A stretch of 64,000 bases of DNA from Patellaria atrata CBS 101060 (lineage: Eukaryota). The notes beneath the pieces are model-generated. The model worked only from the letters and a program-made list of their open reading frames with translations, did no database searches and was not told the origin of the DNA. Shown piece by piece: positions 1 to 64,000 of the stretch; within the stretch, counting starts at the first letter, position 1, and the number at the start of each line of letters is the position of its first letter. The stretch covers positions 833,817 through 897,816 of the forward strand of contig MU006090.1 in NCBI GenBank assembly GCA_010093705.1, given 5' to 3'. A program made the translations under genes and the position numbers.

Positions 1-40
1 GGGGGGGGGAACCGGAGCCACATGGCGCCTCCCGCTCCTG

Positions 41-90
41 CTGATCTTCCGTTTCTGATCTTTCCGTTCCTGATCTTTCCGTTCCTGATC
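41..90. repeat. Short tandem repeat, ~3 copies of 15-bp CTGATCTTTCCGTTC
   Basis: Visible directly: ctgatcttccgtttctgatctttccgttcctgatctttccgttcctgatc. On the minus strand it could encode DQERK repeats in an ORF starting at 159 that runs off the window edge. Confidence 0.75.
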
Positions 91-949
91 CTGAGGGCTT
101 GGGCTTGGGGGTCTTGGGCTGACTGGACTTTGTCGGAAGTTTTCATGAAAAGGGACCATAATCCTCGTACCTTACCGTGTGTACCCCTAAGAAGTACTTG
201 TACACGATTATATTGTACAACGAAACGTACATTAGAAGCGCGTCTGGAGAGCTGATGGCGGACGTACAGTACCATAACTCTACTGTACAGCTTACATGGC
301 TGTACATGGCTTTGTTCGTCGCTCAACTTGTCAGAGTACCAGGAGAAGGTGCTGGAAATGTCAAAGGTTAGAAATGAGGCACAAAGTAAACTTGACGGAT
401 AGGTACGGTATAGAGGAGTCGTACAATCTACGCCCGAACGGATGCAGATATGATAGCACAGCGTCTGATGTTCCTGTGCTGATGGAAACGATCCCGTATC
501 AATTGACCGATTGGTATTGTCCTGTAGTACGACATGCTGCATGCTCATTTGCACGTACGGTATCTGTACTGTACTCTACGCTATCTTTCTAACGCTTTCT
601 ACATCTCAAACGACAATTACCGAAGTCAACTATGCCCAACGATAGGACCTGGGCCTCTTCAGCATATGCCACTCCATGCTTTATTCTTCCTTTGGGTTCT
701 ACAATGCAAGCTTTCTTTCCGTGGTGGTTATGGAGGCATGAGCCCAATGAATAAGTCGCTTCGTAGGAAAGCAACCTTATCGTATAATTGAAAACAAACC
801 AATTACCGACCGTCCCTGAAATTAGACTCCGATTAACCCAATTAACTCCTCCTATGAATACGAAGCGTGAATATTATGAGCTGTGACGCTATATCGCCCA
901 CATGGACGATGACACCAGGCCTCTATCCAAGCCTAGCTTACATCCCGAA

Positions 950-2413
950 TCAATCAAAGTTGAAGAGCACACTGATACTCTCTCCATGATGGACCCGTCT
1001 AATTGCCTATGTATCATCAGTAATCAATCTCGGATATCGTTCGTGAGAATAACTCACCTCTGCAAATACATGCCCTACATCGAGGACTTCGAGTTTGGGG
1101 CATCTACTCTTGTGCTCAGTCTGGTCTACACTATTCGTGACAACGACCTTATCAAGTGCACTCGCATTGATACGATCGATAGCATCTCCACTCAGTACGC
1201 CATGCGTGACGAGGGCATATACTCTAGTTGCCTTTTCTTTCTTGAGTAGCTTAGCAGCTCGCGTAATCGTGTTCGACGTATCAGCGAGGTCGTCGATGAG
1301 AATAGCCGTGCGGTCTGCCACGTCACCAACCAGCATCATTGTCGCATTTTGACGGTCGGTGATCTGTGTAGGACGTCGTTCCTTTGAATTTTCTTTTAGA
1401 AGAGCAACCAAAACGTAGAAGAGAGATTTACAAACCTTGTGAATCAAAGCAAAAGGCATTCCCAGAGCATCAGCAATGGCTGTGGCTCGCTTCGCTCCAC
1501 CAGCATCCGGACTTACGATCACCGCGTTCTGGAAGTTCGGGATCTGATATTGGATGTATCGCCTCAGAAGTGGACGACCGTACAGATTATCTACCGGAAT
1601 GTCGAAGAACCCCTGGTATTGCGGGTCATGGAGGTCCATGGTGATGACATGATCTGTGCCCGCGCATGTCAAGAGATCCGCAACGAGAGTACCAGCTTGG
1701 GCAACCCATTGCTTATAACCACGTTGTGGCGCGAAATCTGAAGGTTTGTGGGCGATAGCTTTCTCAGCGTTACCGTTCACACCGTTGGTGACCCCGTTCA
1801 CTTGGCCAGGAACGAAGTAGTCTGAGTTAGTTGACTTCATCGAGTCCAATGTATCACTACGCTTCTTCTGAAGATCACCGTTTGGGTGGGAAGTTTTCGT
1901 AGGGCTATCACAGTTCTGCGGGCCACTCCGTCGTCCATCGATGACCAACTTGCTAAGGGGCTTGTGCAAGCTCTCCAGTCCATCGCTCAAGCCCTGACTT
2001 CTCGGTCCGCCTGGATATGGTGTTTGAGGGCGACTATCGAAGGTATATCCATTTGAGCGAACGGACTGTGTAGAGTTCCTTGCTAGGGGAGCTCCCGATT
2101 TGTTGTAGGGAATATCACTCTGACGTGAGTATGGGAAAAGAGGGAGCACGACGGTTACGCGTTTCGCCGATGCTGTCTTGCATGCTGATACGGTAATGAG
2201 CAATTCCATAAGATGATCGTTCACCTTGCCTCCACCAGATTGTATTATGAACACATCCTTTCCACGGACGGACTCCTGGATCTCGACTCGAGTTTCGCCG
2301 ACTGCAAATTTGCTGAGAAGAATCTTTGCCGGGGGTATACCAAGGTGGTTACAGATGGTTTCAGTGAGTTGAGGATGGGAACTTCCCCCAAGAACTACGA
2401 TGTTGCGCACCAT
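950..2413 (-). CDS. PRS5: Ribose-phosphate pyrophosphokinase (PRPP synthetase), Prs5-type with long non-homologous insertion
   Basis: MVRNIVVLGG, FAVGETRV, PLFPYSRQ, MDLHDPQYQGFFDIPVDNL, VSPDAGGAKRA and ILIDDLADTSNT motifs; long low-complexity insert after YSRQ; introns 1435-1382 and ~1057-1007; last exon AIRRVHHGESISVLFNFD*. Confidence 0.93.
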
Positions 2414-4165
2414 TGCGACACAGAAGGGTTGAAAGAGGTCTGAAGAGTTGTAGAGCACGAGAGCTCTGAAATTTTAGAAATTGTCAAGGTAGTAAGTTCG
2501 GTACCGAGTACTGGGCGAAGATCGGGTTGGAGAAGGCTTATTGTGGGGGGAAACCGGACGATAAGCTAGAGCGCGATGCTATACCGATATCCTCGAACAG
2601 TCAGAGACTGGGTGTTATGTTAGGTTAACATCGCAGTCTATAAGTGACAGCGTACCACGCAAAGTAGTTGAATCTAAGATTCATGTTTCAGGAATGAAGT
2701 TGAATTGAATGAGATAAGGTGGTGACTTGGTCAGCGAGATGTGAATGCCGGGAGGATGATGTGAAAGGCATAAAGTAAGAAAAAAAAAAAAAGCTGGAGC
2801 TCGCCTAGAGCGGCTGTCAACCAAGGATATGGCGCCATTGCCGAAGACGCCAGAGTTCAGAATGGAGGGGAACCAGCACCGTGACCGCCAGTCCTCTTTT
2901 TCCCTTGTTCGGCGTTGTAAAACTACAAAGGTTATCTCTTCAATCTTTTTTCCCTTTCGACCTGCTGCATGTTGACGGCCTTGTATCACGTCTCAACGGT
3001 TTATATATACCGCATCAGAAAGCCCATGGCCAATGGACGTTTTGCGTAACCTCGTCTGGAAGTACGCCTAGCTATTCCCAAGCAATCAGAACGACATATT
3101 GACTCACGCGCCTTGCCTTCCGATTGATGCCCTTGAGAAATGCAAAACATATTTCTGAATCTCAGCCTTGTCACTACCTTAGGAGCATATGAAATATATA
3201 CTCGGGAAGATCAGCTTCCATCGTCTCTTCACATTTTGCTGACATGTCCTGACGGCGCGCTCCGATTGCGCACACAACCTAAGGCATGGCTGGACTAGGA
3301 CCCTCTGACGGAGAGGTTACCTCGTGTTACATCCAGCACAGAGGGATCTCGAAGCTCAGAAGCGTCAGCGATAAGAAGCCATGTATCCAGCTTGTCGAAA
3401 ACAGGAGGGTTTACAGAGAAGAACTCTTTGCTCTCTGTATAGGTGAATTATGGCTCTCTCTACTCTCACTTCAATCGGAATTTCTATCAATATCTCTATC
3501 AAAGTGTCAGTGGAATTTGCACCCTTACTCATCCTCATCTAGTTTCAGACGGTAAGTATGGCAGAGTTCATAAATCAAGCTATAACGTTGAGTATCCTCC
3601 AAGTCAGACATCTTTTCATATAAAGGCATCGGACGCTAAAGCTGTAGGCACGGGAATAAAGTATTCCCCACAAGAAAGATGTACAGAGGAATGCAAGTCT
3701 TAGGATATGCACATTCGATCCTTCTCGTCTCTATAGCATTAGAGCTAGGGGCGGAATTACCTCCGCCAGGAGCTCCCTATATCAATTTCAACCTAAATTT
3801 CCATCTTAGGGAAAATCTATGGATATTTCTCGAGTTCAAATCATTGTCAATGTACTCTTGGTGGGTAGTGCTGCCTTCCCTTTACATGTACGGGAGGGGT
3901 GTCAGTTACCTTAAGTAGCTGTCCCCTTAGGTAATTTGTATCAACAGAAGTAACCCCCCCCGCACGACGTCATATAAACTGACCTTCTCGCCAGTTCCCT
4001 CTCAAAGCCATTCCATACTAAAACAATTCTATACTCTGGAACTAATAAATACTCACAAATCATTTCATACTGCCAAATCATTCCATACTCTCAAACACCC
4101 ACGCTCACAATATATCCCACTTCCAGCCATCCTAACAATTAACCCTTCAGTCAACACATACTATA

Positions 4166-4816
4166 ATGGAAAACCTGGTCGATGCCCTCCTCGAGACTAT
4201 CCGCTCAACCACCGAGCGCTTCGAACGCCTCAAAAACCTTATCACGCCAACCCACATCTTCTTCTACGGCTACGAGCTCCAAGTCCCCGAAGGGACGCTC
4301 CAGCAATGGTATCCGTCCTCCTTCCTCGAAATCCACCCCGAGTCATTCCCCTACGCCCCGCTTGCAGACTTCGGCGGCATAATCCGATACCAGACCGCGG
4401 AGCACTACATGATGTACCACAAAGCGCTGTTCTTCAGGGACCTCCACGCCGCACGCGCCATCCTCGCCGCCCACACGCCCGCCGAAGCCAATTCGATCGG
4501 CAGAAAGATCCAAGGGTTCGATCGCAACCTGTGGGTCAGGGAGCGGGATAAGATTGTGGGCAGGGGCAATTGGCTCAAGTTTACCCAGGTCGAGGAGTGT
4601 AGACGCGCGCTGCTGGCGACGGGGAATAAGATCCTCGTCGAGGCAAGTCCTGACGATAGGACGTGGGGGATTGGGTTTTGGGCTGAGGATGCGGAGGGGA
4701 GGGAGGAGGAGTGGGGGGAGAATAGGCTTGGGAAGGCGTTGATGAAGGTTAGGGATCGGTTGAGGAGGGAGGGCTGGGAATTACAACAGGGGGTTAATGA
4801 TATAGGGGGGATATGA
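4166..4816 (+). CDS. NADAR (YbiA/DUF1768) family protein, intronless
   Basis: FFYG..LQQWYPSSF, YQTAEHYMMYHKALFF, GRKIQGFD..W, KFTQ..LLATG..LVEASPDDRTWGIG, WGENRLGKALMKVR; TATA-like CATATAAA at ~3971. Confidence 0.92.
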   Translation: MENLVDALLETIRSTTERFERLKNLITPTHIFFYGYELQVPEGTLQQWYPSSFLEIHPESFPYAPLADFGGIIRYQTAEHYMMYHKALFFRDLHAARAILAAHTPAEANSIGRKIQGFDRNLWVRERDKIVGRGNWLKFTQVEECRRALLATGNKILVEASPDDRTWGIGFWAEDAEGREEEWGENRLGKALMKVRDRLRREGWELQQGVNDIGGI

Positions 4817-5117
4817 GTATCGGGTGGAAGAAGTGGAGGGAAAGCCGCAAATGAATAGTCGTACTCAACGAGCATCACGCGAAAACGTCTATCCAGAACC
4901 AATCCATGCATCAGAGTTTCCCGATCGGGTACTGTTGCAGAATGTGAAGATCGCAATTCGGAGCCGGCCCGGTCTTGGCATCTCCCGATGAGATCAAGAA
5001 AGGCATAATGAAATATATCTCATTACCTCCCACACCTTATAGATGCTAAAAACATCCAAACCTATCATTATCACCACCTCACCTTTCCCGTCTTCGTCAT
5101 AACCTCCCCGTTCCTCC

Positions 5118-5440
5118 CCACCATTTCACGAAGCCGGAAGCAAAGTACGTACAGGTCGGAATGCAGCCGCACCCTCGATTGTCATTCGATATCGCTTCAC
5201 GCTTTCTCTTACCCAAATTTCTAGGTGGTGGGGAAAGGGAATTCGTGTTTTGTAAGACGGGTACTGATCAGGAGACGTTCAAGGAGATTGGGAAGATTGT
5301 CGCCGAATGAAAGGTTAAGCCAATCGTGAGCGAAAGGTTTGCGACGGAAGATGCGCAAAGGGCGATTCGAAAGCTAAGATCAGGACAGACGAAAGGTAAA
5401 CCAGTTGTTCGGATTGCATCAGATATGAAAGGTGAACTAG
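5118..5440 (+). pseudogene. C-terminal remnant of an MDR/zinc-ADH-like (RTN4IP1-type) oxidoreductase
   Basis: Manual translation HHFTKPEAKYVQVG..FLLPKFLGGGEREF..EIGKIVAE*KVKPIVSERF..EDAQRAIRKLRSGQTKGKPVVRI resembles the ADH_zinc_N_2 tail. In-frame TGA at 5308-5310 where Gly is expected; no N-terminal part found. Confidence 0.7.
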
Positions 5441-5870
5441 CTGTTAGGACTGAATCAGATATGAAAGGTCAAAATCAGTGCTGGGGGGTATGACTAAGAT
5501 CAGGATTTATAATTGAAGTATCTAGTTGTACGAATGGGAAGGAGAAGAAAAGACTAATTGAATGGGGTATGAAACGTTAAGCTAAAATGAACGATAATAC
5601 GACAGTAACGATGGAGAGAGACAATCTATGTCAAAGGGTAAACGCAATAACACCAGGTCATGCGACGCCGACTCCTAATATCAATCGTACCACTAAGTTG
5701 ATTAATGGAATATCTTCTTTCTGTGTTATTAAAATGGTTCAGGGATGGTATAACCGTTATGATATCAAAGAGGCGCACCAACAGAACTAACTAGAGCTGG
5801 TGGAGTCGAGTCGTCGGTTTTACTTTTGTCTATGTTAGCTATTTGATATCCAAACTGTTACTGCAATAAC

Positions 5871-6773
5871 TCACAGGTCCACAACGATCTGGGCGAAACG
5901 TTGTTTGCTCGGATAGAACGGCTTGAACGGCCTGCCACTAGGGTGAATCTCTTCGCATGTTTCTGCAGAGAACTCGGAGACCAGAAGCGCTCTGAACGGT
6001 TCTGGTGGGTAGAACCACGCTTTCTCCACAGCATCACTAGTAGTTTTGATTTGGATGGCTCGGTATCCTTCAGCAGCGGCTTCTCGCATAACGAAACGGG
6101 ATAACATTGTCATCAGACCTTGACCAGCATAGTCCTGTCGAGTGCAAGTTCCTGCTCGCATCAAGATGTCTTTGGGTCCAATCGGCTGCCACTCCTTAGC
6201 ATTTGGAGCTATGTGGGACTCGAGATTGCTAGAAACGGTTTCGATGAGGGGCATCTGGTCGCATAAGGGCCTCAATCGCTCAGGATCCAGGGGCTGGGCT
6301 CCATCACAGGACAAGGCGAATGCCACGAGGGGAAAGTCCATTTCCCGGAGGAGAAAGTGGCCATCGACGTCGTGATGTTCGAGGTCATCCTCATCCCAGT
6401 AGAGAGCACCCCCAACCGAGGCGGACTCTGGATGTTTGTAGACATATTGTTTGTCGAACACTCCAAAGCTCATCCCGGAGTTTATCTGATGCTCCACGAG
6501 GTATGAGACATCGTTGAAGAACTGATAGCAGCGTTGTTCTTTGTGATCGGGATAGACGACGGGCCATACTGAGCTGCAGAAGATGGTACAGTGAGCACTG
6601 ATGGCCTTCACCCACTCGATGTGTTCAGGACTCAGTCTCCGAATTTCATATCTGGATGTGAGGTTGGGATCGGTCATGGTAGGTCTGGATGACTGTTGTG
6701 AAATCATATTTCCAAAAGAAGGATTATACTTGATAGACGTAAGAAATTGAAAAGGAAAAGGATGAGCCGGCAT
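5871..6773 (-). CDS. Fungal GNAT-like acyltransferase-fold protein (true start may be a downstream ATG near 6707 or 6677)
   Basis: 300-aa ORF; TCTRQDYAGQGLMTML resembles the acetyl-CoA-binding motif A, followed by REAAAEGYRAIQI. Confidence 0.75.
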   Translation of the reverse strand: MPAHPFPFQFLTSIKYNPSFGNMISQQSSRPTMTDPNLTSRYEIRRLSPEHIEWVKAISAHCTIFCSSVWPVVYPDHKEQRCYQFFNDVSYLVEHQINSGMSFGVFDKQYVYKHPESASVGGALYWDEDDLEHHDVDGHFLLREMDFPLVAFALSCDGAQPLDPERLRPLCDQMPLIETVSSNLESHIAPNAKEWQPIGPKDILMRAGTCTRQDYAGQGLMTMLSRFVMREAAAEGYRAIQIKTTSDAVEKAWFYPPEPFRALLVSEFSAETCEEIHPSGRPFKPFYPSKQRFAQIVVDL

Positions 6774-7606
6774 CTTGACTAAAGCAGATCGTATATATGT
6801 ATGTCGTCAAAAATCACCGAGAACTCTGTATCATACCCCTACATTTGGAGAGTTCCAGCATCACATTTTAAACAATTCTGAAGCTGTACTCGTTTTGATG
6901 GCCCAGAGGTCTTCTTGTTCATAATCTGTTTGTAAAACAACCTGGAGGAAGAATAGGATCACTGGGTCCATGAGGCGGCCTGATGCCAATGCCTCGTTCA
7001 TCCAACCTCTTCTAGATCTCATTGCGAATGTTGAACTATTCACGATGCAATAGTCGAAGAGCTGTAAGTGGATGGACGACACGCTATTGGGTCGTGTTTC
7101 ATTCTTCCAATCGCTGTTATAGAATGTTTCGGAGCAGATGTCCAGATGAGAGAAAAAAGATCGATAGCTTTAAAATCCTGCCGACCCCAAAACGTTTCGG
7201 CACCGGGTCAGCAACTCAGCAGTTGTAAGCGTTTAAGCGAGCGATCCCGGCCGATCCCTAGGGAGAAATCTAGTGCTCAGGTACGGCAGCCTTACGGGAC
7301 CTTACGTACGGAAGTTGTACCTTCCACCTCACATTCCTATATCAAGTGTGGCGCGCCCAAATACCAAGATGAGTGGCTTACAAACTAGAGGCAACAAGGT
7401 TGATTTTCATAAGACTAAATGATGAAGATTGCTCGAATATTATTGCAACTAAGATTATGCTCATCATTAGCTGGTTCGCCTCGGCCACCTGACTTTTTAT
7501 CTCATCGTTGCTTCAAAAAGGCTCTCATGTCCGCACCGGCGACTTAGAGTTTCATCACATCAAACCCCACTGCGCAATACATATTCACGTGAAAGACCAG
7601 TTGCGT

Positions 7607-8062
7607 CTAGCAAAGCGTGAGAGTGAGCGATGCAGCTGACCCACAGACATAGGTATGGCTTCCAGCTGGTCGAACGCCCTGCTCCCATACAATTTTCCCA
7701 CAACTACCATCCGACGGGGTAACCACAAGTTTCTTGCCACTGAAGGGATCTCCAAAGACATCGTTCAAGTCGTACCAGACGTTGTTACCGTCCAAGGTGT
7801 ATCCGAAGTTGGTCTGCGGCGAACCGTTGTACAGCCCATCAGCTGACGTGGTGATTTTGAGAGTGATTCCTCCTGATTTTGGATCCCAGTGAAGAGCTTC
7901 ACTATAGGACTGTCCCGTTTTCAAAGCATGTTGCGCAGAAACGCTAGACCCAACTGACCAGACGTATGCGGTCGCAGGGCATCGGTTGGTAACAACAGCG
8001 TTACCCACAGCGTTCACAATAGGAGCTGCCATTGTGGCAAGAGTAAGAAGTGAGAAGCGCAT
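7607..8062 (-). CDS. bys1: BYS1-domain secreted protein (Blastomyces yeast-phase-specific family)
   Basis: Signal peptide, GNAVVTNRC..YVWSVG, GGITLKIT..GLYNGSPQTNFGYTL..VWYDLNDVFGDPF, C-terminal LTLTLC; TATA (TTTATATAAA) at ~8190. Confidence 0.9.
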   Translation of the reverse strand: MRFSLLTLATMAAPIVNAVGNAVVTNRCPATAYVWSVGSSVSAQHALKTGQSYSEALHWDPKSGGITLKITTSADGLYNGSPQTNFGYTLDGNNVWYDLNDVFGDPFSGKKLVVTPSDGSCGKIVWEQGVRPAGSHTYVCGSAASLTLTLC

Positions 8063-9723
8063 ATTGATAGTGGAGAATAAGTTTCTGATAGATGGTGGAG
8101 AGTAAGCTTTTGTGATGAGATAAGCGAGTGATTGTTTTCTTGTGTGTATTGTGATGATGTTTTGTAGCCTTCAGAGAGAAATGGAACTCTTTTATATAAA
8201 TTTTACGGCCGGCAATGATGCTACTCATTGTTTTGCTCTATACGAGAATTACTACCTCACCGCTGCTTCATTTGTGAGGGGTTTATTGTTCGTCCATGAT
8301 TCTAGTAACCAAAATACTTAGAGGAAGTAAGATCTACAAATAGAGTAGCAAACACGAACTCGTGTCTCTATTGAAAAGTAATGAAATACGTGAAACTTTC
8401 CGGATCGAGCCAGCATCCAGGTTTGGGGTTTCGTTCAACGTCGTCAATCTAGGGTTAGTATCAGGGTTGTGCTACTATTATGTACAGCAAACTTGCTCCA
8501 TTGCAACTCGTAACTACGTCCGAACGGGTGGAGCCATTCCATCAGGATAGGAATATACGAGCTTACCTGGGTCCTGAGAGTATATTGTTGGACCACACTC
8601 ACGCACATGTATCGTTTTACAAGCATGATAGATATTGAGAGGACTTGAAAACGAGGTGGATCTTCTTAGAGAGCCTATGATTTTCCGGAAAATATGCCGC
8701 AGACGGATATCACATTCTCTTTGTGTCTTGAAGGTGTTGAAGAGGTTACATGACTTTGTTTGAACCCAGTCCAAAAGCTGCGATGAAAGTGGAAAGGATT
8801 TACACTCACTATTCCTTCGGCAACTCGTTAATATCGAACACGAGGACAGAACGCAAGTGACTGAACATAAGCATATGATAGGGCAACGCAACGACGTTCG
8901 AAGAAGCATGGAGTTACGCTTTAAGTTTCCTCAAGTAATGAGTACGTCAAAACAAGAACCGCATCGGACAAGGCCGGTGCGATGGGAAACCGATGGATTC
9001 TACACGTGAGAAATCTACTCCAGCACCTTCAGCTCGGAATCGTGGACAAAAGAAGACTCTATTGCTATGTGTACAATTATCAATTGTCCTACATACGAAA
9101 TATTTTGAAAGAGGTAATATCTCCGTTGGAAACGAGGGTTCGAATAATAGATGCTGTTGTTTGTTCATGATCCTCTAAGTGGCCGTGCAAAAGTCACGGG
9201 ACAATCCGATGTTCTATAGATAGACTGATGCTACGGACCAACAACTGAGGGCAAGGCCTAATAGAAGACCGGAAGGGATCAAACGAAGCAGCCTTCCACT
9301 GGAGAAAAACTCGACTAGAGCGCTCCAGGTCTGTCTTCACCAGAGAAAATACCCACGGCTGGCTTTGTTGCCTAGGAAGGATCCATACAGACGTTTCGAC
9401 GTAACCAAACTTTGCCCTGGTGAAAAGACCTAAAAGTAAAGATGTAATGGCTGAGCATGAACATCAGCCCCAGTATAGATTCATAACGGGATAGCGGGGT
9501 CCAGCACCATCAGCGTGCAGAGTGCTGATTGCTGAGTAAAGTTGGAGGTTGGAAGATGCAAAAGAGTAGACTAACTTTAAGTGCACTGGCGCACTTTTGC
9601 CGCCAAGATTCGCTTGAGTTCCAACAATCACATCAATTTTTGTTATCACCAAATTTGTTCCACGCCGAAAGACACCATCGACAACAACTTCTCCACGGTC
9701 CAAATACTTCGACGACCGACACA

Positions 9724-10915
9724 ATGGTAAGCATCCTCCAGGGCTTTTCTGAAGCCTATGCCTTCTAGTCACGCGACGAACTCATTGTTGGTCCTTTGGA
9801 TCCCCTTGATGCTCTGGTATGGCTCATTCCATCAACCCATGTTCAGCATTGCTGAGTGGGATTGATGATGAATATGGCTTGAGCGGAAATGTGCAGCAAT
9901 GCATCTTCTTAGCTCTTTAGAGACTTTAGAAGATTCAGTGAACAAGATTCGCTAATCTTCTCTTCTCAATGACAGCCTCCAAAATCGGGAAAGAAAGTAG
10001 CCGCAGCTCCATTCCCCCAGGGGAAGGCTGGCACAAAGAAGCAAGCCAAGGTAGGTTACTATTCTCTCATTCCCTACGACTCCTCTAATACGTATCTCCT
10101 AGAACCCTCTCCTCGAGAAGCGACCTCGCAACTTCGGTATCGGCCAAGACATTCAACCTAGGCGAAACCTTTCGCGCATGGTGAAGTGGCCCGAGTATGG
10201 TACGTGTAGTTAAATCACTAGCTTACGCATCCCTTCTAATGTGATACAGTCCGTCTACAACGCCAGAAGAAGATCCTCAATCTCCGTCTCAAGGTTCCTC
10301 CCGCGATTGCACAGTTCCAGCAGGTCCTTGATCGGAACACCGCTGCCCAGGCCTTCAAGCTCCTTACCAAGTATCGCCCTGAGACTAAAGCAGAAAAGAA
10401 GGAGCGTCTACACAAAGAAGCAACCGCCGTCTCTGAGGGCAAGAAGAAAGAGGATGTCAGCAAGAAGCCTTACGCTGTCAAGTATGGATTGAACCACGTT
10501 GTCGGTTTGATCGAAAACAAGAAGGCGTCTCTCGTATTCATTCCCAACGACGTTGATCCCATCGAATTGGTTATTTTCCTCCCTGCCCTTTGCCGCAAGA
10601 TGGGCGTCCCATACGCTATCATTAAGGGCAAAGCCAGACTTGGTACCGTCGTTCACAAGAAGGTAAAGTTCTCGATGTCTGATTTTCTCATCCACTTGCT
10701 GATCATTCCTTAAGACTGCCGCTGTTGTTGCTTTGACCGAAGTCCGTAGCGAGGACAAATCCGAGTTCTCCAAGCTCGTTTCCGCCATCAAGGAGGGCTA
10801 TGGAGCTAAGTCGGAAGAGAGCAGGCGTCACTGGGGTGGTGGTATTATGGGTGCTAAGGCAAACGCTAGGCAGGACAAGAAGCGCAAGGCTTTGGAAAAC
10901 GCTATCAAGATCTAG
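9724..10915 (+). CDS. RPL8: 60S ribosomal protein eL8 (L8/L7a), multi-exon
   Basis: ATG-only first coding exon, 249-nt intron 9727-9975, then [76 protein letters not shown]. Confidence 0.97.
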
Positions 10916-11188
10916 ATGTGACGATGACTTAGCATTGGGATATGGCGTATGGCTTGTGAAAATACCACAATTGAGCGGCACTGTTTTCGGACGGAACAAC
11001 ATCATTCATCCTTCTTGTGCTCCCAAAAATGCCAAAGTCGTCTTCCCTGTCGTCTCTATGCGTGATAATACTTCCATTCAAGTCCACACTTATAAACTTA
11101 TATGCTTGTTGCGCATCAGTAAGACAGTATTACCGCGGTAGGTAGTGCGGGGTTAATTTTATTGACGTTGCGCTGCCGTCCTCTCACC

Positions 11189-11210
11189 AACGCGACATAA
11201 TTCAACGCGT
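11189..11210. promoter_or_regulatory. MCB-like elements (ACGCGA and ACGCGT) just upstream of the 11253 gene
   Basis: aacgcga at 11189-11195 and a perfect ACGCGT at 11205-11210, ~45 bp before the ATG. Confidence 0.45.
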
Positions 11211-11252
11211 CTCAAGGGCTCGTCACCGCTCTCGCTCAAGGTCGGTATTGTA

Positions 11253-12440
11253 ATGGCGCCACCTGCTGTACGTCGTCCATACTCTGCAATGTTATGCTTT
11301 GGTATCTAATTTTTCCATACGTTCTCATAGACTCCGTCTCCGCACCTATACAATCTGCAGTCTCGCAGCAAACCAAAGTTCGTACAACAAACTCAACCTT
11401 CGCCGTCCAATCGGGATGGGCAGAAACCAATAACTGTATTGAGACCTACCCCGAAGTTCTCCTTCAGAGCCTCAAAATCTACCGAGCCACAGCATCATGC
11501 GTTTAAAGCCCCTTCTGCCACCCAACTATCAGGACCTAGAGCGAGGAAATTAGAGCGGATAGAAAGTATCGAAGATGAGGGTGGAGATCAATCCGATCCG
11601 GCAGATGAACTTGATCATGTCCTGACCAGCATTGAAAGAGATGAGCCCCTGAACGAACAACAGCCTTTGGAAATCCCCCATGCTCATGACGAAGAAGAAG
11701 AGATGCTGTTCACCGTAGAGAAGGGTCATAAAAGACGCCGTGTTCTCCACACCACTACCCAGCAGAGTGTAATTGAGGATGAAGACATCCACAATATTGC
11801 ACAAGAAATATTGACTACACGTCAGATTACACATCATTCGAATTCGATTCCAAGTGCAGCAAATCCACCAGCTACGCCATCTCAAGCTTTCCATCGCTTT
11901 GTTTTAGGCCCGTCCCCAGCCCCTTGGGGCCGTGGTCAACCTCTCATTCAAGGCCTCAGGAACGGGACACCTACTACCGCATCTACTCCCAAGCCTTCCT
12001 TTCTCAAACCATCCATACGGGACTCTACGACATCCACACCGCTTCCTGATTCATTCTCACCCCACCGCCGAGGCCAGAAGTTTGTTCCTGGCGGCATGGC
12101 AGCAACAGTCGGTCAGTGGATTGTGGAAGTCGGCCATACGGCAACTACACAAAAGCGTGGAAGTAATACAGTAAATGAGCACGGGCTTATCGGAAGAATA
12201 CGAGTTAAAAGTGTAAGTTTAGCTCAGGGACCTAGTTTTATCAAGGGGGAGATCTCTCCCACAGAAAATGAAAACACGAGACTCAGGGAGATCAATGTAG
12301 TGCTGGTTGGAAAAGGAAGAAGTGGTAGGAATATAGTTCAAGAGGGTGATGTAGTTGGAATTTGGGCACCCAGCTGGGATATCGAGATCAAGTCTCAAAG
12401 ATGGGCTATTGGCGTCGATTGGGGTTTGCTCAACGCATGA
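11253..12440 (+). CDS. Uncharacterised protein: disordered N-terminus plus predicted beta-rich (OB-like) C-terminal domain
   Basis: ATG 11253 (MAPPA), GTACGT..CTAAT..TAG intron 11268-11330 joins in frame to the long ORF; FSPHRRGQKFVPGGMAATV and GDVVGIWAPSWDIEI..W.IGVDW blocks. Confidence 0.8.
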
Positions 12441-13687
12441 AGATACTACTAAACGACATATGGCAGACAAATGGCCCAACAAGTTCCTAAGCGCACCTGT
12501 TACACCACTATAACGTATTCGACTGACTTATTCGAAGTCCCGGTCGTCTCCACTCTGTGTCGATTCTCCAGTATTGGTTGGATACCATTCAACGTTTCAG
12601 CATTGCTTCTGTACTTAGTAAGCTAGAAAACTCTCATTCTAAGACTGTTGACGGTTTTGATCCAAAGCAAAATTTCTCAAATATAGATTATATGGCACGT
12701 ATCAGGTAGTCCCCAAGTCCCAGAAAAGAACTATGTATCTGAAAGTGGCCTCCTTTCAACTTCTTTCATTTTGCCAACCCCAAAACTCTTACTAGTTTCA
12801 AATGGACACACTACTGTTGCTATCAGAAGCTCTCACTCTCAAGTTAACTTCCAGCGCAATAGCTCCGTAGTATTGGCCCTTTTCCCTCGCTCTTTCATCG
12901 TTTTAATCTATCACCGCTCTTCACTCTACATTGTACTTCCATCTTAGTCCGTAATGTCTGATTGTCCGAGATTCGAAGCTTGATGTTACACAGAGGCCTC
13001 GCATCCCAAGCCTAGAAAGAGTCTCGTTCCGAAGGAATCTGTCACACCTGTGCTAGTTTAGGCTAGAAGCACACCGACTATAACTTTACCTTTACAGACC
13101 ATCGTTGTAGGGCACCCTTCGTTCCCATTGGGTCCGTTAGGAAAATGAGTTTTATATCAGATTATATTTTGAGATTGAGCTTCACACCCGGATGGGCTGC
13201 GATTCAATCACTGTAAGCATAAGGGAGCAGTTGGTAAGGTATATCCTCCTATCCCGAGCTATGGCTAGCGGTCTACTTACAAGAGCCGTTGTGTCTCTAC
13301 ATTCTATCCTTATGGCAATTCTGCCGATTGTACGGCTCCGTTCCAATACTAAACCCCGTACAGATAGTGGACTATACAAGTTGACGAGACCATACAAGTT
13401 TCACTGGGCTGTAACAAATAGCTCACAACGCAGAATCGTCTGAACCAGTAAAGGAGGAGAGCAATGAGCAACTTTGATCCTGCAAATCGATTACTAGACG
13501 ATTACAACAATAGAACGTGTGGAAGAATACCTTGTTAAATCATCTTGGAAATAAGGTAGAAGTTGTTCAGATAAATCTGGAGAACTAAAATAAATGAGTA
13601 CAATCGTTGAGAGAGTCATAAAGGTAAGATTATCTCTATTGGTATGTACAGATTGTATAACTTTGCATGATTTTAGAGCTTCTACAA

Positions 13688-15455
13688 CTAGACCGCGGAC
13701 TTTTCCACACTGTGAGTCTCCTGGATTTCCTCTACAGACGAGCCATTCTGGGACCCAATATCATGCTCGAGCTGCTTGGCTGCATCGGTATTATGCATGC
13801 TTTCAGACATAAAGATAAGATCAATCTCCTCCAGTGAGCGACCGCGAGTTTCCGGGCAACAGAAATAGACTATTGTTTAGGTCAGTGAACATTCTTAGCT
13901 TAATAGAATAGAAGTACGAACCAAAAGGACCGGCGAGGACGTTGAAGACCAGGAACCATATCCAGGTCTTCCATCCGACGTTTTCATCAGCAATAGCAAT
14001 CGGACCGGCAAACACAGTAACAAAAGCCATGACCCATTGGCTGGAAATACTAAGAGCGAATCCAATGTGGCGGTAACGAAGTGGCATGATCTCCGAAGCG
14101 TAAACGTACTGTAGGCACGGATTAGTATTTTCTGAAATGGTTCAGTCGCGCCGACTTTTCTCACAGTGACAGGGCCCCATGTTGGCCCAAAGACAGCAAT
14201 CCAGCAAAAGAGCATTGCGGCTGCCGCAGCGCCCGTAGCTTCGCCCGGGGTTGAGATCAGTCCGGTAAAAGCAGCCAAGAATATTGATTGTCCGATTGCG
14301 CCTCCAATGAGCCATTTTCTACGCCCAAGTTTTTCCATAAAAATTACACCGATGATGTTTGTGATGGCGAGGACAGTTGTTGCAGCACCAGCAAGACCGG
14401 AAGCTGTCAGCGGCTCGAGACCGATATAGACCTGAAAGATCGTAGTCATATAGTAAAAGATCATATTGGTCCCAATCAAATATGCCCCACCCACGAGAAT
14501 GACACCGGTCCGGATACGACGGGCAGCTTGCAAGTCAGATGTGTCCCAGAAGAAATCTTTAATGCGCAGGCGCGCTGTATCCGCCTTCTCAAGCTCAAGG
14601 GAAGCGAGAATGTCCTTCTTCGCGGTTTCAGCAGGGCCTTCTGATGTCGTTTGATTGAACATCCGCTCGAGAACAACATCACCCTCCTCAGGTAAACCTT
14701 TGGCAAAGTAGTATCTCGGAGTATCGGGAAGGGGCCAGATGAATGCTAAAGTCAACAAAGACCAGAAAATCTGAAACGCAACTGGGAACCTCCAGACCGC
14801 CTGGCCACTAGCAAAGACCATACCGAAGTCCCTAACCACGTTAGAAGGTTGGACTCTCTGAACACTTGGATAACCTACACCCAATATGCGAGCGCAGTGC
14901 CGATTGAAGCGCATCCTATCATAAGATTGACACCCTGGCCGCGTTTATGTACATGGACGGCCATCTCTGCGACAAAAACGGGAATCATGGATGTGCAAAA
15001 TCCATTGCCGATACCCTTTTACAAGGTTAGTTAAGGCTATCTAAGCTGTGGTATTCGGCTCTACCCACGATAACCAATCTTCCAGCAAGTAATTGACCCC
15101 AGCCATAACTTGACGCAGAGATTATAGTCCCAACGATCTGTATTATCTCTCCCATGATTATCCATGTTCTTCTTCCGGCGAACAAACCAAAGCAGGAGAC
15201 GATAATGCAGCCTAACCATGACGCCAGAAGGAAGATTGATGTTGTCATTGAAATCGTCCAGGTGTCTCCGGGGAACTTCATTGCAGATTGAAACTCTGGA
15301 GTTAACAGAATGCCACCCTACACGGATTAATCCAAGGTCATTAGTATTAGGGTGAGAGCACATACGAGAACACCAGCATCCCATCCAAAGGTGATAAAGC
15401 CCAACCCTCCCGCGATGAGGGCATTTCTATACAGCTGGTCTCCAACAACCACCAT
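13688..15455 (-). CDS. MFS sugar porter family transporter, multi-exon
   Basis: FGWDAGV, GRRTWI, GRLVI, WRFPVAFQ, PDTPRY, IFYY, EKLGRRKWL, TWGPVT, PETRGRSLEEID motifs across exons. Confidence 0.92.
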
Positions 15456-17185
15456 TTTGGCGTCCGAAAACTGAAAATGGATGGGTCTATAATTTCTGCG
15501 TAGTTCTGTACAGGAACACGGGAAGAGAGGATTGTGAATAGTGACTCCAGAAGGAAGAGTTGAAATTGGAGCTGAAGATTAGGAAATGGAATTCTCATTC
15601 GATTTCTACCTACAGTAAAAACACCTACAAGCATTTGGAATCATAATCGATGGAGAATCCCGTAAGCCACGGAACTATTGGCTATTAACCACATTGTTTA
15701 ACGATATGCTTCCAGACCAGAGAGATTGACCGAGATGTTGGGAAGGATATGCACGATACGCACATGGCAACTCGATAGGCCACCTCGGGGACCATCTGCT
15801 TACCCCTTACAGTACAGTTACAAGACGTAAGGATACCTGGATCTCCCACGTGAAAATTTTGAAATCGAGCACCTTCTTGAGAGGACTCGGGACCAACTAA
15901 CGAAAATCGGATAGGAACTTCATAAAGCGAGGATTTGAGACGAGCGAAGGAGTCGGAGAAGGCTCGGCATGCTCTCTTGTATGTTCGCGAATTAACATGA
16001 TGCCTGTGATAAGAAAAAGAGATTCGTATGAATCGTATCAACTTTGATATCAGCCACTCAGCACGAGCTCATCCCAAAAACGTCCCGAGCGGACGGCCCG
16101 GCAACGGCCCCGGGTTGCATCAAGAATCCCACTCGAGAGTTTAAATGAGTGATCCGAGCGCCGTGATTGCTCATCCTGTGGTGGACTCGACTCGGCAAAT
16201 GCCCGAAGCGATGGTGATGCCGATCTTATACCGATCTGTAACAATTTGACATGGAAATATGAATCGTTCAGCCCTTATCACAGCAAAGTGAGACAGAGTG
16301 GGTACCTTCATGCTGGGGTAAATAATGGAGTAAACGCCACAGGAGGAGAAGTAATAGTTTGCAAGCTTGCAAAGCTGCCAGAACGCGAAGGAAAATTGAG
16401 AATACTCTCGTCGAACCGTCGGGAATGATTTTCGGTGAACCGTGCACTAGAAGGAACGCTCGCTTATTTTACTTGACAGCTCCTTCACAACCTGGTTTCA
16501 TATCCCAGCTTGGAAGAAAGGAATTCAGCGAAACTATCAAAACAACCTTAATAGAAATTTCCATGGCCTGAGCGGAATCGATACATGATCCCCCCGCAAT
16601 TCCTTTTCACATAGCACATTTCCCCCCTAGTGAAGGAGAGGGGATCCAAGAACCAGTTCTGCTAAACGTTATCCAGAGCTCCTCAAAACTGTGGACATTT
16701 CTGTCGTAGTCACATACTCCGCAATAACGGTTCTTGGGTGCTTGAACAAAGCTCTAGTTAAGCTTCCGTATGTTCGTCAGTCTCCTAACCTCCATGAATG
16801 TCTCTCCACCGGACCTACTACCCCGTAAATGTCGTAAATTGTTCGCGCAATGATATAGTAAGTACACAAAATTCTTAGAATGGACTAGGCGCGCGGAGTT
16901 AGCGATTAAGCTGACACCTTCGGGCCATACGATGTCTGCAAACCTGATTCGGATCGAGGAATCTTACAAAGTATTGTTTTAGTTCCAAAAGTACAGTACA
17001 TTCAACCTTATCATGATCAACATATGACCCCCGCCAATGCCTAGAGGAATCGGTAGAATATTTAGAACCCCATTTGTCAATAGAGTTCTATTTCGTTGCT
17101 TTGTTCATTTCATTCTTAACTCGCAAATAATTTGCGGTCTTCCAGAGCTCCCCTTTTCATCGTTCCAAAGAGAAGAGAATAAGAA

Positions 17186-18847
17186 ATGGGAGTTCTAGAA
17201 GTGCTTCCGAAGCTTACAATATCTAATGTTGTTGTAGGATTTCTTGTCTGTATTGTTATTCGGGCAGTTTACCAAGTAGTCTATTACCGATTTTTCCATC
17301 CTCTGAGAGCCTTTCCGGGCCCCTTTTGGGGTAGTGTTACTAGATTATGGATAGCTTATCATAACTTTAAAGCAACTGAGCTTGCTCAATGTCAAGCTCT
17401 TCACAAGAGATATGGTCAGCGCTTCGGATCGGAATGTGGTACTTTTACACAATCATTGACTTTGAACCTATAGGTCCTGTCATTCGCGTTACGCCAACCT
17501 TGTTGCTCGTCAGTGACGCTGCAAAGCTTCCGGAAGTATATAGTAGGCAAGCAAACAAGTCGAAGTACTATATTGCGGGGAGTTTTGGAGAGACGGAGAG
17601 CCTCTTTAATATGCAAGACTGGAAGACACACGCGTATTTCCGCAAAATCGCAGCAGGGCCTTATTCATTCACGAATATAAAAAAAATGGAGCCACTGATC
17701 GATGCACGCATGCGAGACTGGATAGCCAAAATTGAGGAACTGTTCGCTAAAACCGGTAACAGATTTGATTTTGCACCTTGGGCTGTTTATATGGCATACG
17801 ATATCATTTCAGAAGTCGGTTTTGGGGCACCCTTTGGCTTTATTGAAACTGGCTCAGATGTTGGAGGTTTGATCCAAGGATTCCATGATGGCCTGACACC
17901 TTTCGGGTTGATGGGGCGCTTATATCCTTTTACGATGTGGGTTAAGAAAACATTTTTAGGGAAATATCTCGTCGCTAAACCTGAAGATGACTCTGGAATC
18001 GGCACTCTTATGCGATTTAGGGACAAATTGATCCTCCAACGTCAAAGAGATATTGAAAAGGGGACGACCGGTGGGCGTATCGATCTCCTACAGACCTTTC
18101 TCGATGCTCGAACGGATGAAGGCAAACCACTAGATATGGATTACATCAAGGCTGAGATCCTGTTGGTGCTACTCGCCGGCGCTGACACAACTGGAACCGC
18201 ATTCCAGGCTATGATGAGCTATGTCATGTCCAATTTAGAAGTATACGAAAAGCTCATGAACGAAATTGATTCCGCGACTGCTGCTGGTCACCTCTCTGAT
18301 ATGCCTCAGTATGACGAGGTTACGAAACACTGTCCTTATTATATCGCCTGCATGAAAGAAAGCATGCGTTTAACACCTTCAGCACCGAATATCTTCCCCA
18401 GAGAGGTTGGGAAAGGTGGGATGATGCTTGAAGGTAAATTCGCGCCTGAGGGTACCGAGGTTACCTGTAACCCTTATCTCGTACACCGCGATGAGAAGAT
18501 ATATGGTCCCGACGCTAGCCTATTCAGACCTGAGAGGTGGCTCGAAAGTGAAGAGAAGGCGAGAGAGTATAATAAGTATAATATGGCATTTGGCTATGGC
18601 GCGCGTATCTGCTTAGGACGGGATATAGCACTGATGGAGCTGTATAAGGGACCGTTACAGGTAAGGCATCTTTACTCATCCACCGCTTCTCAACGCTTAC
18701 ATTGTCCTACAGTTCTTCCGTACTTTCAAACCTGAGATACTCAACCTTCAGAAACCGGGTGATTGGGTTGTTAAGGGAGGAGTGTCTTTCTTCGAGAACA
18801 TGTGGATGACCATTCAGCGAAGGCCAAATGTTACACGTAAATCCTGA
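17186..18847 (+). CDS. Cytochrome P450 monooxygenase
   Basis: N-terminal TM and FPGP; I-helix AGADTT; K-helix ESMR; PERW; heme motif [10 protein letters not shown]; introns 17415-17473 and 18661-18712. Confidence 0.96.
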
Positions 18848-19099
18848 TGTCCACAACCTAGCCACTAGAGCCCATGTGGAAAATGTAAATATACGGCTTG
18901 CGGTGTTGAATACCAGCTAAATGCCTACTCTTTTGCTAACACTGCTCTTGTCCAAATGCGAATTATGCACTACTTGCATACATTTCTCACCCTTTTGACA
19001 TGTCGAAAAAAAGAATCAGGATCCGAGCAAAGCGATCTCCAACCCAACAACTAACCCGAACACTGAAAACGACAAAATCCTCTCCCTATAATTTTACTC

Positions 19100-20060
19100 T
19101 TCTCCTGATTTCCGCAGACCCCTAACCCACCCCAGCCCTCTTCCCGTCTCCCGTCCCGTCTTTGTTCCCCCAGAAGAGCCTCATAGAGCTCGGATGTCAG
19201 GCCTCCCACTTACTCATGCGACATCCGTGCTTTCGCTGCAGGAGCCCCGAAGAGGGGAAGGAGATGAGGTTTTCTGACGATCGGGGTAAGACACGGACCA
19301 TAGGAGGGGCGTGGGATATGGTGCTGGAACTAGGACGCTTTGGGCGATGGCTGGGGTTGTTAGTGCAAACGGTCGGGTACGGGGAGTGTGGGGCCGGTTG
19401 CTAGGGTTCGAGCAAGGGGAACTGAGAGAGTTTGGGAATTTTATACGCTGTAGAATTCGGTACTTTGTAAATGACGCGGACACGGTGTGCTTGTACAAAT
19501 ATTCGTGAGATAAGAGATGGATGTTACTACTCTGTACCCGTCTACGGGGAACGAATCGAGTTTCGGTCAAGTTCCCATCATGATATCAGTGCACTTCCCA
19601 CAACCTTGACAATCCTTCAAACGCCTCCTTTTCTTCCAGATTCCTAACAACGTTTCAAGAAAAATTTTTAGCGGCACTGAAGACCCGTAGGATGCTTGCA
19701 AGCCTCAACGCTCAGATCCCCACCTCTTGTCATCCGCCCCGATCGGCAACCCGATATACCCAAACCTAAGAACGCCTCCGTGTCGGAAGTTATGAACCGC
19801 CGAGCAGCATGTGCTCTCCATGCATCGGGGGTAAACACTCGAAGCTGTCAACACACTCATTGGTCTATTCGTTTCAGAAGTGGATCTTCTGTGGGGATGA
19901 TCTGCTCTAAGATTATGAGTTGTGGCTCGCAAAGAAACTTGGTGGAACGGCGTTGTGAAAAGGGTATTATGACTTGGAAAAAGCAACAACAATTGTCGGT
20001 GTGAAAGGCCCTTGAAGGGATCAATGTCTGTACTGTAACCGACGATCTCTGAAGGCATTG
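19100..20060 (-). pseudogene. Possible heavily degraded fungal-specific transcription factor (Fungal_trans_2-like) remnant
   Basis: Fragments in shifting frames (LEQIIP..DPLL, GD..KH.TG, EV.*YHD..LT, NLIS/FPLFGA) plus an orphan CTAAC..CAG acceptor at ~19351-19365; many stops and frameshifts. Confidence 0.3.
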
Positions 20061-20415
20061 GAGGAGTCGATGGGAAATTCTACAAGAACTACTTGGCAGT
20101 TGGTAATTCACGTAATTTCTGCTGGACAATATTCGCTCCATCTAACATATATTTTGAGGTTGACAATTCTAAATCCACTAGCCCTTTTTGGTTCCCTATT
20201 GGCTTTTGAATGATCGTGGGAATGATATGGTATAATGCAGTTTGCGACTCCAGTACTCCGTTCGAGCGTCCCCCAATCGTACAGTACTCATAGACATCTT
20301 ACTACATTGCTAAAATTCTGAAAGATACCTTGTTTTTGCCATTCCCCCTATTTACATTGCTGGTCGCTGATCTTCAGATGTGAAAATCTGCAGCAGAATA
20401 GAAGAATCTACGGCG

Positions 20416-21867
20416 TTAGTGAACACCATACTTCTTGTCCTCCTCGTGAGAGTAGAAGCTTGTGTCATCGTTCGACACATGAGTGGTGATCTCCGTCTTT
20501 GCCTGAATCCTACCTTGGGGAACGTTGAGTCTTTCCTCGCTCGAGTTGCTCATAGCATCTTGTTCGATGTTGACATTAACTCCACCTTTTCCGTTCTTGA
20601 TACCGCTGTAGTCAGCTGGCCCGTGAATGCCACCATTATGAACACTCAATGTCCTTAACTTCACCGGTTGTCCATTCGGGCCGAGTCGTTGAAAGTGTCC
20701 ATTACTGCTAACATTCGATTTCTTTCCATACGCAGATGCAGAATTTCCGTTTCCGGAATAATCGCTACCTAAGATACGTGGGAGGTAACGCTTCGCTAAT
20801 GCTTTGAAGGAGGGGATGCTGGCGGCACAAATACCGATGTTCGTCTCGATAACTGACCAGTACATGGCGCCGCTAATTGCCCAAGTAGCATCGGGATCCG
20901 TCAACATACGAGGAATGAAACTGATGCGGATGATGGAGGAGATACACGCGCTACTTTTGTCAGCGACCATAGACTAGGAGTCAGGTGTGACTTACAAAAG
21001 TCCAAGACAGAGCATAATTCCCAATGCAATTTTCTGATTCCGGGGTACTTGTAAGTTGATGACAAGTCGAATAGGTAGTGTGTATGTCAACAAATCCGTC
21101 GCGATATTGAGAGCCGCATTAGCGAGATAGAAAGCGTTGATATTGACGCATACTTTATCGGTAATGCTCAAGTCCCAGGCTGCTTTGATCGGATTGCACT
21201 GGAAAATGCAAGTAAAGACATTTGCTGAGGCTTGACAACTGACAATTATTACCATAACGAAAGCCATTTTCCTCAGTACTCGGTCACCAAGACGCATATA
21301 CAATGCAAGCACAGAGACTTTTAGGAAACCTAAAGTGGCATTGTAAAACATGGAAGATAGCCAGACAATCTACGAGATGTTAGTATTCAGAATTATTCGG
21401 TTTTTACACTCCACGAACCTGCATATAGTTCATAAAATTCTCAGGGCCTCGAAGCATCACAACTCCGATATGACTTCCCAATCCAAGGTCGACAGCTTAT
21501 ATTCTGTCAGTATATGCGTCGACGGACAATTAAATATGCATATACTCACATCGAATGGTTGCCGCGATGAAAGCCCATGACAGAAGCTAAGACATGTCAA
21601 TAAATTTCCTTATCCGAAACTATCTTCGTGACATACAGTTGCAATTGTGATCAAGACTATAGGAGTTTCAGCAATGAGGATTCCCTAACAATTTTAAATA
21701 CACTTACTATCGTCAGGCCCAACTGCCTTTACCACACAGAAACGTGTAAAGAGTCGGAGGGCAATCACCACCGTTGTAACGGAGCCGAAAACTATACATA
21801 TCGTGTTGACTGTTTTCCCAACAGACTCGTAGTTGAGTGGTGGTTGCTGTGCTTGTGGGTCGGCCAT
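20416..21867 (-). CDS. PTH11-like integral membrane protein (fungal rhodopsin-domain/GPCR-like), no CFEM domain
   Basis: VIALRLFTR..GPDD, KVSVLALYMRL, IFQCNPIKAAWD..C, NIATDLLTYTLPI, QKIAL..LG, WSVIETNIGICAASIP. Confidence 0.92.
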
Positions 21868-24455
21868 AATGAAATGTCGATACAGAAACAATTGCAAAAC
21901 TCAAAGGCCGAAATGAATGTCTATGGCCAGCACGACACAGATAAGTGCACAATAATGGCCTTCAACAGCTGACCTTTAAAGAAACTTATCCACGGAAAAA
22001 TGGTGAGAGATATAGTCTAGCTTGGAGGTTATGTACGAAAACATATAACACACAAAAGACCTCTGAAGGAATATCGAGCACGATGAAAGCTCCTTGATCA
22101 GGTTGTTTTCAGGGAGGTGTCAACTGCCACAATCTGATCATTTCCATTCTAGCTGAAGGTTTGAGGATTCCAGACAAGATCCCCACGGACCCTTGAGATG
22201 CATGCCAGGAACCAACCACATGTCAACGGCGGAAAATTTCCCCTAAAGCTCGAGAAAAAAGCATCTCATTGATTGGGTATCGAAATAGCGTCACAATTGA
22301 CGGTTTTCTTGCCGTTCATGTTTTGGTAAAGCTTGTACCAGAGCGAAGGCAAAGGAAAAAGACCCCTGCCTAAGATTTCTTTTAATGCTCGAATAAATTA
22401 AGAATAAGAAGACTGAATATTAGGAACAATTACCTTGGCGAAATTACAAAACGATCACCTGCGAGAAGACGCTGGAAATAACAAATGACATAAGACAGTT
22501 ATCATAGCAGCAACATGTAATACATTTGGCGGGTATTCAACCAAGAAGAAGTTCCTACCGTAAAGATGACCTTTTTGTTTCTCTCGAACTCATAGGTCTG
22601 AAATGTACTGTAAAACATAATACAGTACGAGCTGGACAAGTATTCCAAGGTCCACATTCCGCAGAGCCGTCGTCTAAGCTTGTGGAGCCAAACAGGCTCC
22701 TGGGATTTTACTTAACGACTACAGTGTAAACGACATGAAACTTTGCACATTGAACCAATCGGTCTACGAGACCGAAATTTTACATGTTCTAACAGGCTCG
22801 GCGAGTCCAACATACCAAGGAGAATTTCCCAGAGTCTTCCTATTGTAGTATTACTATGCATCACTTTAGCATCGTTCCGAGTGCCCTGACCTTTGACGAT
22901 CATTTCTTCTTTTGAGGTCCCACCACGTCTTGGATGCTGGGGAGTGGAGAATGTTGAGGAACACTCGAGTTTTGAGCCCTCGCGACCATGACTCTTGTCC
23001 TTGCTCACTTTTAAGACCAGCATACAACGATCATGACAAGGGGTCTGTGATGCTCATTAATATGAATGCAGATAGAAAAGAAGAAATTATGATGATAAGG
23101 AAAAAACTGAGATCACAATCAACTGGGAGAAAGGAGATTGAAAACTTGGTCGGCCAATAACTCGGCCCGACTACTGGCCGATATCGACATCAGCCATCTG
23201 TGCCATGCTTTGATACCTCAGATTCTCAACGATACTTTAACCTCAGAGAATTCCAAAGGTAATAACATTGAGTGGCCTACATTCCATCGAGAGCTCATGC
23301 TTTACCAACTTTACAAATGTACGGCAATTACTAAGCTTAATAAAATGGGACATCTAAGTTCTCGAGTATCTTCCCCCATCAAGTTAATAGTCAGCATGGT
23401 CTATCTAGTACAAGAGCATATCGTTCCTAGAATCCTCTGCAGACACATCTCAAAGATTGAGTAGCATTTACTACTACATCATCATTTCTTCACCTCATCG
23501 TTTAGTTTTATTATCTGGTCTTCGTAATTCTTGTTGTAGGTTTTATGCCCTTCCTGATCAAATATGCACGTACATTTGGATTTCGGATATCTATAGTTTG
23601 AGATATTATTAATCTATCGAGTCATAACGTGTCATTACTTGCTGTGTCCTGAGGGATAGTCTTAAATCCAGTTCGTTTTCATGATCGGAAGTCTTCTTGA
23701 TGTAATACCAACCTGTGGTATTTTGCAAATTGCAAAATGGTCCCAACGATAACCACAAACCCCTTTTTAGTTCCTTATGCTTGCACATCAAAGTCATACA
23801 ATAAGCTGGGTTCACTCATCCACTTTCTCGGTGTGATCTTATACCATCACTTGACGGGATATCAGTATTACTGATTGGACCTATGCATAGCCGCAAGCTT
23901 GGCTTTTTTGCCGCTGTTGGCATGAAACCAAAACTTCGAAAGCTGGCCGATGATGTGTTCCAGGAGCTAGATAAGAATGACCAAAGGCCTCCAAATAGCC
24001 GTCTTCATAACCGCAACAAGCTTGCTTAGTCTATGCAGACGCATACTTTTCAGGTTATCAAGAAAGCACTTAAGACATTCTTTTACGACTCCAACGGACC
24101 AAATGTTAGGAATTGGACCCCTGATTCCGCTCCGTCTTTTCTTCGACCCACGAAGTCATCTCTAAGACGACTTTAATAGAGTTTGACATCTCCTTACAAT
24201 AAATGGCCTCATCGACAGTTCACTTTTTTGGCCACCTGAGGGGGAAGCTATCATGGGTGCTGTACTTTTGAGATCAGAGTTTCCTTTCCCACATCACACA
24301 AATGAACTACAGTGTTCCGATTTCTTCAATTTTGGTGAATAAAGAGAGAAAACCATTCATTCAGCAAGAATAACAGTAAATGAAAATAAAAAGAATTATA
24401 AACAGAAAATAAGACTAAGAAAAGGAAGAAAGGCAAAAGGAAAAAGAAAATATCC

Positions 24456-24552
24456 AAAAAAAAAAATCCCCCCCCTGCCGAAGCGAGCATAGTCCGCCCT
24501 GCCCGGGGAGTCCGGGTATCAAACTGTATTGTTTTGAAAATCAGGGCGGGAA
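24456..24552 (-). ncRNA. Candidate small structured RNA or element (unidentified)
   Basis: 8-bp stem CCGCCCTG/CAGGGCGG enclosing two hairpins, then a C(UUCG)G tetraloop hairpin, G8 and T11 on the minus strand; GC island in AT-rich intergenic DNA. Confidence 0.35.
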
Positions 24553-25230
24553 ATCACTTTCAGCATACATATACGTAAGAAGACCTAGATTGCGAGATTT
24601 CTCGTACTATTTCAAACGCACCCTACATCCTCCTTGTTTCTGTATAGATAAGTTTGGTAAGGATTATTACAATAGGGCAAAGACACAATTAGATAAGGAC
24701 CCTAATCGAAATACTAGTGTACTTCAAAGGAGGATACTCTGATAAGGGAGAGATGACCGTTCTGAGTATATCGATCAACAATGTCAGTATGGGAAATAAG
24801 ACACTGGACACAATGTTGCTGATGAATTTAGTGAAATTGACAATCTTCTAGTGCTAGTTTGAGATGAAATGGTTTTATTCTAAAGCTGAAGTGGAAAATG
24901 AGACTTGCTTAACTATGGCTGGGTCCTCCCCATGGTTCAAGGGACGTTGGAATTGAGATATCAGGTAGAATGTGCGAGTTCTATTTAAGCTCACCGCCTT
25001 GATGAAACTTGAATAGTTCTAACTTTAGCTTGCCAAGTGTACCTGCTAGACTAGTAGGGCTGCATGGAAAGTTCGTGAAGCTCTGCTGCATGAGCTACCC
25101 CACAGCCTTTTCAGAACAAAACCTCAGACTTCCAGTTTGTTCGTGCTAGAACTCCCAATTGCTCTTATAACTACCTGCTTGTTTGTCAAATTCCGTTCAG
25201 AAGACCGTTTATCTCTAAAACCCTTTCACT

Positions 25231-26613
25231 ATGGCAGGTAAGAGCTACACCGGTTCTCCACAAGATATTGAGTACTCACAAGGCCTTAGAAAAACGCAGC
25301 CGCGTCTTCTTTGATATCCAGATCGGCAACACCGATGCTGGACGGGTTAACTTTGAACTGGTGAGTAAGGATGATATATTTAAATTGATCAAGTGTCAGG
25401 ACATCAACTAACGTATACAGTACGATGACAGTAAGTAACACCTACCGTAACCCCGCGTTGCACCGACTTTTATTTTAACATCACATTCAAGTCGTTCCGA
25501 AGACCGCAGAAAATTTTCGTGCTCTCTGCACCGGAGAGAAAGGCACGGGAAGTAGTGGCAAACCGCTACATTATAAAGGCTCCCAGTTCCACCGAGTCAT
25601 CAAGCAGTTTATGATCCAGGGTGGTGATTTCACGGCTGGCAACGGTACTGGTGGGGAATCCATCTACGGAGAGAAATTTGAGGATGAGAATTTTGCACTC
25701 AAGCATGAGAAGCCCTTCCTACTCTCTATGGCCAATGCCGGTCCCGGTACGTGAACTTATACCATGATTGGACCACCAAAGCTCACCGATCTAGGCACCA
25801 ATGGCTCCCAATTCTTCGTGACTACTGTCCCCACACCTCATCTCGACGGCAAACACGTTGTGTTCGGCGAGGTCATAAACGGAAAGAGCATAGTTAGAAC
25901 GATTGAGAACCTCGCTACAGCTCCCGGTGATAAACCCTTTAAGGATGCCACTATCGTTGGTATGACTAGTTTCCCCCCTTGATATACCGTTCAGTCTGCT
26001 AACAAAGCCTATAGACTGCGGCGAACTTACGGGCGAAGATTACGATAAAGCCGTCGAAAAAATCGCCGACTCAACCGGTGACCCTTATGAAGACTTCCCC
26101 GAAGACCAAGGCTCCGACATCCCTGGACCCGAGATCCTCAAAATTGCCTCCGAGCTCAAGGAACTTGGAAACAAGGCCTTCAAATCCGGGGAGATAACGC
26201 TCGGTTTGGCCAAATATCAAAAGGGCCTCCGCTACCTGCATGAGTATCCCGAACCGCAGGAGAATGACCCCCCGGAGCTCGGCAAGCAGTTGTCCAGCTT
26301 GAAATTCACGCTATACAATAACTCGTCTTTGTTGCAGATCAAGCTGAAGGAGTGGGATGCTGCGCTAAGCAGCGCTTCGAACGCCCTCGAAGTGCCGGGG
26401 ACGACGGATGCAGAGCAAGGCAAAGCCATGTATCGCCGTGCACTAGCACGAAGCGGGAAGAAGGCCGACGACGAAGCAGTCGAGGACCTCGAAGAGGCGC
26501 TTAAGAGAGTACCAGGCGATCCAGCAATCACATCAGAGCTGAACGCCGTTAAGAAGCGGGCGCAGGAAAGACTGAAGAAGGAGAAGGCGGCATATAAGAA
26601 ATTCTTCGATTGA
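25231..26613 (+). CDS. CPR6: Peptidyl-prolyl isomerase D / cyclophilin-40 (PPIase + TPR)
   Basis: [69 protein letters not shown] region, [10 protein letters not shown]; five introns including one flanking a 10-nt microexon at 25421-25430. Confidence 0.96.
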
Positions 26614-27102
26614 ACGGAGGGAGGAGGTTCCAAAAGTCGCATTAGCGTGGGCGTTCTGCTACGGTCTAAGGCGCACCCTGTTCCAGGATTGAGTTAATGA
26701 TTATTGAATGATAGATTCAGGCAATCTTTGCCAAATGAGATATGAGTATAGATGGTAGGAGGAAAAAAAGTCAATATTAGTAGAATATGGAGAATTCAAC
26801 CACATATCTGATATTTGAATATCGTTTCTGTGAGACCTCTAGCAAGGATTACAATGCACTTAGATGTGCATAAAGGGACACTTATTCGCAGAGGTGAATT
26901 AAAACATCCTTTAGAACATAGGAATAGCAGAAGAGTATCGTCAACTTCAGAGGCACGTGGAATTAAGAAAGAAGACGCCGTCCCGTTGTTTCGTGCGTTC
27001 ATAACCCCTTACCCCTATCCGAGCATAAAACACTCCAGCAATGCACTAAGCAATCCATCCTTCAAACAATAAACATACACCCATGCGGAAGACACTTCAT
27101 TG

Positions 27103-29913
27103 TTACTGCTGCGGCTGCGGTCTTGAGTTTAGCCCCTGCTTTGCCTATAACAATATAAGTCAGCCTCATCTAACACAAAAGACACCTCACAAGATGTACG
27201 GTTAACAACGGATACTACCCACCTTCATCATCTCAATTCTCGCCTTCAAACTCTGCGTGACCTCCGCCGCTCTTCTCCAGCTCTCCGCCGGCCCCTGGCC
27301 CCCTGCACTCCCCGAACTCGCGCTCCTTGATAACGGCCCATCTTCATTACTACCCGCAAGGGCTGGCGACGCTCTCCCCGTAGCACCAGAACCAGGTCTC
27401 GACAGTCCTGCAGGACGGCCGGGACTCAGCTTATGCCGGCCTGAATCAGGAAGGTTCTCCTTACCTTCGCTCGGGCTCGTAACATAGCTTCTTCCCGCTA
27501 GATTCCTGCCACCGTATCCTGGCACGTATGACTGTGCGGCATGATTGTCATACCGCCCAGCGCCGCCGTTGAGCTCAGAGTAAATCTGATCGCTCACGTC
27601 GAGCGGTGCGGGACTAGTTGCACGGACCTGGCGGCTGAGTTCACGCTTCAGACGGTCGACTTCTCGTTGCTGGGACGCGACTGTTTGTTCGGCGGCTTCG
27701 GCGTCGGAGCGGGCGCGGACGAGTTGCGTTTCTTTGGCTTTGATGCTGAGCACGTCTCGGGTGTGGTCTTCGATTAGTTGGGCGTTTTGGTTGCGGAGTT
27801 CGTGAATTTCGCTGTTTAGCCTTTGTCGCTCAGAGCGCATTTCCTCGTTGGTCCGGCGTAGCCGTTCCACTTCGGCGCGGAGCTCGTCCAGCTCAGCGCG
27901 TTCGACGGCGGAGAGGCCTGAGGGTACAGAGGCGGAGAGGGGTTCGGGGGCTACGGTTGCGGGTTTACCGAGAGGACGACCCGCGAGACCGCGACCCATA
28001 CCGAATTTTAGAGCGGGGACTGCCGCTGGGGGCTCTTCAACAGGAGACACGAGCTTTCGGGGTGAAGTTGCAACAGCTGGTCGCGCAAGACCGGGTGCTC
28101 TCTTCTGTAAACCCGCGCCTGCGGATGGGCCTGCAATACTGGATTTGGGACCTGCAAGTTTAGACACACCTGGTCGAGAGCTTGGCTTAGGGGCGAGCGG
28201 TGCAGCGGACTCAGGGGGAGGTGACGGCGCTCTTGCCGCCGGAGGGGCTGGCTTTTTGACGGCTGCTGGTTTCTTTCCCCCTAGAACCTTCTTAGGGCCT
28301 GGTGCTGCGGCGGCTTTCGGTGGAGGTGCAGCTGCTTTAGGCTTGTATTTCGCCTTGACCTCTGCAGATTCGTAGTACTCTTTGATCTTTGCTTTCCGGA
28401 TATCATCTAGACCTTCCAGATGGGCTGCCATAATGCGGTCACCCATTATCTTCCACAGGGTACCAAGTACTTCAGCACCAGCGGATCTCTGTACCTCTTG
28501 GGATTCTGTTAGTAGCTTAGTGGAAGCATCAGCTATTGATTTGACTTCAGGCGGTTGGGGAGCTTCTCTCGTCGTCTTGAGACATCTAATCAGGAATCGA
28601 GTGGATTCGAGCTTAACTTGTGGGTTTTTGTGTTTCAGGGCTTCTAGAATGTCTTCTAAACATTCTCCTAGACTGGTAGCCGCAAATACGGCATCCAGAG
28701 CTGCCCCAAGAGCGTCTGTTACTGCTTGTTTCTTTTCCTTCAATCGCTCAATAATCGGGCCTATAATAGTTGATCGATATTTGGCGAAACCCTTTTTCAA
28801 ACCCTTTGCTAGAAGTTCCACACAGTTTCCGGCGATCGATACTACGGCAATATTTGCATCTTTCATGCATTTTGCTAATGATCTTACGATTTCGTCGAAT
28901 GGACCTTCTGCGATTTTGGGATGGTTAATGGCGGTATGTAAGTCATCCAGAGCTTCCTTTCGGTCTTTCCATTTGGATGAGGATAATCTCTCCTGGAGAT
29001 CCTTGGGGATCTTGGGGAAAACGTCCACCGCTTCATATTCAGGTTCAAGGTCAAATGCAGCTTCTTCCTCCTCCATATCTTCTCCACCGGCCTCCCCTCC
29101 TGGCGGGGCTGAATCTATTGCCTCTTGTTGTGAACGTAATAGACGTTCCTGTTTTGGAGGTGGCTCATCCTTGACTTTCTCGAATAGCTTTTCTAGATCT
29201 TGTTGTTGAACCGGTTTGAGATCGTTCCAGAAGAGGGGTTTCATAGCATCTTTCACCCATCGGTAGAATTCTACTGTGAGATTCTGAGCCTCGCCACGGA
29301 CGTTCTTGTCAGCATGACCGAAAACTTTCGGCAAGACTTTCAATACAGGTTTCGGTTCCACCGTCTTACATCCATACGCGTGGTATATGGCAGTGAGAGC
29401 ATTAAGTGTCGCGGCAATGATCTTAGGCTGCTTATGCGACAACATGGGCAGTAGCTCTTCGATCACAGGCTCAGCTCGATCGAGCTCAATATATAACATT
29501 AGCGCTTCCAATGCAGCCTGCTTCGCGGCTGGTCGCGTTGCTGCTAGACCTTTCTCAACTATTGACGTTATCGTTAGGTTTCGCGTTCTGTAATAACAAT
29601 AGTTAGCCTTAGTAGAGCATTATGTGAGCCTCTAATTAACGAACCGCGTGCAACCAGCTTGACCAGCGACCTGCAAAAACGAGCAAAGAGCTCCCAACCC
29701 TTCTTGTTGCGCTGCGACGTTCGAATCTGCTACAGCAGCTTTCCATAGAGAAGGATCCTGTATGAACTGTCGCACTACTGGATCTGACTCGTTCGCCGCT
29801 CGATCAAATTCCTTCTTCGCCGCCTCATAACCTTCTTTCCTTACTTTCCAGTTCTTGTGCGCGAGGCGATCGGGTAGAGGGAGAGAGCTAAAATCCTCCT
29901 CTTGGTCTGCCAT
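27103..29913 (-). CDS. STU2: XMAP215/Dis1 family microtubule polymerase (Stu2/Alp14/AlpA)
   Basis: MADQEEDFSSLPLPDRLAHKNWKVRKE, two TOG domains (SSKWKDRKEAL), basic/Pro-rich linker, coiled coil, ESWRRAAEVTQSLKARIEMMK; introns ~29644-29589 and ~27221-27146. Confidence 0.95.
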
Positions 29914-30626
29914 GGTCTCTTGTACGGGGAGGAACGGTTCAGCTTAAACAAACAAATTCTGTAAGACAGGTTAGGCTGAAGGATGGGGAAAGTTATAACT
30001 TTGGGACATTCGAAAAAATGCGGTGCAACTCACTTTCCGATCCCGCGATTTGTACTGTACACTTGGTTACTGTGTAGTTTCAAAACGTGAAGCGCGGAGA
30101 AGTGAGGACAATATCGACAAAGATGATGGTGAAGAATTCAAAGGTTATTAGGATAAGATCCGCAACAGATCTAGTTAATAGTTTGTCGTGGGCGAATTCG
30201 GGCTAGGGTTGGGGCATAGTTTTCGGAGAGTGAAAGAGTGAGTTGTTTACGCTTCTTGGTGGGTGTGGGGTTGGCGAGACGATGGGAAAACAACGACTCT
30301 GTGAATTGCCAGCTACAATTTATTGACGCATCAAACATCGCTTCAACGCTTCACCGCTTCACCGTGAACCTAATTGTTTGCCTACCAGTCAATCTTATCT
30401 TCTTTGAAACTTTTCTTCAATTCAGTCTCTCCCTCCGCCCTAGGGTCAAGTCTTATGCGTCTCTCAGCCTGAGCGTCGTCATTCCTCTGACCCCCAGAAA
30501 AACAACAACTTCATTCCTCTCCGCGAGCTCTCAACTGCGCAATCACTCCAAGGGGTTGCATTACCCGTTCTTGCTCTAGGCTGAGTTCTGTGTCTTCTCA
30601 ACGGGACGTTGCACGCCGGTAGCCGT

Positions 30627-30650
30627 ATGGGCTTGCGGTTCCTGCAATGA
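30627..30650 (+). promoter_or_regulatory. 7-codon uORF (MGLRFLQ*) whose stop overlaps the nudF start codon (ATGA)
   Basis: ATG GGC TTG CGG TTC CTG CAA TGA; TGA 30648-30650 overlaps the main ATG 30647-30649. Confidence 0.5.
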
Positions 30651-32151
30651 GCCAGCTTCTAACGTCACGGCAGGCGGAGGAGCTGTACGTTGAAGCCCCC
30701 CGTCACACAACACCCGCCAGGTACAGACCCATACTGACGCACAGTTCACAGACACAAAGCTATAATTGCATATCTCTCCGCCTGCAACCTACCAAACAGC
30801 GCTGTTGCTCTTCGAGAAGAGTTAGGTATAGGCGACAGCTTTGACGATGCGACGAGGAAAAAGTATGAGGGGCTCCTGGAGAAGAAATGGACGAGTGTGG
30901 TTAGATTACAGAAAAAGGCATGCATGACTACATGTCGTAAAAATTCAAGGCTAACAATCGCTCGTTCAGATAATGGACCTTGAAGCCCGGAACGGCAATC
31001 TTCAACAGGAACTAGATTCTGCCACACCAACATCGCTTCTCAGGAAAAATCAAGACCCTATGAGCTGGTTACCTAGATTACCCGCACGCCACCGACTGCT
31101 ATCACACAGGCACCCGATCACTTGTATCGCATTTCATCCGATATTCTCGTCGCTCGCTTCAGGATCCGAAGACTGTACGATTAAGATATGGGATTGGGAA
31201 TTGGGTGAGCTGGAGAGGACAGTCAAAGGTCATACGAAGGGTGTGCTAGACGTTGATTTTGGCGGACCAAGAGGTGGAACTCTGCTAGCATCATGTTCTA
31301 GTGATCTGACGATCAAACTGTGGGATCCGAGCGACGAATATAAATGCGTAAGGACACTACCGGGACATGATCATTCAGTATCATCCGTGAGATTTATACC
31401 CAGCGGAGCTGCAGGAGCTCCACAGTCAGGGAATCTATTAGTCTCTGCTTCAAGAGATAAAACACTGAGGATATGGGACGTCACTACAGGATACTGTGTA
31501 AAAACGATAAGAGGGCACGCGGACTGGGTTCGAGATGTTGTGCCAAGCTTTGATGGAAGATGGCTACTGTCCGCAGGAAACGACCAGACTGCTAGATTAT
31601 GGGATGCTAGCTCCGGGGAACCAAAAACCACTTTTGTCGGACATGAACATGTCATAGAATGTGTTGCATTAGCACCTCCGGCGGCCTATATTCACCTAGC
31701 TCCCCTGGCCGGCCTGAAGAAAGCACCAGAGAAGAGTAGTTCGGCTGAATTTATAGCTACCGGATCCCGTGATAAGACTATTAAGGTATGGGACGGACGG
31801 GGAACGTTAATAAAAACACTTGTTGGTCACGATAACTGGGTACGGAGCCTAGTATGGCATCCAGGGGGGAAATACTTACTTAGCTGCGGTGACGATAAGA
31901 CGATTAGATGCTGGGACCTAACGCAAGAGTGCAAATGCGTAAAGACGATCGAAGAGGCGCACGAACACTTCGTCAGCTGTATGAGATGGGCACCCGGGGT
32001 CGTCAAAGATGCACAGCCCATCAATGGCGATACGAATGGAGCGTCGGTGAATGGTGTAGGTAAGAAGGATGACCCCGGCGGAAATGTCAATATTCGATGT
32101 GTGATTGCTACCGGCTCCGTCGATCTTGATGTCAAAGTTTGGGCTTCATAA
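30647..32151 (+). CDS. nudF: LIS1/NudF/Pac1 dynein regulator (LisH, coiled coil, WD40 repeats)
   Basis: [43 protein letters not shown]40 repeats; introns 30685-30751 and 30918-30969 (GC-AG). Confidence 0.97.
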
Positions 32152-32752
32152 TACAAGAGAGAGACGGTTTCGGCGTTGAGAAGGAGCCTGTCTGGTACGC
32201 ATCTTCTTAGGGGTTGAAAGGGCTATTTATCTGCGTGTAGCATACCCTTGACCGGCGTTAGGATTCTCTGGTCTAGATGAATGACAGGTTAGATGATCTT
32301 ATGAAAGATAGTTTGTAAGAGATATTTACGCTCAGTCAATTTCGGATTATTGTTGCGAGTTAATGTTCTCTGGATAGATGACTCTGTATCTCTAAGGTAA
32401 TATCAAATGACACTGAGGGCTAATGGGAAGCAGTTTTTGTTCCTAAATTTGCTCATACATCATCTATCTATAGCAATCCCTATTGTAATCTAGATGATTT
32501 CCACTCAAGCGACTCCTATTACTTGTGGCAACCGGGTTCTACAAAGTTCTACTTTTTATGTACTCGTAGCCCTATAGAGCATAATTAACCAATAAAGAGT
32601 AGCTTATTATGATTCGCTCGGCAAGTTTACCTAGTTCCGTCCGATGGAATCCCTGTAAAGCGACGGACTGTCGGATCCTACAAATCGCTTCTTCCCCAGA
32701 AAAATTCCCAAGTTGAGAGAGATCTGTTCTAAACTCAACCACAGATGTATCA

Positions 32753-35502
32753 ATGGCCGCAAGACAGGTAGTATTATCTCTGGGAAGGAGGGCTAATGTC
32801 GTGAGTATATAAGAAAAGGCTCCAAACAAATCTACAGCACGCTTAATACTAACTCTTTCATGTCTTATAGCTCCGTGCATATGCCCTCGCCCGCCCCTGC
32901 GGAACACGGACGCCTTCGATCGCCTCGCAGAGACTCTTCCACAAACCTAGGATATACACAACCTCCGCGGTACAGAGACTTGAGGATGTATTCCATTCTC
33001 AACGCGAAGACCCTGCCGCCGCTGCTTTCCTCGCTTCATACCAGCAAACCCCTACGACTCCGCAGACGCTGACGGAAAAGATTGTCCAACGGTATTCGCT
33101 GGGATTAGCGGAGGGGAAGGTCGTCAAAGCTGGGGACTATGGTAAAATAATATATACCGTACACGAAACAATGAAGGAAGGCTAATACAGGAGCATAGTC
33201 ACCATCTCGCCCCAACACTGTATGACGCACGACAACTCATGGCCTGTAGCGTTGAAATGTACAGTTCTCCTCCCATTGACCTCCAATTATGCTAGATCCT
33301 AACCCTAAGACACAGTCATGTCCATTGGCGCCTCCAAACTCCACAGCAACCGCCAAGTCGTCATGACGCTCGACCATGACGTCCAGAACAAATCCGAAGC
33401 TAACCTCAAAAAATACCGCCAAATCGAAGAATTCGCCGGAAAGCAAGGGGTAGACTTCTACCCTGCAGGCCGCGGTATTGGACACCAGATCATGGTGGAA
33501 GAAGGGTACGCATGGCCGGGCACCATGGTGGTTGCGTCAGACAGCCACAGCAACATGTATGGCGGGATTGGATGTCTGGGTACACCCGTTGTGCGAACCG
33601 ATGCGGCGAGTATATGGGCGACGGGTAAGACGTGGTTCCAGGTCCCACCGAACGCGAAGATACATTTCCATGGTGTGATGCCGAAGGGTGTAACCGGGAA
33701 GGACGTCATTGTCGCGTTAGCGGGTCTGTTCAATAAGGATGAGGTGCTGAATCATGCGTTGGAGTTTTCGGGCAGCGAGGAGACGATGATGAGTATACCC
33801 ATCGATGATAGATTAACAATATCCAACATGGTATGCCGGCTACTCTCCCGTATTCTGGTGTCCCGGTTGCGCTGATTAGGATTATTAGACCACAGAATGG
33901 GGCGCGCTTTCGGCAATCTTCCCACAAGACACCCTCCTCGAGCGCTGGCTCCGCTTCAAAGCTACTGAAGCTGCCCTCTTCAAGGCGTCCCAGCTCGCGG
34001 ACGGCACCACCGCCCACCGCTTCAACCACCCTCGCATCGACTCCCTCATCGACGTTCGCCTCGCTGCCGACCCCAATGCGACTTACGCCAAAACCCTCCA
34101 TCTTGACCTCTCCACCGTGACCCCATATGTTTCGGGCCCTAATAGCGTCAAAGTCGCTACGCCTCTCTCGGAACTGGAAGCACAGTCCCTCAAAGTTGAT
34201 AAGGCATACCTCGTATCTTGCACTAATAGTCGTGCTTCTGATCTCGCGGCCGCTGCAAAAGTCTTCAAGGAGAAAGCGGTAGACGGCAAAGTGCCGAAGA
34301 TCCCAGAGCACGTCAAGTTCTACATAGCCGCAGCATCGATCCCCGAACAACGCGCTGCGGAGGAGCAAGGCGATTGGCAAACTCTACTGGACGCTGGAGC
34401 TATCGCACTTCCATCGGGATGCGGTCCGTGCATCGGGCTCGGCACCGGCCTTCTCGAGCCAGGTGAGATCGGCATCTCCGCCAGTAACCGAAATTTTAAG
34501 GGTCGCATGGGATCTACGGAGGCGAAGGCGTACCTAGCCAGTCCGGAAGTCGTGGCCGCGAGTGCGCTAAATGGGAAGATCTCCGGTCCGGGATGGTATG
34601 AGAAACCGGCTGGCTGGACGGGAGTCATCCGTGGCGAGGGTGACGGCATTAGGGATGAGGATCGCATGATCAGGATCGAGGACGCGCTACAGCAGATCAT
34701 AGATGAAGCGGACGCACTCGCCGCTGAGGGAGAGAAAACATTGACGCTCTCCTCATCACCGACAACCTCAACCCCCAAAGCCCCAACCCAACAAAGCGAA
34801 GAACAACTCGCCTCCATCCTGCCCGGTTTTCCCGAACAAATATCCGGCGAAATCGTCTTCTGCGACGCCGATAACATAAATACCGATGGTATCTACCCGG
34901 GCAAATACACCTACCAAGATAACGTCTCCCGGACCACCATGGCCGAAGTCTGCATGGAGAACTACGACAAAGCCTTCCGCGACATTGCGAAAGCGGGGGA
35001 TATCCTCGTCGCCGGTTTCAATTTCGGCACTGGGAGTAGTAGGGAGCAGGCCGCGACCGCCCTGCTGGCCAAGGAGATTCCCCTGGTGGTGGCGGGGAGT
35101 TTTGGGAATATCTTCTCAAGGAATAGTATCAATAATGCGTTGATGGGCGTCGAGGTGCCGAGGTTGATTGAGCGGTTGCGGAAGACGTTCGGGGCGGAGA
35201 CGACGACGCAGAAGGCCGCTATCAAAGGGGAGGTGACTGAACCCAGCAGTTCTAAGGATCGGAGGGAATCGTCGACGAGCCCGCCTTCAGGGCCAACGGC
35301 TATGCCGCAGGGAGAGAAGGTGTTGACGAGACGGACAGGATGGACGTTGACGTGGGATGTGAGGCGGAGCAAAGTTGTTGTGAAGGAGGGTGAGGGGGGC
35401 GAGGTGTGGGAGCAGAAGGTAGGGGAGTTGAGCGAGAGCGTGCAGGATATCATCGCGAAGGGCGGGTTGGAGAAGTGGGTTAAGGCCAGCATCGGAGTTT
35501 AG
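32753..35502 (+). CDS. LYS4: Homoaconitase, mitochondrial
   Basis: [92 protein letters not shown]; several short introns. Confidence 0.97.
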
Positions 35503-35923
35503 AGGTAATATGTTTGGTCGTCATATAAAATAATGGAGGTAGATTGCTCTTCGTATTTCATGTAAAAATGATTTTTTGACTTATGGTAACGTAACGTAGT
35601 TTAGGTTGTATGGAGTGATCCATCTGGGTATGCATATAAAAAAAATTTCAAGAGCAGAAGTACAGGTAGATTATGATTGTGAAAAGAAAAAAAGGGCCAT
35701 TACAATGTGGGAAAACCCTTCCCCATAGGAACGATGAGTGGTATTACAATACCATATATGGGTAATCTTAGCGTGAGCTATGTCCATCTTTGTGAACTCC
35801 ATATCGACAATATCCGCCAACTGGGACACGGGAGCCGCCATCCTGTATGAGATGATTGAGATGAAAAGAAACGAGAATGACGGTAACTAAATAGCAGAAT
35901 GATAGTGAAAGAAGACTAGTATA

Positions 35924-37846
35924 TTAACGACGAGGTATAGGAGCTTGAAAAGGGTTGTTAGACATCGACTCGGTCCGTCGGGGACTATTCATGTGACCAT
36001 TAAATGAATTTGTGGGCATCGGTTCCCCAGGACGTGGCAAAGTCATATTTCTTTCAGATGTGGCATTCGAGAACTTCTGAGTCACGCTATGAGACAAATG
36101 CTCCGCTTCGTCTAAGGATGATGTTAGAGCCCTCGATGACGAAGGGATTGGTTTTATCGTTTGTGTGGCTTGCATGTTTTCAATCTCTCGAAGTGGTTTC
36201 CTTGCTGACAAGTCTGCTGGATATTCTTGCTGGGCTGGTTCTTGGGCCGGTGTGGTACCCAACCCATGCGGTTGATTTGCTAGGAAGAAAGATCCAGAAA
36301 TTGGCCTGAATGAGGCATTGGTGACGGGACCTCCCGTGAATTGCCAGGATGTATTGACACTAAAGAACTGGTCTTGTTTTTCACCTTGCTGCTGTAAGGG
36401 TGGGAGCGTCCGGAGCGAGTCTGTCATTGTGACAGAACTATCTTCCCTTTTCAACTCGTGATTATCGAGGACGTTATTGGGCGGCGGTATAGAGCCAAAC
36501 TCCGAATTCCAACTAGACGCGGTTGAATTCATATCGGAATCTTCAACATCTGCCTGAGATTCAGAAGTTAACAACGGTAGTGAGCTCTCAGTCAATTCCT
36601 TGCCATTAGAACCAGGTTTGTTCGACATCTTCTCGTTCAACCCTGACATTCTTGGTCTAGAGAAAGTTGGAATAGATCTTTCGTTTGGCTGTCGGGAAAG
36701 GTTAGTGAGAGAAGGTTTATGTGAAGTGATCTTAGGCCGAGGTTGGCAGCAAGGCCCATACAAGGACCATTCATCATGCTCTCTATCCCGATTGAATGAC
36801 CTCAGCCTGCTTTGCAACTTTTGTACTTTAGGTCGATTGGTGGCATCTTCATTCAACATGTCCCCAATCAAGAGAAGAACATACTTCAAATTCGCGGTAC
36901 GCTTATCCATTTTCGAAGCCTTAATGCACTCAAGGCATAGGTCTTGAATACTGCTGAGATTGGCATGATAAGAACGATCTGCCTCTCGGCAGTAGGTCCG
37001 AAGGTCGGCCATCGTTTTATCGGCCATACAGACAGACCATATCACTTCAAGAAACACGCAGCCGAGTGAAAATATATCCACGGGACGTGAACTATCCTCG
37101 TATCGTGCCATTTCTGGAGCAAAATACTTTGCGGTACCGCGGTTACCATTATTGGTCTCACTATGCGGTAATTGAGAGAAGTCCGTAGAACAGTCGAAGT
37201 CAGTGAGCCAGATTCCGAATGAAGATAATAGAATATTAGACGGTTTGATATCTTTATGTCGTATATCCATAGTATGGATATATGCTACTGCTGAGAGAAG
37301 ACATCCTATTCTCTCACACAAAAGCCTTCTTGCGGAGAGAAGAGCCGAAGAGCAGCTATCGACATTGATATCAAGTGCCCTAAAGCGATGGTATGCTTCT
37401 GGGTTGGATTTCTTAACCTCGAGTAACCTAGTGTTCGACTTAAAGACGTCTAGGTCGTCCAAGAATTGCTTGAGATCGCACTCAGCAACAGGCCAAATGA
37501 GGATGCGTGTAATCCCACAGTGAGTCATGGATCCGGCAAGTGTTACGACATGGATGTTGTTGAGTCTTTTGAGGTTATCAATCTCTGTTCGTGCATTTTT
37601 ACATCGCGTCGTCTTCCAGGCCAGAGCAACTCCTTTACAGATAGTTTTAAAGACGAGTCCATTAGCACCTTCACCTAATACGTCTTCTTCCTCTAGAGGA
37701 ATTGGATCAGCACCTCGAAAATCGGTATGAAAACCTTTTCCACACCAATCTTCCCAAACTGAGGATGTTGCTTCTTGGAGCGTCATCCCTTTCTTTAGTC
37801 TCTCTTTCACAAGTTCATCCCGCTCAGCCGCAACGTCTTGGCCCAT
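35924..37846 (-). CDS. Ser/Thr protein kinase with DFD in place of DFG and a long disordered C-tail
   Basis: LGEGANGLV, LAWK, HKDIKPSNIL, TDFD, GTAKYFAPE, DIFSLGCVFLE, RP; 640-aa uninterrupted ORF. Confidence 0.88.
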   Translation of the reverse strand: MGQDVAAERDELVKERLKKGMTLQEATSSVWEDWCGKGFHTDFRGADPIPLEEEDVLGEGANGLVFKTICKGVALAWKTTRCKNARTEIDNLKRLNNIHVVTLAGSMTHCGITRILIWPVAECDLKQFLDDLDVFKSNTRLLEVKKSNPEAYHRFRALDINVDSCSSALLSARRLLCERIGCLLSAVAYIHTMDIRHKDIKPSNILLSSFGIWLTDFDCSTDFSQLPHSETNNGNRGTAKYFAPEMARYEDSSRPVDIFSLGCVFLEVIWSVCMADKTMADLRTYCREADRSYHANLSSIQDLCLECIKASKMDKRTANLKYVLLLIGDMLNEDATNRPKVQKLQSRLRSFNRDREHDEWSLYGPCCQPRPKITSHKPSLTNLSRQPNERSIPTFSRPRMSGLNEKMSNKPGSNGKELTESSLPLLTSESQADVEDSDMNSTASSWNSEFGSIPPPNNVLDNHELKREDSSVTMTDSLRTLPPLQQQGEKQDQFFSVNTSWQFTGGPVTNASFRPISGSFFLANQPHGLGTTPAQEPAQQEYPADLSARKPLREIENMQATQTIKPIPSSSRALTSSLDEAEHLSHSVTQKFSNATSERNMTLPRPGEPMPTNSFNGHMNSPRRTESMSNNPFQAPIPRR

Positions 37847-38961
37847 GTTTGACCGGCCTCTCAGCCTTGCGGCAATAAAGGTCTCGGCGGGAATTGCTCA
37901 ACGACTCGCATCCAGCACCGAAAGGTGAAGGGAAGGTAATGACTGATAGAAAGAAATGAGAAGTTTGATGGAGAATGAAGGAAGATTCGATTGTGGCATC
38001 GTTCGCCAGATATTTTTTTCAAAGAACACTGGAAGGGCTCCATGATGTTCAAATACCAGTGAAGGCGATGACTTTGATGCGTTGGTCTTGCATACTGCTT
38101 CATAAGTTTATTAGAAGCGAGGCGCGGTGCAAGGAGGATGGATGAATGGTTGATGCGTTAGAATATTCCTTCACAGACCATACTGTACCAACGGGCCAGC
38201 CCAAGGTGGCCCTTCAGGGCGACCCGTCTAGTGAGAGGTGTAGTACCCAGTCTTTCATGTATCTGTTCTACCAATGATCATGGAGTATTTCCTCGAATAA
38301 CTGCATGACATGTTGGACTGAAGCTTACAAGATCTTCTCCAATCATAAGCAGAGTACACCAGTCAGATCTGTTATAGGGTGAGATCCATGCAGCCAGCGC
38401 CGACGAGCTCCTTGAGTTGTCAGCGAGCCCTTTTCGCTGTCAGTCGAATTTTGACCCTGACCTGCCAGCGCATCATCGAGTCTTCCTGGAGATGTTCACC
38501 AACTCAGCTTCAGACTTGGATACTAGCCCATTTCAGTTAATCGAAAAGCTGTTGACAACTCGGAATTGGATAATCGACAACGCGCCACCATACCTGTAGA
38601 CGATGATAACCGTTGCTCTCTAGAGACAGAAAGGTCGCACTATCATCCTTCTTTCTAAAAGTTAACATTCGATACTGTAAATTTAACGGAGTAGGTCGCG
38701 TTTCGCCAGGGAAGAAGATATCTCAGGTGCGTTCGGACTTTGTATAATTGACAGATGCTCTTGTGCTGAGGTGAGGTTAGTGTCCCACGGAATGGGAGAT
38801 CGGAACAGGGAAGCAAAGCACCCCAGTGATGTCACAACATCACTACCTTAGCAGCTCAAGAAAATTCCCCAGACACTACTCGTTGCAAGAATTATTCATT
38901 ATGAACTACCTCGACTTCCAATGAACTCTCTATAGACCTCAAACCACCTTAAGCAGGCACA

Positions 38962-40687
38962 ATGCTCTTGCTACGGCAGCGAGCGCTCCCCTTCCTTGTC
39001 CAAGTGGCTCCAGCGACTCGAACAGCTACAACATATAACATCCCTTTTCGCAGATTTCCTGTCCAAGTCAATATAAAAAGATCGATATCTTCGACAATTA
39101 GACGTCTAGGCCTAGAAGGTAGTGTCTATATCCCTGCCGAAAAGCTAAACCACGATGTCACCGAACAGGAAAAGAAAGACTACGATACAGCAGTGGCAGA
39201 GAACAAGGGGAAGGAGGTCCGCACCCCGTGGCATCGTGAGGGTTCAGATACACCACCTGTGTCTAGAGCAAGATCAGCTAGTGCTATGACCAAAGGTACC
39301 TTCCTCCACACCTCATCACGGAGTAGAATTGCTCACCAAATTCTAGGAAAACTTCTTACCACCCCCTCCCGCATGCTGAAACTTATTCTACCTCTAACAA
39401 CTCGAGATAACAACAAGGACCGTAAAGATCAAGCGCCCCTCGCTCTCCTGGTACACCCTCAACAACCCCTCTCTTACCTCGAGCGCCTCATCCAATCAGA
39501 ACTCCCGGTCCTGAAAGATGGCGAAAAAGAGCGCATTCCCAACGTCTGGTTCAGGGCGGAAGATTCGATGCAAGATAGCAATATCGAAGGTAAACAGCTC
39601 CGAAGCGAAGAAGATAAAGAAGACAGAAAAAAGCAAATCAAAGAAGAAGTTGAGGAAGAGCTCGATGAAGAAAACAAGAAGGACTCAAAGGATTTGGACG
39701 AACCCGACAGCGTCCGTATCGATGGAAAAACTCACCGAACTGGGAAACTAAACCGCAAGAGTCCCTCCCGAGCCAAAATGCTCCGTGGTGCTGAAGGAGA
39801 AGGCGGCGTAGAGTCGTACTCTGGCCTAGGACACGAGGCGACTGACGAGCAAAAACCGGAAGAGCGCAAGTTTGTGCGCTGGTCTAGTAGTACTGAGATC
39901 GGTGACTTTATTCGCGACGCTGCTCGTGGACAAGAATTTGCCATCGAGATTGAGGGTGCGCCAAATGACATAAGGGTAGGAGTACCCAGCTTTAATGACC
40001 GCACGTACTATCTTCGCATGCGGTTACGGAATACCAGCAAGAAGATCAGTGAGATGGCGAGCGTGAAGCAGGAGTGCGATAAATTAGCGCACAAGAGCGC
40101 GCAGAGGTTCGCCATGGCCGGCGGTGGTATCCTCTGTGGGTGGTGGTATCTGGTTTACCGGTTGACGTTCGAGACGGAGTTGGGATGGGATGTTATGGAA
40201 CCTGTGACGGTAAGTAATTTCAATACTTTCTCCCTCCAATCTTCAATATATGTTTATATTATTCCCAAAATTCCATCCCTTCAAACTTAATATTCATAAA
40301 ACACCCATCCCCAGTTCAACACAGTCAGTGTGAAGCCGTCATGAATCAGAACTGATGAAACAGTATCTCGTCGGTCTCTCAACCCTCATAGGCGGCTACA
40401 TATGGTTCCTCTACCACAACCGCGAAGTCTCCTACAAGTCCGCCATGAACATCACCATTTCGCGCCGCCAGCAAAAGCTCTATCAAATGCACAGTTTCGA
40501 CCTCGCCAAATGGGAGTCCCTTATTGAAGACGGCAATGCACTCAGGAAGGAGATTAAGGCCGTGGCCAACGAGTATGATGTCGAGTGGAACGAAAAGGAT
40601 GATGAGAGCGATGAGAGGGTGCATGAGGCGTTGAGGAAGGAACGGGAGAAGAAGAAGGGGAAAAAGAAGGATGATGACGAGGATTAG
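38962..40687 (+). CDS. MCU: Mitochondrial calcium uniporter
   Basis: Presequence-like N-terminus, LVHPQQPLSYLERLI, VRWSSSTEIGDFIRDAA, selectivity filter WDVMEPVT|YLV; introns 39296-39346 and 40210-40363. Confidence 0.95.
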
Positions 40688-40956
40688 GGGTTGGGGTGGA
40701 GTAATGTAAGTGAGATGATTTGGCTAGAGCTAGGGCTAGGAGGAGGATTCGGAAACTTTACCGTGCATAGCGAGGGCGTCAATGGGGATCAAGTGATATC
40801 ACCGTATTCAAATATATTTGCATGTATATAACACCCATGAAGAGACGAGATAGGATCGATCCATGTTTATGAAAAACACGAACTAGAACCGTAAAAAAGT
40901 AATAAATGTTCCATACACCCAAAGAAAAAAGACGAAATCAGCTCTGGACAACCCAT

Positions 40957-42644
40957 CTACCAAATAATTCCACCAGCGGATCTGCACGCTGTGATAAGCG
41001 GCGGCGGCGTCGTTGTTGTGGTAATTGTGATACTATATTTGAATTAGAATATCTAGCGAAGCAAATGGATGAGAGTAAGGAAGGGGGCACCCACGTTTGG
41101 GAAAGAACCTTGGTAGTGGTATAGGAAGTTGTGACCGTGTATTTTGTAACCCTCTTTGTGGGAGTGGGAGCCGTTACCGTGACAACGGGAGCCGTGGTCT
41201 TGCCGCTGAGAACTGTTATAGGAGGAGGTGTGCTGGTAACGACCTTTGTGGTTGGAACTAGGTTTATTTAGTACGGATTCAGTTATATGGACGGAGAGAT
41301 GGTAGTGGACAGGGAGTCCAAATCACTTCCTTGTATGTGGTGTACAGAAGGTTGATAAAGGACACGGCACTCGCCGTTCTCCAGAAAGAAGATTAAATAA
41401 CTCACCTGTGACAGTAACAGTAATAGCTCCTCCTGTACTTGTGCTCGTCGTAGTCACAAAATTTGAGGCGTTTGTCTCGGTAACAACCAATGGCTGTGGA
41501 TCAGGGGCTCGGCCTACGATCTGGCGGACTTCTTGAAGATATGCTCTACGCTTTATGACGCCTTCCACAAGGTCTTTGACGATCTTGTCTTGACTGCGAC
41601 GAATCTTAACCCCTGCGGCATTAGTCTCAAAGGCTTGCGCATGGACAACGGTTGGGATGATAGTAGCTGTGGGATCTGCGAATGGCTGCTTGGTAGGAGT
41701 ATGGCAAGACGCTGTTTTAGTCTTAGTAACTTTGATAACGGAAACAGTGTATTTGGTGGCAAATATGGTCAAGATCGTCTTTGTTGTGGTAACCGTCACC
41801 GGCGCTGGAGTTTTTGTGATTGTTGGAGTAATTGTAGTAGATGGTCTTGTGACAGTTGATGGTGGAAGTACTGAAGTGGAAGTTTCCGTGGTGGTGGCAG
41901 TAGCGCCTATAAGAAGATAGATTAGATCCTATTTAAGTTCCCTTGTGGCGTTGTATTACTTACTAATGACCGGGTTTGTTACGACTAATGCGGTAACAGT
42001 TGGAGTAAACTAAACGTTGACTCTTAGAAAGCTGTGTCATAGGATTTTAGTACGGAAGTGTACGTACAGTTGATGTGCTTTGGGGTCCAACAGTTAGTAC
42101 GAAGTCACGCTCATAGGCAATTGGATCAGCGTCTCCATTATTGCTAATGATGAGGATAGACCAATCTCCTGATATTAGCTGATTTTTGAGGATGGGACTA
42201 GGAAGGTTAGAATTCAATATATCAGTAGATGGGTGTCTAAGTGACTCCTTACCATGTCGACATTCGGGTGGTATCATCAGGTTGCATTGGAGTATCTGAG
42301 CATTGCAGTTGGTCACCATAGGGGTCGACGAGTAGATTAAGAGCGTCGACATTTTGACAATCTGTAAATGTGAGCCTATTTAATCGTCATCAGTGATATA
42401 TGATCATACCATCAAACTGTTGAGCAAACGTGAAGGGCTCGGAAGATAGAGAGTTTTGGAAGTAACTTCCACCATGCTGAAAATCCATGCCGTAAGCGTG
42501 ACAAGTTGGATATTGACGCTTCAGAAGAGAAGAGGACCAGATAGATCGCCCCTCCTCCCTTGGACTTGGGACAAGAGCATGTATGCCATTGGTGAAGAAG
42601 AATGCTAACAGTGCTGCCGCACTAAAAGAGTGAAGGAAGGACAT
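40957..42644 (-). CDS. Secreted Thr-rich glycoprotein, multi-exon, unknown function
   Basis: Signal peptide MSFLHSFSAAALLAFFF, KR site, CHAYGMDFQHGGSYFQN, SGDWSILIISNNGDADPIAYERDF, Thr-rich stalks with further RR/KR sites; ends ACRSAGGIIW*. Confidence 0.82.
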
Positions 42645-45600
42645 AGTTAGAACCAGTATAGCTTCGAGGGAGCACAAAGACTACAGAGTCAACTTTAGTA
42701 AAGTCACAATGAATGAATGAAGACTGAGCTCTGCAAGACTAATTGTATACCTATCTGTGAAGGGGACTTTACTATTCTTAATAGGAGATTCCATCTGGGG
42801 CGGTAAGAGTGTTCCGATAACCTCTGATAGTTCCTTGGTCTGGTGTCTCAATCTAGACGGCAACCTCAATCCATAATTAGTTCGTGCTCCCAGCAATGAC
42901 ACCTATTCAACACGGGCCGTACTGCAGGACGATTAAGCGAGTAAGCAATGTTTGACTTTGTAGAACGCCAAAGGCGCCTAGGAAAGATCTTCGCCTAAAG
43001 CATCCGGATAACTGCTTCGCTTCTTCAACAATCTTCGAGGAACTGAACTCGCTTAGAATACGTTCAAGGGGTACACTTTGGAGCAAGGCTGGGTTTGGAT
43101 TCAAATCCCGCATTCCTGCATAGAGCCCTGGTGAGCGAGTGGCTTGCATCTGCCATGTGCGGATGACTGAGCCCCATCCGGGAAACTGGAACGAGGGAAG
43201 TTATTGAAAATCTCTTATAGCTGAAAATTGACATGGATGTATGGTCAACAAAATGTCAGATGAGCGAGAGGACTCATTAGGTCTCACATAGTAGGCAGAT
43301 ATCCACAGGGGGGGCATGATATTGTGGAATGATTTGAAGTTCCATCTGACTGTGTAGAAGAGAAATGCTCAATGTCTCGAGGAAATAATGCTGTATCCCA
43401 GGGGATCCCGAAAGGAGGTTTGTTTTCAGAAGCTATAGATATTGGACGAGCGGTGTAACACCTTCCCAGTATTGACTGAACACGTAGACCCACGGAAAAA
43501 GATCAGGGTAGGGATCCAGTCATAGGGTCAATAAACTATTGAATGTAACTAGCAACATGCAGCTAAACTTCAAATATTGAGTAATAGAATGAGCATAGAG
43601 AAGAGTGTAGAGACAAACACACTGGGAAGAGCAAAGGAAGAGATTCCAAAAAATCCTAGTATCATGAGAAATGGTAAGTCCTGACGCGTACTGCTCGTAA
43701 AGGTTCCGCTTCAACAACAAGGGTAGACGAATGAATTCGGACTTATGCATGGCGTGAATTCTATAATATTTGTATTTTCGGCAGGTTTGCTAATGCTCTT
43801 GTAGGGCCCACTAGTTTTTGTTGGTAAAAATGTACCTACAGTGGAGAATCGAAGGATGAGAATAGGTCTACCTCTCGGCCCTACACTACTAGATCACTAA
43901 ATTACTGAATAGAGATAAGAGAAAGGAGCTTGTTGGCGCCTACGAGCATAAGGCATAGCACTCCCGCAATGCGAGGTCATGGGTAGGCTAATTTGAAAGC
44001 TGTAAGTTCAGAGAACTAGAGGCACCCCAAGGACGGGATCCTCCACCTCTGGAGTAAGTGTATAGGGAGAGGTGAATGTAGATCTCGAAGAGCGGAAGCC
44101 TAAGGAAGGCGAGTGGGAGCTGCAATGCTCTGTCTCATGCAGGAAGTATGTCGTACCATGTTGGTCGATAGTCAGATGTAGAGAAGTCTCCCTGAACCGA
44201 CACTAGGACACGAGAGACAAGCTTTTCTTACCACCTTCGACTCTCCCCCTTGTCCCATGAGGTCGGAACAAGGTGTTACCGACCTTTGCCCGGTCCGCAA
44301 ACTTTTGGCCAATCGTATCTCTTAACCGGTTTTTGGATAATCATCCTCAGGTGTTTCCCTTGCCGGCAGCTCTTGGCTCCCTTAGAACGCGAAAACCGCC
44401 CATCCACGACATCCCAACTCACCACAGCCCACTACGACTTCACCTCCTCCATCTCACTTTGGTTCCAACCCATACCCATTACCCCCACCTTAACCCCCCC
44501 TAAAACAGGGTCTTCTACAGTGATATCAAGAGGTCTACAGTAGTTGACCTTGCTTGCAGGTCTTCTCTCATCCACCCACCCGATTCAGTTGATATCGCCG
44601 GCTTACTTCTCATACCACAACACCGACTCAAACTTACCTAACCACGGCTCGTATAATCCTTCAGCGGGCCTTGCAGCGGAGATCTACAGTCGTAACCTTG
44701 CCGCTGTGGCTTCTTGTTCGTCGTCCCGAACGTGCCGGGCCGCGATGCTCCAAATCTTTGATCTTACTGGATACTTCTAGCTTTCGTCTGTGGCGTCATG
44801 TACTCCTGGTGGCTTACCCTCAGAATACTACTTGCTTGCGCTTCCATGTGCATGATCTTTATCGGCTGTTGTGCTATGCTCACTGCATACGAGACCACCG
44901 AGACCAGATTCCGAGTACTCGGAACGCCAATCCGGGAAAATGCGACAGCTGCGATATCGACCTGTCAGTGGCTGCGGCTACGACCGTACCTGTTGATTTC
45001 TTTCCAGTCTCTCCAGCCCGCATGTTCGTCTGCATTTCTAGTCCTATGTAAGTGTAGAACTTGCAGCTATGCAGATTCCGTCTAATTGCAGGTCACTTGA
45101 AGCGAAGAAGAAGCCACACACTGCAGATCCACATCACACCTGCTGAAGCATCGAACTTATCCGGTGTACGTACCGCTTGTTTCTCCCGATTTCTCCGTCT
45201 CTTTTCTTTGCTTTCCGAATCAGAATAGTCCTTAAGCCGTATAGAATTATACTGTGTCTTTCCTTTAGTACTTGATGACGGTAAGCTTCACGCAAATAAT
45301 TAATCATTCTGAAGATATGCCCATTTGACATATCATCAATTTGTCTGCCTTGCTTACTTTACATTATCCAACAGGGGAGGTAGCCCCCATTTACCAACCA
45401 TCGGCCATATGATATATGGCTGCTCTTCAACATGTATACACCAAACATATGGTAAGTAGTTTGCCGAGCTATCGAAGCAACTGCCGCCCCGAATCCCGGA
45501 CGTCGTACTGTCTCATATAACTGGAGCTGAAAGCTCGAAATATTCATAACATAGTGACACAAAACGTGGTGATCGAACCCATGTTTTCGCAGGGATCTTC

Positions 45601-46054
45601 TTCATTCTAGGATCATGTTCTTACCTCCGACCACCCTGTTCTCCGTTGATCTTTAGAAGACACTAGAACCTCGTGCAGCCTTCAGTCACCATGATGCTGG
45701 GTTTACAGGCCTCAAGCGCGGCTAACCAGATTTCACTTCAAGCACGGGCATAGCTATTCCTAGCACACTGGACGGCAATTGTGCCAATTCTAGATTCTCT
45801 TCAGAGTTGACCGGGTTTTGCTAACTCATAGGGGCTTGCCTGCATGTGAGATATCCAGGTCCACCCTCTACGAGGCCACGACTCAACAGCGGGTGAAATA
45901 GGTAATGCGTTAATATATAATTTGATATCTCCATCTTTTAACAGTCGCTGTTCAGCATTCATCCAAAGGTGTTTCTCCATCTGTCGTTTGCATTCGCAGT
46001 TGTTTTCCAACGGTCCGTCTCTGCGGCCTGAATATTGATAGTGTTTCTATTGCA

Positions 46055-48029
46055 ATGTATTTCAAACAGCTTGTTGCAAGCGTACTCTTACTATGTTCCT
46101 CAAAAACGTTTGGGGAACAACTCCCTCCAGACCACATACTCTGGGGTGAAAGAGGTGCTGCTGGCGCAACTCTTATCCGGCGTCAAGCCACAACTTCGAC
46201 AAGTACACGTGTGCCAGATGCAGCATGCACGAATAGTCCACGATCTCGCAATTGCTGGGACAATGGACATAGTGTAGCTACCGATTTTGATAGGAAATGG
46301 CCCGACACTGGGAAAATTGTTCGAGTAAGATCACCTACAGTCCCTAAGGCTCCTGCCTTCAGATACTGATTCTTCTTAGTATTCTCTTACCGTGACTAAC
46401 TCTACATGTAATCCTGATGGAAATGGAAATCGTCCATGTCTTTTGATTAACGGTCGGTACCCAGGACCAGTGATTACTGCAGGTAAGAAACTCTGGATCG
46501 AAATGTCGAAATTTGTACTAAGTCCGAATAGATTGGGGTGACACACTGCAAGTCACTGTGAAGAACTCCATGCAGGATAATGGAACATCCATCCATTGGC
46601 ATGGTCTTCGTCAGTTGAATACAGTAACCCATGATGGCGTGAATGGAATTACTGAATGTAAGTATCATCATCATCAGAATGTGATTCGAGATTGGCATTC
46701 TTATGAATGTGTAAAGGTCCCATTGCGCCGGGAGATACGAGAGTTTACACTTTCAAGTGTACTCAATTCGGGACTACCTGGTATCACTCGCATTTTAGTG
46801 CTCAATATGGTGATGGTGTGGTCGGCACAATCATGATCAACGGTCCTGCTAGTGCCAACTACGATATTGACCTTGGGACGTATCCGGTGACTGATTGGTA
46901 CTATAAAACAGCATTCCAATTGGAAGAAGAAGCGGACGCAGCCCTCCAGTCAGGCCGTGGACCGCCCCCAGGCGACAATATCCTTGTAAACGGTACCAAT
47001 AAGAATCCCAATGGCGGCGGTAGTTATGGTACCGTCAAGATCACCAAGGGCAAGAAATACCGTTTACGTCTCATCAACACAAGTGTGGATGCTAATATTC
47101 GCGTTTCTCTGGATAACCACCCTTTTCAAATCATCACTGCTGATCTAGTGCCCATAAAACCTATTACCGCAAATTGGGTCCTCCTCGCTATTGGCCAGCG
47201 TTACGATGTAATCTTTACCGCCAATCAGACCGAGGGTAGCTACTGGTTCAGAGCTGAAATCGCTCGTGACTGTGCAAGCGCGAACAACTATTTTGGTCGA
47301 AGTATATTCACCTACGACACGGTTGCAGTCACTACACCGACATCTACTGCAGCAACAGCTCCAAACACATGCGTGGACATGGGACCGCTCGTCCCGTGGG
47401 TTGCTAACACCGTTCCTAGTGATCTATTCACTAGTCAAGTCAAGAACCTGAACGTGGACATAGGTGTGGAGCAAATTACCACTAACGGTAAAAATATCGT
47501 CGTCTGGGGTGTCAATTTGACTGCTATTGACATCGCTTGGGACAAACCCACCATCCAATATGTCATTGACCGCAATACAAGCTATCCGCGGACATACAAC
47601 CTGATAGAAATTCCAAATGAAGGAACTTGGACATATTGGATCATCCAAGAGACACCTGGAACACCAGTACCTATTCCTCATCCAATTCATTTGCACGGAC
47701 ACGACTATTACGTCCTTGGAGCTGGCACTGGCCTATTCGACAAGACTACATCCACAGCCACGCTGCAATTTAACAATCCAATCCGACGAGACACAGCGTT
47801 CTTACCTGCGAACGGTTGGCTGGCGATCGCTTTCCCAACTGACAATCCTGGCGCTTGGTTGATGCATTGTCACATCGCATGGCATGTCAGCCAAGGACTC
47901 GGGGTCCAATTCCTCGAAAGCAAGAGCACCATTCCTTTGCCTGGATCTGACTGGCACAATACCTGCAACAAGTGGCGTACCTACTGGGATGGAACTCCAG
48001 CATGGCCTAAGCAAGATTCAGGCTTGTAG
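46055..48029 (+). CDS. Laccase (multicopper oxidase, ascomycete type)
   Basis: Signal and pro-peptide, HWHG, WYHSHF, HPIHLHGH, HCHIAWH..GL, C-terminal DSGL; three introns (~46324-46379, ~46482-46532, ~46658-46717). Confidence 0.96.
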
Positions 48030-49400
48030 GAATGGGTTCTCTTGGTTTGAAATATTTACTCTCGTTTTTTTTCCTATTTCCGAAGCAAAGAGCAATAATG
48101 TCTGTGGATCTGCTCTCCTCTATCCATTCATTTACGATGCAGGTCATGTTTGATACATGATCACATTGATTGGTGTGGTTAGCTAGGTATTGTAAACAAT
48201 AAACGAGTTTTGTTCTAAATAAAGCACATATTATCGTTATAGCGCGCGTGGACCTATAAACAACATTACACTGCGTTCAGAGTAGCTAAGCCCTATCTAT
48301 TGCGTTACTTAGAGTTATGACCACAATGAATACTCGTATATCTTACCTGAACCTTTTCGTGGGGTCGATGAATAGTTGGTCCCGAGGTCTCCGATCATAA
48401 TGTTGCTTACTATTCGAATACGCAACCGTCTATATAATCCACTGACGTCCAAACAAAATGTCACGCAATAGACAAGTCGGCGAGACATCAAGGGGAAGAG
48501 ACAGAAAGTAGGCGTGGACATGACCTGGGGTGCATATTCTGTCTAATTCTGCCACGTGCATGAATCCCGCCAGGATGGTCAGAGTGCGCCAGGTTATCTT
48601 CTTTTCCTTTACAAGTATTCCTAGTAAACGGAAATCCTGGAAATGGGGGAGGATCGGTAGCCGAATCACGCCGAGCACATGCATACACGGCACTTTTCTG
48701 GATTCTCGGAGCTATCCATACCTGGTTCACCACCCTGTCTCTGCACGCCCATTCCTCCCAAACGAGGTCCATAAACACTCAGCACCAACACACCACAAGC
48801 CTAATTCCAATACTGTGTACTACGAACATTTGTAAGAGCCAAGAAGGGGCCTTAAATTCTGTGGAGATCTCTATACTCGCTATAGTGAATGCCGAGTGCC
48901 TCACTATTTGTCATTAGACTAAATGCCGTATAAACGCTTTCCCTTCACCCTATCTGCCGTATAAAGAATTCTATCCTATCAGCCACACTTTGCTTGCAAT
49001 GTTTATACTTGTATTCTCGAAACGCAACGAGGTATCTCTTGCCGACTACCAGAAACAGAAGGTGCGAAAGTACATTTCAGTATCCCCACGCGCCAGCAAC
49101 TCAATGACATTGAACATACCAATATTCGTTCCAAGACCAGAAGACCACGAATCCAGATGGAAAGATGCGCCAATCCTAAACATACAACCCTACTTTCTCC
49201 CTTTCTAGACGTGCAAACCCACAACATCCATAACCGAGTTATTTCCAAGTCCCGAAGCGTCAGTATCCCAAACCAGTACCTTTCCCGTCATACATGCCAG
49301 AATCATCCCATGGGGGTCTTCCAAATCATCAGTAGGCCAGGCCCATATCCCGTCCGTCAACCATCAGTTACACAACCATATCCCCTTCACCGCTCGTGGC

Positions 49401-49814
49401 TCATTTCTCCTCGGTTTCTTTCTTCATCACTTTCTCCACACCCTCATCCTTCCCCCTCGCACCCCTCTCGACAATCTCCTCTTGTCCCTCTTCCTCAATC
49501 TCACTCCCACTCCCGCTGCTACTACTATCCATCCCACTGAACAGCTCCTCGAAGCGCCTATTCGCCCTCTGCTCTCTATCCTCAGCCATCAACCCTTCCT
49601 CTATGCTCTCAGGTTCCTCTGTGGTCTCGACTTCGATGGGCTCCCCACCAGCACCCTCGGCACCTTCGGGACCTCCGGTGCCTTCGGCCCCTTCTTCCTC
49701 GGCCTTAGCTGCATCGAGGAGTGCGCGCTTGCGCTGGGCGAGGCGTGCAGCGAATTGGCGACGGGCGCGGGAGGGGGGAATATGAAGTGGTGCGGGGATT
49801 GAGGAGGAGGATGG
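49401..49814 (-). CDS. Probable alternative terminal exon of the SAPS gene
   Basis: CTAAC..TAG acceptor ending at 49815, then a 138-codon open frame PSSSSIPAPLHIPPSRARRQFAARLAQRK..acidic..KETEEK*, phase-compatible with a GTGGGT donor at 50439. Confidence 0.7.
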   Translation of the reverse strand, partial: PSSSSIPAPLHIPPSRARRQFAARLAQRKRALLDAAKAEEEGAEGTGGPEGAEGAGGEPIEVETTEEPESIEEGLMAEDREQRANRRFEELFSGMDSSSSGSGSEIEEEGQEEIVERGARGKDEGVEKVMKKETEEK

Positions 49815-50397
49815 CTATAGGAGATCGTTAGTGATACGATATAAGGTGGGTTGGAGGATATGAATAGGCATCTTAGAAGCGAGTAGAGTAAGAACGATAT
49901 GGGGTCACAAATCGAGAAAATCAGGAGAACAAGTAAGTGAACATCTTGCGCGCGTAGAACGTAGAAGAGATAACTTCGTCCTATCGTACATGAGAAGGGG
50001 TAATTGTTGCTTTGGTTGAAGTTGACAGTGGGCCCGGTACAGAGGAAACAGCATAACCCCTACCCGTCGAGGCCAAAAGCAATGGTGAGTTCGTGTCTTC
50101 CGAAGCGGTGGCTTGGGCTGTCGCTCTCTGTATCGTGCTATCGTCGACCTCTTACAACTGGAAGAAAATGGGGCGCATAAAAATACAGAGAGGAGCACAT
50201 CTTGTTCAAAGAAAGTGAAGCACATATATCGAGGTGAAAAGATTTACAAGCACATCGCTTGAGGTGGTAGTCGTTACAATATGTAGAAAACATGTGCGTA
50301 AAATGCAGAGCAACAACATGCAATGCTAGACATCTTATCATAAAGGGGCATGAAACCGGAACACACCAGAACGATGCAGTGCATGGGGAATTTATCG

Positions 50398-53300
50398 TCA
50401 ATAACCCATATCAACATCTTCAAAAGAAACCTCACCCACATTCTCCGATTCGTCCACATGAGCGGACGGGTTACGCGACCCACCCTCTGCTTCCTCCATC
50501 TCCTCGTCTTCTTCGTCGCTGGAGTTGTTGAAACCACTCAATAATGTCCCACGGTCTCCACTGCCGTCCATAAACCCTCCGCCTGAGGTACCCTCTAGAA
50601 CGTCCATGCTGTCAAGCATACTCGTTCCAAGCCCTCCTCCGGATGCGTTTGAAGGGAGAGTATGAGTTGCTCCCCAATTCATATTGCCTCCGGTAATCGA
50701 GTTCAGTACCGTCTGCCGTGGTCCTGCGTTCATATCTGGACGTACACCTCCAAGTATGGCATTATCCCTCTCACGAGTCTCCGCTAAAGTGTGCTCGACG
50801 TAATGGGTCCACTCTGGTTCTAATATCTTTTGAAGTACCTTGTTCTCAATATCACCCATAGTATGTCTCTCGGCAAACTTCACCACCTCCTCGGCAATTA
50901 GAGTCAGGTGGCCCATGTATCCAAGCCGAACGTTAGTCTCTTTCTGTGCTTTGTCACTGGTTTTTTGACCTTCGATGATACGCTCCGTGATAGCTCCATT
51001 AATGAAGAGATCCTCAGCGAGAACTTTGTTATATCCGCGGTCCATGGGTCCATTGAAAATTTGCTGGACTAGATCATAGACCACATTATGGAGGAAATTG
51101 TTCCACGGAAATCGAAAGAAAAATTGCTAAATCATACCGAGTTAATGGATATTCATCACCACTAGTAACCTGTAATACGTACGAAGATATAAGGGACAAC
51201 CTGATGCTGAACGAACATCATTTTGAGAAGGTCACCAACAACAGGGGATCCGTCGATTTCTTCTTGGTAGGCTGGCGGTTTAATCGGGTTTGGGGTCGAG
51301 GTGCCTGAGGAAGTTAATGACTCGGATTTCTCATCCTTGCTGTCGGAATCGTCTTCTGTTCCCTTAGTGCTTCCGATAGTACCTTGACTGGTAATAGATA
51401 CTGCACTACTACTATTTTGTTGAGAACTTGACGCTTCACTATCTTTCTTATCATCTTTGATTGTACTCTTAGTCATACCGGAGAATAAGGGGGCTGGCTT
51501 ATCATCTGCGTGAGGGGAAAGACTAGGGAGCGGTTCAGGATCCTGTGTTGTAGAGGGTTTACCACTGAGTTGCTCTGTTAGTAGCGATACTAATTGCTTA
51601 CTTGAAGCAGCAGAAGCGGCAGAAGTCGTATCTGATGGCCCCTTCGAAACATCTGAGCCAGAAACATCACCGCTCAATCCAAGCCCTCCGACTTTATCGG
51701 ACAGACCGGTTGGAGAGTCAGCCTGCTCTGTTAATAGTGAAGCGTTCGTTCCGGCAGGCACGGCAGATTTAGGAGCATCGAGCGGCTCGTCTACAAGTTC
51801 GATATGTTCTTGACCCGTTGAATCACTGGGATTGTTTTCAGACCGGTTAGCTTGTGACTTTTCCCGAGCTCGGAGAGCTTTTGCTCGGTCTTCTGCCTCT
51901 ATTGCCTTTGTCTGCTGGTGAGATTCTCTCAGTAATTTGAGTTCCTCTAATACGTCATCGGATTCTGAAACATCTTCAAATTCCTCATCGTCGATCGGAT
52001 GAGATGTTTCTGTATGTTTGATCTCTTCGATCGAATCGCTAGCCGTGGATGGCGCCTTGGTATGATGGAAGCCTTGGCTATCGACACTGTTGCTGAACTC
52101 TGGAGTGGGAGCTTCGTAGGACTGTTCGAACGCTTCCTGTGCTGCTTTCTTAAGTCGTTCCCGCTCCCTATCTCGAGCTCTAATATCTCCTTCAGCTCCC
52201 CGTTCATTTAGAAGTACCATATTGCTACAATGCAGCAGTTCGGCCATTAATTCGCAAGTCTTGAAACGATCAAAACCCAGGGGTTCAATAGTCTCTCCGA
52301 ATGCAGCCTTGAGTTCTCGTTTCTTAACAGTCCTCTTACCGGTAGGATCGGTGGATGATTGCTTATCCCGCGACACAACAGCCATGAAATCAGGAATTGC
52401 TTGTGCAAATTGTCGGAGTAAGCAACCGAGATAAATGGGGTCAGAAGGTTTTGGATAGGGTCCGATGGTGTTGTCCATATCATAATCCGAGTTATTCTTA
52501 CGTATAACTTCGATGATTATTCCTACCCCAACAGTAAGTGGATTCCCACCTTCGAGCATATACTCAATTAAGGTCTTAATACATGGATCGGATACGAGCT
52601 GTCGTGTCAGTTCGTTAGGACCGATAACAGACTGGTCTTGTGTCGTTGCGTTTGCGGAGATCGTGATAACAGCCTTCAGAAAATCCCCAGCAGATGTTTG
52701 TGTGGCGGAACTGTGTTTTGGAGATAGGTAAGAAAGTAGGATGGGTATCATGTTTTGCATTTGCAGCCACTTGTACTAAAGTCAGCGAAACTGAGTTACC
52801 AATATACAAACATATATGGGTGTAGCAGCCAGATACTTACGTCTACAATTCCAACGCCAGACTCGCTTTTCTCTAAACTTATTATTTTCAAGAGTAGATC
52901 CATAACCATGGGGGTATCTACATGCTGAAGTAGATTAGGAACAACATTTTTCAATGTCTTGAAAAATTCTAGCATTTCCTCGGGTTTTCTGTCCAGTAAT
53001 GCGTCGTTGATTTTCGAGAAGTACCCTGCTTGTACTGGATTTAAGGGCGGTGGCTGGTTTAAATACTCCCAGAATTTGCGTAAGGCCTGCTGGTTCTCAA
53101 GAAGAGCTTCCGAGATAGACCAAACTTCTGACGAGAGGATCTCACAAGCAAGGTAGGCGAATTTCACCCGTTGCCTGTCTTCTTTGCTATCTTCTGGTTC
53201 GTCAGCGTCTGGGCTACTTATGCTTCTGCCTCTTGCTTTGCTGAAAAAGCTTTCAAGTGCGGCGACTCTGCTGGATTTTTTACCTGATTCGGATAATGTT

Positions 53301-53521
53301 TGGTCATCGCCTATGTTCCATAAGCCAGGAGCAACGACGAATTCCAGAAGACGCGTTAGAACTTGCTCTTCCCGTATGTACTCGATAAGTTTCGAGTTCT
53401 GCTGTTTCAACTCCTGCAGCATCTCCGACTCCTCGAGTACCTCCTCGATTGTGACATCAGGTTTGTCGAGAAGGGTATCGAGAGTGGAAATGCTGGCGTA
53501 GCCCCCAAACCGCCAAAACAT
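50398..53521 (-). CDS. SIT4 phosphatase-associated protein (SAPS family; Sap155/185/190, Ekc1-like)
   Basis: MFWRFGGYA, LACEILSS, AGYFSKIN, MDLLLKIIS, IEVIRKNNSDYD, PLGFDRFKTCELMAELLHCSNM, FFRFPWNNFLHNVVYD, RLGYMGHLTLIAEEV. Confidence 0.95.
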
Positions 53522-54670
53522 ATTGATTTATAGTATGATCAGTTTAGATATAGAGCGCTTGCGGGAGTAGAGCGAGGGTTGCTGATCTTTGGGAAAGTGA
53601 AACGTTCGTGAACTGGTCATGCGAGCATGTAAAGGTCGTAGCGGGAGGGACGTACTAATCGCGACGCGTCTGTAGGATTCTGCTGGACTCCATGTTAGAT
53701 TGGTGAAAGCTTCACAGAAATCAACTTAGACGGGGAGCAGTGCGTTTACAAGGGGAGAGGTACAAGGACATTTGGATAGGCGGGAGCTAAGTTAATGCTT
53801 CTAGAACAGAGCTTGCAACCACATACTAACCGGTTAATAATTGACGAAAAAGCAAAATATTGAGTGATCGTAACGTTTGCATCAACTGAATGGTCCGAGT
53901 ATGTTCGTGATGACCCAAAGTGGTGTGTTCTCTTGTTGCGGTACAGATGATAGATGGGCGGCGTAACACAATGGATGGGAGTGGGGAGTTCCACTCAGAT
54001 TCAGGTGGGAAGTGGTGAGGACGAAGGAAGTCTGATCAACGCCAAATTACTTTGTACGATTCAGGATTCTTTCAAGGGATTTCTGACAGCACCATAGTAG
54101 CCGATAAAGTGACTGGTACAGGAAACAGAAGTAAGTGAATTGCTCGGACGACAAGCTGGTATAGATGAACAAAGTGCCTGTCCGAGGCCTTCTGATGGGG
54201 TAGTCAAAGCTTGATACATGCACATGAAAATTGCCAACAATATAGGACTGTAGCAGGTAGAAGGCGATGTATTCAAGCTCTTGTATTTATTTTCCTCGAA
54301 TATCAAGGTATCCTTATGGCGGGACTACAGGTCTGCTGGCAGCTTGGCACACGTGGTGGTCGAGAGCCGAGCGAACTGCAACGAACTGGAACAACCGCCA
54401 TGTCTACCGCCTACCTTATTACAGTACGTCTTAAAAACGCCGGAGGCAAGATATTTCAGCAGACACCCGTTCACAGTCATAACCTTGATCAATATACCGC
54501 TGGAATACAATCTGTAAGAAAGATACTTTCTCTACACGCAGATAATACAGTTAGCTCTGCTCTGGACCCGTAACGGACTTCCTAGGATTTATATTCTCGA
54601 TAATAGACCATACAATATTGGATTCTTCCTCCTGTATCATCCCAAGACTATTGACTCTCATATCACAACC

Positions 54671-55360
54671 ATGAATCGACTCTTTGGAGCGAAAAGCACA
54701 GCTCCGAAGCCGACTCTTAACAGTGCCATCTCCAATGTTCGTACCCAGATATCTACTTGAAGGCCAAACTAACGGATGTAGGTCGAATCTCGAATAGAAA
54801 GTGTAGACGTCAAATTAGCTAAACTAAATGCTGAGCTCACTACCTACCAACAACGGTTGGCAAAGATGCGAGATGGGCCAGGAAAGACAGCGATCAAACA
54901 AAAGGCGCTCAAGGTCCTTCAGCAGCGCAAGATGTATGAACAACAACGGGATCAACTGCAGTCTCAGTCCTGGAACATGGAGCAAGCGGGCATGATGCAG
55001 GATAATCTGAAAAATACAATGACCACAGTTGACGCGATGAAGACTACGACGAAAGAGCTCCGGAAGCAGTACGGGAAGGTCGATATCGACAAGATAGAAC
55101 GGATGCAGGATGAAATGGCCGATCTGATGGATATCGGCAATGAGATTCAAGAAAGTATCAGCCGGAGTTATGACATCCCGGAGGACGTTGATGAAGCGGA
55201 GCTTGACGCCGAACTGGAGGCACTCGGAGAAGAAGTGGAACTGGAGGGATTAGGAGCGGAGGGAGAGGGAATGCCTAGCTTCCTGGTGGACGAGACAAAG
55301 CCGCCGCAGTTCATTGACGAGCCTCCAGAGCCCTCTAAAGTCAAAGAAGCAGCGGGTTGA
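54671..55360 (+). CDS. VPS60: ESCRT-III Snf7-family protein Vps60/CHMP5
   Basis: MNRLFGAK, intron 54737-54781, KQKALKVLQQRKMYEQQRDQL..QSWNMEQA, VDIDKIERMQDEMADL, DVDEAELDAELEAL. Confidence 0.95.
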
Positions 55361-55500
55361 GAGAGCAGAGCGGGTGGCCTGTAAGAGTTCCTCTACTGGT
55401 ACCCTTGTCATGCTAATACACGATTCATGAGCAATTCAGCGCATCCTACATCATTCTTCAGCAATAAGCAAACAGGTAGCATAAGTAGGTTACGGAAGAC

Positions 55501-56023
55501 CTTGGCTTGGTCTTGGAATCAACTTTCTCCCGATATCGTGCTTGGCCGATATTACTTTCTCTTGTCTTAAGGTGCCAACCAAGCATGCAACGAATCATGC
55601 GGAAGCAAGAGTTTGGTGTGTCCATACCTTAGTCAGATTACTTTTCTTCCGCGCCGCTCCGCTCCCCTTCCCTTTGAGATAGAAATAGCTGTCACCCGTG
55701 GTAAAAGGAACACAATTTAAAGGACGGAATGTGTTCTGTACAGAAATGGCGAAGTGTAACACCTAATCCTTTCTTTGACCAAAAATTCTGGTACCGAAGA
55801 GCAGCCGGTTTCGCCAACTTAAAATGTAGCCCCACGGCGGGGAAGGGGCGGGATGCCAAGTATTTCCATCCTTGGCACCACGTACTGTTGATCTCAACGA
55901 TCTGTGTATGAACTGATGTACACATGCGTTCAACCATACCCGAGAACCAAGCAGTTTAGGTTGCTTGACCTTCTTGTCCGAGTATACTTTGCCTTGCTAT
56001 TATCATGATTAACCTGAGCCAAG
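55501..56023. promoter_or_regulatory. Cluster of five PacC/Rim101 GCCARG sites upstream of ENA1
   Basis: CTTGGC at 55501, 55541 and 55871; GCCAAG at 55855 and 56018. Confidence 0.6.
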
Positions 56024-56318
56024 CTTCACAGTTCTTATGTGCTGGCAGCGATGAAATCCTTTGGTACAGTACAGTACTAGGCGGGGACGATGAGGAAACA
56101 GATCGAAATCGGGATTGAGCTGTCTGTGGGACTATATAAAACGTTCCGCCCAGCATCCGAGAAACTAGATCTCCTCATTTCATCATCAACTTGTTTTGTT
56201 AAACTAAGGAGATTTGTTGATACATCATCATATGTACCCTAACTCCTCTCTTATTTTATCTGATACCTCACCGTCATCACACTCGCTCACTTAGATATAA
56301 CATAGTAAGAGCTCCGTA

Positions 56319-59300
56319 ATGGGCTCTAGCAAAGATACCACCACACAAGGTCCGGAGTACGAGAAGCATCCGTTTCAACTCTCAGTCGATCATGTCAAGG
56401 CTTTCCTGGGAACAGACCTTGAATCCGGCTTGAGCGATGCTCAGGTAAAGGAACTACGAACCAAATATGGAGAGAATAAGTTAACTACAGATTCGGGTGT
56501 TAAGTGGTACACTGTGCTGGGAAAGCAAATCAGCAATGCTATGATCTTGGTAAGTCCATACAAGACTCGTTTGATGGAAACCCTCAGCAACTGATCAGGG
56601 GTCAGGTTCTTGTACTGGCCATGGCTGTCTCCTTCGGAGTTCAGGATTGGATCGAAGCTGGTGTTATTTCCGCTATCATCGTTGTCAATGTGATGATCGG
56701 GTTCTTCCAAGAGTTTCAAGCGGAAAAGAAGATGGACGCCCTCAAAGCACTTTCTTCCCCTACGGCAAATGTTCTACGAAATGGTACTGTAGACGCCATC
56801 CCCTCACTCGAGGTTGTTCCAGGTGACATTTGCATGATCAAGACGGGTGATACCATTCCCGCCGACCTCCGGATATTCGAAGCAATGAACTTAGAATGTG
56901 ACGAAAAGATACTGACCGGCGAAGCGATTCCTGTCGCTAAGGAATACGAAACCGACTTCTCCAATGACGATCCCCTAGCAACCGGTGTAGGTGATCGTGT
57001 CAATATGGCCTACTCATCAGCGACCGTTACGAAAGGCCGGGGGCAAGGTATTGTCGTGTTCACTGGTATGCACACTGAAATTGGAAAAATTGCAGCGTCC
57101 ATGCAAGGGAAGACAAGGAAACCCAATAGGTCCATGTCCAGGAAGAAGCATGGTCCTCTACAACCTGTCAAAGGCGGTGCTCTCCGTACATGGGATAGTA
57201 TTGGCAAATTCCTCGGTCTTACAGTTGGTACACCGCTTCAAATTAAGTTATCGAAGCTTGCATACATACTCTTTGGTTTTGCTATCCTGTTGGCCATCAT
57301 TGTATTCGGTGTAAACAGGTTCAATGTCACGAGTGAGGTAGCCATTTACGCTATTTCAACTGGTAAGTCATTCACCTTTCCCTCATCGCCATGTCACTCT
57401 ACTGACCATACTAGGTATTGCTATGATCCCCGAATCTTTAATTGCTGTTCTTACAATTACTTTCGTCACCGGTATGACTCAGATGCGGAAACGCCAGGTC
57501 CTTACTCGGAAGCTCAGTGCTCTCGAAGCCCTTGGAGGTATTACCAATATCTGCTCTGACAAGACAGGTACTCTCACGCAAGGAAAGATGATCACCCGTA
57601 AAGCATGGATCCCAGGTGTCGGGATTTACTTCGTCAATAACGCTGACGATGCTGCAAACCCGAAGAAGGGTAGCGTCGCACTGGGGGTAGCCAAATCCCG
57701 AGAAGAGATGGCTGCGGATAAGAGAGCGCGTGAGGAAGAACTCGATCGACTGCGTAGTTCCGCTGCTCTCACATTTGACGAACCGGCCGAAAAGACTAAA
57801 CGTGATCAACTCCGACATCAAGATGAAAGGGGTGAGAAGCAAAGCTTGGACGAGTCTGAGAATTTTGATATGGTGCCCGAACTCGAAGCCTTCCTTCATT
57901 CGACTGCGCTTTGTAATCTTGCAACCGTACGTTATAATGAGAAGGAGAGCAAATGGCAGACTACTGGTGATCCAACCGAAGTTGCTCTGCAGGTTTTCGC
58001 TCATCGTTTCGAATATGGGAAGAAGTCACTTGTAGAATCTAAGGGTTGGAAGCAATGCTACGAGTATCCCTTTGATAGCACCGTCAAGCGGATGTCAGTC
58101 GTGTACAATGCTCCGGGGGAGAAACAGGAGACTATTATTTTCACAAAGGGTGCCGTCGAACGGATCATCGATCTCTGCACGTCTATTGGTGTTGGCGAAC
58201 ATAATCAACAAATGACCGACCAGATCAAGGAATCCATTCTCGATCAAATGGCCATCTTCGCCGACCAAGGTCTGCGTGTTCTTGGAATCGCTCAGAGGAG
58301 GTGGGAAGGTGAAGTAATCACCGAGAAGTCAGAGATCCACCGCGAGGAAATTGAGAAGGATCTTACGCTCCTCGGTCTTGCTGGTCTTTACGATCCTCCA
58401 CGACTTGAAACTAAGGATGCTGTCAGGGAGTGTACAAACGCCGGCATTCGAGTGCACATGCTTACAGGTGATCATCCTGGAACGGCTTCCGCAATTGCTA
58501 AAGAAGTGGGCATTATTCCCAAGGATCTCACTATCCTTCCACACGACGTTGCCGAGTCTCTCGTGAAGACTGCGGCCGAATTCGACGGCATGACGGACGA
58601 TGAAATCGACCAGATGCCCGAACTTCCTTTGGTCATTGCTCGTTGCGCTCCTCATACCAAGACTCGTATGATTGCAGCTCTTCATCGCCGGGAGCGGTAT
58701 GCTGCTATGACCGGCGACGGTGTTAACGATGGTCCTAGTTTGCAAGCGGCTGACGTTGGTATTGCAATGGGTCTTGCAGGCTCTGATGTCGCCAAAGGTG
58801 CTTCGGATATTGTACTTACGGATGACAACTTCGCCAGCATCGTCAATGCTATTGAAGAAGGTCGTCGCATGTTCGATAATATTCAGAGATTCGTCCTTCA
58901 TCTTCTCACCTCTAATGTCGGCGAAGTTGTACTCCTTGTCTGCGGACTTGGTTTTCAGGATCGACATGGCTTCTCTGTCTTCCCCTTGTCGCCTCTACAG
59001 ATTCTCTGGATCAACATGGTAACATCTGGTTTCCCTGCGTTCGGTCTCGGACGAGAGAAAGCTTCATATAATATCATGTCAAGACCACCACACGATCTGA
59101 AGAAAGGTGTTTTCACCTGGCAGATCATCGCCGACATGCTCGTATATGGTACTCTTATGGGGATGCTCACACTCTTCACCTTCATCATCATCGTCTACGG
59201 TCCCGGCGTTGACAGCCTCGGTGTCGACTGCAACCGATCCTACAACGATCGGAATCCAGAAGACACTTGTGACACCGTATTCCGGGCTCGCGCCGCCGTG

Positions 59301-59822
59301 TTCGCCGAACTCACCTGGTTGATCCTCATCTCCGCCTGGGAGATCAAAGGAATTCGCCGCAGTATGTTTCGTCTCGATCCCCGCTCCGAATCCAAGTTCC
59401 CACTCTTCCAAGATCTATGGGCAAACAAATTTCTCTTCTTCTCTGTCCTCATCGGCTCACTCATCGTCTTTCCCTGCATCTACATCCCTGGTTTCAACAC
59501 CGTCTTCTTTAAGCATCGGCCAATTTCTTGGGAACTCGCGCTCTCCATCGGTGCCGTCTTTGTCTTTGTCGCTGGCATGGAATTGTGGAAGTTGACGAAG
59601 AGGACGTTTGGCTGGTTTGCGGCTAGTGAGGATGAAGACGGCATTCCAGGCAGGATCAGTCATAGGAGGGATAAGTTGAGCTTGAGGCAGGGCTTCTTTT
59701 CTTTTTCGAGGACGGCGAGTTTGGCGAAGCAGGAGAGTACTGCGGCTAGCATCTCTGGTAGAATTCAGAATCCTCCCAGGACTGATCCACAAAGGGTTGC
59801 TAATAGCACCCAACAGGTGTAA
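56319..59822 (+). CDS. ENA1: P-type IID Na+/K+ efflux ATPase
   Basis: QEFQAEKKMDALK, LTGE, MIPESL, CSDKTGTLT, KGAVE, DPPR, MLTGDH, TGDGVNDG; introns ~56550-56606 and ~57362-57414. Confidence 0.96.
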
Positions 59823-61162
59823 GGGATGGATGATGTAGTTGATTTTGCTGGCGGCTATGAAACAAATTGTGGTTTTCAAGGCGTTGGTGGGCAAGAGATA
59901 CCTGACTAACCTAATGAGGAAGATTTTAGGACTTGAAATAGTTGTTTGGAATTATACGATACCTCTCCTCTGTGACCTCCGGTTCTCTAACTCTTCCGGG
60001 TGAACTGAGTTCGTTCCACGTGATCCTACTACCAAATACAAGCTGGTGAAGTATAACATCAACCTCGCATTCTATCTCCGCCTGTAATCCAAAACACCCA
60101 CCGACACCAAGCCTCATGAAAAATCTCCATCACAAATACTTCCAAACCCCCGTCCCTTAAACCCAGCCGTAGCACCAAACCTCGCCACTCCCTCCGATCA
60201 ACCTGTCCAGCACAACCCCAACCCGCGGCGTAGATGGAAATAAACCATCCCAGCCAATCATCCTACCTCATCCAAGTAGCCTGAGACTCACAGTAAATAC
60301 GAAACCAGAGAGACACACCCCCTTAAACCAGCACACCCCATCTCATCCCCGTAAGAAGCCCATCTCACCGCTATAGCAGCCTCAGCTCCTACAGTACAAG
60401 TATCCCAGGGCCCCCAAATCAGGCCCTTCCCTTCTGCTCTCCCAACTACCTTCCGGTGAGAGATCTCATTCGGGATTCTGCCTATCCGCTGCTGTCTACG
60501 GTACCTCAAGGTAAGGGCGGGCGGGGCGGAGCGCGGTTCAGCGCTGGTGTTGTGTGAGGTCCGCGAGATATTTTAGTCTAAGGTAGGTGTGTACGTGGCG
60601 TGCGATTGGTCCACGCTGAAGTCCCTGAAGGGGCTTAGCTTTTTTCCTAGTTTCGCTGCAGGGCTGGCTCAAAGGGTTGGTCACGTGCGTTACACGAAAG
60701 GGGAAAGAAACCTAAGGATCGTGGATGTGGACTTTTCGACCGGAAACGATCACGAGGGATACGAAACAGACACAGAATTTGTTCATGGCTTTTTGATCTG
60801 AATTATGTCCCTTCTCCGTGCTGCGTATATGCAGAACTGTAGGAACTAAAAAGGTTACCTAGCTACTGCCCTGCCTTGCCACCAACTTGCCATTCACTCC
60901 AGAATAAATCCCATATACCAAATCAGACACTTTGGCCGATATTCCCATGAAAATGCGCAAATATTGAACGCCTGTGCAATGCAACTCGCTAATCGAAACG
61001 CACTTTGAAATGACACAACCAGCCAGCAGAGGCGTCATAACTCGAAATCTAGTGAAGTAGATTTCCCAACATTCGTAATAGATTTCCGTCCATCTATCAT
61101 AAGCCATTTCAACAAAAGAAATGCATCAAAGTAATTCATGTGAGTGAGACAGAGTGAAAATA

Positions 61163-62314
61163 TCAGTGAGCCCTGGTGGAATAAGTATTTCCCCCAAGTA
61201 TCCTCGTGAAAAAGTTCCCCCCAGCGATCTTCGGTTTCTTCGCTGGCTTCTCGTCTTCCATCATGGGAAGCATGTGAGTAGAAACCTTAGCGGGAGCCGG
61301 GATGTGCACAATAGTAGGTTGGCTCTCTAAATCGTAGCGTTGGTAAGAGTAGTCTTGTTCCGAGATGTCCACATAGGACTCTGGCTCAAGGGACGAGGCG
61401 GGGGACGACGCCTGGTAAGAGTCTGCAGTCGAAGCGGCAGAGGAGGAGCGCGAGGGTGGTGAGAGAGACGGTGTGCGCGAGACTGCGCGCGAGGAAGGTG
61501 TGGGATACGCACCCCTCGACCGTGATCGTTGGTGGTAGGCTGAGTAGGAGTCGACAGCATACGAGGAGTAAGAAGCCGGGGAGGAGGAGTAGACAGGTGC
61601 TTCCAGGTGGTAGCGGCGGAGGTTGTCTGTGCTGAGGGCCATCTGTTGTTGCTTCCTTTGAGCTAGTTCTTGCTCCCTCTGGCGGAGTCGGGCTTTCTCC
61701 ACTTGGCGGGCCTGATGCTGGCGGATAGGAGCGAGGAAAGGCTCAAGATGTTGATATAAATCCTCGGGATTGATCCTTAGGTCCCAGTCAAGAAGGAAGA
61801 GGAGCTGCTTCTCCATAAGATTAACTTCAGTAACGCTGAAGCCAAAGCTCTCATATCCGCGAACTGCACTGTAGCGAGCCCAGTGCTTGTTCTTGGGAGA
61901 AGAATCGTTGAGATTCTTAGCGGCAAGGATAAGGGATGCAAGGAAGATCCGGTGAACGGTACATCGCATTCCCTTGGCAACAGGAGGTAGGCGTTCTTGT
62001 AACCTGCTAAGATAGACAAGAGATGTCATCAAAGTCGGAACCTGAACGTGTGACCTCTCAACGAGAGAAGTGATGAAAGATTCCACGGAAGGGAGGGTTG
62101 AGTCACGTGGGGGTAGGCAGGGAGGATGTTGAGCGTGTGGTGGAGTTGAAGGTGGAGTAGGAGGTAAGCTCTTGTCAACGACTGGTTGTTCACATCGAAT
62201 GACCTGTGAAGCTTTGAGTGCGAGGTAGCTGATCATATCCTTCGATACTGGAAGTTGAATGAAGTAATCAAGGGCGGCCTTATTTTGGACATCTGTAGGT
62301 AATGAAGAAGCCAT
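61163..62314 (-). CDS. PCL1: Pho85 cyclin, Pcl1/Pcl2 subfamily
   Basis: [77 protein letters not shown]; Ser/Pro-rich tail. Confidence 0.93.
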
Positions 62315-63425
62315 GATGATGGATATGTTGGTCGACGAAGAGGTCCAAGTTGGGGAAGGTAAGATATTTTATGAGGATAGAGAACGTATTGTTCTATTGA
62401 TCAAGGCTGAACAATAAGCTGATTGAAGAATATGCCTATCGAGGCGGCGACGAGCAATGAAGAAGTGGCTGTAAGTCGAGTATTGTACTAAGGTATTTAG
62501 TACCTTACTATTGTGGGGGATCCGCGAGGCTAAGGATAGAGTTGGTCCAGGGGTAACACGGGTCACAAAGCTATCCGATGTTATGCTTTGCGATAGGATT
62601 TGATGTTGTTGGTAGTAACTTCTTGAAGCGTAAGCTGATCGAGGCTGTACGTATCAGGAAGTTGCGGACCCAAGCGAGAAATGGACTGCAAGTAAACAAG
62701 GGGGTACGGTATTAAAGATGATTGTTAAATGCTATCCCGACCTGCGGAAATATAGTATAAAAAAATATGATGGACGATGAAAATTTTCTTTAAGTGATAC
62801 CTGAATCGTCAGGATGTCCTGGAGGCACTGCCTACTTTGAAAAGTGATGGTGTTGAGAGAAAAGGTGAGGTTGAATCGCCGAGGGCTGTGCCTGGCAGTA
62901 AAGGATCTAGAAGTTCGGGAGTAGGCGTTCCTTTGCTAAGGCCGGGGCCGCCGATTTTCCGAAGAGGCGATGAAAATGGAGGATGTTGTTTGAATGAATG
63001 AAGTAGTCAAAACAACGGGCGAGGCACAGGACTTTTTAATCCTGAGCACCTTGCCTTTGGGTCTTAAATGTTCCAATTGCGGCCTGTTAGGAGGTCTTCG
63101 AGATCTCTAGGGAGGCAGTCGACGGAATTCTCAACTTTCTCAATGATTGGGTGTTCTGATCGCTGGCGCAAAGTAACCCTTGTCTGACGCGCAGATTCGA
63201 GCGCGGCAGGAGAAACAGTGGTTGGCTGTCTCAGCTTCTTCTCCCAGAATCTCGTGCTTCTGTTAATTCCTAGGGAGTTAGAGTCAAAAGGCGCGTTTCA
63301 AACTTTGCTGGCTACAATCAACCGCCAACGAGTGATAGCCCCGCCTTCTGTTTGCAATCGATGACTCTATTTCTGCACTACCCAATCTCCTTGAGCGAGT
63401 ACAGTCCTAGGTTCCCTGGAAGGAG

Positions 63426-63439
63426 TTTCGTGTTTCGCG
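63426..63439 (-). promoter_or_regulatory. Tandem SCB-like sites (CGCGAAA and CACGAAA) upstream of the cyclin
   Basis: TTTCGTG-TTTCGCG back to back, ~1.1 kb 5' of the cyclin ATG. Confidence 0.4.
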
Positions 63440-64000
63440 ATCGTTGATGTTCTGTTTTAGAGCATGCCACCTCGCTGCAAGGCCGAGGATAGAATAAAGA
63501 TTCCTAGGCGAACTGCTCTGGATAGGAAGGGAAGCCAGGAGTTCGTGCAGTAAGTAGTCCCGGCACGCTGGAGGGGTACGTATCGAATTCTTGTGATATT
63601 CGTAGTCTGACTGCTTTTGCTTTGTTCTTTAGGTGACACTATTTCTGCGAGGAGTTACACTACTAGTAATACTTTCTTCAACTTCAATGATGCGGTGGCT
63701 AGAACGACAACTGACAAAGTCAGGATGCAACGTATATGCAATGATTATTCTGAGTGTGTGCTGGCAGTGTGTACGGGATGCTCTTTTCGGACGAAAAACT
63801 GTCATTCAAGACAAATAATAGACGAACGACTGGCGGAGAGAACCGCGTGAGCCCCATCATTAATATTCCTCTCCCATGCCACCTGTGGGGGAGGCGAGAA
63901 CATGGCTGGACTGAGCCATCTTGCATGACGAATGTTCAATCAATTTTGTTGATCGATATTGTTTGCGTGTTCTGGTGGCAAGTGATTCCATGAGTCTATG

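Follow-up and report, generated by a model that had tools for sequence, protein, structure and literature searches.

We analysed a 64,000-nt stretch of Patellaria atrata CBS 101060 (contig MU006090.1, positions 833,817 to 897,816 of the forward strand), which is referred to here as the window. It contains a two-exon gene on the plus strand, preceded by two MCB-like promoter sites, whose product is a protein of 374 aa. In window coordinates, the gene is laid out as follows.

11189..11210, plus strand: MCB-like pair 15 nt apart, ACGCGA at 11190-11195 and ACGCGT at 11205-11210, putative regulatory sites
11253..11267, plus strand: exon 1, 5 codons from the ATG at 11253, with a similar short first exon at most related loci
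11268..11330, plus strand: intron of 63 nt, phase 0, GT...CTAAT...TAG
11331..12440, plus strand: exon 2, 369 codons and stop
12213..12245, plus strand: 33-nt in-frame stretch, from the end of strand 1 to the start of strand 2 of the C-terminal barrel, treated as an intron in the public gene model P0002

The flanking genes were read from sequence as an intron-split eL8-type ribosomal protein gene (9973-10915, plus strand) and a sugar-transporter-like gene (13688-14944, minus strand). Both the upstream ribosomal protein gene and the downstream transporter were absent beside 34 related loci, within flanks of up to 3 kb.

A sequence-only reading of this DNA had proposed a two-exon gene, and the start codon, both exons and the phase-0 intron could all be located. 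This model is well supported by an acceptor position common to related loci. We examined the splice site at 33 related metagenome loci and found the exon-2 start motif at 30 of them. In every one of these 30, CAG, TAG or AAG lies immediately 5' of the motif, as in the window. Most related loci also have a short first exon rich in Met-Pro. P0002, a public Patellaria atrata entry named as a hypothetical protein, is nearly identical to the window protein (348 of 359 residues) and derives from a different gene model, with an acceptor later than ours (affecting 11331-11360) and a further 33 nt spliced out at 12213-12245. Because this stretch aligns with residues of the relatives and covers parts of two strands in the domain model, it is probably coding and the P0002 model is probably wrong there.

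The protein combines a disorder-like N-terminal region with a compact C-terminal domain. The segments below were assigned from the evidence given in brackets.

11331..12038, plus strand: disorder-like N-terminal region with short conserved motifs (composition, charge, motif counts in relatives, low-confidence model)
11730..11741, plus strand: KRRR basic cluster (K[RK]R[RK] shared by 115 of the 141 relatives with at least 300 aa)
12039..12071, plus strand: near-invariant arm ahead of the helix, Pro-Leu-Pro...Phe-Ser-Pro-x-Arg (conservation, domain model)
12090..12161, plus strand: Gly-Gly-Met-Ala motif and helix (domain-model helix 20-41, least-error contacts, conservation)
12186..12428, plus strand: OB-fold barrel of five strands (domain model, structure searches, co-fold, conservation)
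12375-12377, plus strand: invariant Trp, within the predicted Sws1 interface (co-fold, conservation)

The N-terminus had been described as disordered and acidic. It is disorder-like by composition, but its acidity is limited to residues 81-160 (net -17; about 11556-11795), and residues 1-241 have no overall acidity (29 D/E vs 27 K/R). A whole-protein Atlas model of an orthologue was of low confidence (pLDDT 0.51). The KRRR cluster is a likely nuclear localisation signal, judging from its sequence. The arm ahead of the helix contains a CDK-type Ser-Pro-x-Arg site. It is of low confidence in the monomer model and lies mostly outside the interface predicted with Sws1 (described below). Near-invariant Phe- and Pro-rich motifs extend over 11991-12071 (Arg-Pro-x-Phe, Pro-Leu-Pro and Phe-Ser-Pro-x-Arg), outside the predicted Sws1 interface. 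These pre-helix motifs may mark a second partner or a regulatory site. In the C-terminal domain, the motifs quoted by the sequence-only reading (GRIRVKSV and INVVLVGK) are present in the translation.

The C-terminal domain had a single match in the Patellaria atrata genome. An exhaustive profile search returned 688 cluster representatives at E <= 0.001, the best 150 of which were 112-456 aa long. In 222 family proteins the domain was located at the C-terminus, with a tail beyond it of median 0 and at most 56 residues. Among the matches listed, named members belonged to five Pezizomycotina classes (Dothideomycetes, Sordariomycetes, Leotiomycetes, Lecanoromycetes and Candelariomycetes). All named family records were 'hypothetical' or 'uncharacterized', with the exception of one long, merged-looking model. 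A search for longer relatives (234-2000 aa; 8000 candidates scored) gave 99 matches among those listed, one of them long. An 886-aa relative considered as a longer form of the family carries a carboxypeptidase domain and was set aside, as it looks like a merged gene model. Pfam scans yielded no fitting family (the best one covered 2 of 130 members), and PDB sequence searches with the domain and with profile A4 gave no match. Matches of profile A2 to PDB sequences were WD40 and ankyrin noise (E of at least 0.018).

An Atlas feature search returned unnamed clusters only, with the protein's own family at 0.93. By features, the domain resembled two further ESM Atlas clusters, both below the reliable score: one from Basidiomycota, of 298 aa (0.82-0.83), and one from Streptophyta, of 205 aa (0.81). 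These clusters are leads for a possibly wider range of short SPIDR-like proteins. Two sequences labelled Quercus suber (P0028 and P0095) nevertheless align closely with fungal sequences and probably represent fungal DNA within a plant assembly. Fungal contamination may be the source of plant labels in the cluster listings.

To model the fold, AlphaFold2 was applied to the last 133 residues with a 130-sequence alignment. The resulting model (pLDDT 80.9) showed an arm of low confidence, a helix at 20-41 and five strands. When it was compared with 48,161 solved chains by VIA, the best match was the MCM9 N-terminal domain (Z 8.5, rmsd 2.9, 83 aligned), followed by MCM8/9 (8.4), PriB (8.3) and CTC1 (8.1), and by SSB, RPA, STN1 and tRNA-synthetase domains at 7-8. 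The top 50 rows span Z 8.5-6.8 with no solved structure standing out, and we take nearly all of these chains to be OB folds. Foldseek with the same model gave nothing at E <= 0.001, its two best rows being complement C5 chains. The VIA and Foldseek lists held no SPIDR, SPATA22, HROB or human SWS1 chain, an absence that excludes nothing. Because the five-stranded barrel superposes on solved OB folds, the OB fold anticipated by the sequence-only reading is established at the level of the predicted model. The OB family to which the domain belongs is not established by comparison with solved structures, which leave it unplaced.

A link to a particular OB protein came from predicted structures. The C-terminus had been likened to the OB region of SPIDR (KIAA0146; DUF4502, PF14950, plus DUF4503, PF14951), the partner of SWS1(ZSWIM7)-SWSAP1. 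We searched the Atlas of predicted models with the predicted domain model of an orthologue (P0008, residues 216-343). Rows 1-3 were unnamed Ascomycota clusters. Row 4 was a 'DNA repair-scaffolding protein' from Chordata, and the aligned part was PF14950 (DUF4502). With TM 0.59, 100 residues aligned and a score of 496, this was the only one of ten rows above the naming bar. RecJ came next (TM 0.56, score 351), and row 6 was an arthropod cluster, 10% PF14950 (TM 0.54, score 295). The SPIDR match is one row from one search, comparing model with model and using an orthologue as query. The likeness to SPIDR stands in that DUF4502 was the best named structural match, but homology was not detected by sequence. 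In scans in which HMMER filters discard most weak matches, PF14950 matched neither the window protein nor its relatives (0 of 15, and 0 of 130 at E <= 1). There was also no PF14950 match in the Patellaria atrata genome.

The layout of the protein recalls the first half of SPIDR. The window protein has 374 aa, compared with 376 positions in PF14950, and its disorder-like N-terminus runs directly into the DUF4502-like domain, as judged by composition and by the position of the domain in 222 proteins. A central 'inferred OB-fold' joined to a disordered N-terminus is described for SPIDR in the excerpts of PMC11377751 used here. The same excerpts (Schou et al.) state that SPIDR has three C-terminal OB folds and that these bind ssDNA. 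These SPIDR-type folds, with their zinc ribbon (DUF4503), are absent from the window protein, which ends after the first OB. A search for a separate DUF4503 (PF14951) gene gave no credible match in the genome, with a silent search control. Given that it showed no sequence match to PF14950 and has none of the C-terminal OB folds, we did not file the protein as a full SPIDR, and we describe it as a short variant resembling the N-terminal half of SPIDR. The word 'scaffold' used by the sequence-only reading overstates the case: the central DUF4502 domain is matched, but the three ssDNA-binding C-terminal OB folds are missing.

A disordered N-terminus followed by one or more C-terminal OB folds is also described for the recombination factors SPATA22, HROB (PF15072) and SHLD2 (PMC11377751, in part). 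Unlike SPIDR, none of these is the named structure match, and their absence from ten Atlas rows excludes nothing. PF15072 had no match in the window protein or 130 relatives and no credible match in the genome. The view that no fungal SPIDR counterpart is recognised held in the literature searched, where no paper naming one was found (most subscription papers were beyond its scope). By term search, SPIDR, Sws1 and Shu do not occur in a review of fungal repair from 2026 (PMC13451438).

A gene for a putative partner was found elsewhere in the genome.

L036:901-1824 (G000:C5): Sws1/Shu2 gene, single exon, 307 aa, with CxC...CxH and a Shu2-like fold

This gene is publicly labelled merely as 'hypothetical / SWIM-type domain'. 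It was first flagged by a Pfam SWIM match that scored below the cut-off because the zinc motif carries a long insertion. Its product had 936 relatives, and CxC...CxH was invariant in 117 sequences. The model (pLDDT 70.5) matched 6dex_B (Eremothecium Shu1:Shu2) with Z 10.0, rmsd 3.6, 135 aligned residues and 24% identity; the next row stood at 5.3. Foldseek placed 6dex_B and 5xyn_D (yeast Shu complex) as the top two of three rows, with weak E-values of 0.033 and 1.1, and a profile search against PDB sequences gave no match. From the zinc motif and the model, we read this 307-aa SWIM protein as Sws1/Shu2. On our reading of their sequences, the genome also has Rad51, Dmc1-like, Rad57-like and RAD51D-like genes. 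The RAD51D-like paralogue (L042:98-1725, minus strand; G000:C30) is intron-split, contains an acidic insertion and is a candidate Rad51-paralogue partner of Sws1. A PF13481 search for more Rad51 paralogues gave 12 weak P-loop matches.

Co-folding with a fungal Sws1 had been suggested from the sequence. The input comprised Sws1, exon-2 residues 215-369 and zinc, with no alignments, in three runs with 3 controls; Sws1 was the sole partner. The pair passed, scoring 0.77 in three runs compared with 0.00, 0.20 and 0.52 for the controls. The runs shared at least 80% of contacts, the pLDDT of the partner was 69 and the margin over the best control was +0.25. The passing mark is reached by 51 of 78 solved pairs vs 2 of 108 mismatched pairs and, among eukaryotes, by 39 of 65 solved vs 2 of 126 mismatched pairs and 0 of 79 distant genes, counts that are only rough here, as zinc was included here but not in the calibration, and predicted or disordered chains lie outside the calibration. 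In the control that scored 0.52 the window protein was kept and Sws1 was swapped for an unrelated protein, which signals that the surface of the modelled window protein is sticky.

Among the predicted contacts, the surest bring the helix with the Gly-Gly-Met-Ala motif and the barrel's invariant Trp against Sws1 residues 44-65. Overall, the predicted contact on Sws1 involved mostly residues 6-66, in the N-terminal helices, and the invariant Leu-Asp-x-Leu residues of Sws1 fall within the interface. As the co-fold used no alignments, conservation provides a separate check on this interface. Within well-occupied columns, conservation was higher at the interface than in the rest of the protein for both Sws1 (0.78 vs 0.61; p 0.005) and the window protein (0.54 vs 0.46; p 0.013). 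Of the 18 near-invariant columns of the window protein, only 6 lie inside the interface, and buried residues tend to be conserved in any case. No solved SWS1-SPIDR complex was among the PDB search results, making a memory-driven pass less likely, though possible. As a prediction, the co-fold supports binding of the window protein to Sws1.

Shu complexes comprise Csm2-Psy3-Shu1-Shu2 in S. cerevisiae and Sws1-Rdl1-Rlp1 in S. pombe. The Patellaria atrata genome resembles these systems in having both Sws1/Shu2 and Rad51-family genes. In contrast, the solved budding-yeast complex consists of three Rad51 paralogues and Shu2, with no OB subunit described in the part of PMC5727457 drawn on here, and the predicted position of the window protein is on a different face of Sws1. 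The Shu2 residues listed there as Shu1 contacts are 92-222. As the predicted site lies mostly within Sws1 6-66, the order of residues suggests that the Rad51-paralogue face is left free. Predicted Sws1 binding is in agreement with what is reported for mammalian SPIDR. Human SPIDR 1-515 binds SWS1-SWSAP1 and mediates this interaction (PMC6821187, in part), RAD51 is bound by mouse SPIDR 1-500 (PMC10164582, in part), and a SWSAP1-SPIDR-ZSWIM7 complex is backed by AlphaFold2-multimer (PMC13278138, in part). Nothing further on domains came from PMC8275761 (in part).

The promoter sites can be compared with those of the other recombination genes. MCB sites mark G1/S and repair genes in yeasts; for filamentous fungi, our literature search found no direct source. 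The ACGCGT and ACGCGA that the sequence-only reading placed just upstream of the gene were both located, 48 and 63 nt before the ATG. Across the window ACGCGT was not enriched (7 found vs 8.1 expected). Of 153 non-coding tiles, none had two ACGCGW within 150 nt and 6 had one site. The rad51 promoter also contains two MCB-like sites 15 nt apart (-204 and -189), and single sites precede sws1 (-107) and rad57 (-135). Thus, 3 of the 5 recombination genes viewed have an MCB-like site within 250 nt. None was present at the RAD51D-like gene, nor at dmc1 in the approximately 120 nt seen.

Conservation of the sites was assessed in 150 nt of promoter from 20 non-redundant orthologue loci, with shuffled sequence as background and the start codon approximated for 5. 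Left out of this set were 1 short flank, 9 redundant loci, 3 without the motif in view and 1 that was not a true relative. ACGCGT was present in 3 of 20 promoters (shuffle 0.68, p 0.027). The ACGCG core gave 14 sites vs 6.0 by shuffle (p 0.003), and 8 of the 20 loci carried it (shuffle 4.6, p 0.057), leaving 12 of 20 without a core in 150 nt. The proximal 150 nt contained 14 core sites and the distal 150 nt contained 4 (p 0.015). These values come from eight motif/span tests, several of them non-significant, and the 300-nt presence tests were mostly non-significant. Conservation of the MCB sites among orthologues is modest: core sites exceed the shuffle, but only a minority of loci carry the core.

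A 10-mer around ACGCGA is common to the window gene (11189-11198), sws1 (L036:794-803) and rad51 (L038:765-786). This motif was chosen after viewing the promoters and is not enriched genome-wide (32 sites vs 40 for the reversed control). When 30 of the 32 loci were read, 12 lay within frames of at least 150 aa and 18 lay outside. The 18 comprise the window gene, rad51 and sws1, two loci at a distance of roughly 450-550 nt from Pob3/SSRP1-like and Hat1-like exons, and others near unrelated or unidentified frames; most copies are not at repair genes. Two adjacent ACGCGA were observed upstream of a Pob3/SSRP1-like gene (L077 around 1501; G000:C10). We regard the promoter sites as no more than mild support for the interpretation given below.

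Our data suggest that the window gene probably encodes a minimal SPIDR-related, Sws1-binding subunit of a fungal (Pezizomycotina) Shu complex. Such a subunit would retain only the N-terminal half of SPIDR, namely the disordered region and the DUF4502 helix-OB domain. It would be imported into the nucleus via the KRRR cluster and would dock on the N-terminal helices of Sws1 by its Gly-Gly-x-Ala helix and the invariant Trp of the barrel. A Rad51 paralogue could occupy the other face of Sws1, making a three-part complex possible, and the disordered arm and short motifs may reach Rad51 or a paralogue. The near-invariant Phe-Ser-Pro-x-Arg segment could contact Rad51 or a paralogue, or take a CDK phosphate. 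At damaged forks and during meiosis, the complex would aid the loading or the stability of Rad51/Dmc1 filaments, and the gene may be co-expressed with rad51 and sws1 through the MCB-like sites. As the ssDNA-binding OB folds of SPIDR are missing, the remaining OB fold would be mainly a protein-binding module. The protein is more likely to be an adaptor than a broad scaffold, because those OB folds are absent and FIGL1 is undetected in fungi other than microsporidia, according to the relevant part of PMC4498898.

A more ambitious proposal, which we put forward tentatively and with confidence a little short of even, concerns the history of this contact. The docking of the SPIDR DUF4502 helix-OB domain on the N-terminal helices of Sws1(ZSWIM7) may be an ancient Shu core of animals and fungi. 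Filamentous ascomycetes would have kept a minimal Sws1-docking SPIDR with a disordered arm, and budding yeast would have lost it. The three ssDNA-binding OB folds would then be a separable animal or ancestral addition.

Other explanations give more weight to particular parts of the evidence. The window protein could be a true SPIDR relative that has diverged and ceased to work with Sws1; the co-fold would then have passed because of a sticky hydrophobic surface, and the conserved face would bind another partner (Rad51, a paralogue or itself). We consider this unlikely. It would account for the score of the control that kept the window protein and for the 12 of 18 near-invariant columns outside the predicted interface, and FIGL1, another SPIDR partner, is undetected in non-microsporidian fungi (PMC4498898, in part). 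However, three runs agreed with a clear margin over that same control, the invariant Leu-Asp-x-Leu residues of Sws1 lie in the interface, and a promoter element is shared with sws1. It is improbable, in our estimate, that the gene encodes the fungal version of SPATA22 or HROB, or a different ssDNA factor with a single OB, working together with MEIOB/RPA or with a helicase of the MCM type. The common layout of SHLD2, HROB and SPATA22 (PMC11377751, in part) and the MEIOB-like genes of ascomycetes (PMC4830875, in part) would suit such a factor, as would the MCM8/9 OB domains, RPA and CTC1 among the top VIA rows, none of which stands out. Against this, nothing but SPIDR DUF4502 passed the naming bar in the structure search, the best Pfam family fits 2 of 130 members and the Sws1 co-fold passes.

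Two further explanations separate the protein from SPIDR altogether. A fungus-specific OB protein that binds Sws1 could be a convergent fourth subunit, SPIDR-like in its work and not derived from SPIDR, and this we judge marginally less credible than a SPATA22- or HROB-like factor. No sequence-level tie to PF14950 was found, and a TM of 0.59 is attainable by unrelated OB folds, as illustrated by RecJ. Yet the structure search picked SPIDR before, and independently of, the co-fold, and two SPIDR-bearing clusters were among the ten rows. Finally, we see very little chance that the product is a cell-cycle-regulated OB protein with a telomere (CST/TPP1-like) or replication role that has nothing to do with the Shu complex. 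MCB-like sites would suit replication genes equally, and CTC1, STN1-TEN1, TPP1, Pot1 and Teb1 chains were among the fold matches. However, these chains are on a par with every other OB fold (Z 7-8), and the Atlas and co-fold results indicate SPIDR and Sws1.

SPIDR has been studied in mammals, in which recombination is disturbed and ovarian insufficiency results when it is lost; the portion of PMC12738175 cited here describes the role of DUF4502 as not fully understood. If confirmed, an Sws1-binding, SPIDR-related subunit would supply a missing component of the Shu complex for fungi and, for a human fertility gene, a simple model. A half-length fungal SPIDR would extend the SWS1-SWSAP1-SPIDR arrangement to fungi, would provide a function for a family that is large and unannotated (688 representatives at E <= 0.001), and would make docking on Sws1 the specific task of DUF4502. 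The co-fold offers residue-level predictions for an interface for which PDB searches returned no solved structure, and the question becomes testable by genetics in laboratory moulds. If the ancient-core reading is true, the fungal model would predict the unsolved human SPIDR-ZSWIM7 interface.
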